Shown: piece by piece, positions 1-41,498 of the stretch
How positions within the stretch are numbered: position 1 is the stretch's first letter
How the letters are laid out: the number at the start of each line of letters is the position of its first letter
NCBI GenBank assembly: GCA_964535955.1
Contig: CAZHVK010000002.1
Span: 134,122 to 175,619 of the forward strand
Length of the DNA: 41,498 bases
Origin: an uncultured Methanosarcinales archaeon
GTDB taxonomy: Archaea > Nanobdellota > Nanobdellia > Woesearchaeales > CAXGTL01
Direction of reading: 5' to 3'
The notes under the pieces: model-generated
What the model was told of the DNA's origin: nothing
Seen by the model: the letters and a program-made list of their open reading frames with translations, nothing else
Databases searched by the model: none
Position numbers and translations under genes: made by a program

Positions 1-2
1 TA

Positions 3-1088
3 GTTGAACAACTAGATGAGATAAAAATAAAATCAAGATTATTTGTAGGCCAGGCAAAAAAACGAAACAAAGGACTAACACAAAAAAAACAGATAGAGAT
101 CTTAGATTCTTTTAGAAGAAATGAGTTCAATGTTTTAGTTTCTTCAAGTGTAGGTGAAGAAGGTCTTGACATACCAAAGGTAGATTTTGTAATATTTTAT
201 GAACCAGTACCAAGTGCCATTAGGAGTATTCAAAGAAGAGGCAGAACAGCCAGGCACAAAGAAGGTGAAATTTTAATATTAATAACAGAAGGAACTAGAG
301 ATGTATCCTATAGGTGGAGTGCATTTCATAAAGAAAGAAAGATGTTTAGGTCTTTAAAAGAATTAAAACAAAAATTCAAATTAATGAAACGTGAAACCAC
401 TTTAAATAAGTTTATTGAGAAAAAAAAGAAAAAAACTCAAAAAATAAAAATATTTGCAGATTACAGAGAAAAAGGTTCAGGTGTTATCAAAGAACTCATT
501 GAGAATGATGTAGACATTAGTTTAGACAAATTAAATAGTGGAGATTTTGTATTATCATCTAGAGTTGGAGTTGAATATAAAACATCAGATGATTTTGTGA
601 CATCAATCATAGATGGCAGATTATTGCAGCAATTAAAAGAATTAAAAAGAAACTTTGAACTACCGATCATAATAATAGAAGGTGACCAAGATATTTATTC
701 TGTAAGAAATATTAATCCAAATGCAATAAGAGGAATGCTTGCAACAATAAATATTAGTTATGGAATCCCAATCTTATACACAAAAAATTACAAAGACACA
801 TCTGAATTAATGAAAATAATTGCAAAAAGGGAACAAGACAAAACAACTAAAGAATTTTCTTTACATGGTGATAAAAAACCATTAAACTTGAAAGAACAAC
901 AAGAATACTTGATTAGTGCTTTGCCTGGGATTGGTGCAACATTAGCAAAACCTTTGCTCACTAAATTTAAGACAGTGAAGAACATAATCAATGCAAAACA
1001 AGATGAATTAAAACAAGTAGAATTGATTGGTGATAAAAAAGCAAAAAAGATTAAAGATGTTGTTGAAAATGAGTATGAAGAACAATAA
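3..1088 (+). CDS. hef: Hef/ERCC4 helicase-nuclease, 3' part (5' end outside window)
   Basis: Frame is open from position 3, upstream of the listed ORF: SF2 helicase motifs SSVGEEGLDIP and QRRGRTAR, then an ERCC4 nuclease domain (ADYRE, GDF, VEYKT, DGRL, IIIEG) and HhH repeats (LPGIG, VELIG). Confidence 0.93.
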   Translation, partial: VEQLDEIKIKSRLFVGQAKKRNKGLTQKKQIEILDSFRRNEFNVLVSSSVGEEGLDIPKVDFVIFYEPVPSAIRSIQRRGRTARHKEGEILILITEGTRDVSYRWSAFHKERKMFRSLKELKQKFKLMKRETTLNKFIEKKKKKTQKIKIFADYREKGSGVIKELIENDVDISLDKLNSGDFVLSSRVGVEYKTSDDFVTSIIDGRLLQQLKELKRNFELPIIIIEGDQDIYSVRNINPNAIRGMLATINISYGIPILYTKNYKDTSELMKIIAKREQDKTTKEFSLHGDKKPLNLKEQQEYLISALPGIGATLAKPLLTKFKTVKNIINAKQDELKQVELIGDKKAKKIKDVVENEYEEQ

Positions 1089-1131
1089 TATTTATATAAT
1101 CAAAATCAATCCCAACACTTTGGTGAATCAA

Positions 1132-1587
1132 ATGGAACTAGAAAAAGAAAGACAAGAAATACTAGAAAAAGGATTATACTTTAGATTAAATTTAACTGGT
1201 AAGGAATTAAGTAATTCAGAAGAAAGACAAGCACTTTCTAATAAACATAAGCCAAAAGATGATGAAATGGCTTCTGAAATATTAAAAATAATCTATGAAG
1301 AAAAAAAGGAAAAAACACCATGTTTAAGAAGTTTAGACAAAGGTTGGCAAATAAGATATGACTATGGTGGTTGGAGTTCTCATCCTCACCTTGATATTAG
1401 AGCTCCTGATGAAATAAATAAATTAGTTGAAGAATCAATTGAACTTGAAGAAATAAAAGATTTAGCAAGAGATGCATTATATGATATAATCAGAGAAAAT
1501 ATAGTATTAATAGATAGATATCTTCTTCCAGTAGATCAAAAGGTTCCAAGCGGGATAATACAGAAAAGCATAAAAGATTGGTATTAA
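1132..1587 (+). CDS. hypothetical protein
   Basis: ORF with ATG at 1132 after the hef stop; contains IRYD...HPHLD; no family recognised. Confidence 0.6.
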   Translation: MELEKERQEILEKGLYFRLNLTGKELSNSEERQALSNKHKPKDDEMASEILKIIYEEKKEKTPCLRSLDKGWQIRYDYGGWSSHPHLDIRAPDEINKLVEESIELEEIKDLARDALYDIIRENIVLIDRYLLPVDQKVPSGIIQKSIKDWY

Positions 1588-1588
1588 T

Positions 1589-2428
1589 TCAAAAGTTCAT
1601 ACTTCTTAACTTATCCACACGACTTTTAGTACTAGGATGTGTACTAAAAAAAGCAAACAAACCTTTTGCAGTAAATGGATTCAATATAAACAATGAAGCT
1701 GTTGTTTTATTACCAAACCTCATAGGGTGATGTTTAACATTTTGTTCTAACTTTTCCAAAGCAGAAGCCAAGCCAAAAGGATTATGCAAGACTTTAGCAG
1801 CACTTTCATCAGCTAAATATTCACGAGACCTAGAGATACCTAATTGTATCAACATAGCAATAAACGGTGTTAATATTGCCAAAACCAATATCTCCAAACC
1901 ATTATTATCCCTATCACCAAAACCAAATATAGCACTCCACCTAGCAATCATTGCAATATAACTGATGACAGAAGCAATCGTGGCAGCAATTGTAGCTATT
2001 AAAATATCTCTATTCTTCACATGGCTAATTTCATGTGCAATCACACCTTTTAATTCATCTTTGCTCAATAAATCTAAAATACCTTGTGTGCAAGCAATTG
2101 CTGCATGTTTTGGATCACGACCAGTTGCAAAAGCATTTGCATTATCAGTAGGCACAATGTAAACTTTAGGCATTGGAATATTAGCTAGATGCACAACTTC
2201 TTTAACAAGTTTATATAATTCAGGATTATCATGTTCTTCAACCAATTTAGCCTTGTACATCTTTAGAACGATTTTATCAGAGAAAAAATAACTACCAAAA
2301 TTCATTAAAATTGCAAAAACCAAACCAAACATTAAACCTTGCCTGCCTGAGATCAAATATCCAACTAATAAAAGTAATCCAGACAATAATCCTAGTAAAA
2401 AAACAGTTTTTAATTGATTTTTAAACAT
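1589..2428 (-). CDS. htpX: HtpX membrane zinc metalloprotease (M48)
   Basis: NAFATG, HEISH (HExxH), SRSREYLAD and STHP motifs; TM segments. Confidence 0.96.
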   Translation of the reverse strand: MFKNQLKTVFLLGLLSGLLLLVGYLISGRQGLMFGLVFAILMNFGSYFFSDKIVLKMYKAKLVEEHDNPELYKLVKEVVHLANIPMPKVYIVPTDNANAFATGRDPKHAAIACTQGILDLLSKDELKGVIAHEISHVKNRDILIATIAATIASVISYIAMIARWSAIFGFGDRDNNGLEILVLAILTPFIAMLIQLGISRSREYLADESAAKVLHNPFGLASALEKLEQNVKHHPMRFGNKTTASLFILNPFTAKGLFAFFSTHPSTKSRVDKLRSMNF

Positions 2429-2529
2429 TTTAAACCATGAAAAGAAAATTGGTATTTAAAGTTAATGTATATAGTATAACACAATTAACAATAAAGTTTA
2501 TATATAACAAAAAGATAAATATAAACAAT

Positions 2530-3057
2530 ATGAAAAAAAAGAGGTTTCCAGATCTAGACTTTAGTAAAAGTATACTATTGAGCGACATTCTAAAGCTTCA
2601 CATTGAACTATACAAACAAGGAATAACTAAAACACATTATTTAATAGTTATATCTGGTGTGATCTTAAGTTTTGTTATAAATGAAATTTTCAAAAAATCA
2701 TTCTTAGAACAACCATCTCTATTCAGATTAGGAGTAATAATTATTATGGCAGGTACATTACTTACTATATTATTTAGTTTAAGTGCAATAGAATTAACAA
2801 CAAAGAAAAGTAGAAAAAGAATCAATATATTTTTTCATACTCATGAAACAGGTAAATTAGATGAAAAAAGATATGAAAAAGAATTATTAAGATTAGTTAA
2901 CAATGATAAAGAGATAGTACAAGAGTATGCACAAGAGATCTTTGAACTAGAACAACTAATAAAGAAACAATTTGATGCAATAAAGATAGGAACATTCACT
3001 TTAATTGGTTGTTGTTTAGTGGGCGGAGTAATGGTCCTAATCAACCTATTTCTGTAA
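2530..3057 (+). CDS. 3-TM membrane protein resembling Pycsar effector domain (DUF5706/PycTM-like)
   Basis: Two N-terminal TM helices, a soluble segment NIFFHTH...YEKEL...EIFELEQLIKKQF, and a C-terminal TM; this layout matches DUF5706 as I remember it. Confidence 0.5.
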   Translation: MKKKRFPDLDFSKSILLSDILKLHIELYKQGITKTHYLIVISGVILSFVINEIFKKSFLEQPSLFRLGVIIIMAGTLLTILFSLSAIELTTKKSRKRINIFFHTHETGKLDEKRYEKELLRLVNNDKEIVQEYAQEIFELEQLIKKQFDAIKIGTFTLIGCCLVGGVMVLINLFL

Positions 3058-3423
3058 ATTCTTTTCACCTAGTTTATTAACATAGGTTGCAAGACCTTCT
3101 ATCTGTCTTAACTTTGTTTTCCTAAACAAGAAATGTCTAAACTTATTATCTATCTTAACACCCATTTGACCAAGTTTAGAATTAAGTTTGCCATACAATT
3201 GTTTACCTTTTTTATCAAGATCAGTAAGAATAATGCATTCTTTAGTCCTTGCCTCTACTTCTTCTACAACTTCAAACAAAGCTTTGCCATACAAGACCAT
3301 AACATTTGTTATACCAAACTCAGCCAAAGCTTTTCTATCATTCTTGCCTTCGACTATGACAAGGATTCCACTATCCCTAATCTTTTCAAGATGTTCCAGG
3401 ATTTGTTGTGAATTGTTTTTCAT
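3046..3423 (-). CDS. small Toprim-domain protein
   Basis: VIVEGKND and LTDLDKKG (E...DxD Toprim motifs). Confidence 0.88.
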   Translation of the reverse strand: MKNNSQQILEHLEKIRDSGILVIVEGKNDRKALAEFGITNVMVLYGKALFEVVEEVEARTKECIILTDLDKKGKQLYGKLNSKLGQMGVKIDNKFRHFLFRKTKLRQIEGLATYVNKLGEKNLQK

Positions 3424-3524
3424 ATAATAACTAGACACTCCAAAATATATAAATATTACCAAAAATGCAATAAAAAGCTAAAATAACAACAAAACATATA
3501 AACACCTAAACCATCCCAACATGC

Positions 3525-4973
3525 ATGTCAATCTCAAAATCAGAACTCCTACTATATTATAAAAGAAAACCTATTCAACAAGCTATTGTAGAGCATTCTA
3601 AAGACAAAGAGGTTATTGGGAGTTTTGGTGGAACTGGATTTGCAAAAAGGCCAGACATTATCCAATATCCTGCAGAAATACTCGAAGCTGCAAAACAAGG
3701 TATCACAAGCTTTCACTGTTCAGAAGAACTTTGGAATAATACACTACAACTAAGTCCAAGCTTAAACAGAAAACAACTTGATCAATTAAGAAAAGCATGG
3801 GATCTTGTTCTTGACATTGATTGCAAAGAATTAGAATATTCAGCAATAACAGCAGATTTATTAGTACAAGCATTAAAATATCATAACATAAATGCTATAA
3901 GCATTAAATTCTCAGGAAACCACGGATTTCATATTGGAATTCCTTATGAATCCTTCCCAAACATGATCATAGACAAAGGAAAGTTAGTAGAAACAAGATT
4001 ATTATTTCCAGAAGCACCAAGAAGAATAGCTAATTATCTAAAACAAATGATAAAAAACCATTTAAAAGAAAAACTACTAGATTTAGACCAAAACATAGAA
4101 AATATTGCAAAAAGATTCAACAAAACAACACAAGAAATTGGTGGAAGTGATTTTGATCCATTCACAATATTAGAAATAGATACAATTCTAATTTCATCAC
4201 GACACTTATACAGGGCTCCATACTCATTCAATGAAAAGTCTGGCTTAGTATCAATACCAATTGATCCAAACAGAATCATGGACTTTGACAAAAAAAATGC
4301 TATATCTAAAGATATTCTTGTAGATGAAAGATTTAAATTTCTAGATAGAACAAAATGCAAAGAAAACGAAGCAAAGCAATTATTTGTACAAGCATTTGAC
4401 TATGATAGTAAAAAATTAGAAAAAGAAAAATACAAACAAATAACAGAACACCATAAGAGTTTAGGTAGAGACAAATTTGAAGAATTCCAAGATTCTGTTC
4501 CTGAACAATATTTCCCACCATGCATAAAAAAGGTATTAGAAGGTTTAATAGATGGTAAAAAAAGAGCTTTATTCATTCTAATAAACTTTCTTAAGTCTGT
4601 TAACTGGCCATATGACAAGATAGAAGAAAGGATAAAAGAATGGAACAAAGAAAACAAGGAAACATTAAGAGAAAACTATATTGTTGGCCAGCTAAGATAT
4701 CAAAAACACAATAAAGATAAGATATTACCACCAAACTGCAAAAACATAATGTATTACAAAGATCTTCAAATATGTTTACCAGACAATTTATGTGCAAAGA
4801 TAAAGAATCCTGTTAATTATTCTATTATAAAGGTTAAATCAATTGCAAGAGAACAGAAAAAAACTAGCAAAAAACTAACACAAGAAGAAAAAGAACAAAG
4901 AAAAAAGATAAGACAAGAAGAAAAAAGGTTTAAAGAAGAAATGTTAAAAAAGAAAAAAATTAATCAAGAATAA
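3525..4973 (+). CDS. fused archaeal DNA primase (PriS catalytic domain + PriL C-terminal domain)
   Basis: AEP motifs DLVLDID, SGNHGFH and RAPYS, followed by PriL-CTD-like FPPCI...PPNC...C...C.KIKNP. Confidence 0.9.
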   Translation: MSISKSELLLYYKRKPIQQAIVEHSKDKEVIGSFGGTGFAKRPDIIQYPAEILEAAKQGITSFHCSEELWNNTLQLSPSLNRKQLDQLRKAWDLVLDIDCKELEYSAITADLLVQALKYHNINAISIKFSGNHGFHIGIPYESFPNMIIDKGKLVETRLLFPEAPRRIANYLKQMIKNHLKEKLLDLDQNIENIAKRFNKTTQEIGGSDFDPFTILEIDTILISSRHLYRAPYSFNEKSGLVSIPIDPNRIMDFDKKNAISKDILVDERFKFLDRTKCKENEAKQLFVQAFDYDSKKLEKEKYKQITEHHKSLGRDKFEEFQDSVPEQYFPPCIKKVLEGLIDGKKRALFILINFLKSVNWPYDKIEERIKEWNKENKETLRENYIVGQLRYQKHNKDKILPPNCKNIMYYKDLQICLPDNLCAKIKNPVNYSIIKVKSIAREQKKTSKKLTQEEKEQRKKIRQEEKRFKEEMLKKKKINQE

Positions 4974-5485
4974 ATTCCTCTATCTCTATATTCTATATCA
5001 AGAGGTATGCCATTTTGTAAAAGTTGTGAAATCCTTACTTTACCAATTTTATCAACTTTTACTTCTACAGTAACGTTAATCATTGAGAATTTTGCACCTC
5101 TTTCAAAAAAAAATTGTTCAATACCATATTCAATATTAATAGAATTATCATTTACACTAACAATCTTACCTCTTATAAAATCATCAAACTCAGGATAATC
5201 TAAAGTTGCAGTCTTAGGACGGCTGATACCTTCAGAATCTGTCTCAAGGATAACATAAACATAATCGCCTTTTGCAGACTCAGGAATTGATACATCTGAG
5301 ATACTACCAATTTCATAACCAATAATAACATATTGTCCCCTTAAAACATCAAATGGATCTACAGGCCTGGTTTTAAGAACATATGTTTTTCCAACTAACA
5401 ATGGCCAAGACAAAGTCAAAATAACAATACCAAAAACTAATAAAAAGATTATTATAAAGATTTTTAATTTTTTTGTATCCTTCAT
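4964..5485 (-). CDS. GDYXXLXY-family membrane-anchored protein
   Basis: N-terminal TM, PVDPFDVLRGQYVIIGY and YGIEQFF motifs; sits next to a DUF2157 gene as usual. Confidence 0.85.
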   Translation of the reverse strand: MKDTKKLKIFIIIFLLVFGIVILTLSWPLLVGKTYVLKTRPVDPFDVLRGQYVIIGYEIGSISDVSIPESAKGDYVYVILETDSEGISRPKTATLDYPEFDDFIRGKIVSVNDNSINIEYGIEQFFFERGAKFSMINVTVEVKVDKIGKVRISQLLQNGIPLDIEYRDRGIYS

Positions 5486-5497
5486 CTTCTATAAAAA

Positions 5498-6853
5498 TTA
5501 TACTTGATCAATAAGGTTTCTTCTCCATTTTTCTATTAACCAACCACCTACAATAAGCACAATACCTCCTGTAATAAAAATAAGAGCAAGGCTTGTATAA
5601 CCCCATAAATCTATAACAAACCCAATATATCTTGTAACAATATCTAAGCTAAAAGCTATTATTCCTAGATTTATTAATGCTTTAGATTCTTCTAAAGTAC
5701 CATAACCAATTACAGCTAAGATAAAAAGAACAAAAAATGTGTTTATCATTATCCATACAAACCATAAAATACCTGGTATGCTTCTTCTTCTACTAAATCC
5801 ATAATAACTTCTTCCTGATTCCCATTTACACTCCCCTAGTGCTAAACATCCTGATCTTTTATTATTATAAGTATTACATTCATTTTTTTCACTATTTACA
5901 CCATAAATACCACCAAATTCTCCTCTACAACGACTAGTACCCATATCAGTTTGCCACTTACATTTTAATTTTTCAGGTGCATCTTCACATAATTCTTTAG
6001 TATCAAAATCATAACAAGATTTAAGCATGCAATCTCCCATTACCCTAGAAGGCAAATAAGTCAGAAAAGCAGTTCCTATTAATAACACAATAATTGCAGA
6101 GACTACCAAAATTTCTCTTTTTGATACAGATTTTTTAACTAATGAAAAAAGTGCTGCAAACACAAAAGATATAATCGAAATAAAACTTAAAAACAACAAG
6201 AAAATCATATCTGATGAAGCAAATGAGATTTGATTACTTCCCCAAAGCATAGGAATAAACATTTGGAAAGTTAATGTATAAGTAAATGATAAAAAATAAA
6301 AAGCCATCCAAAATTGGAATAATTTTGTAAACTTATGATCATAGGCTTTATGCCACAAAGATAAACTATAAAAAAGAATACCTAATACCAATTGTAAAAA
6401 AACAAACATAATTGGAGGATTATTACTCCCAAAAGCTGCAAACTGGAAATTAATCCATATTAAAAATTCTATTAAAGCTACCACTAAAGTAACATAAGAA
6501 GAAAAAACATAAGCAGAAATAGTAACACCTAGAAATGCAAATAACCAAAGCCAAGCAGTACCTTGTAAACTAACTGAAGTAGAAAAGATTTGTGCAATCA
6601 AAAAAATACTCAATGTATATAATAAAGCTCCTAAAACAAATAATGATTGACCAATTTTAGGATAATGCTTTTCTCTTAAAAAAATGCCTACAGCATAAGA
6701 ACATAATGTAAGAACAAGAAGAATTAATATCTTAAACACAGAATGTATAATGTGCCAATTTTGAGCAATAAGCCATGCAAAACCAACTCCAATTAATATA
6801 GAACCAATAATTGCAATTATTGTACCAAATGATGCTGCTTTTTTATTAAACAT
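5498..6853 (-). CDS. DUF2157-family multi-pass membrane protein with Cys-rich loop
   Basis: IGSILIGVGFAWLIAQNW and IFLIAQIF motifs; many TM helices; paired with the GDYXXLXY gene. Confidence 0.8.
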   Translation of the reverse strand: MFNKKAASFGTIIAIIGSILIGVGFAWLIAQNWHIIHSVFKILILLVLTLCSYAVGIFLREKHYPKIGQSLFVLGALLYTLSIFLIAQIFSTSVSLQGTAWLWLFAFLGVTISAYVFSSYVTLVVALIEFLIWINFQFAAFGSNNPPIMFVFLQLVLGILFYSLSLWHKAYDHKFTKLFQFWMAFYFLSFTYTLTFQMFIPMLWGSNQISFASSDMIFLLFLSFISIISFVFAALFSLVKKSVSKREILVVSAIIVLLIGTAFLTYLPSRVMGDCMLKSCYDFDTKELCEDAPEKLKCKWQTDMGTSRCRGEFGGIYGVNSEKNECNTYNNKRSGCLALGECKWESGRSYYGFSRRRSIPGILWFVWIMINTFFVLFILAVIGYGTLEESKALINLGIIAFSLDIVTRYIGFVIDLWGYTSLALIFITGGIVLIVGGWLIEKWRRNLIDQV

Positions 6854-7014
6854 ATTATTAAGAAATATTGATAAGAACTATATAAACCTTTCTAGCTTAG
6901 AAATAAAAGTATTATAGGTATTTACAAAGTCCTTGTACCACAACTTTATATCACAAAAAGGATATAAATTTTTGAATATAAAGGTTCTAAAATTTATAAC
7001 AAATTTCAGATACA

Positions 7015-7022
7015 TTTATAAA
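7015..7022 (+). promoter_or_regulatory. TATA box of the r-protein superoperon
   Basis: TTTATAAA about 230 nt upstream of the uL3 ATG. Confidence 0.5.
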
Positions 7023-7054
7023 GAAACATAATTTTCAACAACATAGTGTGAAGG

Positions 7055-7213
7055 TGTGTTTAAACCTTATATGCAATAAATAAACACATAATAACTGTCC
7101 TTAAGCCTGAAAAATTAAATTTTTCAGTACAGAAGAGGCGAAGAAAGCTCGTTCTGTCTGAAAATAATAAAAATAAAGGTTTCTAGATGGGTTTAATGCT
7201 TAAAAAAGCATTA
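7055..7213 (+). promoter_or_regulatory. structured 5' leader of the uL3 operon (four hairpins)
   Basis: Inverted repeats TGTGTTTA/TAAACACA, CTGAAAAATT/AATTTTTCAG, ACAGAA/TTCTGT and TAATGCTT/AAGCATTA. Confidence 0.45.
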
Positions 7214-7253
7214 TTAACTTATATGGGGTGTTCAAAGCTAACTATAAAACACA

Positions 7254-8237
7254 ATGCCAACAATTAGAAAACCAAGAGCAGGAAGTTTGCAGTTTTGGCC
7301 TAGAAAAAGGGCTAAAAGAGAATATGCTAGAGTTAGATCTTATAAAAAATCAAAAGAAAATAAACTCTTAGGGTTTCCAGGTTACAAAGCAGGCATGACT
7401 CATGTGCTCCACATTGACAACAGAAAAGCATCTTTAACAAAAGGCACAGAAATCAGTTGTCCTGTCACAATCATTGAGTGCCCAAATATCAAAATTGCTT
7501 CTATACGTTTTTACAAAGATTCTCCATCAACATATGGTCTTAAACTAATGGGTGAAGTCTTTACAGAAAAGCTAGACAAAGAATTATCAAGAAAAATCAA
7601 ATTACCAAAAAAGAAAAACAAAAATATAGACGATTTCAAAGACTTTGATGAAGTTAGAGTAAATGTTTATACTCAACCTAAATTAACAGGTATTGGCAAA
7701 AAAAAACCAGAATTTTTTGAGATGAGAATAGGCGGAAACAAAGAAGAACAACTAAAATATGCAACAGAAAATCTTGGCAAAGAAGTCAAAATAACAGATG
7801 TATTCAGACCAGGCCAGCAAGTAGACATTCATGGTGTGACAAAAGGTAAAGGATATCAAGGTGTTGTAAAAAGAATGGGTGTTGGATTAAGAAGTCACAA
7901 ATCAGAAAAAGCAATCAGAGGAGCTGTAACTGCACCTGAAGGTATTTCAAAGATAAAATACACAGCACCAATGGCTGGTAGAATGGGTTATCATCTTAGA
8001 ACAGAATTCAATAAATGGTTAATAAAGATTTCAGAAAAACCAGAAGAAGTAAATCCTAAAGGTGGATTCATCAATTATGGTCTTGTAAAAAATAATTATA
8101 TAATTGTAAAAGGTTCAATACCAGGACCAAAAAAAAGAATTATGATTGTAACAGACCCTATGAGACCAAACAAACTAATTCCAAACAGTGCTCCTGACAT
8201 TACACATATAAGTTTAGAATCAAAACAAGGTAGATAA
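7254..8237 (+). CDS. rpl3: 50S ribosomal protein uL3
   Basis: PRAGSLQFWPRKR, GYKAGMTH, TKGKGYQGVVKR. Confidence 0.98.
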   Translation: MPTIRKPRAGSLQFWPRKRAKREYARVRSYKKSKENKLLGFPGYKAGMTHVLHIDNRKASLTKGTEISCPVTIIECPNIKIASIRFYKDSPSTYGLKLMGEVFTEKLDKELSRKIKLPKKKNKNIDDFKDFDEVRVNVYTQPKLTGIGKKKPEFFEMRIGGNKEEQLKYATENLGKEVKITDVFRPGQQVDIHGVTKGKGYQGVVKRMGVGLRSHKSEKAIRGAVTAPEGISKIKYTAPMAGRMGYHLRTEFNKWLIKISEKPEEVNPKGGFINYGLVKNNYIIVKGSIPGPKKRIMIVTDPMRPNKLIPNSAPDITHISLESKQGR

Positions 8238-8247
8238 AAATAACAAA

Positions 8248-9054
8248 ATGAAACTAGACATAATAAACAAAGAAAATAAAGAAACAGGAAAAATAGATTT
8301 ACCTAATCAATTTTCTGAACAAATAAGACCAAATCTGATAAAAAGAGCTGTACTAACAATACAAAGTCATAATTACCAACCTTATGGAAGTGACCCTGAA
8401 GCAGGAAAAAAATCATCTGCAGAAATAAGCAGAAGAAGAAGAAAATATAGAGGATCATATGGCCATGGAATATCAAGAGTACCAAGAAAGATTCTAAGTA
8501 GGAGAGGAACAAGATTTAATTGGGTTGGAGCTTTTGCACCAGGCACTGTAGGTGGTAGAAGAGCTCACCCGCCAAAAGCAGAGAAAAAGCTTGAAAAAAA
8601 AATAAACAAAAAAGAAAATAGAAAAGCAATTAGAAGTGCATTATCAGCTTCATTAAATAAAGAATTAGTCAAAAAAAGAGGACATAAGGTTCCTAAAAAT
8701 TATCCTTTTATAATTGATAATGATTTTGAAAAAATAAAAAAAACAAAAGATGCTAGAACAGCATTTATTGCAATTGGTCTGCAAGATGAATTAAAAAGAT
8801 GTAGAGTAAAAAAAATAAGAGCTGGTAAAGGTAAGATGAGAGGCAGAAAATACAGAATAAAAAAAGGCCCTTTACTTGTTGTTGGTGATAATTGCGATCT
8901 CATGAAGAGTGCAAGAAATTTTTTAGGAATTGAGATTGTTAAAGTAAACGAAGTTAATGCAAAGCTGCTTGCACCTGGTTGTGATGTAGGAAGATTAACA
9001 TTATTTACAAAAAATGCAATTGAAAAATTAGAAAAAGATAAATTATTTATGTGA
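8248..9054 (+). CDS. rpl4: 50S ribosomal protein uL4
   Basis: GHGISRVPR, GGRRAHPPK, RAGKGKMRGR, LAPG. Confidence 0.98.
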   Translation: MKLDIINKENKETGKIDLPNQFSEQIRPNLIKRAVLTIQSHNYQPYGSDPEAGKKSSAEISRRRRKYRGSYGHGISRVPRKILSRRGTRFNWVGAFAPGTVGGRRAHPPKAEKKLEKKINKKENRKAIRSALSASLNKELVKKRGHKVPKNYPFIIDNDFEKIKKTKDARTAFIAIGLQDELKRCRVKKIRAGKGKMRGRKYRIKKGPLLVVGDNCDLMKSARNFLGIEIVKVNEVNAKLLAPGCDVGRLTLFTKNAIEKLEKDKLFM

Positions 9055-9060
9055 TAATAT

Positions 9061-9495
9061 ATGACAAAGAAAAAACAAGAAAAAAAAAGTCAGGACAAGA
9101 AACAAGTAGTTGAAAAACCTAAGAAAAAACAAGAAACAGTAGCTAAAAAAGCAGAAACAAAGAAAATATCAGACTCAAAAGAAAACAAAAACACAAAAAA
9201 ATCATTAAAAAAGTCAAAACAATTAAAAAAATTTTATGATCCTTATAAAACAATTATTTACCCAGTTTCAACAGAAAAATCAATAAGATTAATGGAATCT
9301 GAGAACAAACTAATATTCAGAGTTTCATTAAAAGCAAAAAAATCAGAAATAAAACAGGCACTAGAAGATCTGTTCAAAGTAAAAATCATCAGTGTAAAAA
9401 CATTAATAACACAAAAAGGACATAAAAGAGCCTATGTTAAATTTAGTGATGAAACACCAGCAATTGACATTGCAACACAGTTAGGCATGATGTAA
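9061..9495 (+). CDS. rpl23: 50S ribosomal protein uL23 with Lys-rich N-terminal extension
   Basis: YPVSTEKS, KSEIKQALE, KRAYVK; operon position. Confidence 0.96.
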   Translation: MTKKKQEKKSQDKKQVVEKPKKKQETVAKKAETKKISDSKENKNTKKSLKKSKQLKKFYDPYKTIIYPVSTEKSIRLMESENKLIFRVSLKAKKSEIKQALEDLFKVKIISVKTLITQKGHKRAYVKFSDETPAIDIATQLGMM

Positions 9496-9512
9496 TAATT
9501 ATAGGTAAAACA

Positions 9513-10238
9513 ATGGGAAAAAGACTAATTCAACAAGCACGTGGAAAAGGCAGCCCTACATACAGGGCGCCAGGTCATAGGTATAAAGGTAGGGTTAAGT
9601 TTAACCCTGTTAATAAAACAATACTTAAAGGCATTATTACAGATATTATACATTGCAGAGGACATTCAGCTCCATTAATAGAAATAAAATTCGAGAACAA
9701 TGAGAGATCTCTTATGGTAGCCCCAGAAGGTGTTAAGATAGGTGATGAAATAATATCAGGAAACAATATTGAAGAAGCAAAAAAAGGTTATATAATGAAT
9801 CTTAAAGACATACCAGAAGGAACAATGATATTTAATATTGAATCACAGCCAGGTGATGGTGGAAAATTCGTAAGAGCATCTGGATCATTTGCAAAAGTAA
9901 TAACAAAACTAAACAAATTTGTTATTGTACAATTTCCTTCAAAAAAACAAAAAAAATTTAATCCAAACTGTAGAGCATGTATAGGAAACATTGCTGGAGG
10001 TGGAAGATTAGAAAAACCACTATTAAAAGCAGGATTTAAGTTTTTTAAAATGAAAGCTAAGAACAAATTGTGGCCTAAAGTTTCTGGTGGCGCACAAAAT
10101 GCAGTAGATCATCCATTTGGAACATCACGTTCATCAAGAAAATCAAAAGCAAGACCTTGTCCTAGAAATGCACCACCTGGAAGAAAAGTTGGAGCATTAT
10201 ATGCAAAAAGGACAGGTAGAAAGAAAAGGAAAAAATAA
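9513..10238 (+). CDS. rpl2: 50S ribosomal protein uL2
   Basis: MGKRLIQQARGKG, GDGGKFVRASG, NAVDHPFG. Confidence 0.98.
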   Translation: MGKRLIQQARGKGSPTYRAPGHRYKGRVKFNPVNKTILKGIITDIIHCRGHSAPLIEIKFENNERSLMVAPEGVKIGDEIISGNNIEEAKKGYIMNLKDIPEGTMIFNIESQPGDGGKFVRASGSFAKVITKLNKFVIVQFPSKKQKKFNPNCRACIGNIAGGGRLEKPLLKAGFKFFKMKAKNKLWPKVSGGAQNAVDHPFGTSRSSRKSKARPCPRNAPPGRKVGALYAKRTGRKKRKK

Positions 10239-10262
10239 TCATTGAAAACAAGGTGAAATAAA

Positions 10263-10319
10263 TATGTTTAGAAATTTTCAATTTATAAGCTACGAACGAA
10301 CCGGAGGGAAGTGAGTATG
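10263..10319 (+). repeat. twin-hairpin palindromic element at the uS19 start (copy A), flanked by TATG
   Basis: GTTTAGAAATT-ttc-AATTTATAAGC plus TACGAAC...GTGAGTA; homologous to 33570-33612. Confidence 0.7.
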
Positions 10320-10700
10320 GCAAAAAAAGCAATCATGGTCAAAGGAATGCATGAAGAAGAATTAAAGAAATTAAGTTTAAAAGAATTCATTGAAATAACA
10401 AATTCAAGAGCAAGAAGATCACTTAAAAGAGGGTTTACAGATCTTCAAAAAAAGTTGTTAAAAAAGATTGACAAAAATGAAAAAAACATTAAAACACATT
10501 GCAGAGATATGGTTATTATTCCAAAGATGATTGGATTAACAATAAGAGTCCATAATGGTAAAGAGTTTGTACCAATTATAATACAACCAGAGATGATTGG
10601 GCACTATTTAGGAGAATTTGCCCAAACAAGAAGAAAAGTATCACACAGTGCACCAGGAATAGGAGCAACAAGATCAAGTGCAAGTGTTAGTGTAAGGTAA
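10317..10700 (+). CDS. rps19: 30S ribosomal protein uS19
   Basis: [31 protein letters not shown]. Confidence 0.97.
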
Positions 10701-10714
10701 AGGAATGAAACGAA

Positions 10715-11275
10715 ATGAGTAAACACAAATATTCATCAAAAACTGAAAATGAACACACTGCAAAAGCAGTTGGTAAAGATGTTGCTATCTCTTTCAAACA
10801 TGCAGCAATGGTTTGTAACCAATTAAGAAATAAGAATCTGTTAAAATCAAAAGAATTACTAAAAAGAGTTATTGAGAAAAAACAAGCAATACCTTACACA
10901 AGATTCAACTTTGATCGTGGACACAAAAAAAAGATTGGGCCTGGAAGATATCCAATAAAGACATCAAAAGAGATATTAAGAATACTTGAAAATGTTGAAT
11001 CAAATGCACAATTCAAAGGACTAAACACATCATTATTAAAAATAATACACATTAATGCTCACAAAGCATCTACACCTAAAAGATATGGAAGAAAGGGTGG
11101 TGTAAACTCAAAAAGATCCCATGTTGAAGTAATTGTTGAAGAAACTCCAGAAACAAAAACAAAAGAAGAGATCTCAGAAAACAAATCTAAAGAAAAAGAG
11201 AAAAAAAGCTCAGAGCAAAAAAAAACTGAACAAAAGGAAAAGCAAGTAGAAAATCAAAAGGTGGAAAGTAAATGA
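10715..11275 (+). CDS. rpl22: 50S ribosomal protein uL22 with KE-rich tail
   Basis: ISFKHA, GPGRYPIK, NAQFKGL, SHVEVIV. Confidence 0.97.
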   Translation: MSKHKYSSKTENEHTAKAVGKDVAISFKHAAMVCNQLRNKNLLKSKELLKRVIEKKQAIPYTRFNFDRGHKKKIGPGRYPIKTSKEILRILENVESNAQFKGLNTSLLKIIHINAHKASTPKRYGRKGGVNSKRSHVEVIVEETPETKTKEEISENKSKEKEKKSSEQKKTEQKEKQVENQKVESK

Positions 11276-12066
11276 TAGAAAGAAAAATACTAGCTGAAAA
11301 GATGAAGGAATTTGAAATAGAAGAATTAGTTGGTAAAAAGACTAGAGGAGTAGGTCATTCAAAAACAAAAGTTCAGAGAACTCCATTAGGTGAGAAAATA
11401 GTAATCCATGCATCACGTCCGGGATTGGTTGTTGGTAGAAAAGGAGCAAACATAATTTCAATGACAAAAATATTAAAGAAAAAATTCAGTCTTAACAATC
11501 CTCAAATAGAAATTAGTGAGGTCATTAATCCAAACATAGATGCAAATATTATAGCAGAGAGAATTGCAACATCACTTGAAAGGTTTGGTGCTTCAAGATT
11601 TAAAGGAATAGGACATAAAGCAATGGCAGATGTAATGAAATCAGGAGCAATGGGAGTAGAAATAATCATTGGTGGTCGTGGAGTACCTGGTGAAAGAGCA
11701 AAATCATGGAGATTTTACAGAGGATATTTAAAAAAATGTGGAGATGTTGCAGTAAATGAAGTTAAGAAAGCATTTGCAACTGCTAACTTAAAAACAGGAA
11801 CAATAGGAATCAAAGTAAGTATAATGGATAAAGATGTAAAGCTTCCTGACAAAATAATTACTACTGAAGAAAAAGAAGAAATTCAAAGACAAGCAATGAA
11901 AGAAGAAAAAAGAAAAGAAGAAGAAGAGAAAGATAAAAAAGAAGAACAAGACAAAAAAAATGAAACAAAGGAAGAAAAAACAAAGAAAGTCTCAGAGCAA
12001 AGTTCTGATGATACTTCCAAAGTAGTTTCTGACAAAAATAAAAAAGAAACAAAAACAGGTAAATAA
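11272..12066 (+). CDS. rps3: 30S ribosomal protein uS3 with KE-rich tail
   Basis: KH motif RPGLVVGRKG, GAMGVEI, GYLKKCG, GTIGIKV. Confidence 0.97.
   Translation: MIERKILAEKMKEFEIEELVGKKTRGVGHSKTKVQRTPLGEKIVIHASRPGLVVGRKGANIISMTKILKKKFSLNNPQIEISEVINPNIDANIIAERIATSLERFGASRFKGIGHKAMADVMKSGAMGVEIIIGGRGVPGERAKSWRFYRGYLKKCGDVAVNEVKKAFATANLKTGTIGIKVSIMDKDVKLPDKIITTEEKEEIQRQAMKEEKRKEEEEKDKKEEQDKKNETKEEKTKKVSEQSSDDTSKVVSDKNKKETKTGK
11991..12036 (+). repeat. in-frame palindromic element in the uS3 tail (SEQSSDDTSKVVSDK)
   Basis: 38/46 nt ungapped identity to 19935-19980 in uL15; hairpin TCAGAGC-aaa-GTTCTGA. Confidence 0.8.
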
Positions 12067-12068
12067 AC

Positions 12069-12278
12069 ATGTCCAAAATTAAGAGAAAAGAATTAGAAAA
12101 ATTAAGCAGAAATGAACTAAGCTCAAAACTATTCGAACTTAAAAAAGAATTAATGAAAGAAAATACTCAAATAGCAATAGGAACAAATCCTAAAAATCCA
12201 GGGAATATCAAAATCATTAAAAGAAATATAGCACTTATTATTAAAATAATTAAAAAAAAAGCAAAAGATGAAGAATAA
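12069..12278 (+). CDS. rpl29: 50S ribosomal protein uL29
   Basis: ELKKEL...NPGNIKIIKRNIA; operon position. Confidence 0.93.
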   Translation: MSKIKRKELEKLSRNELSSKLFELKKELMKENTQIAIGTNPKNPGNIKIIKRNIALIIKIIKKKAKDEE

Positions 12279-12322
12279 TGAAAATCTTCATCCATATTTA
12301 ATATAAAATAGAGGAGGAATAA

Positions 12323-12631
12323 ATGACTGAAGTATGTACACAATGCGGCTTACCCAAAGAACTTTGTGTTTGTGAAACAATTGCAAAAGAAAACCAAGCA
12401 ATCATCATAAGAACAGTTAAAAAAAAGTTTGGAAAATTATATACAATCATTGAAGGTATAGAAGACAAAGACATCAACATGAAAGAGATGACAAAAAAAT
12501 TAAAAAACAAGTTTGCCTGTGGTGGAACAGGAAAAGATGGAAAAATAGAACTTCAAGGAAACCACAAACAAAAAGTCAAAAAAATATTAGTCGAAATGGG
12601 TTTTGCCCCTGAAACAATAAATGTCAAATAA
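12323..12631 (+). CDS. sui1: translation initiation factor aIF1 (SUI1)
   Basis: CTQCGLPKELCVC, KFACGGT, IELQGNH. Confidence 0.96.
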   Translation: MTEVCTQCGLPKELCVCETIAKENQAIIIRTVKKKFGKLYTIIEGIEDKDINMKEMTKKLKNKFACGGTGKDGKIELQGNHKQKVKKILVEMGFAPETINVK

Positions 12632-12636
12632 TTGAA

Positions 12637-12903
12637 ATGTTTCAGAAGAATAAAAACATGCTTAAACATGAATTAATAGGTTTAAGCGCGGAAGTAGTGG
12701 AATCAGTAAATAGAAATAATATAGGAATAAAAGGAAAAATTTTAGATGAAACAAAAAAAACATTAGTAATATTACACAAAAACAAAAAGAAAAGATTGAT
12801 GAAAAAAGGAATAAAAATCAAGATTAAAAAAAATAATTTATCATATATCATTGACTGTAAAAAAATAATAAAAAACCCTGAAGAAAGGTTAAAGCTAAGG
12901 TGA
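12637..12903 (+). CDS. rnp1: RNase P protein component 1 (Rpp29/Pop4)
   Basis: HELIGL, GIKGKILDETK, PEERLK; conserved slot between SUI1 and uS17. Confidence 0.92.
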   Translation: MFQKNKNMLKHELIGLSAEVVESVNRNNIGIKGKILDETKKTLVILHKNKKKRLMKKGIKIKIKKNNLSYIIDCKKIIKNPEERLKLR

Positions 12904-12907
12904 AAAA

Positions 12908-13321
12908 ATGGCAAAAAAACAAATGTCAGAAAAAACATCAAAAAATTGTAATGATGAAAATTGTCCTATTCATGGTAATCTAAAAACCAGGAAAAAAATA
13001 TTTGTAGGAACAGTAATAAATGATAAAATGCAAAAAAGTGCAACAATTGTTTTTGAAAGAATAACAAAAAATAAAAAATATGAAAGATATGGTAAAAAAA
13101 GGACAAAGATTAAAGTTCACAATCCTCCCTGCATCAATGCAAAAGTGGGAGAATTAGTAAAAACTATTGAATGTAGACCATTAAGCAAGACAATTAATTT
13201 TGTCATTGTTGAAAAATTAGGCAAAGGAGAAAGATTTCATAAAAGAGATGAAGATTTAGTAGAGAAAAAAGAAAAAACTGTAACTAAATCAGAAAAAAAA
13301 GTTGAGGAAAGCAAAGAATGA
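12908..13321 (+). CDS. rps17: 30S ribosomal protein uS17
   Basis: CNDENCPIHG, KYERY, HNPPCI, ECRPLSKT. Confidence 0.97.
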   Translation: MAKKQMSEKTSKNCNDENCPIHGNLKTRKKIFVGTVINDKMQKSATIVFERITKNKKYERYGKKRTKIKVHNPPCINAKVGELVKTIECRPLSKTINFVIVEKLGKGERFHKRDEDLVEKKEKTVTKSEKKVEESKE

Positions 13322-13719
13322 AAGCAATTAAATCAAAAGTCACAAGAGCAATTCCTATAGGTACAGTAATGGAGACTTGTGATAATTCAGGTGCAAAGGT
13401 AATCAAAGTATTTAATGTAAGAGGTCATAAAACAGTTAAAGGTAGAAGATCTGCAGCAGGTGTTGGTGATCTTGTTATGGCTTCAGTAGTTAGAGGAAAA
13501 CCAGGAATGAAAAAAGAAGTTGTATTTGCTGTTATAGTCAGACAAAAAAAGGAATATAGAAGACCAGATGGCATGAGAATAAAATTTGAAGATAATTCAG
13601 CAGTTGTACTAAAAGATGATAAAGGAAACCCAAAAGGAACAATCTTCAAAGGTCCAATTGCAAAGGAAGCATGTGATAGATGGCCAGCAATTTCAAAGAC
13701 TGCGAGGATAATTGTATAA
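13318..13719 (+). CDS. rpl14: 50S ribosomal protein uL14
   Basis: DNSGAK, AGVGD, FEDNSAV, GPIAKE. Confidence 0.98.
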   Translation: MKAIKSKVTRAIPIGTVMETCDNSGAKVIKVFNVRGHKTVKGRRSAAGVGDLVMASVVRGKPGMKKEVVFAVIVRQKKEYRRPDGMRIKFEDNSAVVLKDDKGNPKGTIFKGPIAKEACDRWPAISKTARIIV

Positions 13720-14126
13720 TGAAAGATAAAATATTAAGTAAAAAACCAAGAAAACAAAGGAAATACAGAGCAAATGCTCCTTTACACATCAAACAAAAAT
13801 TCATTCATGTTCATTTATCAAAAGATCTTAGACAAAAATTTAACACGAGATCATTAATGCCTAAAAAAGGTGATAAAGTAAAGATTATTAGAGGTAATTT
13901 TAAAGGAAAAATTGAGAAGATTAACAAAATAGACTTAAAAAAATCAAAATTATTCATTGAAAATATTGAAGTTGCAAAAAAAGATGGAAACAAATCTATG
14001 ATCCCTATAGACCCATCTAATGTAATACTAATTGATTACAATATTGATGATAAACAAAGAAAAAAGATAATCGAAAGAAAAAAGATAAACAAATCTAAAA
14101 AACAGAAAGAACAAAAGGTGAAATAA
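13719..14126 (+). CDS. rpl24: 50S ribosomal protein uL24
   Basis: KPRKQRK, APLH, KOW motif GDKVKIIRG, DPSNV; TAATG overlap with uL14. Confidence 0.96.
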   Translation: MKDKILSKKPRKQRKYRANAPLHIKQKFIHVHLSKDLRQKFNTRSLMPKKGDKVKIIRGNFKGKIEKINKIDLKKSKLFIENIEVAKKDGNKSMIPIDPSNVILIDYNIDDKQRKKIIERKKINKSKKQKEQKVK

Positions 14127-14128
14127 AT

Positions 14129-14827
14129 ATGACAAAATCGCACTTAAAAAGATTGGCAGCACCAAAAACATGGCCAATTAACAAAAAGAAAGAAAAATTC
14201 ATAATTAGACCTAATCCTGGTCCACATTCATTCAAAACTGCTATTCCTCTTAATATAATCTTAAAGAATTTAATAAAAAATATCAAAACAAGTAAAGAAG
14301 GAAAGTACCTTTTAACTCACAAAGAAATATTTGTCAATAACAAAATTAGAAGAAATCCCAAATTATTAGTGGGGTTTATGGACACAATATCTATTCCTCT
14401 TACAGAAAAATTTTATAGAGTATCAATAAATAAAAGTGGAAAGATTTGTTTAATACCTATAAAAGAAAACGAATCAAAGATAAAATTATGCAAAATAAAA
14501 TCAAAAAAGATAATTAAAAAAGGAATGGTTCAATTGAATTTTTCTAATGGGGAAAATATGTTAGTCAACAAAAAAGATTATGGTGTTAATGATGTTGTTG
14601 TAATTAATTCTGTAGATAATAAAATAAGCAATCTATTAAAATTTAAAAAAGGTTCATTAGTCTATATTAATAAAGGAAAAAAAGTAGGAGAAATAGGAAA
14701 AATTGAAGATATAAAAGGAAAAGAGATAATTATAAAATTAAAAAATAAGAAGATAATTAAGACATTAAAAGATTATGTTTTTGTAATAGGAGAAGATAAG
14801 CCAATAATAACTTTAAATGAAAAATGA
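14129..14827 (+). CDS. rps4e: 30S ribosomal protein eS4
   Basis: HLKRLAAPKTWPI, PGPH, VGFMD. Confidence 0.96.
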   Translation: MTKSHLKRLAAPKTWPINKKKEKFIIRPNPGPHSFKTAIPLNIILKNLIKNIKTSKEGKYLLTHKEIFVNNKIRRNPKLLVGFMDTISIPLTEKFYRVSINKSGKICLIPIKENESKIKLCKIKSKKIIKKGMVQLNFSNGENMLVNKKDYGVNDVVVINSVDNKISNLLKFKKGSLVYINKGKKVGEIGKIEDIKGKEIIIKLKNKKIIKTLKDYVFVIGEDKPIITLNEK

Positions 14828-15342
14828 GTAAGATAATGAGAGCAATCAAAATAGAGAAAATAACGCTCAATATAGGGGCTGGAAAAGATCAGAATAAGTT
14901 AGATAAGGGTATAAAATTATTAAAAACTATCACTGGCATTAATCCTATTAAAACTAAAACTAATAAAAGAATTCCTGCATGGAACCTAAGACCTGGATTA
15001 CCTATAGGATGTAAGCTTACTTTAAGAGGAGAAAAAGCAAAAGAAATTTTAAAAATGCTCTTAGAAGCAAAGGGAAGCGAACTAAAAGAAGAACAATTTG
15101 ATAACAGTGGAAACCTTGCTTTTGGAATTCATGAATACATAGACATTCCTGGAATTAAATATGATCCAGAAATAGGAATCATGGGCCTGCAGGTTTGTAT
15201 AACATTAGAAAGACCAGGATTTAGAATTAAAAAAAGAAAAATAATGAAAAGAAAAGTATGTAAAAATCATAAAATAACAAAAGAAGAAGCAATAGGTTTT
15301 ATGAAAGAAAAATTTAATATTAAATTAGAAGTTAAAGAATAA
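14824..15342 (+). CDS. rpl5: 50S ribosomal protein uL5
   Basis: IEKITLNIG, PIGCKLTLRG, FGIHEYIDIPG. Confidence 0.98.
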   Translation: MSKIMRAIKIEKITLNIGAGKDQNKLDKGIKLLKTITGINPIKTKTNKRIPAWNLRPGLPIGCKLTLRGEKAKEILKMLLEAKGSELKEEQFDNSGNLAFGIHEYIDIPGIKYDPEIGIMGLQVCITLERPGFRIKKRKIMKRKVCKNHKITKEEAIGFMKEKFNIKLEVKE

Positions 15343-15357
15343 AAGGTGTATAATAAA

Positions 15358-15588
15358 ATGTCATATAGTAATTATAAAAAAATTCATAAACAGCTCAAAG
15401 CAAAGCCAAATAAATTAAAAAAATATGAAAAGCATAATTCCCCTAAAGATAGAGGGTGTGGCATAGCAAAGAAAAGATGTAGAAGATGTGGAAGGATTAG
15501 AGCACACATTAGTAAATATGGTCTAGAATTATGCAGGCAATGTTTTAGAGAGATAAGTAAAAAAATAGGATTTAAAAAATATAATTGA
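15358..15588 (+). CDS. rps14: 30S ribosomal protein uS14 (Zn-binding)
   Basis: CRRC...LCRQCFRE...GFKKY. Confidence 0.96.
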
Positions 15589-15604
15589 AATAATGGTGAG
15601 ATAA

Positions 15605-15997
15605 ATGAGTTCAAATGATATATTAGCAAATGCATTGTCTAAGATAGATAATAGTATAAAAACAAAGAAAAAAACTTGCGAAATTAATCCTGTTTCAAAA
15701 GTAATAAAAGAAATACTAAAAATAATGAAGGAAAATCATTATATTGGAGACTTTAAAGAAATCAGTAAGATGAGGGGTGGAATAATAGAAGTCAACTTAA
15801 TAGGTGGTCTTAATAAATGCTGTGTTATTAAACCAAAATTTCCTGTAAAGGTGAATGATTTTGAAAAATTCGAAAAAAGGTACCTCCCATCTAAAGGTTT
15901 TGGGTACATTATTATTTCCACGCATAAAGGTATAATGACGCAAGAAGAAGCATTTAAAAATAACTTAGGAGGAAGGCTAATAGCTTATTTTTATTAG
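15605..15997 (+). CDS. rps8: 30S ribosomal protein uS8
   Basis: DILANAL, YIGDF, STHKGIMT, GGRLIAY. Confidence 0.97.
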   Translation: MSSNDILANALSKIDNSIKTKKKTCEINPVSKVIKEILKIMKENHYIGDFKEISKMRGGIIEVNLIGGLNKCCVIKPKFPVKVNDFEKFEKRYLPSKGFGYIIISTHKGIMTQEEAFKNNLGGRLIAYFY

Positions 15998-16018
15998 AAT
16001 TACTAAAAAATACAAAAC

Positions 16019-16573
16019 ATGAGATCCCAAAATTTCAAAGATGAAATAGAATTGCCAGAAGGAGTAGAAGCAAAGATAGACAAATTCCTCATATCTTTAA
16101 AAGGTAAAAAGGGAGAAGTTAAAAAAGTGCTAAGAAGTGCAAAAGTTAAAATAGAAACACAAGGTAATAAAATAATTATAAGCACACCAGTAATGACTAA
16201 AAATGAAAAAAAAGAGATTTTCACATTCAAAGCTCACTTAAAAAACATGATCAAAGGATGCCAAGAAGGATTCATTTACAAATTAAAGATATGCTCTGGT
16301 CATTTTCCTATGAACGTATCAATAAATAAGGATGAGTTCATTATTAAAAATTTTTTAGGTGAAAAAGTTCCAAGAGTATTAAAAATTAAGCCTGAAGCAA
16401 ATGTTAAGATTGATGGCAATATAATTACTATTGAAAGTTGTAATAAAGAAATAGCAGGACAAGTTGCAGCAGATATGGAAAAGCTTACAGTAGTAAAAAA
16501 TAGAGACAACAGAATATTCCAAGATGGAATTTATATAACAAGTAAAGCAGGCAAAGAAATGGATCAAAATTAG
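16019..16573 (+). CDS. rpl6: 50S ribosomal protein uL6
   Basis: HLKNMIKG, HFPM, NFLGEK, RIFQDGIYI. Confidence 0.97.
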   Translation: MRSQNFKDEIELPEGVEAKIDKFLISLKGKKGEVKKVLRSAKVKIETQGNKIIISTPVMTKNEKKEIFTFKAHLKNMIKGCQEGFIYKLKICSGHFPMNVSINKDEFIIKNFLGEKVPRVLKIKPEANVKIDGNIITIESCNKEIAGQVAADMEKLTVVKNRDNRIFQDGIYITSKAGKEMDQN

Positions 16574-16576
16574 AAA

Positions 16577-17221
16577 ATGAAAAATATAAAAGAACTATTG
16601 GAAATTAAAAAGAGAGTAAAAAAGAATAAACCAAAGTATATTAGACAGGATGCTCATAAGAAAAAAAGAGTTTCTAAAAAATGGAGAAAACCAAAAGGAA
16701 TACAATCAAAGATGAGACTCAAAAGAAAAGGATATAGACAAAGGATGTCCTCAGGATACAGATCTCCCAAACTTGTAAAAAACCTTAATAAAGAAGGTTT
16801 AAAAGAAATAAGAGTTCATAATATTAAAGATTTAGAGAATGTAAAAGAAAATGAAAACCAAGGGATAGTAATTAGTAAAAGAGTAGGTATAAAAAAGAAG
16901 GTAGAAATATTAAAAAGATGTAAAGAATTAAAATTAAGAGTACTTAATGTCAAAAATAGTGATCTATTTATAAAAACTGTTGAAGATAAAAGAAAAAAGA
17001 AAAAAGAGATAAAAAAAGAAAAAACAAAGGAAAAAGACAAGAAAAAGAAAGAAAGGGAAAAACTTGCAAAAGAAAAGGAAGAAAAAGAGAAAAAGACTGA
17101 AGAAAAAAAGGATAAAGAAATTACAGAAGATTTAGGTGACAAATTAAAAAGAAATGAAGAAGAAGAAAAAAAACAAAAAGAGAAAGAAGAAAAAGATAAG
17201 GTTTTAACGAGAAGAAAATGA
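16577..17221 (+). CDS. rpl32e: 50S ribosomal protein eL32 with long KE-rich tail
   Basis: WRKPKGIQSKMR, GYRSPK. Confidence 0.95.
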   Translation: MKNIKELLEIKKRVKKNKPKYIRQDAHKKKRVSKKWRKPKGIQSKMRLKRKGYRQRMSSGYRSPKLVKNLNKEGLKEIRVHNIKDLENVKENENQGIVISKRVGIKKKVEILKRCKELKLRVLNVKNSDLFIKTVEDKRKKKKEIKKEKTKEKDKKKKEREKLAKEKEEKEKKTEEKKDKEITEDLGDKLKRNEEEEKKQKEKEEKDKVLTRRK

Positions 17222-17667
17222 ATACAAAATCACAAAAAAGATTGGCTGCTCAAGTAGCAAAAGTATCAAAGAAAAGGGTTAAGTTAGATAATACTAAACT
17301 AGATGAAATAAAAGAATCTATAACAAAAGCAGATATAAGAGGCTTAATTAAAGAAAAGATAATCAAAGTCAAACAAAAAAAGGGAGTTTCAAGGATTAGA
17401 ACTAAAAAAAGACAAATACAGAAAAGAAAAGGAAGACAAAAAGGACCTGGTAAAAAAAAATCAAAAATAAACGCAAGAATAACAAAAAAAAGAAGATGGA
17501 TTAATAAGGTAAGAGCACAAAGGAAATTTTTAAACAAATTAAGAGATAAGGAAATAGTAACCAAAACTACATTTAGGATGCTTTATTTAAAATCAAAAGG
17601 AGGATTTTTCAGAAATATAAGACACATCAAAGTTTATATTAAAGAACATGACCTCATCTTAAAATAA
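17218..17667 (+). CDS. rpl19e: 50S ribosomal protein eL19
   Basis: QKRLAA, ITKADIRGLI, WINKVRAQR, LYLKSKGG. Confidence 0.97.
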   Translation: MNTKSQKRLAAQVAKVSKKRVKLDNTKLDEIKESITKADIRGLIKEKIIKVKQKKGVSRIRTKKRQIQKRKGRQKGPGKKKSKINARITKKRRWINKVRAQRKFLNKLRDKEIVTKTTFRMLYLKSKGGFFRNIRHIKVYIKEHDLILK

Positions 17668-17687
17668 AACAAAAAGTGACAAATAAA

Positions 17688-18266
17688 ATGGCAAAAAGAA
17701 AAATAAAATCACTAAGTTACAAGAGAAAAAGGCAGGGAAGAACAAATTATAAAAAACGTTTAAATATTTTAAAATCCAAAAAGAAAAGATTAGTTGTCAG
17801 AAAATCTCTCAATAATATATTATTACAAATAATAATATATAACAATGTGGGTGACAAAGTACTAGTAACTGCTCATTCAAGTGAAGTGAAAAAGTTAGGA
17901 TGGAAGTTTCATACAGGAAATATTCCTTGTGCTTATCTAACAGGCTATTTATTAGGAATAAAAGCAATAAAAAAAGGAATTAAGGAAGTAATAACAGATA
18001 TTGGTCTTTATACTTCAACAAAAGGTTCAAGAATATATGCTTCTATAAAAGGTGTAATTGATGCTGGACTAAACATACCGCATTCAAATGAAATTTTGCC
18101 TGATGAAAAAAGAATAAATGGTGAACATATCAAAAATTATTTTGAAAAAATTCAGAATAAAAACAACAAAAATGAATTTGGACAATATTTAAAATCAAAA
18201 ATAGATCCTAAAGAAATCAACAAAAAAATAGAAGAAATTAAAAAAAAAATTAAGGAATCTAGGTGA
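17688..18266 (+). CDS. rpl18: 50S ribosomal protein uL18
   Basis: GRTNYKKR, RLVVRKS, NIPCAYLTG, DAGL.IPH. Confidence 0.97.
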   Translation: MAKRKIKSLSYKRKRQGRTNYKKRLNILKSKKKRLVVRKSLNNILLQIIIYNNVGDKVLVTAHSSEVKKLGWKFHTGNIPCAYLTGYLLGIKAIKKGIKEVITDIGLYTSTKGSRIYASIKGVIDAGLNIPHSNEILPDEKRINGEHIKNYFEKIQNKNNKNEFGQYLKSKIDPKEINKKIEEIKKKIKESR

Positions 18267-18273
18267 AATAAGT

Positions 18274-19146
18274 ATGGCTGAAAAAAAGAAAATGTCAAAA
18301 ACACGAAGTGTTTCAGGTAAACAAGAAAATAAAAAGGAAAAAACAGAAGAAGTAGATGAAAAAATAGAAAAGATAGTTGAAGTTTCAGAAGAAGAAATAG
18401 ACGAAATAGACAAAGAAGCAGAAGGAATAAAAGCAAGAATGATGAAGATTGAAGAATTTGATAAAGAAGGATGGAAACCAAAAACAAAGATGGGAAAAGC
18501 AGTCAGAGACAGTGAGATAATAAGTATTGATTATATTCTTAATAATGGATTAAAAATATTAGAGGCAGAAATTGTTGATGTTCTGATTCCTGACCTACAA
18601 ACAGATTTATTATTAATTGGTCAAGCAAAAGGTAAATTTGGTGGTGGTCAAAGAAGAGTATTTAGACAAACACAAAAGAAAACAAAAGAAGGAAACAAAC
18701 CAAAATTCTCAACTGTAGCAATAGTAGGAAATAACAGAGGATATTTGGGTATTGGTTTTGGTAAATCAAAAGATACTGTTCCTGCAAGAGAAAAAGCATT
18801 TAGAAAAGCAAAATTAGATATATTTAAAATTAGACGTGGTTGTGGTTCATGGGAATGTACATGTAATGAACACCATTCAATTCCATTCAAAGTAAGTGGA
18901 AAATGCAGCAGTACTAAAGTAACATTAATACCTGCTCCTAAAGGAACTGGTCTAAAGATTGAAAAGGAATGTGCAAAGATTTTGAAAATGGCAGGAGTAT
19001 CAGACATCTGGTCTGAAACAACAGGAATGACAAAAACAAAAATAAATTTACTTAGAGCTTGTATAAAAGCTTTAAAATCATTAAGTAAAGTTGTAATTAA
19101 AGAACATCACAAGAAAAATCTTAAGATTATAGAGGGAAGTGAATAA
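18274..19146 (+). CDS. rps5: 30S ribosomal protein uS5 with N-terminal extension
   Basis: WKPKTKMG, RRGCGSWEC, PAPKGTGL. Confidence 0.97.
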   Translation: MAEKKKMSKTRSVSGKQENKKEKTEEVDEKIEKIVEVSEEEIDEIDKEAEGIKARMMKIEEFDKEGWKPKTKMGKAVRDSEIISIDYILNNGLKILEAEIVDVLIPDLQTDLLLIGQAKGKFGGGQRRVFRQTQKKTKEGNKPKFSTVAIVGNNRGYLGIGFGKSKDTVPAREKAFRKAKLDIFKIRRGCGSWECTCNEHHSIPFKVSGKCSSTKVTLIPAPKGTGLKIEKECAKILKMAGVSDIWSETTGMTKTKINLLRACIKALKSLSKVVIKEHHKKNLKIIEGSE

Positions 19147-19631
19147 TGGAAACATCTAAAGTAAAAACACAAAATAAAAGCCAAACAAAGGATAAAGACA
19201 ATAAAGAAAAGATTGCAGTTATCCTAATTAGAGGCCGAATAGGTATAAGAAAAGATATAAAAAGCACTCTTAAGATGCTCAGATTAAATAAAAAAAATGT
19301 TTGTGTTGTTGTTAATAAAACTCCTGATATGCTTGGAATGATTATCAAATGTAAAGATTATGTAACATTTGGAGAGATTGATGATGAAACCCACAAACTA
19401 TTAATAGAAAAAAGAGGAAAAGAATACAAAGGAAGATTAAAGGACAGCAGAGGAAAAATAAAATATAATAAGTTTTTAGAATATAATGGGAAAAAATTAA
19501 ACCCATATTTTAGATTGAATCCTCCAAAAGGTGGTTTTGAAAGAAAAGGCACAAAAAATTCATATAATAGAGGCGGTGCTTTAGGTTATCGTGGTAACAA
19601 GATTAATGATTTAATTAAAAAAATGATATAA
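19146..19631 (+). CDS. rpl30: 50S ribosomal protein uL30
   Basis: TLKMLRL, KDYVTFGE, FRLNPPKGG, GALGYRG. Confidence 0.96.
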   Translation: METSKVKTQNKSQTKDKDNKEKIAVILIRGRIGIRKDIKSTLKMLRLNKKNVCVVVNKTPDMLGMIIKCKDYVTFGEIDDETHKLLIEKRGKEYKGRLKDSRGKIKYNKFLEYNGKKLNPYFRLNPPKGGFERKGTKNSYNRGGALGYRGNKINDLIKKMI

Positions 19632-19656
19632 TAACAGATTAAAGGTGAATTAACTA

Positions 19657-20241
19657 ATGGTTATCAATAAAAGAAAAAAAAACTCCAGACAACGTGGGTC
19701 AAAAACTCATGGTTGGGGGAGTATGAAGAAGCATAGAGGAGCTGGAAGTAGAGGAGGACGTGGAAGAGCAGGGACTGGTAAGAGATGTGATACTAAAAAA
19801 ACAAGTTATTGGCATGAAAAATACTTTGGAAAACAAGGTCTGAAATCCCGAAAAAAAAGAGAAAAAACAATTAACACATTTACTATTGAATTAAAATTAA
19901 ACAAATGGTTAAAAGATAAAAAAGTAAAAAAAATCTCAGAGCAAGGCTCTGATAATACTCAGAAACAAGTTTCTGACAAACAAGATACTTATATTATTGA
20001 CTTAAACAAACTTGGTTATGACAAACTTCTATGTAAAAATATTGTGAAATTCAAATTGGACATTACTGTAAAGAAATGTTCAAAACAAGCAAAAGACAAA
20101 ATAGAAAAAGCTGGTGGCAAAGTAACTTTAATTGAACCTAAAAAAAAAGAGAAAAAGGTAGAAGAGAAAAAAGATAAAACAGAAAAAAGCAAAAAACAAA
20201 CAAAACAAGAAGTAACAAAAGAAAAAGAATCTAAAAAATAA
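19657..20241 (+). CDS. rpl15: 50S ribosomal protein uL15 (with internal ~15-aa insertion)
   Basis: RGSKTHGWG, RGAGSRGGRG, GYDKLL, KIEKAGG. Confidence 0.97.
   Translation: MVINKRKKNSRQRGSKTHGWGSMKKHRGAGSRGGRGRAGTGKRCDTKKTSYWHEKYFGKQGLKSRKKREKTINTFTIELKLNKWLKDKKVKKISEQGSDNTQKQVSDKQDTYIIDLNKLGYDKLLCKNIVKFKLDITVKKCSKQAKDKIEKAGGKVTLIEPKKKEKKVEEKKDKTEKSKKQTKQEVTKEKESKK
19935..19980 (+). repeat. in-frame twin-hairpin palindromic element in uL15 (SEQGSDNTQKQVSDK)
   Basis: TCAGAGC-aag-GCTCTGA taatac TCAGAAAC-aa-GTTTCTGA; 38/46 identity with the uS3 copy. Confidence 0.82.
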
Positions 20242-20264
20242 AAAACAAAAGATTAAAAAAATAT

Positions 20265-20321
20265 GCCCAAGAATAGCCTCTTAACAACCCTAAATGGGTA
20301 GTGAGGACGTGGATTGTGGGC
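20265..20321 (+). promoter_or_regulatory. GC-rich stem-loop upstream of secY
   Basis: Nested pairings GCCCA/TGGGC, CCTC/GAGG and ACCC/GGGT in an A-rich spacer. Confidence 0.45.
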
Positions 20322-20342
20322 CAATAAATAAAAAATAAAAAA

Positions 20343-21779
20343 ATGGCATTTTTTGATCCAATTTTAAACAATCTTCCTGAAGTAGAAGGTCCACAACAAA
20401 AAAGACTTTCTTTTAAAGAAAAGTTAAAATGGACTCTAATGGTATTAGTGCTTTATTTCATTATGGGTGCTATTCCTTTATTTGGTTTAGGGCAGTATGT
20501 AAAAGAACAATTTGAATTCATTTCTATCATATTAGGAGCAAAATTTGGAAGTATTATATCATTAGGAATAGGTCCAATTGTTACAGGTTCTATTGTATTA
20601 CAATTATTACAAGGTTCTGGTTTAGTCAAATTTGATACTGCAACAACAGAAGGCAGAAAACGATATCAAGGAGTACAAAAATTAACTTCTTTCTTCTTTG
20701 TAATATTTGAAGCATTTATTTATGTTTACATGAATGCTCTTCCACCTGAAATAGGAATTTCACCTTTAGTAATAGTATTTCAATTAATCTTAGGTGGAGT
20801 TATAATCATGTTTTTAGATGAAGTAATTACTAAATGGGGCTTTGGTTCGGGTATTAGTTTATTTATAGCAGCAGGAGTATCTGAACAGATCTTTGTCCAA
20901 GGTCTTTCATGGTTCCATGTTATTGGACCTGGAGGACAACGAGGAGAAGAATTCATAGGAGCACTTCCAGAGTTAATAAGGGTTCTACCATTAGGAGATA
21001 CTACCACTGCTGGTCTTAAACTTGCTGCAATCATTGGCACAATATTAGTATTTGCAATGGCTGTCTATGGCCAAGCAATGAAAGTTGAAATTCCTCTTAG
21101 ATTTGAAAGAGTTCGTGGGCACGGCATAAGGTGGCCTTTAGCTTTTATTTATACAAGCAATATACCAGTTATCCTTGTTGCTGCTTTACTTGCTAATTTA
21201 CAATTATTAGCCAGATTATTTCAGAATTGGGTTACTAAAATAAGTGCAGGAAACATACTAATGTTTATTTCAGAACATATAATAGGGCAATATCAAGGGA
21301 GCAATCCTATAAGTGGTATGGTCAAATGGGTCTCAATACCAGGTGGCAGGTTAGGACTTGTAGGAGAAATTATTACAAATGGTTTCACAGGAGTTCCTGT
21401 AAGCCATTATATCCAAGCTTTAAGTTATATGTTGTTTATGATTATTGGTTCAGTGATTTTTGCAGCATTTTGGGTGCAAACATCTGGAATGGATGCTAAA
21501 TCACAAGCAAAACAAATAATGAACTCAGGTTTACAAGTGGCAGGGTTTAGAAGAGACCCAAGAGTTTTAGAATATATTTTAAATAGATATATTTGGCCAT
21601 TAACAATAATGGGTGGAATTACAGTAGGATTTCTTGCATCATTTGCAGACATTGTAGGTGCTTTATCAAGAGGAACTGGTATTTTACTAGCTGTAATGAT
21701 AATTTACAAATTATATGAAGAAGTTGCTAAGCAGCATATGATGGATATGCATCCAATGATGAGGAGGTTTATGGAATAA
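20343..21779 (+). CDS. secY: preprotein translocase SecY
   Basis: LGIGPIVT, KWGFGSGISLFI, YTSNIPVIL, GFRRD, GTGILL. Confidence 0.98.
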   Translation: MAFFDPILNNLPEVEGPQQKRLSFKEKLKWTLMVLVLYFIMGAIPLFGLGQYVKEQFEFISIILGAKFGSIISLGIGPIVTGSIVLQLLQGSGLVKFDTATTEGRKRYQGVQKLTSFFFVIFEAFIYVYMNALPPEIGISPLVIVFQLILGGVIIMFLDEVITKWGFGSGISLFIAAGVSEQIFVQGLSWFHVIGPGGQRGEEFIGALPELIRVLPLGDTTTAGLKLAAIIGTILVFAMAVYGQAMKVEIPLRFERVRGHGIRWPLAFIYTSNIPVILVAALLANLQLLARLFQNWVTKISAGNILMFISEHIIGQYQGSNPISGMVKWVSIPGGRLGLVGEIITNGFTGVPVSHYIQALSYMLFMIIGSVIFAAFWVQTSGMDAKSQAKQIMNSGLQVAGFRRDPRVLEYILNRYIWPLTIMGGITVGFLASFADIVGALSRGTGILLAVMIIYKLYEEVAKQHMMDMHPMMRRFME

Positions 21780-22564
21780 TGATAACTTCATTTTTAGACC
21801 CAGTATTGAATCCTTTGCTTAAATTAAATCCTTTAGTAGCAATAATCATAATTTCAGTTAGTTTATCCACTATCATTACTATACTTTACAAATATCTTAC
21901 AGATCAAACATTGATGAAAAGTTTAAGAGATCAATTAAAAAAATTTCAACAACAAATGAAAGAACATAAAAAAGATCCTGAAAAATTAATGGAAATACAG
22001 AAAAAATCAATGGAAGTAAACATGAAATATATGATGCAGTCATTTAAACCAATGATATTCACATTTATCCCTATTATATTAATCTTAGGCTGGATAAATG
22101 CACACTTAGCATATGAACCAATTTTGCCAGGAGAAGAATTCACAACAACAATAGAATTTTATAAAGACCTAACAGGTAGTGCAACAATAATAATCCCTGA
22201 TGAAATTGAATTATTAAATAACAAAGAGCAAAAGATTAAACCAGAAACAGATGATGGCTGGCTCTGGGACACTGAAAAAGCAGTGGCCAGGTGGAAACTT
22301 AAGTCTGATAAAAAAGGAGAATATCTTATACAATTTGAATATGATGATCAAACATACAAAAAAGATGTATTAATTACAGATAAAAGAAATTATGCAGAAA
22401 TAAGAACAAATATTAATGACAAAAAGATTAAAACATTAAACATAGATAATGATAAGATGAAGCCTTTAAGTTTCAATGGAATAAGATTGGGATGGATTTG
22501 GACATATATAATATTTTCAATTTTAACAAATTTAACACTGAAAAAAATACTAAAGATACACTAA
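21779..22564 (+). CDS. EMC3/TMCO1-family (DUF106, Oxa1 superfamily) membrane insertase with extra soluble domain
   Basis: TM-coiled coil-SFKPM-TM...WIWTYIIFS architecture; conserved position after secY. Confidence 0.88.
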   Translation: MITSFLDPVLNPLLKLNPLVAIIIISVSLSTIITILYKYLTDQTLMKSLRDQLKKFQQQMKEHKKDPEKLMEIQKKSMEVNMKYMMQSFKPMIFTFIPIILILGWINAHLAYEPILPGEEFTTTIEFYKDLTGSATIIIPDEIELLNNKEQKIKPETDDGWLWDTEKAVARWKLKSDKKGEYLIQFEYDDQTYKKDVLITDKRNYAEIRTNINDKKIKTLNIDNDKMKPLSFNGIRLGWIWTYIIFSILTNLTLKKILKIH

Positions 22565-22601
22565 ATTTATAAAGAAAATTGAATTTCAGAGGTATAACAA
22601 C

Positions 22602-22865
22602 ATGGTAAGTGGAAAACACAAATCAAGAAGCAAAAGAAGAGTTTTTGTTAAAACAACTACTAAAACAAAGATTCACTATAGAAAAAGAAAGCCTAGTAAA
22701 GCTAAATGTGGAAAATGCAGAGTAATATTAAAAGGAGTTCCAAATGTCCGTGCTATGAAATTAAAAAGAATACCAAAAACAAAAAAAAGACCTGAAAGAC
22801 CGTATGGTGGTGTTTTATGTAGTAAATGTATGAGATTAGAGATAAAGAGGCTGGCAAGAATATGA
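22602..22865 (+). CDS. rpl34e: 50S ribosomal protein eL34
   Basis: KCGKC...LKGV...RPERPYGGVLCSKC. Confidence 0.96.
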   Translation: MVSGKHKSRSKRRVFVKTTTKTKIHYRKRKPSKAKCGKCRVILKGVPNVRAMKLKRIPKTKKRPERPYGGVLCSKCMRLEIKRLARI

Positions 22866-23209
22866 TGGAAATAGGTAGATTAGTTATAAAGATTGCAGGT
22901 AGAGATGCAAAGAAAAAAGCAATTATAATTGACATAATTGATGAAAACAATGTAATGATCGATGGCCAAACTCGTAGAAGAAAATGTAATATCAAACATT
23001 TAGAGCCTCTTGACAAAACAGTCCATATAAAGAAAGGTGCTTCTCATTCAGATGTAATTGATACTTTCAAAGACTTAGGTATAGAGATCAAAGAGAAAAA
23101 GAAAAAAGACAAAGTTAAATCAGCAAAACCAGTAAAAAAGAGAAAAATCAAGAAAAAAGTTGAAGAAACAACAAAAGAAAAAAAAAGAAACAAAGAAAGA
23201 AAAACCTAA
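22862..23209 (+). CDS. rpl14e: 50S ribosomal protein eL14
   Basis: EIGRLVIKIAGRDA, RRKCNIKHLEP. Confidence 0.95.
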   Translation: MMEIGRLVIKIAGRDAKKKAIIIDIIDENNVMIDGQTRRRKCNIKHLEPLDKTVHIKKGASHSDVIDTFKDLGIEIKEKKKKDKVKSAKPVKKRKIKKKVEETTKEKKRNKERKT

Positions 23210-23268
23210 AGAAGAAAAGGAAAAAGTAAAAGAAGAAATTAAACAAGAAAAGAAATAATTCTTATAAC

Positions 23269-24033
23269 TTACCCAAACACTTCATCTACAGACCTCATCT
23301 CATTTGTTTTATCATAAGACCAAAGAACTGACAATTCCCCACTGCGCAAAACAGGATCATACCTATAACCAACCAAATAAATATATCTTGGTTTAATAAA
23401 CTTCTTCATAGACTTAGCCAAATTAAGATAACCTCTGAGTTTCTTATCACTAGACAAAATAACACCTTTAGTTTTTCTTCTATTTAACAGACGAAAAACT
23501 GCAGAAACAAGACTACCATCAACATCAAGAGAATGTTCATTATCAACACGAGCAATTTTAAGATAATTTATTAAATCTTTAATCATATCTGCTGATTGTT
23601 TGTAGAATGACACAACTGTTTTTTGACACATACCTAATTTATCATCAAAAAGCTTTTTATCCTTGGCAAAATTTTCCATATTATAAAAAAAACGCAAAGT
23701 ATTACCAATTTCATTCTTAAGGTTGCTTGTCAAATAAATTTTTTTCTTATTTTTCTCTAAAAGATTAATAAAGTGATATAAGAAAAGCAGATTATATTGA
23801 AAAAAATTCTTAATATGGTATAACTTAGGATTTGCATCTGTTTTTTGTGCCAAAGAACACAAATAAGTATGAGATTTTATACGAGGACTTTCATATTCAA
23901 AAAATAAAGGTATACCTAGAATACTGGTATCTAACAAAACAACTTCATTTTGATTTATAACTTTTTCATACCTACTTAAAACACTTTCTAAATCAAATTT
24001 AACAGGAAACTTAAGAGGTAACTTTCTTGGCAT
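23269..24033 (-). CDS. PIN-domain-like protein
   Basis: PIN-type acidic motifs LLDTSIL, T...NE, VDGSL and ILSSDKKL. Confidence 0.55.
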   Translation of the reverse strand: MPRKLPLKFPVKFDLESVLSRYEKVINQNEVVLLDTSILGIPLFFEYESPRIKSHTYLCSLAQKTDANPKLYHIKNFFQYNLLFLYHFINLLEKNKKKIYLTSNLKNEIGNTLRFFYNMENFAKDKKLFDDKLGMCQKTVVSFYKQSADMIKDLINYLKIARVDNEHSLDVDGSLVSAVFRLLNRRKTKGVILSSDKKLRGYLNLAKSMKKFIKPRYIYLVGYRYDPVLRSGELSVLWSYDKTNEMRSVDEVFG

Positions 24034-24133
24034 AATATAAAGGACTAGTATAATGTTTATAAACACTTATATCCTGCACAAAATACATAAACATTCAATA
24101 ACCTTTAAAAACAAACACATCATTCTATACCAT

Positions 24134-24206
24134 TGTGTGTGATGATTTGGTGAACACCATCTGAACCTTCGGGTAATGATGACCGGAAGTAACTAATGAA
24201 CACACA
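24134..24206 (+). ncRNA. C/D box guide sRNA (double guide)
   Basis: Box C GTGATGA 24139-45, D' CTGA 24161-64, ACC-TTCG-GGT linker, C' ATGATGA 24176-82, D ATGA 24196-99, terminal stem TGTGT/ACACA; TTTAAAAA about 25 nt upstream. Confidence 0.9.
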
Positions 24207-24217
24207 CTCATTATATT

Positions 24218-25393
24218 TTAACCAAACATTCCAACATAATCATTATCTTCTTCATGCTCTTTTTGTTTAACCTTTTCAATTGCATCTAAGAAGTCCTTTT
24301 GTATAACCGTTGTCTCATTCTTTCTGATAGCAAAATAACCAGCTTCAGTACATACAGCTTTAATATCTGCTCCTGAAAAATAAGTAATATGTTTTATAAG
24401 ATCATCAAAATTAATATCCCCAGCCAGATTCATATTTTTGGTATGAATTTTCAATATCTCTACCTTTGCTTCATCACTTGGCAGATCAATATGTATTAAT
24501 CTATCAAGACGACCAGGTCTGATAACAGCATTATCAAGAATATCCTTTCTATTTGTTGCACCAATTATCTTTACATTACCTAAACTATCAAAACCATCAA
24601 CTTCTGCAAGTAATTGCATAAATGTTCTTTGTACTTCACGTTCCCCTGAAGTACCAATATCAATCCTTGTCGCAGCAATTGCATCCAGCTCATCAATAAA
24701 TATTATAGAAGGAGCTTTTTCTTTAGCTAACTGAAACACTTCTTTAACTAATTTAGCACCTTCACCAATAAATTTTTGGACTAATTCTGAACCAACTATT
24801 TCTATAAAAGTTGAATTAGTAGAATTTGCAACAGCCTTTGCTAACAAAGTCTTTCCAGTACCAGGAGGACCATGCAACAAGATACCCTTAGGAGGCTCAA
24901 TACCAACTTTCCTAAATAATTCAGGCTTTACTAATGGCAATTCAACCACTTCTTTGATTTCATTTACCTGATCATTTAAACCACCAATTTGTTTCCAACT
25001 TATTTCAGGTTTTTCAATTATAACAAACTTTTCAACATCAAAACTTTTGCTTGAATCAATCTTTTTAACAATAGTAAGATTCTTTTGTTCAACCAGGACA
25101 GTATCACTTATCTTAATATCTTTTGCGTCATTAGATATTTCTACACAAAATTTATTTCCATTAGGAATTCTAATTATAGCTGTTCCATCATTATTTAAAT
25201 CATTCACTTCAGAGACCATTAAAGGAGTTTTCTTATAATGTTCTATTTCTTTTTTCAATTGACTAACTGTTTCTTTTAATAATTTATTTTCTTCTTCTAA
25301 ATAATTAGATGAAGAAGAATAAGAATACATAATTCTATCAATCTCTTCTTGTTGAACATCTTTTTGACCCTTAGCCTTAATATTAGTTGACAT
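24218..25393 (-). CDS. pan: proteasome-activating nucleotidase
   Basis: N-terminal coiled coil, GPPGTGKT, FIDELD, RPGRLDR, C-terminal MFG (HbYX-like). Confidence 0.96.
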   Translation of the reverse strand: MSTNIKAKGQKDVQQEEIDRIMYSYSSSSNYLEEENKLLKETVSQLKKEIEHYKKTPLMVSEVNDLNNDGTAIIRIPNGNKFCVEISNDAKDIKISDTVLVEQKNLTIVKKIDSSKSFDVEKFVIIEKPEISWKQIGGLNDQVNEIKEVVELPLVKPELFRKVGIEPPKGILLHGPPGTGKTLLAKAVANSTNSTFIEIVGSELVQKFIGEGAKLVKEVFQLAKEKAPSIIFIDELDAIAATRIDIGTSGEREVQRTFMQLLAEVDGFDSLGNVKIIGATNRKDILDNAVIRPGRLDRLIHIDLPSDEAKVEILKIHTKNMNLAGDINFDDLIKHITYFSGADIKAVCTEAGYFAIRKNETTVIQKDFLDAIEKVKQKEHEEDNDYVGMFG

Positions 25394-25424
25394 ATGATCT
25401 AGAAAATAAAAATGGTATATAAAT

Positions 25425-25579
25425 CTTTAGTATTTAAGTAAGTAATAAGTTTGTTGGCCTTAAATTTGTTTTTGAGGCCTTCCTACATCGTTAGATGTTC
25501 GATGAACTGAAAATTTTTGTGTTTACAAGAGCATTTTCAGTCTCAAAAACCTGGCCAACTTATTACTTTAGTATTTAAG
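25425..25579. mobile_element. MITE-like nested palindrome flanked by a 14-bp direct repeat
   Basis: CTTTAGTATTTAAG at 25425-38 and 25566-79; inverted repeats AAGTAATAAGTT/AACTTATTACTT, GTTGGCC/GGCCAAC, GTTTTTGAG/CTCAAAAAC and CTGAAAAT/ATTTTCAG. Confidence 0.6.
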
Positions 25580-25596
25580 AGGCAGATATAAAATTT

Positions 25597-26136
25597 TTAC
25601 TTATTAAACCTTTTATCATAAGCCTCAGAAGCTTGTTTTATTAATTTCAAAGCAACCTTTTTAGATCGCATACCTCTTACTTTAACTTTTTTACCTTCTA
25701 AGTTTTTATAAACTCTAAAAAACTCCTCAATAACTGTTTTTTTATAAGCAGATAAATCTTTCATAGACCTATCATTTTTATAATCAGGATCACCTAATGC
25801 CACACAAATAATTTTTTCATCTTTTATACCACCATCAATCATGATCATCACACCTATTGGTTTTGCTCTAATAAGTATGCCAGGATAAAAACGTGAAGAA
25901 GAAATAAGCAAAACATCTAATGGATCATCATCACTAGCCAATGTTTGTGGTATAAACCCATAATTAGCAGGATATGCAACAGCACTTGGTATGATTCTAT
26001 CTAATTTTACAACACCAAACCTTTTATCTAGTTCATATTTGCATCTAGAACCCATAGGAATCTCAATCACAACATTAACTACATCTAATTTTCTATTACC
26101 AGGTTCAATCTCATGCCATAAATGTGTCATTTTCAT
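25597..26136 (-). CDS. ppa: inorganic pyrophosphatase (family I)
   Basis: EIPMGSRCKYE, YPANYGFIPQT, DDDPLDVL, DEK. Confidence 0.97.
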   Translation of the reverse strand: MKMTHLWHEIEPGNRKLDVVNVVIEIPMGSRCKYELDKRFGVVKLDRIIPSAVAYPANYGFIPQTLASDDDPLDVLLISSSRFYPGILIRAKPIGVMIMIDGGIKDEKIICVALGDPDYKNDRSMKDLSAYKKTVIEEFFRVYKNLEGKKVKVRGMRSKKVALKLIKQASEAYDKRFNK

Positions 26137-26147
26137 ACCTCTTTTTT

Positions 26148-27800
26148 TTATAAAACTCCAAACAATTCACTTAAATTCAATTCAAAACATGCAACAGGTG
26201 CATCTAAATCAAAATTAACCAACACAGAAGGATGCATTTCTCCAACATAAGCAACATCTTTACCTTTGATAGAAACACGTGCAACACGACCAGAGATGAA
26301 ACTAGGATGTTCAATATCCCTCATTTCATACTTAACACCTAACATCCTCATTAGATAATCAAACACTTGCTTTATCTTAGTAAAATCACCTTTTTCTTCA
26401 CAAAGACCAACACCTAATCTTGTCATTTCTATAACACCAGTCTCCATCATACCTTTTTTATCCTTTTTAAACACAACACCCATTTCAAATATTCTTTGTG
26501 GATATTCATGATGTTTATTATTCTTAAAAACTTCAAGAAGACAAGGAATCATCCACGCACGTAAAACATTATACTCAGATGAGACAGCATTCTGCATTTC
26601 AACCAAATCAAATTTAACATTCATTAATTTATTTTGGATATCTTTATTAGTCAGATTATAAGTATTTAACTCCAACAAACCTAAACCAACTAATGTTTCT
26701 GCAACCTTTCTTTTCAATACTTCAAATGAATCTTCTTCACCAATTGTAGCAACATTAGGTATTTCTTCTTCAAAGTTTTCATAACCATATGCAATCGCAA
26801 TATCTTCTGCAAAATCAACCTCATGCATAATATCAGCACGATACGCAGGTACTAAAACATTACCTTTTTCATAACCAAAACCCATCTTTTCTAATAATTT
26901 CTTAAGGTCTTTTTCTTTTAATTCCAAACCAAGCCATTTATTAATAAAAGCAAGATTAATTTTCCACTTCTTAGGTGACAGATTAGGTGAGATTATCTTT
27001 TTATCAGGATACTTGATTTCAACAGAATAAATTTCTCCACCCATGTCAGCTAAAGTTGTAACACTAATATTGATAGCCAGATCAAGGATACGCTGGTCAA
27101 ACCCAGAACATTCGACTAATATATCACATGTACCAGGTTGAACATTACCAGCTTCATCAGAATTAATTATTGGTGGCATACTAAGCACTCTTCCAAAAGC
27201 ATCATAATAAACAGGAAACTTATCAAAATCTTCTAACTGATGTCCAAATTCTCTTCCAGTCGGATGCTGGCTTAATATCTGTAACCCGTCAAGTTCTTTA
27301 TGAAAATGTAATGGCTTGAACTTGATCTTTTTAGGATCTTCTGCTTTATACTTAACAGGAAACTCAACTTTATCAAGAATATAATAACCAAGAGCAACTT
27401 TCTTCCTGTTCCTCCCAAGTGTTTTATGAATCTTTTCTTGATTTTGCATGATCTCTCTTATTAATTCATCTGTAAACTTAACACCTTTGACAATTGCAGC
27501 AGCAGAACAAGGTCTGTACTTTGCAACAGACTCCTCAACAATGATCTTTTCATTACTCTTCTTAACATTATATGTTCTTAATCCAGTCTTTATACCAATA
27601 AAAGATGAAAATGCTCTTGCAAACCCTTGCTCAGACAACATGTCAGGTCTGTTTGGAAATATTTCTACTTTAATCTCATCACCTTCAATTGATTCAAGAT
27701 CAGTACCAAGCATACTAATTCTATCTTTCAATTTCTCGATAGGAAGTTTTTTTCCTACAAGCTGTTCAAATATTTTTTTGTTTAGTGTTACAGTTGGCAT
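26148..27800 (-). CDS. pheT: phenylalanyl-tRNA synthetase beta subunit
   Basis: PNRPDMLS, LSMPPIINS, YRADIMHEVDFAEDIAIAYGY. Confidence 0.97.
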   Translation of the reverse strand: MPTVTLNKKIFEQLVGKKLPIEKLKDRISMLGTDLESIEGDEIKVEIFPNRPDMLSEQGFARAFSSFIGIKTGLRTYNVKKSNEKIIVEESVAKYRPCSAAAIVKGVKFTDELIREIMQNQEKIHKTLGRNRKKVALGYYILDKVEFPVKYKAEDPKKIKFKPLHFHKELDGLQILSQHPTGREFGHQLEDFDKFPVYYDAFGRVLSMPPIINSDEAGNVQPGTCDILVECSGFDQRILDLAINISVTTLADMGGEIYSVEIKYPDKKIISPNLSPKKWKINLAFINKWLGLELKEKDLKKLLEKMGFGYEKGNVLVPAYRADIMHEVDFAEDIAIAYGYENFEEEIPNVATIGEEDSFEVLKRKVAETLVGLGLLELNTYNLTNKDIQNKLMNVKFDLVEMQNAVSSEYNVLRAWMIPCLLEVFKNNKHHEYPQRIFEMGVVFKKDKKGMMETGVIEMTRLGVGLCEEKGDFTKIKQVFDYLMRMLGVKYEMRDIEHPSFISGRVARVSIKGKDVAYVGEMHPSVLVNFDLDAPVACFELNLSELFGVL

Positions 27801-27829
27801 TTTTTATTTTGTTTGATTTTTATATTTTA

Positions 27830-27929
27830 NNNNNNNNNNNNNNNNNNNNNNNNNNNNNNNNNNNNNNNNNNNNNNNNNNNNNNNNNNNNNNNNNNNNNNN
27901 NNNNNNNNNNNNNNNNNNNNNNNNNNNNN
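27830..27929. other. scaffold gap (100 N)
   Basis: Run of N. Confidence 1.
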
Positions 27930-27930
27930 T

Positions 27931-27990
27931 TTTTCTTTATTTTTCTTTATTTTTCTTTATTTTTCTTTATTTTTCTTTATTTTTCTTTAT
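27931..27990. repeat. tandem 10-mer repeat (TTTTCTTTAT)x6, truncated by the gap
   Basis: Six perfect visible copies next to the N run. Confidence 0.95.
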
Positions 27991-28063
27991 TTTTTAATAC
28001 ATTACCACTTATTTTCCCAGGGGTGGGTGGTCGGTGGGTTTGGATGGTGGGAATTCTTTATTC

Positions 28064-29596
28064 TTACTTCAACCACATCTTCATATTTCTTAATTGTTTA
28101 AGATCATTCTTATACAAATCTCTCAGATCTTTTATTTCATAATATTCCATCATGATTCTATCCAGACCAGGCCCCCATGCTAAAACAGGACATTCAAAAC
28201 CTAATAATGGTACAACAAGTTCTGGTCTAAACATTCCTGCACCACCTAACTCTATCCATTTTTTATGCACAGGATGATAAACATCAATTTCTACTGAAGG
28301 TTCTGTATAAGGAAAGTGCGCAGGTCTAAACCTAGCTTTATCAAAACCTACTTTTTTAAAAAATGATTTTAGATAACCTAATAAATTCCTAAAGTTAGCA
28401 TTAGGATCTATAACAATTCCTTCGAATTGATTAAACTCAAACAAATGACACCAATCTACAGCTTCATTTCTAAAACATCTACCAACTGCAAAGAATTTAG
28501 CAGGCAGATCTTTTTTACTAAGACCAGCAATTGTTTTTGAACTAAGAACAGTTGTATGTGTTCTCATAACATTTTTTTTAGCATCTTCTTCATTCCATTT
28601 ATATTGCCACCCAATGCTTCCTTTTGTTCCTGTTTCATGTGCTTTTTTAACAGCATTAACTAGTTTCTTTTGCGGAAGATGCCCTTTCTTAGGATCTTTT
28701 ATAAAAAAAGTATCTTGAAGATCCCTAACAGGATGATCTTGTGCAGTAAATAATGCATCAAAATTCCAAAAACTAATATTAAGCAAAGGTCCTGTCATTT
28801 CTTTGAACCCCAAATCTCTCCAAATACCTTTTGCATATTCAATTGACTGCTTCATAAAATGTCTTTTACCGCCATCAATCTTAGGCACATTTATTTCAAC
28901 ATCATACTCTCGAAATTCTTTCTTTTTCCATTTACCAGATTTAATGATTTCAGGTGTTAACCTTTCTATCACATCAGTATTTATTTTTATGTTTACTAAT
29001 TTTTTACCTAAAGCACTTAACACAATAGTTTTAATCTTTTTAATTTCAGTCTTAATAATATTTTTTCTTTTCTTAAGCTCATTAAATGCAAACTTTTCTT
29101 CAGGTTTTAAACTATTAAGTTCAACAGGAAATTTTTTATTCAAAAATTGTTCTTCAAAGGAAGTTTTTTCTAAAAACTTTTTACCAAGTTCAGTTAATTC
29201 AAAAAACAATTCTTTATCAGACTTTTTAATATTAATAATTCCTTTTTTTCTAAGCAAGCCAATACAAACATTAATTTCTTCTTTAGATAATTCTCCTCTT
29301 GTCATAACATCAAATGTTGACAAAGTCTCATCCTTGATAGACAGAATAAATCTTTTTTCAGGTAATCCTAATTTATAATACAAAATACCATTTTTATCCA
29401 ATACAACCATTTCTTTAATCTGTTCATTAATCTTTAAAACATCTTTATTAGACATCCACTGCAAAGCCCTCATCACTTCAACATCTTTTAACCCGCTAGC
29501 CTTGACAATATCTTCAAAATTAGAAAAATCCTTTAAATAAGGAAATACCTTACGTTCTAAAGGCGACAATGTTCTACCAATCTTCTTTATGTCCAT
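28064..29596 (-). CDS. pheS: phenylalanyl-tRNA synthetase alpha subunit
   Basis: WNFDALF, HPVRDLQDTF, RTHTT, FPYTEPS, ELGGAG. Confidence 0.98.
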   Translation of the reverse strand: MDIKKIGRTLSPLERKVFPYLKDFSNFEDIVKASGLKDVEVMRALQWMSNKDVLKINEQIKEMVVLDKNGILYYKLGLPEKRFILSIKDETLSTFDVMTRGELSKEEINVCIGLLRKKGIINIKKSDKELFFELTELGKKFLEKTSFEEQFLNKKFPVELNSLKPEEKFAFNELKKRKNIIKTEIKKIKTIVLSALGKKLVNIKINTDVIERLTPEIIKSGKWKKKEFREYDVEINVPKIDGGKRHFMKQSIEYAKGIWRDLGFKEMTGPLLNISFWNFDALFTAQDHPVRDLQDTFFIKDPKKGHLPQKKLVNAVKKAHETGTKGSIGWQYKWNEEDAKKNVMRTHTTVLSSKTIAGLSKKDLPAKFFAVGRCFRNEAVDWCHLFEFNQFEGIVIDPNANFRNLLGYLKSFFKKVGFDKARFRPAHFPYTEPSVEIDVYHPVHKKWIELGGAGMFRPELVVPLLGFECPVLAWGPGLDRIMMEYYEIKDLRDLYKNDLKQLRNMKMWLK

Positions 29597-29710
29597 ATTT
29601 AGATATAGAGGGATATGTTATTTATAAAGTTTTACATAGAATATTCCGGATTATTATTAGAAATATTTATTAACTCAAACTCAACTACATACTGATAAGA
29701 GGTGAATATT

Positions 29711-30775
29711 ATGACAAAAAACACAAAACAAGAATTAAAAACATTACTCAAAAAACTAACAGACACATATGCAATCTCAGCATATGAAAAACGGATAATA
29801 CCAATTATCAAACAAGAACTAAAAAGGCATGTAAGTAGCATGGAAATTGGTAATATGGGTAGCTTGATTGTAAAAAAAGGCAGAGGAAAGCCAGTTTACA
29901 TGATATGTGCACATATGGACCAGATAGGTTTTATAGTAAAACACATTGATGATAATGGTTATATCAGATTTATACCTATAGGTGGTTTCCAAGACAGAAC
30001 ACTTCTTAACCAGAATATAGTTATCTATACAAAAGAAAAAAACTACAAAGGAGCTATCCTAAGCAAAGATCCGTGGATAATGGGTGATGATGAAAGAAAA
30101 AAACCAGTAAAATGGCAGGACTTATTCATAGACATAGGTGCATCATCAAAAGCAGAAGTAAAGAGGATGGGTATAAAGATAAGTGACATGATAACAATTG
30201 AAAACAATTTTCGAGAATTAGCACAAGATAATGTAATGGCATCTGCATTTGATGACAGATCAGGGTGTGCAGCACTTATACAGATAATGAAAAATCTGAA
30301 AAAATTCAAAGGAACAGTCTATGGAGTGTTTACAGCACAAGAAGAGGTTGGTCTAAAAGGAGCAAGAACCTCTGCATATAAACTGAACCCAGATTATTGT
30401 ATTGCACTAGATGTTGGAACAGCACATAGCCTATATACAAAAGAATGGGAAGTCACAACAAAGCTTGGAAAAGGCCCTAGTATTGAATATCTACAATATC
30501 GTGGCAGAGGTATGATAGCAGACAGAAAACTCAATAAATGGATAATCACAATTGCAAAAAAAAACAAGATTCCATTACAACTAGACGCAGCTAATGCTGG
30601 CCAATCAGGATCAACAGATGCAGCAATCATTCAATTGATAAGACAAGGCATACCAAGCATAAGTATTGGTATACCATGCAAATATATTCACACAAATAAT
30701 GAGACAATCAACCTAAATGACATGGAAAATACAGTAAAGCTTATTACAAAAGCAATTGAGACAGGCAAAAAATAA
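29711..30775 (+). CDS. M42 family aminopeptidase (TET-like)
   Basis: AHMDQIG, FDDRSG, QEEVGL, ALDV, STDA, YIH. Confidence 0.93.
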   Translation: MTKNTKQELKTLLKKLTDTYAISAYEKRIIPIIKQELKRHVSSMEIGNMGSLIVKKGRGKPVYMICAHMDQIGFIVKHIDDNGYIRFIPIGGFQDRTLLNQNIVIYTKEKNYKGAILSKDPWIMGDDERKKPVKWQDLFIDIGASSKAEVKRMGIKISDMITIENNFRELAQDNVMASAFDDRSGCAALIQIMKNLKKFKGTVYGVFTAQEEVGLKGARTSAYKLNPDYCIALDVGTAHSLYTKEWEVTTKLGKGPSIEYLQYRGRGMIADRKLNKWIITIAKKNKIPLQLDAANAGQSGSTDAAIIQLIRQGIPSISIGIPCKYIHTNNETINLNDMENTVKLITKAIETGKK

Positions 30776-31780
30776 ATGAAAATAAAAAAACCAAGGATAT
30801 TTACATTAATAACCATAATTTTAATTATTCTTGTTATTTTTTTTATATATAACAACAAAGAAATAAAAAATCCATACCAAAAACAATCAACACCATATCC
30901 AATATATGACATACATGAACATGTTGGTGAAGACAATTTATACAAACTTACCAATGGAATGAAACAAAATGATATTTCTTATACAGCTATAGTAGCAAGC
31001 CCAAGATATACATTAACATTAAAAAATCCAGGATTTGATGATTTTGAAAAAAATAATGATTATCTTTTAGAAAAATCAAAAACAAATCACATCTTAGTCT
31101 TTTGTACAATTGACACAAGGGATGAAAACTCATTACAAGTATTAAAAGATTGTATAGAAAGAGGTGGAACAGGACTAAAATTATATTCAGGACACCTGAG
31201 TTCATTCTATAAATATCTAGGTCCTTTAGACAGACAAGAGATGGTACCAATATATGAATATTGTGAAAAAAACAATATTCCAATAACATTCCACATAAAC
31301 CCTTATAATGAATCAATCAGAACAGAAATGGAAAATATATTAACAAAATATCCAAACCTAAAACTTAACTGTCCTCATTGGTGCCTTTCTTCAATAAATA
31401 CAGCAAGATTTGAAGAATTATATGATAAATATCCTAATCTTTACACAGACATGTCATTTGGTTCAATGTTTGCACAAGCAGGTTTTGAAAGATTTAGTAA
31501 AAATCCAGACAAATATAAAAAATTAATACAAAAATATCAAGATAGGATCATGTATGGAACAGACATGGTAATAACAGACATCAAAAAACAAGAATTTGTA
31601 ACAGAAATGCTTGGTTGTTATAGAAAACTATTAGAACAAAAAGAATTTGAATGTACTGTTGGTGAATCTGGCAGCAAATTCTCAATTTATGGAAATTTCA
31701 CAGGCCTTAATTTACCAGATACTACATTAAAAAAGATATATAATGAAAATCCAAAGACTTTCTTAGGTCAAGAATCTTAA
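30776..31780 (+). CDS. amidohydrolase-superfamily protein with N-terminal membrane anchor
   Basis: Hydrophobic N-terminal helix; DIHEH, GLKLY, FH, PHW and MYGTD metal-site motifs. Confidence 0.85.
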   Translation: MKIKKPRIFTLITIILIILVIFFIYNNKEIKNPYQKQSTPYPIYDIHEHVGEDNLYKLTNGMKQNDISYTAIVASPRYTLTLKNPGFDDFEKNNDYLLEKSKTNHILVFCTIDTRDENSLQVLKDCIERGGTGLKLYSGHLSSFYKYLGPLDRQEMVPIYEYCEKNNIPITFHINPYNESIRTEMENILTKYPNLKLNCPHWCLSSINTARFEELYDKYPNLYTDMSFGSMFAQAGFERFSKNPDKYKKLIQKYQDRIMYGTDMVITDIKKQEFVTEMLGCYRKLLEQKEFECTVGESGSKFSIYGNFTGLNLPDTTLKKIYNENPKTFLGQES

Positions 31781-31847
31781 AATGTAAATATACCAAACTT
31801 AAAACCTAGCAATAAAACTTCTAAAAATACATAAAAAAAACATCAGA

Positions 31848-31855
31848 TTTATAAA
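31848..31855 (+). promoter_or_regulatory. TATA box of the uS13 operon
   Basis: TTTATAAA about 25 nt upstream of a structured leader. Confidence 0.55.
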
Positions 31856-31879
31856 CAAAACCACATTTTCCTATATAAT

Positions 31880-31941
31880 ACAGCCCGAGTTCGATAATAG
31901 AGCGATTGGCAGGGTTATCTTATGATAATTCTAATGGCTGT
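31880..31941 (+). promoter_or_regulatory. structured 5' leader of the uS13-uS4-uS11-rpoD operon
   Basis: Closing stem ACAGCC/GGCTGT; inner stems AGGGTTATC/GATAATTCT and GTTC/GAGC. Confidence 0.5.
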
Positions 31942-31963
31942 TGTGGATAATAAGGTAATAAAT

Positions 31964-32443
31964 ATGGCAGAAGAAAAACATGAATTCAGACATATATTAA
32001 GATTAGTAGATACAGATATAAATGGAAAAAAAGGATTATTTAATGGTCTAACAAAGATAAAAGGGATTGGGTCTAGTTTAGCTAATGTTGTATGCAACCT
32101 ATCAAAGATACCAAAAACAAAAAAAATAGGAGATCTAACAGACCAAGAAGTTGAAAAACTTAAAGAAATCATAAGAAATCCTTCAAAATATGGTATTCCA
32201 AAATGGATGTTCAATAGAAGAAAAGATCCACAAGAAGGAAAAGATAGACATATTCTTACATCAGATTTAAGATTTATCAAAGATAATGATATTAAGATTA
32301 TGAAAAAGATTAAAACATATAAGGGAATTAGACATATGTTTAATCTACCTGTTAGAGGTCAATGTACAAGATCTAACTTTAGAAAAAATAAAGGAAAAAC
32401 AACAGGTGTAAAAAGAAAAGCAAAAAGTAAGAAGGGTAAATAA
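31964..32443 (+). CDS. rps13: 30S ribosomal protein uS13
   Basis: IKGIG, PKWMFNRRKD, YKGIRH, LPVRGQCT. Confidence 0.97.
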   Translation: MAEEKHEFRHILRLVDTDINGKKGLFNGLTKIKGIGSSLANVVCNLSKIPKTKKIGDLTDQEVEKLKEIIRNPSKYGIPKWMFNRRKDPQEGKDRHILTSDLRFIKDNDIKIMKKIKTYKGIRHMFNLPVRGQCTRSNFRKNKGKTTGVKRKAKSKKGK

Positions 32444-32445
32444 AT

Positions 32446-33078
32446 ATGGGAGATCCAAAAAAACATAGGAAAAAATACTCAAATCCAGTTATTCCTTGGA
32501 ACAAAGAAAGAATTGAAGAAGAGAAATTACTATTAAAAGAATATGGATTGAAAAACAAAAAAGAAATATATAAAGCAGACTCATTACTAAGAAAATATTT
32601 CTCATTATCAAAAAAATTAGTAGCAAACAGAACTGCGCAAGGAGAGCTTGAAAAACAACAATTATTAGATAAACTAACAAATCTAGGTTTATTAAAACCA
32701 GGTTCAGATCTAAGTGATGTTCTAGGAATTACAATTAACAAAATATTTGAAAGAAGATTACAAACAATTGTATTTAGAAAGAAACTAGCAAAGTCAATTA
32801 AACAATCAAGGCAATTTATAACACACCAGCATATAACAGTTGCAGGCAAAAAAATAACTTCTCCCTCTTATTTTGTTACAACAAAAGAAGAAAGCATAAT
32901 AAGTTTTGTTCCTTCATCAGATTTATCAAATCTTAATCATCCTGAAAGAATTATATCTGAAAAACCAAAAAAGACAAGTAAACCACATGACAAAAAAGAT
33001 AAAAATCCAAGAAGGAAAAGAGTAGTTGTAAGAAAAGGAAGAAAACCAAGACAAACTCAAAAAAAAAATAAAAAATGA
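32446..33078 (+). CDS. rps4: 30S ribosomal protein uS4
   Basis: MGDPK, YGLKNKKE, ERRLQT, RQFITH. Confidence 0.97.
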   Translation: MGDPKKHRKKYSNPVIPWNKERIEEEKLLLKEYGLKNKKEIYKADSLLRKYFSLSKKLVANRTAQGELEKQQLLDKLTNLGLLKPGSDLSDVLGITINKIFERRLQTIVFRKKLAKSIKQSRQFITHQHITVAGKKITSPSYFVTTKEESIISFVPSSDLSNLNHPERIISEKPKKTSKPHDKKDKNPRRKRVVVRKGRKPRQTQKKNKK

Positions 33079-33084
33079 TTGAAA

Positions 33085-33555
33085 ATGATTAAAAAAGATT
33101 TTAAAAAACCACAAGGAAGAAGAAGAAGAGAAAGAACAGAAAGACCTAGGTTTAGGGCTAGAAGCAAAGATGATACATGGGGAATATGCCATATTTATTC
33201 ATCTTATAATAACACAATTATTCATATCACAGATATAACTGGTTCTGAATCAATTGCAAGAACTTCTGGTGGACAAGTAGTTAAAGCACACAGATTAGAA
33301 CCGAGTCCAACTGCTGCAATGGCTGCTGCAAAAAAAGCTGCAGAAATTGCAAAAGAAAAAGGAATAAATGCTATCCATGTTAAGATAAGAGCACCAGGTG
33401 GACATAATGGACCTAATTCACCAGGACCAGGAGCACAAGCAGCTGTCCGTGCTTTATCAAGAATGGGACTAAGGATAGGAATCATTGAAGACACCACACC
33501 TACACCACATGATGGTTGTAGGAAAAAAGGTGGAAGGAGAGGTAGAAGAGTATGA
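33085..33555 (+). CDS. rps11: 30S ribosomal protein uS11
   Basis: [36 protein letters not shown]. Confidence 0.97.
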
Positions 33556-33657
33556 AAATCCGAAATCTTGGTTTCAAATTTCAATTTGAAACCTACGAAC
33601 AAAGTGAGTATGATTTTGACATTCATAAGAACCAACAAAGGTGGTTTTTATGAAAAT
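33551..33657 (+). repeat. 98-bp palindromic insertion between uS11 and rpoD with a 9-bp direct repeat (copy B)
   Basis: TATGAAAAT at 33551-59 and 33649-57; hairpins GGTTTCAAATT/AATTTGAAACC, TACGAAC-aaa-GTGAGTA and TTCATAAGAACCA/TGGTTTTTATGAA. Confidence 0.72.
33552..33653 (+). CDS. putative 33-aa coupled mini-ORF ([33 protein letters not shown])
   Basis: Open frame with ATGA overlaps to both the uS11 stop and the rpoD start; translation unproven. Confidence 0.3.
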
Positions 33658-34441
33658 TGAGCTTCTTAACAAATCAGCAGAAGAAATATCTTTTATTTTA
33701 CAAGATACATCAATATCATTTGCAAATGCACTTAGAAGAATTATGATTGCAGAAGTACCTACAATGGCAATTGAAGAATTAGAGTTAAAAAAAAACTCAT
33801 CTATTTTGTATGATGAAATACTAGCGCACAGATTAGGGTTAACAGTATTAAAAACAGATCTAAAAACATACAATCTACCTGAAAAATGCAGTTGTAAAGG
33901 TGAAGGCTGTGCAAAATGTCAATGTAAATTAACACTCAAAGAAAGAGGTGCTAAAACAGTTTATGTATCAAGTCTTAAATCAAAAGATCCAAAAATAACA
34001 AGTGTTTTTCCAAAAACAATGGTTGTTAAATTATTAAGTGGTCAAGAACTAGAATTTGTAGCAACTGCTGTATTAGGAAAAGGCAAAGATCATGCAAAGT
34101 TTTCTCCTGGTTTAATTTATTATAAACACGAACCAATAGTGGAAATAAAAAAGCAACCAAAAGATGCAAAACTTATAGTAAAAATGTGTCCTAAAAATTT
34201 ATTTGATATAAAATCTGACAAACTTATATTAAAAAAGAATTATAAAATAGAATGTCATCTATGTGAAGCATGTAAAGAATGTAGTAGTGGAGCAATAAAT
34301 GTAACTCAAAACGAATCAAAATTTATGTTCATTGTAGAATCATGGGGTTCTTTACCAAGTAAAAATATAGTTAAAGAAGCAGCAAATATATTAGCTGAGA
34401 AATGTAATGAATTTGTTGAGGTTATTAATGAAGTTAAATGA
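33650..34441 (+). CDS. rpoD: DNA-directed RNA polymerase subunit D (Rpo3)
   Basis: FANALRR, EVPTMAI, DEILAHRLGL, HAKF; Cys-rich Fe-S region CP...CHLCEAC. Confidence 0.97.
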   Translation: MKIELLNKSAEEISFILQDTSISFANALRRIMIAEVPTMAIEELELKKNSSILYDEILAHRLGLTVLKTDLKTYNLPEKCSCKGEGCAKCQCKLTLKERGAKTVYVSSLKSKDPKITSVFPKTMVVKLLSGQELEFVATAVLGKGKDHAKFSPGLIYYKHEPIVEIKKQPKDAKLIVKMCPKNLFDIKSDKLILKKNYKIECHLCEACKECSSGAINVTQNESKFMFIVESWGSLPSKNIVKEAANILAEKCNEFVEVINEVK

Positions 34442-34800
34442 AAAAAACAGGACCAACAAATATCCATTTAAGAAATCTTATCACAGAATTAAATAAATTA
34501 TCAACCAATCAAAAATCTAAAATTTGGAAAAGCATAGCAACAAACCTTAAAAAACCAACAAAACAAAAGAGAATAGTTAATCTCTTTAAGATAAACAAAT
34601 TAGCAAAAAACAATGAAACAATTATTGTCCCTGGAAAAGTTCTTGGAAATGGAGAACTTCAAAAAAAATTAATTATATCAGCATTTAATTTTTCAAAATC
34701 AGCTATAGAGAAAATAAAGCAAACAGGTGGAAAAGCAATCACAATTAATGAATTAATGAAACAAAATCCCAAAGGATCAAAAGTGAGGATAATATCATGA
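34438..34800 (+). CDS. rpl18e: 50S ribosomal protein eL18
   Basis: VNLFKIN, VPGKVLG, FSKSAIEKI, NPKG. Confidence 0.96.
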   Translation: MKKTGPTNIHLRNLITELNKLSTNQKSKIWKSIATNLKKPTKQKRIVNLFKINKLAKNNETIIVPGKVLGNGELQKKLIISAFNFSKSAIEKIKQTGGKAITINELMKQNPKGSKVRIIS

Positions 34801-35216
34801 TAATCGATGGAACAGACCTAATATTAGGAAGAATTGCTAGTTTTGTAACTAAAAAAGCATTACTTGGAGAAAAAGTGGATATTGTTAATTGTGAAAACAT
34901 AATAATAACAGGAAACAAAAAAAATATTTTTGCAAAATATAAAAGAATAGATGATATGGGTGATCCATATAAAGGTCCATTCCAGCCAAAAATGCCAGAT
35001 AGGTTTGTTAGAAGGGTAATTAAAAGAATGTTAAAATACAAAAATCCAAGAGGAAGGCAGGCTTATCAAAGGATAATGTGTTATATAGGCATACCTGATA
35101 AATTAAAAGAACAAAAATTAGAAACAGTAGAAAAAGTTTCTGTTAAAAAATTACCAAATTTTAAATATATTACAGTAAAAGAAGTTTGTAAACATTTAGG
35201 TGGTAAAGTTGAGTAA
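34797..35216 (+). CDS. rpl13: 50S ribosomal protein uL13
   Basis: ILGRIAS, VNCE, GPFQPKMPD, RGRQA. Confidence 0.96.
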   Translation: MIIDGTDLILGRIASFVTKKALLGEKVDIVNCENIIITGNKKNIFAKYKRIDDMGDPYKGPFQPKMPDRFVRRVIKRMLKYKNPRGRQAYQRIMCYIGIPDKLKEQKLETVEKVSVKKLPNFKYITVKEVCKHLGGKVE

Positions 35217-35604
35217 AATAATCCATACATCAGGAAAAAGAAAAAGGTCAGTTGCAAGAGCAACATTAAAACCTGGAACAGGTTTAGTAAGAATTAATAA
35301 AAAACCATTAGACATATATCAACCAAAAATGGCAAGATTGAAATTAAGAGAACCATTAATCTTAGCAGGAAACATATCACATGAAATAAATGTAAGTATT
35401 AATGTGAAAGGTGGTGGAATAATGTCTCAAACAGAAGCAGCTAGATTAGCCTTATCAAGAGCTCTTGTTAAATATCATAAAAAACTTGAAAAAGTATTTT
35501 TAGATTATGATAGACATTTACTAATTGCTGATGTAAGGCGTAAAGAGAGTTGTAAGCCTAATATATCCAAGGCAAGAGCTAAAAGACAGAAGTCGTACAG
35601 ATAA
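35209..35604 (+). CDS. rps9: 30S ribosomal protein uS9
   Basis: GKRKRSVARA, GGGIMSQ, ARAKRQKSYR; start probably TTG 35209 or GTG 35200. Confidence 0.96.
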   Translation: MSKIIHTSGKRKRSVARATLKPGTGLVRINKKPLDIYQPKMARLKLREPLILAGNISHEINVSINVKGGGIMSQTEAARLALSRALVKYHKKLEKVFLDYDRHLLIADVRRKESCKPNISKARAKRQKSYR

Positions 35605-35644
35605 AAATCATAAAATAATCAATTGAATTGGAGGCAAAAATAAA

Positions 35645-35842
35645 ATGTTAATACCAATCCGTTGTTGGAGTTGCTCAAAACCAATAGGGCACTTATGGGA
35701 AGAATATATGGAAAGAGTAAAGAAAGGAGAATCCCGTAAAAAAGTACTAGATTCATTAGGTTTGAAAAGATATTGTTGTAGAGCTATAATGATGGGCCAC
35801 GTTGATTTAATAGATATCGCTTCACAATTTAAGAAGTTTTAG
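35645..35842 (+). CDS. rpoN: RNA polymerase subunit N (Rpo10)
   Basis: IPIRCWSC, LGLKRYCCR. Confidence 0.97.
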   Translation: MLIPIRCWSCSKPIGHLWEEYMERVKKGESRKKVLDSLGLKRYCCRAIMMGHVDLIDIASQFKKF

Positions 35843-35868
35843 ATATTATTTTTTTATTTCTTTTTATT

Positions 35869-36723
35869 ATGACTAACATAATCCAAAAAATTGAAAACAA
35901 GGTAAAAGATACAATTAAAGATTATAAACTCTTCTCAAAAAAAGAAAAAATCTTAGTTGCATATTCTGGAGGAAAAGATTCAACAATTATTCTCTACATC
36001 CTAAAGAAATTAGGTTATAATGTTGAAGCAATAACAATCAATGCATTTATAGGTAATTATAGTAAAGCAAATCTGAAGAATGCAATGGGATTCTGTGACA
36101 AACATAGTATTAAATTACACCATGTATCATTTAGAGATGAATTTGGTTATTCATTATGCTATTTAAGAGATCTTATTAATTCAAAAGGACACAAAATAAA
36201 ATCATGTACAATCTGTGGTGTGCTAAGAAGATATTTAATCAATAAATATAGCAAAAAATTAAAAGCAAAAAAAGTAGTCCTTGGTCATAATTTGGATGAT
36301 GAAGCACAAAACATAATTATGAATTTTTTTAGAAGTAATCTAGAGATCTCTGCCAGGTTAGGACCTGTAACAGGTTTGATAAAAAGTAAATCATTCATAC
36401 CAAGGGTAAAACCATTATATTTTGTTTCAGAAAAAGAAATAACAAATTATTCAAAAAAAATGAATTTCCCAGTAGTTTATGGAGAATGCCCTTGTTCATC
36501 AGATTCATATAGAAGGTCGATAAAAACATTGCTCAATGAATTAGAAAAAAAGAATAAATCAATTAAAAATAATATAATTAACAATTTCATAAAAATATCA
36601 CCTCAACTAAAAGATAAATTTAGAACAAAACAAAAAATAAATCTCTGTAAATATTGTAATGAACCAAGCAAAGCAGAAATCTGCAAGAGTTGCCAAATAA
36701 TGTCATTAATAATTAAAGAATAA
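35869..36723 (+). CDS. TtcA/Ncs6-family tRNA 2-thiolation PP-loop ATPase (TIGR00269-like)
   Basis: SGGKDS, CTICG, GHNLDDE, RVKPL, CP, C-terminal CxxC...CxxC. Confidence 0.88.
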   Translation: MTNIIQKIENKVKDTIKDYKLFSKKEKILVAYSGGKDSTIILYILKKLGYNVEAITINAFIGNYSKANLKNAMGFCDKHSIKLHHVSFRDEFGYSLCYLRDLINSKGHKIKSCTICGVLRRYLINKYSKKLKAKKVVLGHNLDDEAQNIIMNFFRSNLEISARLGPVTGLIKSKSFIPRVKPLYFVSEKEITNYSKKMNFPVVYGECPCSSDSYRRSIKTLLNELEKKNKSIKNNIINNFIKISPQLKDKFRTKQKINLCKYCNEPSKAEICKSCQIMSLIIKE

Positions 36724-36759
36724 AATGTAAACATATACATATAAATAATCATTAAAGAA

Positions 36760-37278
36760 TTATCTTTTGACTTCAGTCTCTAAAATACAAATTTTCTGTT
36801 TTAATTTTTCAATTTTATTACAATTATTCTCCATTTCAACCAAAGTACCACATTCAGGACACTGAAATTTAAAATCTACTGCTTGATCAAAATTTAATCT
36901 TATACATTTATCCAAACAATGAAAAAATTTTTCATTTTCCTCTCTTTTTAATCTTTCTTTTAATCTTTCTAGTTTAGTATATCTTGTTCTTTTAAACATA
37001 TCTTTTACTCTTTTTGCATTCAAATACCAATGGTAAACATACCATCCAGTTTTGATATCTTTTCTTTTTGAACAACAAACTAAGTTATTATAATATAATC
37101 TATACAACATTCCTCTAATAATATTTACTTCTACACCTATTTTTTTTGCTAATCTAATTTCAGAAACATCTTTTCTATGGTCTAATAACTTAACTAAAGG
37201 AATAACATCCTCCCCTACCACTTCGCTAACTACATCGAAAATTAAGTTTTTTGTCAACCTCATTTTTTGCTTAATCAT
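36760..37278 (-). CDS. tfe: transcription factor E alpha
   Basis: wHTH RGMLYRLY, GWYVYHW, Zn ribbon FQCPECG. Confidence 0.92.
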   Translation of the reverse strand: MIKQKMRLTKNLIFDVVSEVVGEDVIPLVKLLDHRKDVSEIRLAKKIGVEVNIIRGMLYRLYYNNLVCCSKRKDIKTGWYVYHWYLNAKRVKDMFKRTRYTKLERLKERLKREENEKFFHCLDKCIRLNFDQAVDFKFQCPECGTLVEMENNCNKIEKLKQKICILETEVKR

Positions 37279-37301
37279 GAGGGTATAAATTTAAGTTTAT
37301 A

Positions 37302-37359
37302 AAGCTTTCGAAAATCCTAAAGATTTTTGAAGGCTTAAAAATGTTTTTTAACATTTTTA
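37302..37359. repeat. twin-hairpin palindrome between hjc and tfe
   Basis: AAGCTTTCGAAAATC/GATTTTTGAAGGCTT (15 bp, 2 G-T) next to TAAAAATGTT/AACATTTTTA. Confidence 0.55.
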
Positions 37360-37410
37360 TTGCTTTCTAAAAATTACATTTATTTTTTTTATTTTTATAC
37401 AGAATACTTA

Positions 37411-37824
37411 CTATAATCTTTGTTGCCTAAACACACCAATTAATTCTCTAAACTCTAATCCTTTTAATTTTGAAGTCTTAAAATCAACCAAATAATTTTT
37501 TCCTCTACTTATCTTCATATCTTCAATATTAAAAAAATACCATTTATCATTATCAAACCTAACACCAACCCATGCTTCTGCACCAAATTTCTTACAAAAT
37601 TCCTGAAGTTCATCAACCTCCCTCTTTGACAAATAAACTTTATTGTCTTTGGTTGCTTTGCATTCTATTGCAAGTTTTCTTAGATTGTTTCCTGCTATAA
37701 TGTCTGGAAGAGGATAACCCATTGAACCTGAACCTGCACATCTGAATGCTGCCCAATCATATTTCCAGAATAGGTGAACCAATTCTCTTTCAGCATTAGA
37801 ACCTTTTGCTTTTTTATTTTTCAT
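37411..37824 (-). CDS. hjc: Holliday junction resolvase Hjc
   Basis: KGSNAERE, RCAGSG, PDIIA, IECK. Confidence 0.95.
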   Translation of the reverse strand: MKNKKAKGSNAERELVHLFWKYDWAAFRCAGSGSMGYPLPDIIAGNNLRKLAIECKATKDNKVYLSKREVDELQEFCKKFGAEAWVGVRFDNDKWYFFNIEDMKISRGKNYLVDFKTSKLKGLEFRELIGVFRQQRL

Positions 37825-37825
37825 T

Positions 37826-38725
37826 TCACAAACTAATCTTCATAAAATCTTCAGCACAAATCACATTATCAAAGTAAGTCTGTGCATCTTCTTGAATCTC
37901 TAATGTATTTTTATAACGTTGAGAAAAATGTGTTAAAATAAGTTTCTTAACATTAGCTTGATTAGCAATCATTGCAGCATCTTTGCTTGTCATATGCTTA
38001 AACTCTCTTGCTTTATTAGCTAATTTAGAAGAATAAGTTGATTCACAAATCAAAACATCAGAATCCTTTGCTAATTCAATAGCATTATTACACATTTCAG
38101 TATCAACAATATAACTTATCTTCTTACCCTTGACCATATAAGTTGCATCTTCAACCTTATACACTTTGCCTTTATATTTCATATCTTTACCAGCTGACAA
38201 ATCCTTTAGATGAGATCCTTCTTTGATCTTATTCTTCTCTAAAAAACTTTTATCAACATTTCTTCTATTTTTTTCAACAAAAGCATAAGCTACACAAGGT
38301 GTATTATGTTTCAGATTGGCAGCCATTATTTGAAAATCCTTACAATTATAAACAACTTCAGGCTTTTTTGCATCAATTTCAACAATCTTTAGATTAACTT
38401 GCACATCAAAATATATTGCATCCATTATACATTTGATTCTTTTCTGAGTTCCTTTTGGTCCAAATATCATAATTTTTGGATTAACTTCTCTATTACCTAT
38501 AGTTTGTAATAAACCAATCACACCAGATACATGATCACCATGCCAGTGTGTTAAAAGTATCTTTGTTACTTTATTTCTATTGATTCCTGTGATATTCATT
38601 TGTCTCTGAGTTCCTTCTCCACAATCAAATAATATACCTTCAGACCTATATTTAAGAAAAACTCCTGGTACATTTCTTTCTTTTGTAGGAACCATACATG
38701 ATGTTCCTAGGAATGTTAGTTGCAT
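37826..38725 (-). CDS. rnz: ribonuclease Z
   Basis: FLGTS, FDCGEGTQ, THWHGDH, CESTY, THFSQRY. Confidence 0.96.
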   Translation of the reverse strand: MQLTFLGTSCMVPTKERNVPGVFLKYRSEGILFDCGEGTQRQMNITGINRNKVTKILLTHWHGDHVSGVIGLLQTIGNREVNPKIMIFGPKGTQKRIKCIMDAIYFDVQVNLKIVEIDAKKPEVVYNCKDFQIMAANLKHNTPCVAYAFVEKNRRNVDKSFLEKNKIKEGSHLKDLSAGKDMKYKGKVYKVEDATYMVKGKKISYIVDTEMCNNAIELAKDSDVLICESTYSSKLANKAREFKHMTSKDAAMIANQANVKKLILTHFSQRYKNTLEIQEDAQTYFDNVICAEDFMKISL

Positions 38726-38780
38726 ATAGTATACTAGCATAGAAAGCTTTTTAAATTTAACTCCATTTTTCACTACTATT

Positions 38781-39425
38781 ATGACTAAAAAGAAAAATAA
38801 AGAAAAATTAGAAAAAAAACAAAAAATAGAAGAAACTAATGAAAAAGTACAAGAAGATGTTTCAGAAGCAAAAACTACTGATGAATCAAAAGCAAAAAAA
38901 GAAATAGTTAAATCAATATTTGCAAAACAAAGAGTTATTACTGAAGAAGGTGATACAGCTAGAGAGCTCTATAACAAAAGTTGTTATGGTAAGATACTTG
39001 ATGACAAAAAGGTACAATTATCATTATGCGAAGGATTATATCTTTTAGAAAAAGGTAAATTAATAGTACTGGATGGAAGAAGCAAACCTATTCCTTCTGA
39101 CAAATTCATTAAAAAAGCACAAAAATCAGAACCAAACTTTTGGATAAGATATTGTGTATTTAGAGATTTTAGAAACAGAGGTTATGTAATCAAGACAGCA
39201 CTTAAGTTTGGTGCAGATTTCCGTGTTTATGACCGTGGAATTAAGCCAGGCGAAGATCATGCAAAATGGATAGTTTTTCCAGTTCACGAAGGTTCTACAT
39301 TAACATGGCATGACTTTTCTGCAAAGAATAGAGTTGCACATTCCACTAAGAAAAGACTTCTGATCGGTGTAGTTGATGAAGAAGGTGATGTTACTTATTG
39401 GGAAGTTGCTTGGAAAAGGCCTTAA
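38781..39425 (+). CDS. endA: tRNA-splicing endonuclease (single-unit, alpha4-type)
   Basis: LKFGADFRVY, DHA, RVAHSTKK, VDEEGDVTY. Confidence 0.94.
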   Translation: MTKKKNKEKLEKKQKIEETNEKVQEDVSEAKTTDESKAKKEIVKSIFAKQRVITEEGDTARELYNKSCYGKILDDKKVQLSLCEGLYLLEKGKLIVLDGRSKPIPSDKFIKKAQKSEPNFWIRYCVFRDFRNRGYVIKTALKFGADFRVYDRGIKPGEDHAKWIVFPVHEGSTLTWHDFSAKNRVAHSTKKRLLIGVVDEEGDVTYWEVAWKRP

Positions 39426-39481
39426 TTTAATTCTAAAGAATTAAGTAAAGAAATTAAATAAAAAAAATAAAATAATTAATC

Positions 39482-39901
39482 TTATTTAGGGATATGAGTT
39501 TTTATATTACTTTCAAGTGTTTCAAATATAATCTTTAATGATTCTAAATGAGCAACATATTCAGTATGAATTTTTTTTTGTTCTATAATTGGCTCTGAAG
39601 AATTACCTAATCCAAGAATTTCAATTGCTACTTCAAACCATTTTTCTAATTTGTTCACACTTGATAAAAGTATATTCTTATCTGCTTCACCATATTTTGT
39701 AGTAAATTCTGAATAAGCATAATCTTTAACTTTATTTAATAATGGGCCAATATGACGATCACGATATGTTTTAAAATTTGCTAAATAAAATGCCAGATTT
39801 TGATGTGTATAGTCTGCTCGTTTTATGATCCCTCCTTTTATTGCTTCCCTAGCTATTTCTAACAACTCATAAATTTCTTTTGTTTTTGTTTCTTTACCCA
39901 T
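39482..39901 (-). CDS. hypothetical protein
   Basis: 139-aa ORF with an upstream TATA-like sequence; no family recognised. Confidence 0.6.
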   Translation of the reverse strand: MGKETKTKEIYELLEIAREAIKGGIIKRADYTHQNLAFYLANFKTYRDRHIGPLLNKVKDYAYSEFTTKYGEADKNILLSSVNKLEKWFEVAIEILGLGNSSEPIIEQKKIHTEYVAHLESLKIIFETLESNIKTHIPK

Positions 39902-40059
39902 ATTTTATCACATTATTTTATTTGTAGTAAATAATAATATAATAATGGTATATAAAGGTTTGTATAATTTATTAATTAAATGCTTGAAAAAGGCCTTAAT
40001 TCTAACTATATTTTTAAAGTATAGAAATCTTTATAAAAACCAAATTGTTCTTACAAAAC

Positions 40060-41229
40060 ATGGTTATCACACAAGATGATGTCTTGGAATTTGTACAAAA
40101 GAATGGCCCTTTGTTATCAATTAAAGTAGCAAAACATTTTAAGATAAACACTACATATGCAGGAGCATATTTATCAGAACTAGTTTCTAAAAAAAAGATA
40201 AGATTTTCACACTTAAAAATAGGAACATCACCATTATATTATATAGATTCTCAAAAAGAAAAACTTCAAGAATATTCTGAAAAACTAAATCTTGGGGAAA
40301 AAAGAGCATTTGACATATTAAAACAAAAGAAAATACTTAGAGATAAAAAATTGGATGCAATTACAAGAAATTCATTAAGAAACTTAAAAGATTTTGCAGT
40401 ATCTATAATTGTTAATTATAAAAACCAAAAAGAGATTTTCTGGAAATTTTTTACATTAAACAATGATGAAGCACAAAAGTTAATAAAAGAGATAATCACA
40501 CCTTCAAAACCAGAACCAAAAAAGATCAAACCAAAAATACAAGAGACAAAAGAAAAAGAAGAGATACAAACACCTGAAAAGATAATAAAACAAGATATTG
40601 ACAAGCAAAAACAAGGATTCTTAGAAAAACAAAAACAGATAAAAAAGAAAGAAGAAGAACTACTAAAAGAGAAAAAAGAACTAGAAAAAGACCTTCATCT
40701 TAAGATAGAACAAGAACACAAAGAACTAGAAAAACAGAGAAAAGAATTCTTGAAAGAGCAGCAAGAAATGAAAAAACAAAGACAAGAATTAATGGGTATG
40801 ATGGAAGAGATTAGACAAGAAAGATCACAATTAGAAAGAATAAGATCAGGCAAAGAACCAATCAAAGCAGCAATACAAAAAAAGATAGTACCAATCCAAG
40901 AAAGAGTAGAAAAAGAAAAAGATCCTTTCTTCACAAAGATAAGAGAATATATGAAATCAAACCAGATGAAGATCAAAGACTATGAAATCATTAAAAAAGG
41001 CCAAGTTGACTTGACAATCAGTATACCAGCAGCAATCGGTGAAGTAGATTACTATTGCTGTGCAAAGAAAAAGAAAAGGTCTAATGAAGGTGATTTATCA
41101 ACAGCTTACATCAAAGGTCAAAACAAGAAACTACCTACTTTATACTTATCCTTAGGCAATATCACTAAAAAAGCACAGGAAATGCTTACAAAAGAGTTTA
41201 AAGGTTTGGTTGTCAAGAAGATAGAATGA
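40060..41229 (+). CDS. hypothetical protein: wHTH-like N-terminus, coiled coil, alpha/beta C-terminal domain
   Basis: Long ORF; GPLL...YLSELV...GTSPLYY N-terminus, KEQ-rich coiled coil, VDL...AKKKK...EGDL C-terminus. Confidence 0.75.
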   Translation: MVITQDDVLEFVQKNGPLLSIKVAKHFKINTTYAGAYLSELVSKKKIRFSHLKIGTSPLYYIDSQKEKLQEYSEKLNLGEKRAFDILKQKKILRDKKLDAITRNSLRNLKDFAVSIIVNYKNQKEIFWKFFTLNNDEAQKLIKEIITPSKPEPKKIKPKIQETKEKEEIQTPEKIIKQDIDKQKQGFLEKQKQIKKKEEELLKEKKELEKDLHLKIEQEHKELEKQRKEFLKEQQEMKKQRQELMGMMEEIRQERSQLERIRSGKEPIKAAIQKKIVPIQERVEKEKDPFFTKIREYMKSNQMKIKDYEIIKKGQVDLTISIPAAIGEVDYYCCAKKKKRSNEGDLSTAYIKGQNKKLPTLYLSLGNITKKAQEMLTKEFKGLVVKKIE

Positions 41230-41259
41230 TTTATATATAATTAAAAACAAATTACTTCT

Positions 41260-41498
41260 ATGCAAATATTTGAAAAAAGAGAATTAGAAATATGTGGATT
41301 ATTCTACTTAGAAAATGTATTAGCATTCATGCTTCAAGTAGCACCAGTCTTTATTATAGTCTGGTTCAGAGAACTTAACTTCTCACTAACACAGATAGGA
41401 ATATTAACAGCAGCAGCAGCTTTATCCATTTTAATATTTGAAATACCAACAGGAGCAGTTGCAGACATATATGGAAGAAAGTTCTCAGTCATATTAGG
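41260..41498 (+). CDS. MFS transporter, 5' part (runs off window)
   Basis: Translation MQIFEK...FEIPTGAVADIYGRKFS contains MFS motif A. Confidence 0.88.
   Translation, partial: MQIFEKRELEICGLFYLENVLAFMLQVAPVFIIVWFRELNFSLTQIGILTAAAALSILIFEIPTGAVADIYGRKFSVIL

What the first reader, a model, noticed from the sequence alone, without database searches (positions are those of the whole stretch)
19935..19980. Palindromic DNA element inserted in frame inside ribosomal protein uL15
Seen: two perfect hairpins (TCAGAGC-aag-GCTCTGA and TCAGAAAC-aa-GTTTCTGA) encoding SEQGSDNTQKQVSDK. They lie between ...KWLKDKKVKK and QDTYIIDL...GYDKLL, where archaeal uL15 as I remember it has only a short loop. The same 46 nt occur in the unrelated uS3 gene (38/46 identical, ungapped, same reading frame). 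Inference: an RPE-like insertion that adds about 15 aa to a core ribosomal protein.
Basis: partly seen in the sequence, partly recalled or inferred. Interest (0 to 1): 0.75.

Follow-up and report, generated by a model that had tools for sequence, protein, structure and literature searches.

The report
In-frame hairpin repeat inside ribosomal protein uL15
A 45-base DNA repeat made of two small hairpins has been inserted, in reading frame, into the gene for an essential ribosomal protein of a tiny marine archaeon, and into several other genes, much like the "selfish" palindromic elements known from Rickettsia bacteria.

Summary
Window 19933-19977 is an exact 45-nt (15-codon) insertion in the single uL15 gene, made of two perfect hairpins (fold z -4.0).

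- **Absent from relatives:** none of 29 related genomes and none of 119 database homologues has residues there.
- **Six copies:** near-identical copies sit in uS3, the PolD large subunit (after its C-terminal PCNA-box-like motif), an RlaP nucleotidyltransferase and a small acidic protein of this genome. Another sits in the glutamate dehydrogenase of a congener. Wherever an orthologue could be aligned, it lacks the segment.
- **One frame:** all six are read in the same hydrophilic frame (ISEQGSDDxQKQVSD).
- **Stems conserved, not peptide:** differences between copies avoid the stems and are mostly non-synonymous.
- **Larger family:** the 45-mer is a subfamily of a roughly 50-nt double-hairpin repeat, mostly intergenic (25 copies here), found in 6 of 41 related genomes.
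- **No mobilising enzyme found:** no IS200/IS605 transposase, no TnpB and no multi-copy transposase turned up.

The RPE-like reading is supported. How the element moves is unknown. Earlier notes of this scan already describe the double-hairpin family on other Woesearchaeota DNA, and my literature searches found no published description.

The parts
19933..19977 (+). The 45-nt (15-codon) in-frame insertion in uL15, encoding ISEQGSDNTQKQVSD. The boundaries are uncertain by a few bases because both flanks are A-runs.
   Evidence: Codon alignment with three congeners shows a 15-codon gap. 29 of 29 relatives and 119 of 119 database homologues have nothing in these columns.
19936..19952 (+). Hairpin 1: 7-bp stem TCAGAGC/GCTCTGA with a 3-nt loop.
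19953..19958 (+). 6-nt spacer TAATAC. It corresponds to the TCATGM spacer of the general family and to TGATGC in sister copies.
19959..19976 (+). Hairpin 2: TCAGAAAC/GTTTCTGA, folded as a 7-bp stem with a 4-nt loop.
19657..20241 (+). Host gene: ribosomal protein uL15 (194 aa), the only copy found in the genome.
   Evidence: Pfam PF00828, E 2.1e-11. PDB 6skf_BO uL15, E 2.2e-15. One match in G000.
11989..12033 (+). Second copy of the 45-nt element in this window, in the C-terminal tail of uS3 (VSEQSSDDTSKVVSD). Hairpin 1 is kept with one G-U pair. Hairpin 2 has decayed (5 of 8 pairs).
11272..12066 (+). Host gene of the second copy: ribosomal protein uS3 (264 aa).
   Evidence: Pfam PF00189 and PF07650.

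Best explanation
Window 19933-19977 is one copy of a miniature, non-autonomous, double-hairpin DNA repeat that has been copied into new sites of the genome.

What is shown:
- This copy landed in an A-rich stretch (GAAAAA^AAG in the empty orthologous sites) inside uL15.
- It is a multiple of three in length and has no stop codon in the frame used.
- The 45-mer is a coding-compatible subfamily of a roughly 50-nt repeat, (T)GTCA-hairpin-TGA / NCATGN / TCA-hairpin-TGAC(A). That repeat is mostly intergenic in this and a few related Woesearchaeota-type genomes.
- What is conserved among copies is the hairpin stems, not the peptide.

What is inferred:
- The insert is most likely translated as a 15-residue hydrophilic loop between two beta-strands of the globular domain.
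- The copies spread as DNA, probably through a single-stranded hairpin intermediate recognised by an enzyme supplied in trans. No target duplication is visible.
- Selection then kept only copies that fell in frame, in the most hydrophilic of the three open frames, and in loops or tails that tolerate them.

The mobilising enzyme is not identified.
For: Insertion:
- Clean 15-codon indel in uL15 against three congeners, against 29 of 29 relatives and against 119 of 119 other homologues.
- All 3 of 3 members of the window's own 90% protein cluster carry it.

Dispersal:
- 5 copies in G000 and 1 in congener G003, in six different genes.
- The G003 glutamate dehydrogenase is filled while the G000 and G002 orthologues are empty, with exactly 45 nt missing.
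- PolD of G002 and G003 ends ...GLGAWF[AS]A*, whereas G000 carries a 21-aa extension that contains the element.
- The acidic-protein orthologues lack it.

DNA rather than peptide is conserved:
- In the four copies with intact hairpins, 11 of 11 differences lie in the 18 non-stem positions.
- Over all six copies there are 7 synonymous against 19 non-synonymous differences, where 21% synonymous is expected by chance.
- Copies in different species at non-orthologous sites are 43 of 45 identical, while orthologous genes are 0.67-0.69 identical at third codon positions.

Wider family:
- The general pattern is found 25 times in G000, 12 in G003, 4 in G001, 3 in G002, 1 in G004 and 5 in G012. It is found 0 times in the other 35 genomes, and the reversed-pattern control gives 0 everywhere.
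- 9 of 21 predicted pairs show compensatory double changes in 16 copies. Those 16 copies had been chosen for perfect 8-nt arms.
- Related in-frame copies occur in the FtsY-like and HIT-domain genes of G000 and in other Woesearchaeota or Nanoarchaeota records.

Tolerated site:
- In the AlphaFold model the insert is a loop between strands 91-93 and 111-115. Its pLDDT is 61-71 where the flanking blocks score 97-98.
- The other five copies lie in C-terminal tails or within about 40 residues of the C-terminus (four), or just after the GGAK motif of the dehydrogenase (one).
Against: - No transposase was found. PF01797 (Y1 transposase) and PF07282 (TnpB) gave 0 of 5 genomes, while the controls rang in 6 and 8 of 14 genomes. 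There is no multi-copy transposase-like paralogue family.
- No target-site duplication can be shown, and the boundaries are ambiguous by a few bases.
- Mobility is inferred only from presence or absence between species. No filled/empty polymorphism within a population was seen.
- All six 45-nt copies use one frame although three of six frames are open. That could mean selection on the peptide.
- The PolD copy has 5 synonymous against 2 non-synonymous changes.
- No RNA or protein evidence shows that the segment is translated.
- Numbers are small: six copies.
Confidence: 0.78

Rival explanations
1. The segment is a functional short linear peptide motif (acidic, Ser-rich, for instance a kinase or partner-docking site). 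It would have been recruited into several proteins and kept for the peptide, with the hairpins a by-product of the Ser-Glu ... Ser-Asp codons.
For: - All six 45-nt copies, and the related copies in the FtsY-like and HIT-domain proteins and in other genomes, are read so that the centre gives SD[DHN]xQ[KR].
- The PolD copy shows 5 synonymous against 2 non-synonymous changes and has lost its hairpins while keeping the peptide.
Against: - Orthologues in congeners lack the segment at every site that could be compared, so the peptide is not conserved in any protein family.
- Overall there are 7 synonymous against 19 non-synonymous differences, which is no excess.
- In intact copies every difference avoids the stems.
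- Homologous elements are mostly intergenic: one search places 2 of 29 perfect-arm copies in G000 inside genes confirmed by Pfam, and 23 of 31 metagenome loci have no ORF of 100 aa or more running through them.
- The host proteins have nothing in common.
Confidence: 0.08
2. It is an RNA-level element. Either it is a structured segment removed from the mRNA (intron-like), or it is a regulatory or protein-binding double hairpin that acts in the transcript, so the encoded peptide is irrelevant or never made.
For: - The hairpin stems are the conserved feature.
- The two hairpins persist when the mRNA context is folded (z -3.78).
- Some intergenic family members sit inside repeated units of roughly 190 nt that are preceded by TATA-like boxes and may be transcribed.
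Against: - The length is an exact multiple of three, and the frame is open in 6 of 6 copies.
- The uS3 and PolD copies have decayed hairpins yet remain in frame.
- In the folded context the junctions lie in 9-nt unpaired stretches, with no bulge-helix-bulge arrangement.
- No Rfam family matches the family members: the 3 matches all fall far below their gathering scores.
Confidence: 0.1
3. The copies arose without any dedicated mobile-element machinery. They would be patches copied from another locus during break repair or template switching at hairpins (templated insertion or gene conversion).
For: No transposase was found. No target duplication is visible. The flanks are A-rich low-complexity sequence.
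Against: - The same 45-nt unit has the same ends at six unrelated sites in two species.
- A family of tens of copies with a fixed architecture is present in six genomes.
- Copies are nearly identical between species at non-orthologous sites.
Confidence: 0.04

Closest known systems
Rickettsia palindromic elements (RPEs). From the review PMC10969869 I read only the passages that hold 'in-frame' and 'palindromic element'. The original Ogata et al. papers are recalled, not read.
   Same: A dispersed palindromic repeat that sits in frame inside unrelated, often essential, genes. It adds a conserved peptide segment at sites that the fold tolerates, and it also occurs outside genes.
   Different: RPEs are about 150 bp, fall into ten families and occur in an obligate intracellular bacterium. 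This element is 45 nt (about 50 nt for the general family), is built of two small hairpins around a 6-nt spacer, and lives in a DPANN archaeon. Sequence relatedness to RPEs was not tested.
Terminal-only PATEs (palindrome-associated transposable elements) of Haloquadratum walsbyi, 52 bp, derived from IS200/IS605-type transposons (PMC3119063, passages read).
   Same: A very short archaeal element (52 bp against 45-50 nt). [quoted passage not shown]
   Different: PATEs share their palindromes with IS605-type transposons in the same or related genomes. Here no Y1 transposase or TnpB was found in five genomes, and no longer element with the same ends was seen. PATEs are not described as in-frame coding insertions in the passages I read.
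REP/BIME and REPIN elements mobilised by RAYT (PMC3733652: search listing and start of the abstract only; the rest is recalled).
   Same: Short palindromic hairpin units that occur in pairs and are spread through the genome in tens of copies.
   Different: REPs are extragenic and carry a GTAG or CGTC tag, and their genomes encode a RAYT. These hairpins are framed by (T)GTCA...TGAC(A), no Y1 enzyme was found, and several copies are coding.
Small mobile repeats (SMRs) of Haloquadratum (PMC3119063, passages read).
   Same: Inverted termini unrelated to any known transposon, no target duplication, and a mode of mobilisation described as enigmatic.
   Different: SMRs are 80-110 bp and preferentially target other mobile elements. 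No sequence comparison was made.
The 'double-hairpin repeat of Woesearchaeota' in earlier notes of this scan (e1-976614, e1-976613, e1-969294, e1-918649). These are AI notes, not publications.
   Same: The same architecture, in the same genome or in related genomes. One note already says the core 'elsewhere even sits in frame inside protein-coding genes'.
   Different: Those notes concern intergenic copies or longer units. This report documents the 45-nt coding subfamily, its six hosts, its empty sites and its substitution pattern.

Membership tests
RPE-like in-frame palindromic elements (a kind, not a sequence family) | Repeated palindromic element dispersed in the genome | tested here: met
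   5 copies in G000 and 1 in G003. The general family has 25 matches in G000.
RPE-like in-frame palindromic elements (a kind, not a sequence family) | Inserted in frame in unrelated ORFs and absent from orthologues | tested here: met
   uL15, glutamate dehydrogenase, PolD and the acidic protein. The uS3 tail is too variable to align, and the RlaP-like gene has no orthologue in the congeners.
RPE-like in-frame palindromic elements (a kind, not a sequence family) | Insertion site compatible with the protein fold (surface loop or terminus) | tested here: inconclusive
   The AlphaFold model places the insert in a low-confidence loop between two strands of an otherwise high-confidence domain. Exposure on the assembled ribosome was not measured.
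Rickettsia RPE families proper | Sequence homology to the RPE families, and a size of about 100-150 bp | tested here: not met
   The size is 45 nt. Homology was not tested because no RPE sequence was at hand. The strict pattern gave no match outside this genus in genome, viral or metagenome contigs.
PATE / IS200-IS605 derivatives | Near-terminal palindromes and no target duplication | tested here: met
   Two hairpins reach to within 1-3 nt of both ends, and no duplication is discernible at six sites.
PATE / IS200-IS605 derivatives | A related IS605-type transposon or TnpA (Y1) / TnpB in the genome or its relatives | tested here: not met
   PF01797 and PF07282: 0 of 5 genomes (G000-G003, G012), with positive controls.
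REP/REPIN-RAYT | GTAG or CGTC tag at the hairpin foot, and a RAYT gene | tested here: not met
   The feet are (T)GTCA/TGAC(A). No Y1 transposase was found. The tag definition comes from the abstract of PMC3733652 and from recall.
MITE | Terminal inverted repeats | tested here: met
   TGTCA...TGACA is invariant or nearly so in 16 copies.
MITE | Target-site duplication, and a parent IS with the same ends | tested here: not met
   No duplication is resolvable. There is no multi-copy transposase.
Archaeal bulge-helix-bulge intron | Two 3-nt bulges flanking a 4-bp helix at the junctions | tested here: not met
   The folded context shows two independent hairpins, with the junctions in 9-nt single-stranded stretches.
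Known RNA families (Rfam 15) | A match at the gathering score | tested here: not met
   18 loci with family members gave only 3 matches, at E 0.4-0.6, all far below their gathering scores. No tRNA was found in 16 loci.

The most novel reading that the evidence does not exclude
DPANN (Woesearchaeota-type) archaea carry their own class of transposase-less double-hairpin elements. These are moved by an enzyme or process not yet linked to mobile DNA. They colonise essential genes in frame (a ribosomal large-subunit protein, a small-subunit protein, and the replicative polymerase just after its PCNA-box-like motif), so they act as a recurrent source of lineage-specific loops and tails in universal proteins. 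That would make them an archaeal counterpart of RPEs at a third of the size, and a caution for the use of insertions in universal proteins as phylogenetic markers.
Probability: 0.35. Interest if true: 0.8.

Novelty: new variant of a known kind. Interest (0 to 1): 0.6.

Why it matters
In-frame palindromic 'selfish' elements are a textbook oddity of Rickettsia. My searches of the held library found no description of such elements in archaea.

Here a 45-nt element adds 15 residues to a single-copy, essential ribosomal protein. It also extends the replicative polymerase beyond its C-terminal PCNA-box-like motif. This shows how much insertion essential proteins of reduced genomes tolerate, and how protein length variation can arise from mobile DNA rather than from adaptation.

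Because no transposase is found, the family is also a handle on an unknown mobilisation route.

Practically, such elements can mislead gene callers, repeat annotators and indel-based phylogenies of DPANN archaea.

Tried and rejected
- **Strict pattern, public collections:** the 45-nt pattern found nothing in genome contigs, viral contigs or metagenome contigs. In 401 genomes of the order it found only G000 and G003. Records of this genome or of near ones may be left out of the collections.
- **Viral contigs:** a canonical-family pattern found nothing.
- **Rfam and tRNA scans** of 18 and 16 family loci found nothing above threshold.
- **Sequencing runs:** no RNA holder is listed. Eight DNA runs from two studies hold the stretch, and six of them may be its source.
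No read-level check for filled or empty alleles was made.
- **FtsY-like orthologues:** the search for them in the congeners was not completed. Whether the FtsY-like and HIT-domain copies are lineage-specific insertions is therefore open.
- **C/D-box sRNA reading:** CUGA and UGAUGM motifs are present in the in-frame copies. I rejected the reading by inspection, because there is no 5' C box and the canonical family has UCAUGM in place of a C' box.
- **Integron attC reading:** rejected by inspection, because the copies are scattered, are not in cassette arrays, and have no RYYYAAC/GTTRRRY ends.

Full report
**The observation**

The window is part of contig C2 of a 1.49-Mb genome in 31 contigs, with 29.7% G+C. 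It is rated 100% complete and 1.82% contaminated. The nearest named uL15 homologues are labelled Candidatus Woesearchaeota or Nanoarchaeia.

Positions 19657-20241 (+) encode a 194-aa uL15 within a long ribosomal-protein operon. The two hairpins are exactly as described. TCAGAGC-aag-GCTCTGA lies at 19936-19952 and TCAGAAAC-aa-GTTTCTGA at 19959-19976, separated by TAATAC.

- The 41-nt core occurs once in the window, against 0.00 expected from 100 shuffles.
- The minimum-energy RNA fold of the 48-mer is these two hairpins: -14.9 kcal/mol, z -4.04.
- As DNA the 45-mer gives z -4.52.
- The hairpins persist when 30 nt of flank are added on each side (z -3.78).
- The uS3 copy at 11989-12033 is 38 of 46 identical, without gaps and in the same frame.

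**It is an insertion**

I aligned uL15 from G000 with 29 orthologues taken from 39 matching genomes of 41 searched, three of them of the same genus. All 29 have a gap of exactly 15 columns between ...K[IV][EKQ]K and K[NQ]D.Y. The codon alignment with the three congeners shows 15 missing codons between GAA AAA and AAG AAT.

Among the 120 best of 684 database homologues, 119 have no residue in these columns. The one exception is the window's own cluster. All three members of that cluster, seen on 7 contigs from several sources, carry the segment. G000 has a single uL15 match.

In an AlphaFold model built on 28 sequences (mean pLDDT 72.8), the globular domain is confident, with blocks at 97-98. 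The insert is a loop between strands 91-93 and 111-115, with block pLDDT of 71 and 61. In the alignment to Thermococcus uL15 (6skf_BO, E 2.2e-15) the insert falls in a gap.

**It is a dispersed repeat**

The genome holds five copies (nhmmer E at most 1e-13):

| Host | Position of the element |
|---|---|
| uL15 | internal loop |
| uS3 | C-terminal tail |
| PolD large subunit DP2 | after ...QAGLGAWF. This looks like the C-terminal PCNA-interacting box; the motif is recalled, not tested |
| RlaP-family nucleotidyltransferase | residues 238-253 of 275 |
| 143-aa acidic protein without a Pfam match | near the C-terminus |

A pattern search with up to 3 mismatches found one further copy among 40 relatives, in congener G003. 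In 401 genomes of the order only G000 and G003 matched. The G003 copy lies in a Glu/Leu/Phe/Val dehydrogenase, ten residues after GGAKSG.

Empty sites in orthologues:

- The G000 and G002 dehydrogenase orthologues lack exactly 45 nt there.
- PolD of G002 and G003 ends ...GLGAWFAA* or ...GLGAWFSA*. G000 reads ...GLGAWFTK-ISKQGSDDTQRQVSD-KPTAKP*.
- The acidic-protein orthologues go straight to [SA]GKEEE*.
- The uS3 tails are too variable to align, but they lack the motif.
- The RlaP-like gene has no orthologue in the three congeners.

So every site that could be compared is a lineage-specific gain, and the two species have gains in different genes.

**What is conserved**

All six copies lie on the coding strand and are read in the same frame, giving [IV]SEQ[GS]SD[DN]xQKQVSD. 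Three of the six frames of the element are open, and the one used is the most hydrophilic (mean Kyte-Doolittle -1.55, against 0.11 and -0.54).

- Four copies keep both hairpins perfectly.
- The uS3 copy keeps hairpin 1 and 5 of 8 pairs of hairpin 2.
- The PolD copy has lost both hairpins.
- In the four intact copies, 11 of 11 differences from the consensus lie in the 18 loop, spacer and flank positions and none in the 30 stem positions.
- Over all copies there are 7 synonymous and 19 non-synonymous differences, where 21% synonymous is expected.
- The PolD copy alone runs the other way (5 synonymous, 2 non-synonymous).
- The G003 copy is 43 of 45 identical to two G000 copies at non-orthologous sites. 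Orthologous genes of the two species are only 0.67-0.69 identical at third codon positions.

So the stems, not the peptide, are what the younger copies share. Old copies then decay.

**The wider family**

Weak nhmmer hits (E 0.002-0.1) led to a larger family. Its form is (T)GTCA-stem-loop-stem-TGA, a 6-nt spacer that is mostly TCATGC, TCATGA or GCATGC, then TCA-stem-loop-stem-TGAC(A). Hairpins are mostly 21 or 23 nt.

- 29 copies in G000 have perfect 8-nt arms on both hairpins.
- The general pattern matches 25 places in G000, 12 in G003, 4 in G001, 3 in G002, 1 in G004 and 5 in G012. It matches none in 35 other genomes of the order, and the reversed-pattern control gives 0 everywhere.
- In 16 of these copies, 9 of 21 predicted pairs show double compensatory changes. 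The caveat is that these copies had been picked for perfect outer arms.
- One search finds an open frame of 70 aa or more running through 17 of the 29. Translating seven of them shows only two inside real coding sequence, both confirmed by Pfam: an FtsY-like GTPase (SEKQGFSDHTQKSKISD, next to a second partial copy) and a HIT-domain protein (SEAKASDHDQKSSISD). Of the other five translated, four lie upstream of the first Met of the downstream gene and one is in a frame that does not look like a protein; the ten not translated are short (70-148 aa), so most of the 29 are probably intergenic.
- The 45-mer differs from the canonical form by shorter hairpins (17 and 18 nt) and by one or two bases in the spacer.

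A relaxed pattern for the TGATGM/TAATAC spacer type found 13 loci in genome contigs:

- 6 lie in long ORFs in the same frame. One of these is the G003 dehydrogenase. The others include a 616-aa ORF that I did not annotate, and Lys/Glu-rich tails.
- 6 are not in ORFs.
- 1 is a probable chance match in a bacterium.

The same pattern found 31 loci in metagenome contigs. In 23 of them no ORF of 100 aa or more runs through the element. In the 7 where one does on the same strand, 6 read the centre as SDDxQ. Several of these loci are the same DNA as the genome hits.

Another Woesearchaeota-like uL15 (P0086) carries SEKRSASDDTQKQDVSVSDK in its C-terminal tail.

**Mechanism**

Shown:
- Copy-number differences between congeners.
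- Species-specific filled sites.
- Fixed ends of the element.
- No discernible target duplication.
- A-rich flanks.

Not found:
- A Y1 (IS200/IS605/RAYT) transposase or TnpB in G000-G003 and G012, with positive controls in 6 and 8 of 14 known genomes.
- Any multi-copy transposase-like paralogue family among 1197 ORFs of at least 120 aa.
- Any viral contig with the canonical pattern.

Inferred: the element spreads as DNA through hairpin ends recognised in trans, as terminal-only PATEs of 52 bp are thought to do in Haloquadratum (PMC3119063, passages). Selection then filters for frame and site. The enzyme remains unknown, and this is the weakest step.

An intron reading is unlikely. There is no bulge-helix-bulge, the length is always a multiple of three, and decayed copies stay in frame.

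**Comparison and novelty**

In kind this is what RPEs are in Rickettsia (PMC10969869, passages): palindromic repeats that fuse in frame to unrelated genes. It is not shown to be a member of that family, or of the PATE, REP or MITE families (see the membership table).

Searches of the held library for palindromic or in-frame elements in archaea, DPANN or Woesearchaeota returned no description of it. Subscription journals are largely outside that library.

Earlier AI notes of this scan describe the same double-hairpin family in this genome and in other Woesearchaeota. I re-derived the family independently from the uL15 copy. I add the coding subfamily, its hosts, its empty sites and its substitution pattern.

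**What stays open**
- Whether the insert is translated.
- Whether the loop is exposed on the ribosome.
- Whether filled/empty alleles exist within populations.
- Whether the FtsY-like and HIT-domain copies are also recent.
- What moves the element.

Noticed in passing
G000 C8:40586-40830, C9:34255-34500, C9:7930-8170 (-), C17:4130-4370 (-), C15:4430-4680 (-) (loci L062-L066): Five copies of a repeated unit of roughly 190 nt (about 80% identical) that contains the double hairpin. Four of the five are preceded by a TATA-like box (TTATATATAAAT). The ends are complementary (CATCCAAAAATCC ... GGATATTTTGGATG). This may be a transcribed structured RNA or a longer relative of the element. There is no Rfam match.
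   Followed up: partly
G000 C4:16450-16720, C4:25080-25350, C1:37900-38160 (-), C1:159350-159620 (-), C20:7300-7560 (-), C2:690-960 (loci L067-L072): A second repeated unit of roughly 190 nt built around the double hairpin. It starts ATGTGCATGG and ends CCATGCACAT (complementary ends), and some copies again have an upstream TATA-like box.
   Followed up: partly
G000 C3:100690-100782 (locus L004/L095): The PolD large subunit normally ends right after a Qxx[L]xxWF motif (the congeners end ...GLGAWFAA*). In G000 the element and six further codons extend the protein 21 residues beyond it. Whether PCNA binding is affected is unknown.
   Followed up: partly
Protein P0086 (another Woesearchaeota-like uL15, 48% identical): It carries a related peptide (SEKRSASDDTQKQDVSVSDK) in its C-terminal tail. 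uL15 has therefore been hit independently, at another position, in another lineage.
   Followed up: no
G000 C2:110863-113650, about 20 kb before the window's start: Four family members lie within 3 kb. The flanks of two of them are 100% identical over 174 nt.
   Followed up: no
Window 11272-20241: Many ribosomal proteins of this operon (uS3, eL32-like, uL15 and others) carry long Lys/Glu-rich C-terminal tails that differ in length and sequence between congeners. The element copies in uS3 and in the acidic protein sit in such tails.
   Followed up: no
Loci L083, L085, L087, L091 (genome contigs): Four records that carry the element type are labelled 'uncultured Methanosarcinales archaeon'. All the other archaeal hits are labelled Woesearchaeota, Nanoarchaeota or simply 'archaeon'. 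The label may be a binning or taxonomy artefact.
   Followed up: no
G000 C21, downstream of 2900: The HIT-domain gene that carries an in-frame family member runs into a stretch of N in the assembly.
   Followed up: no
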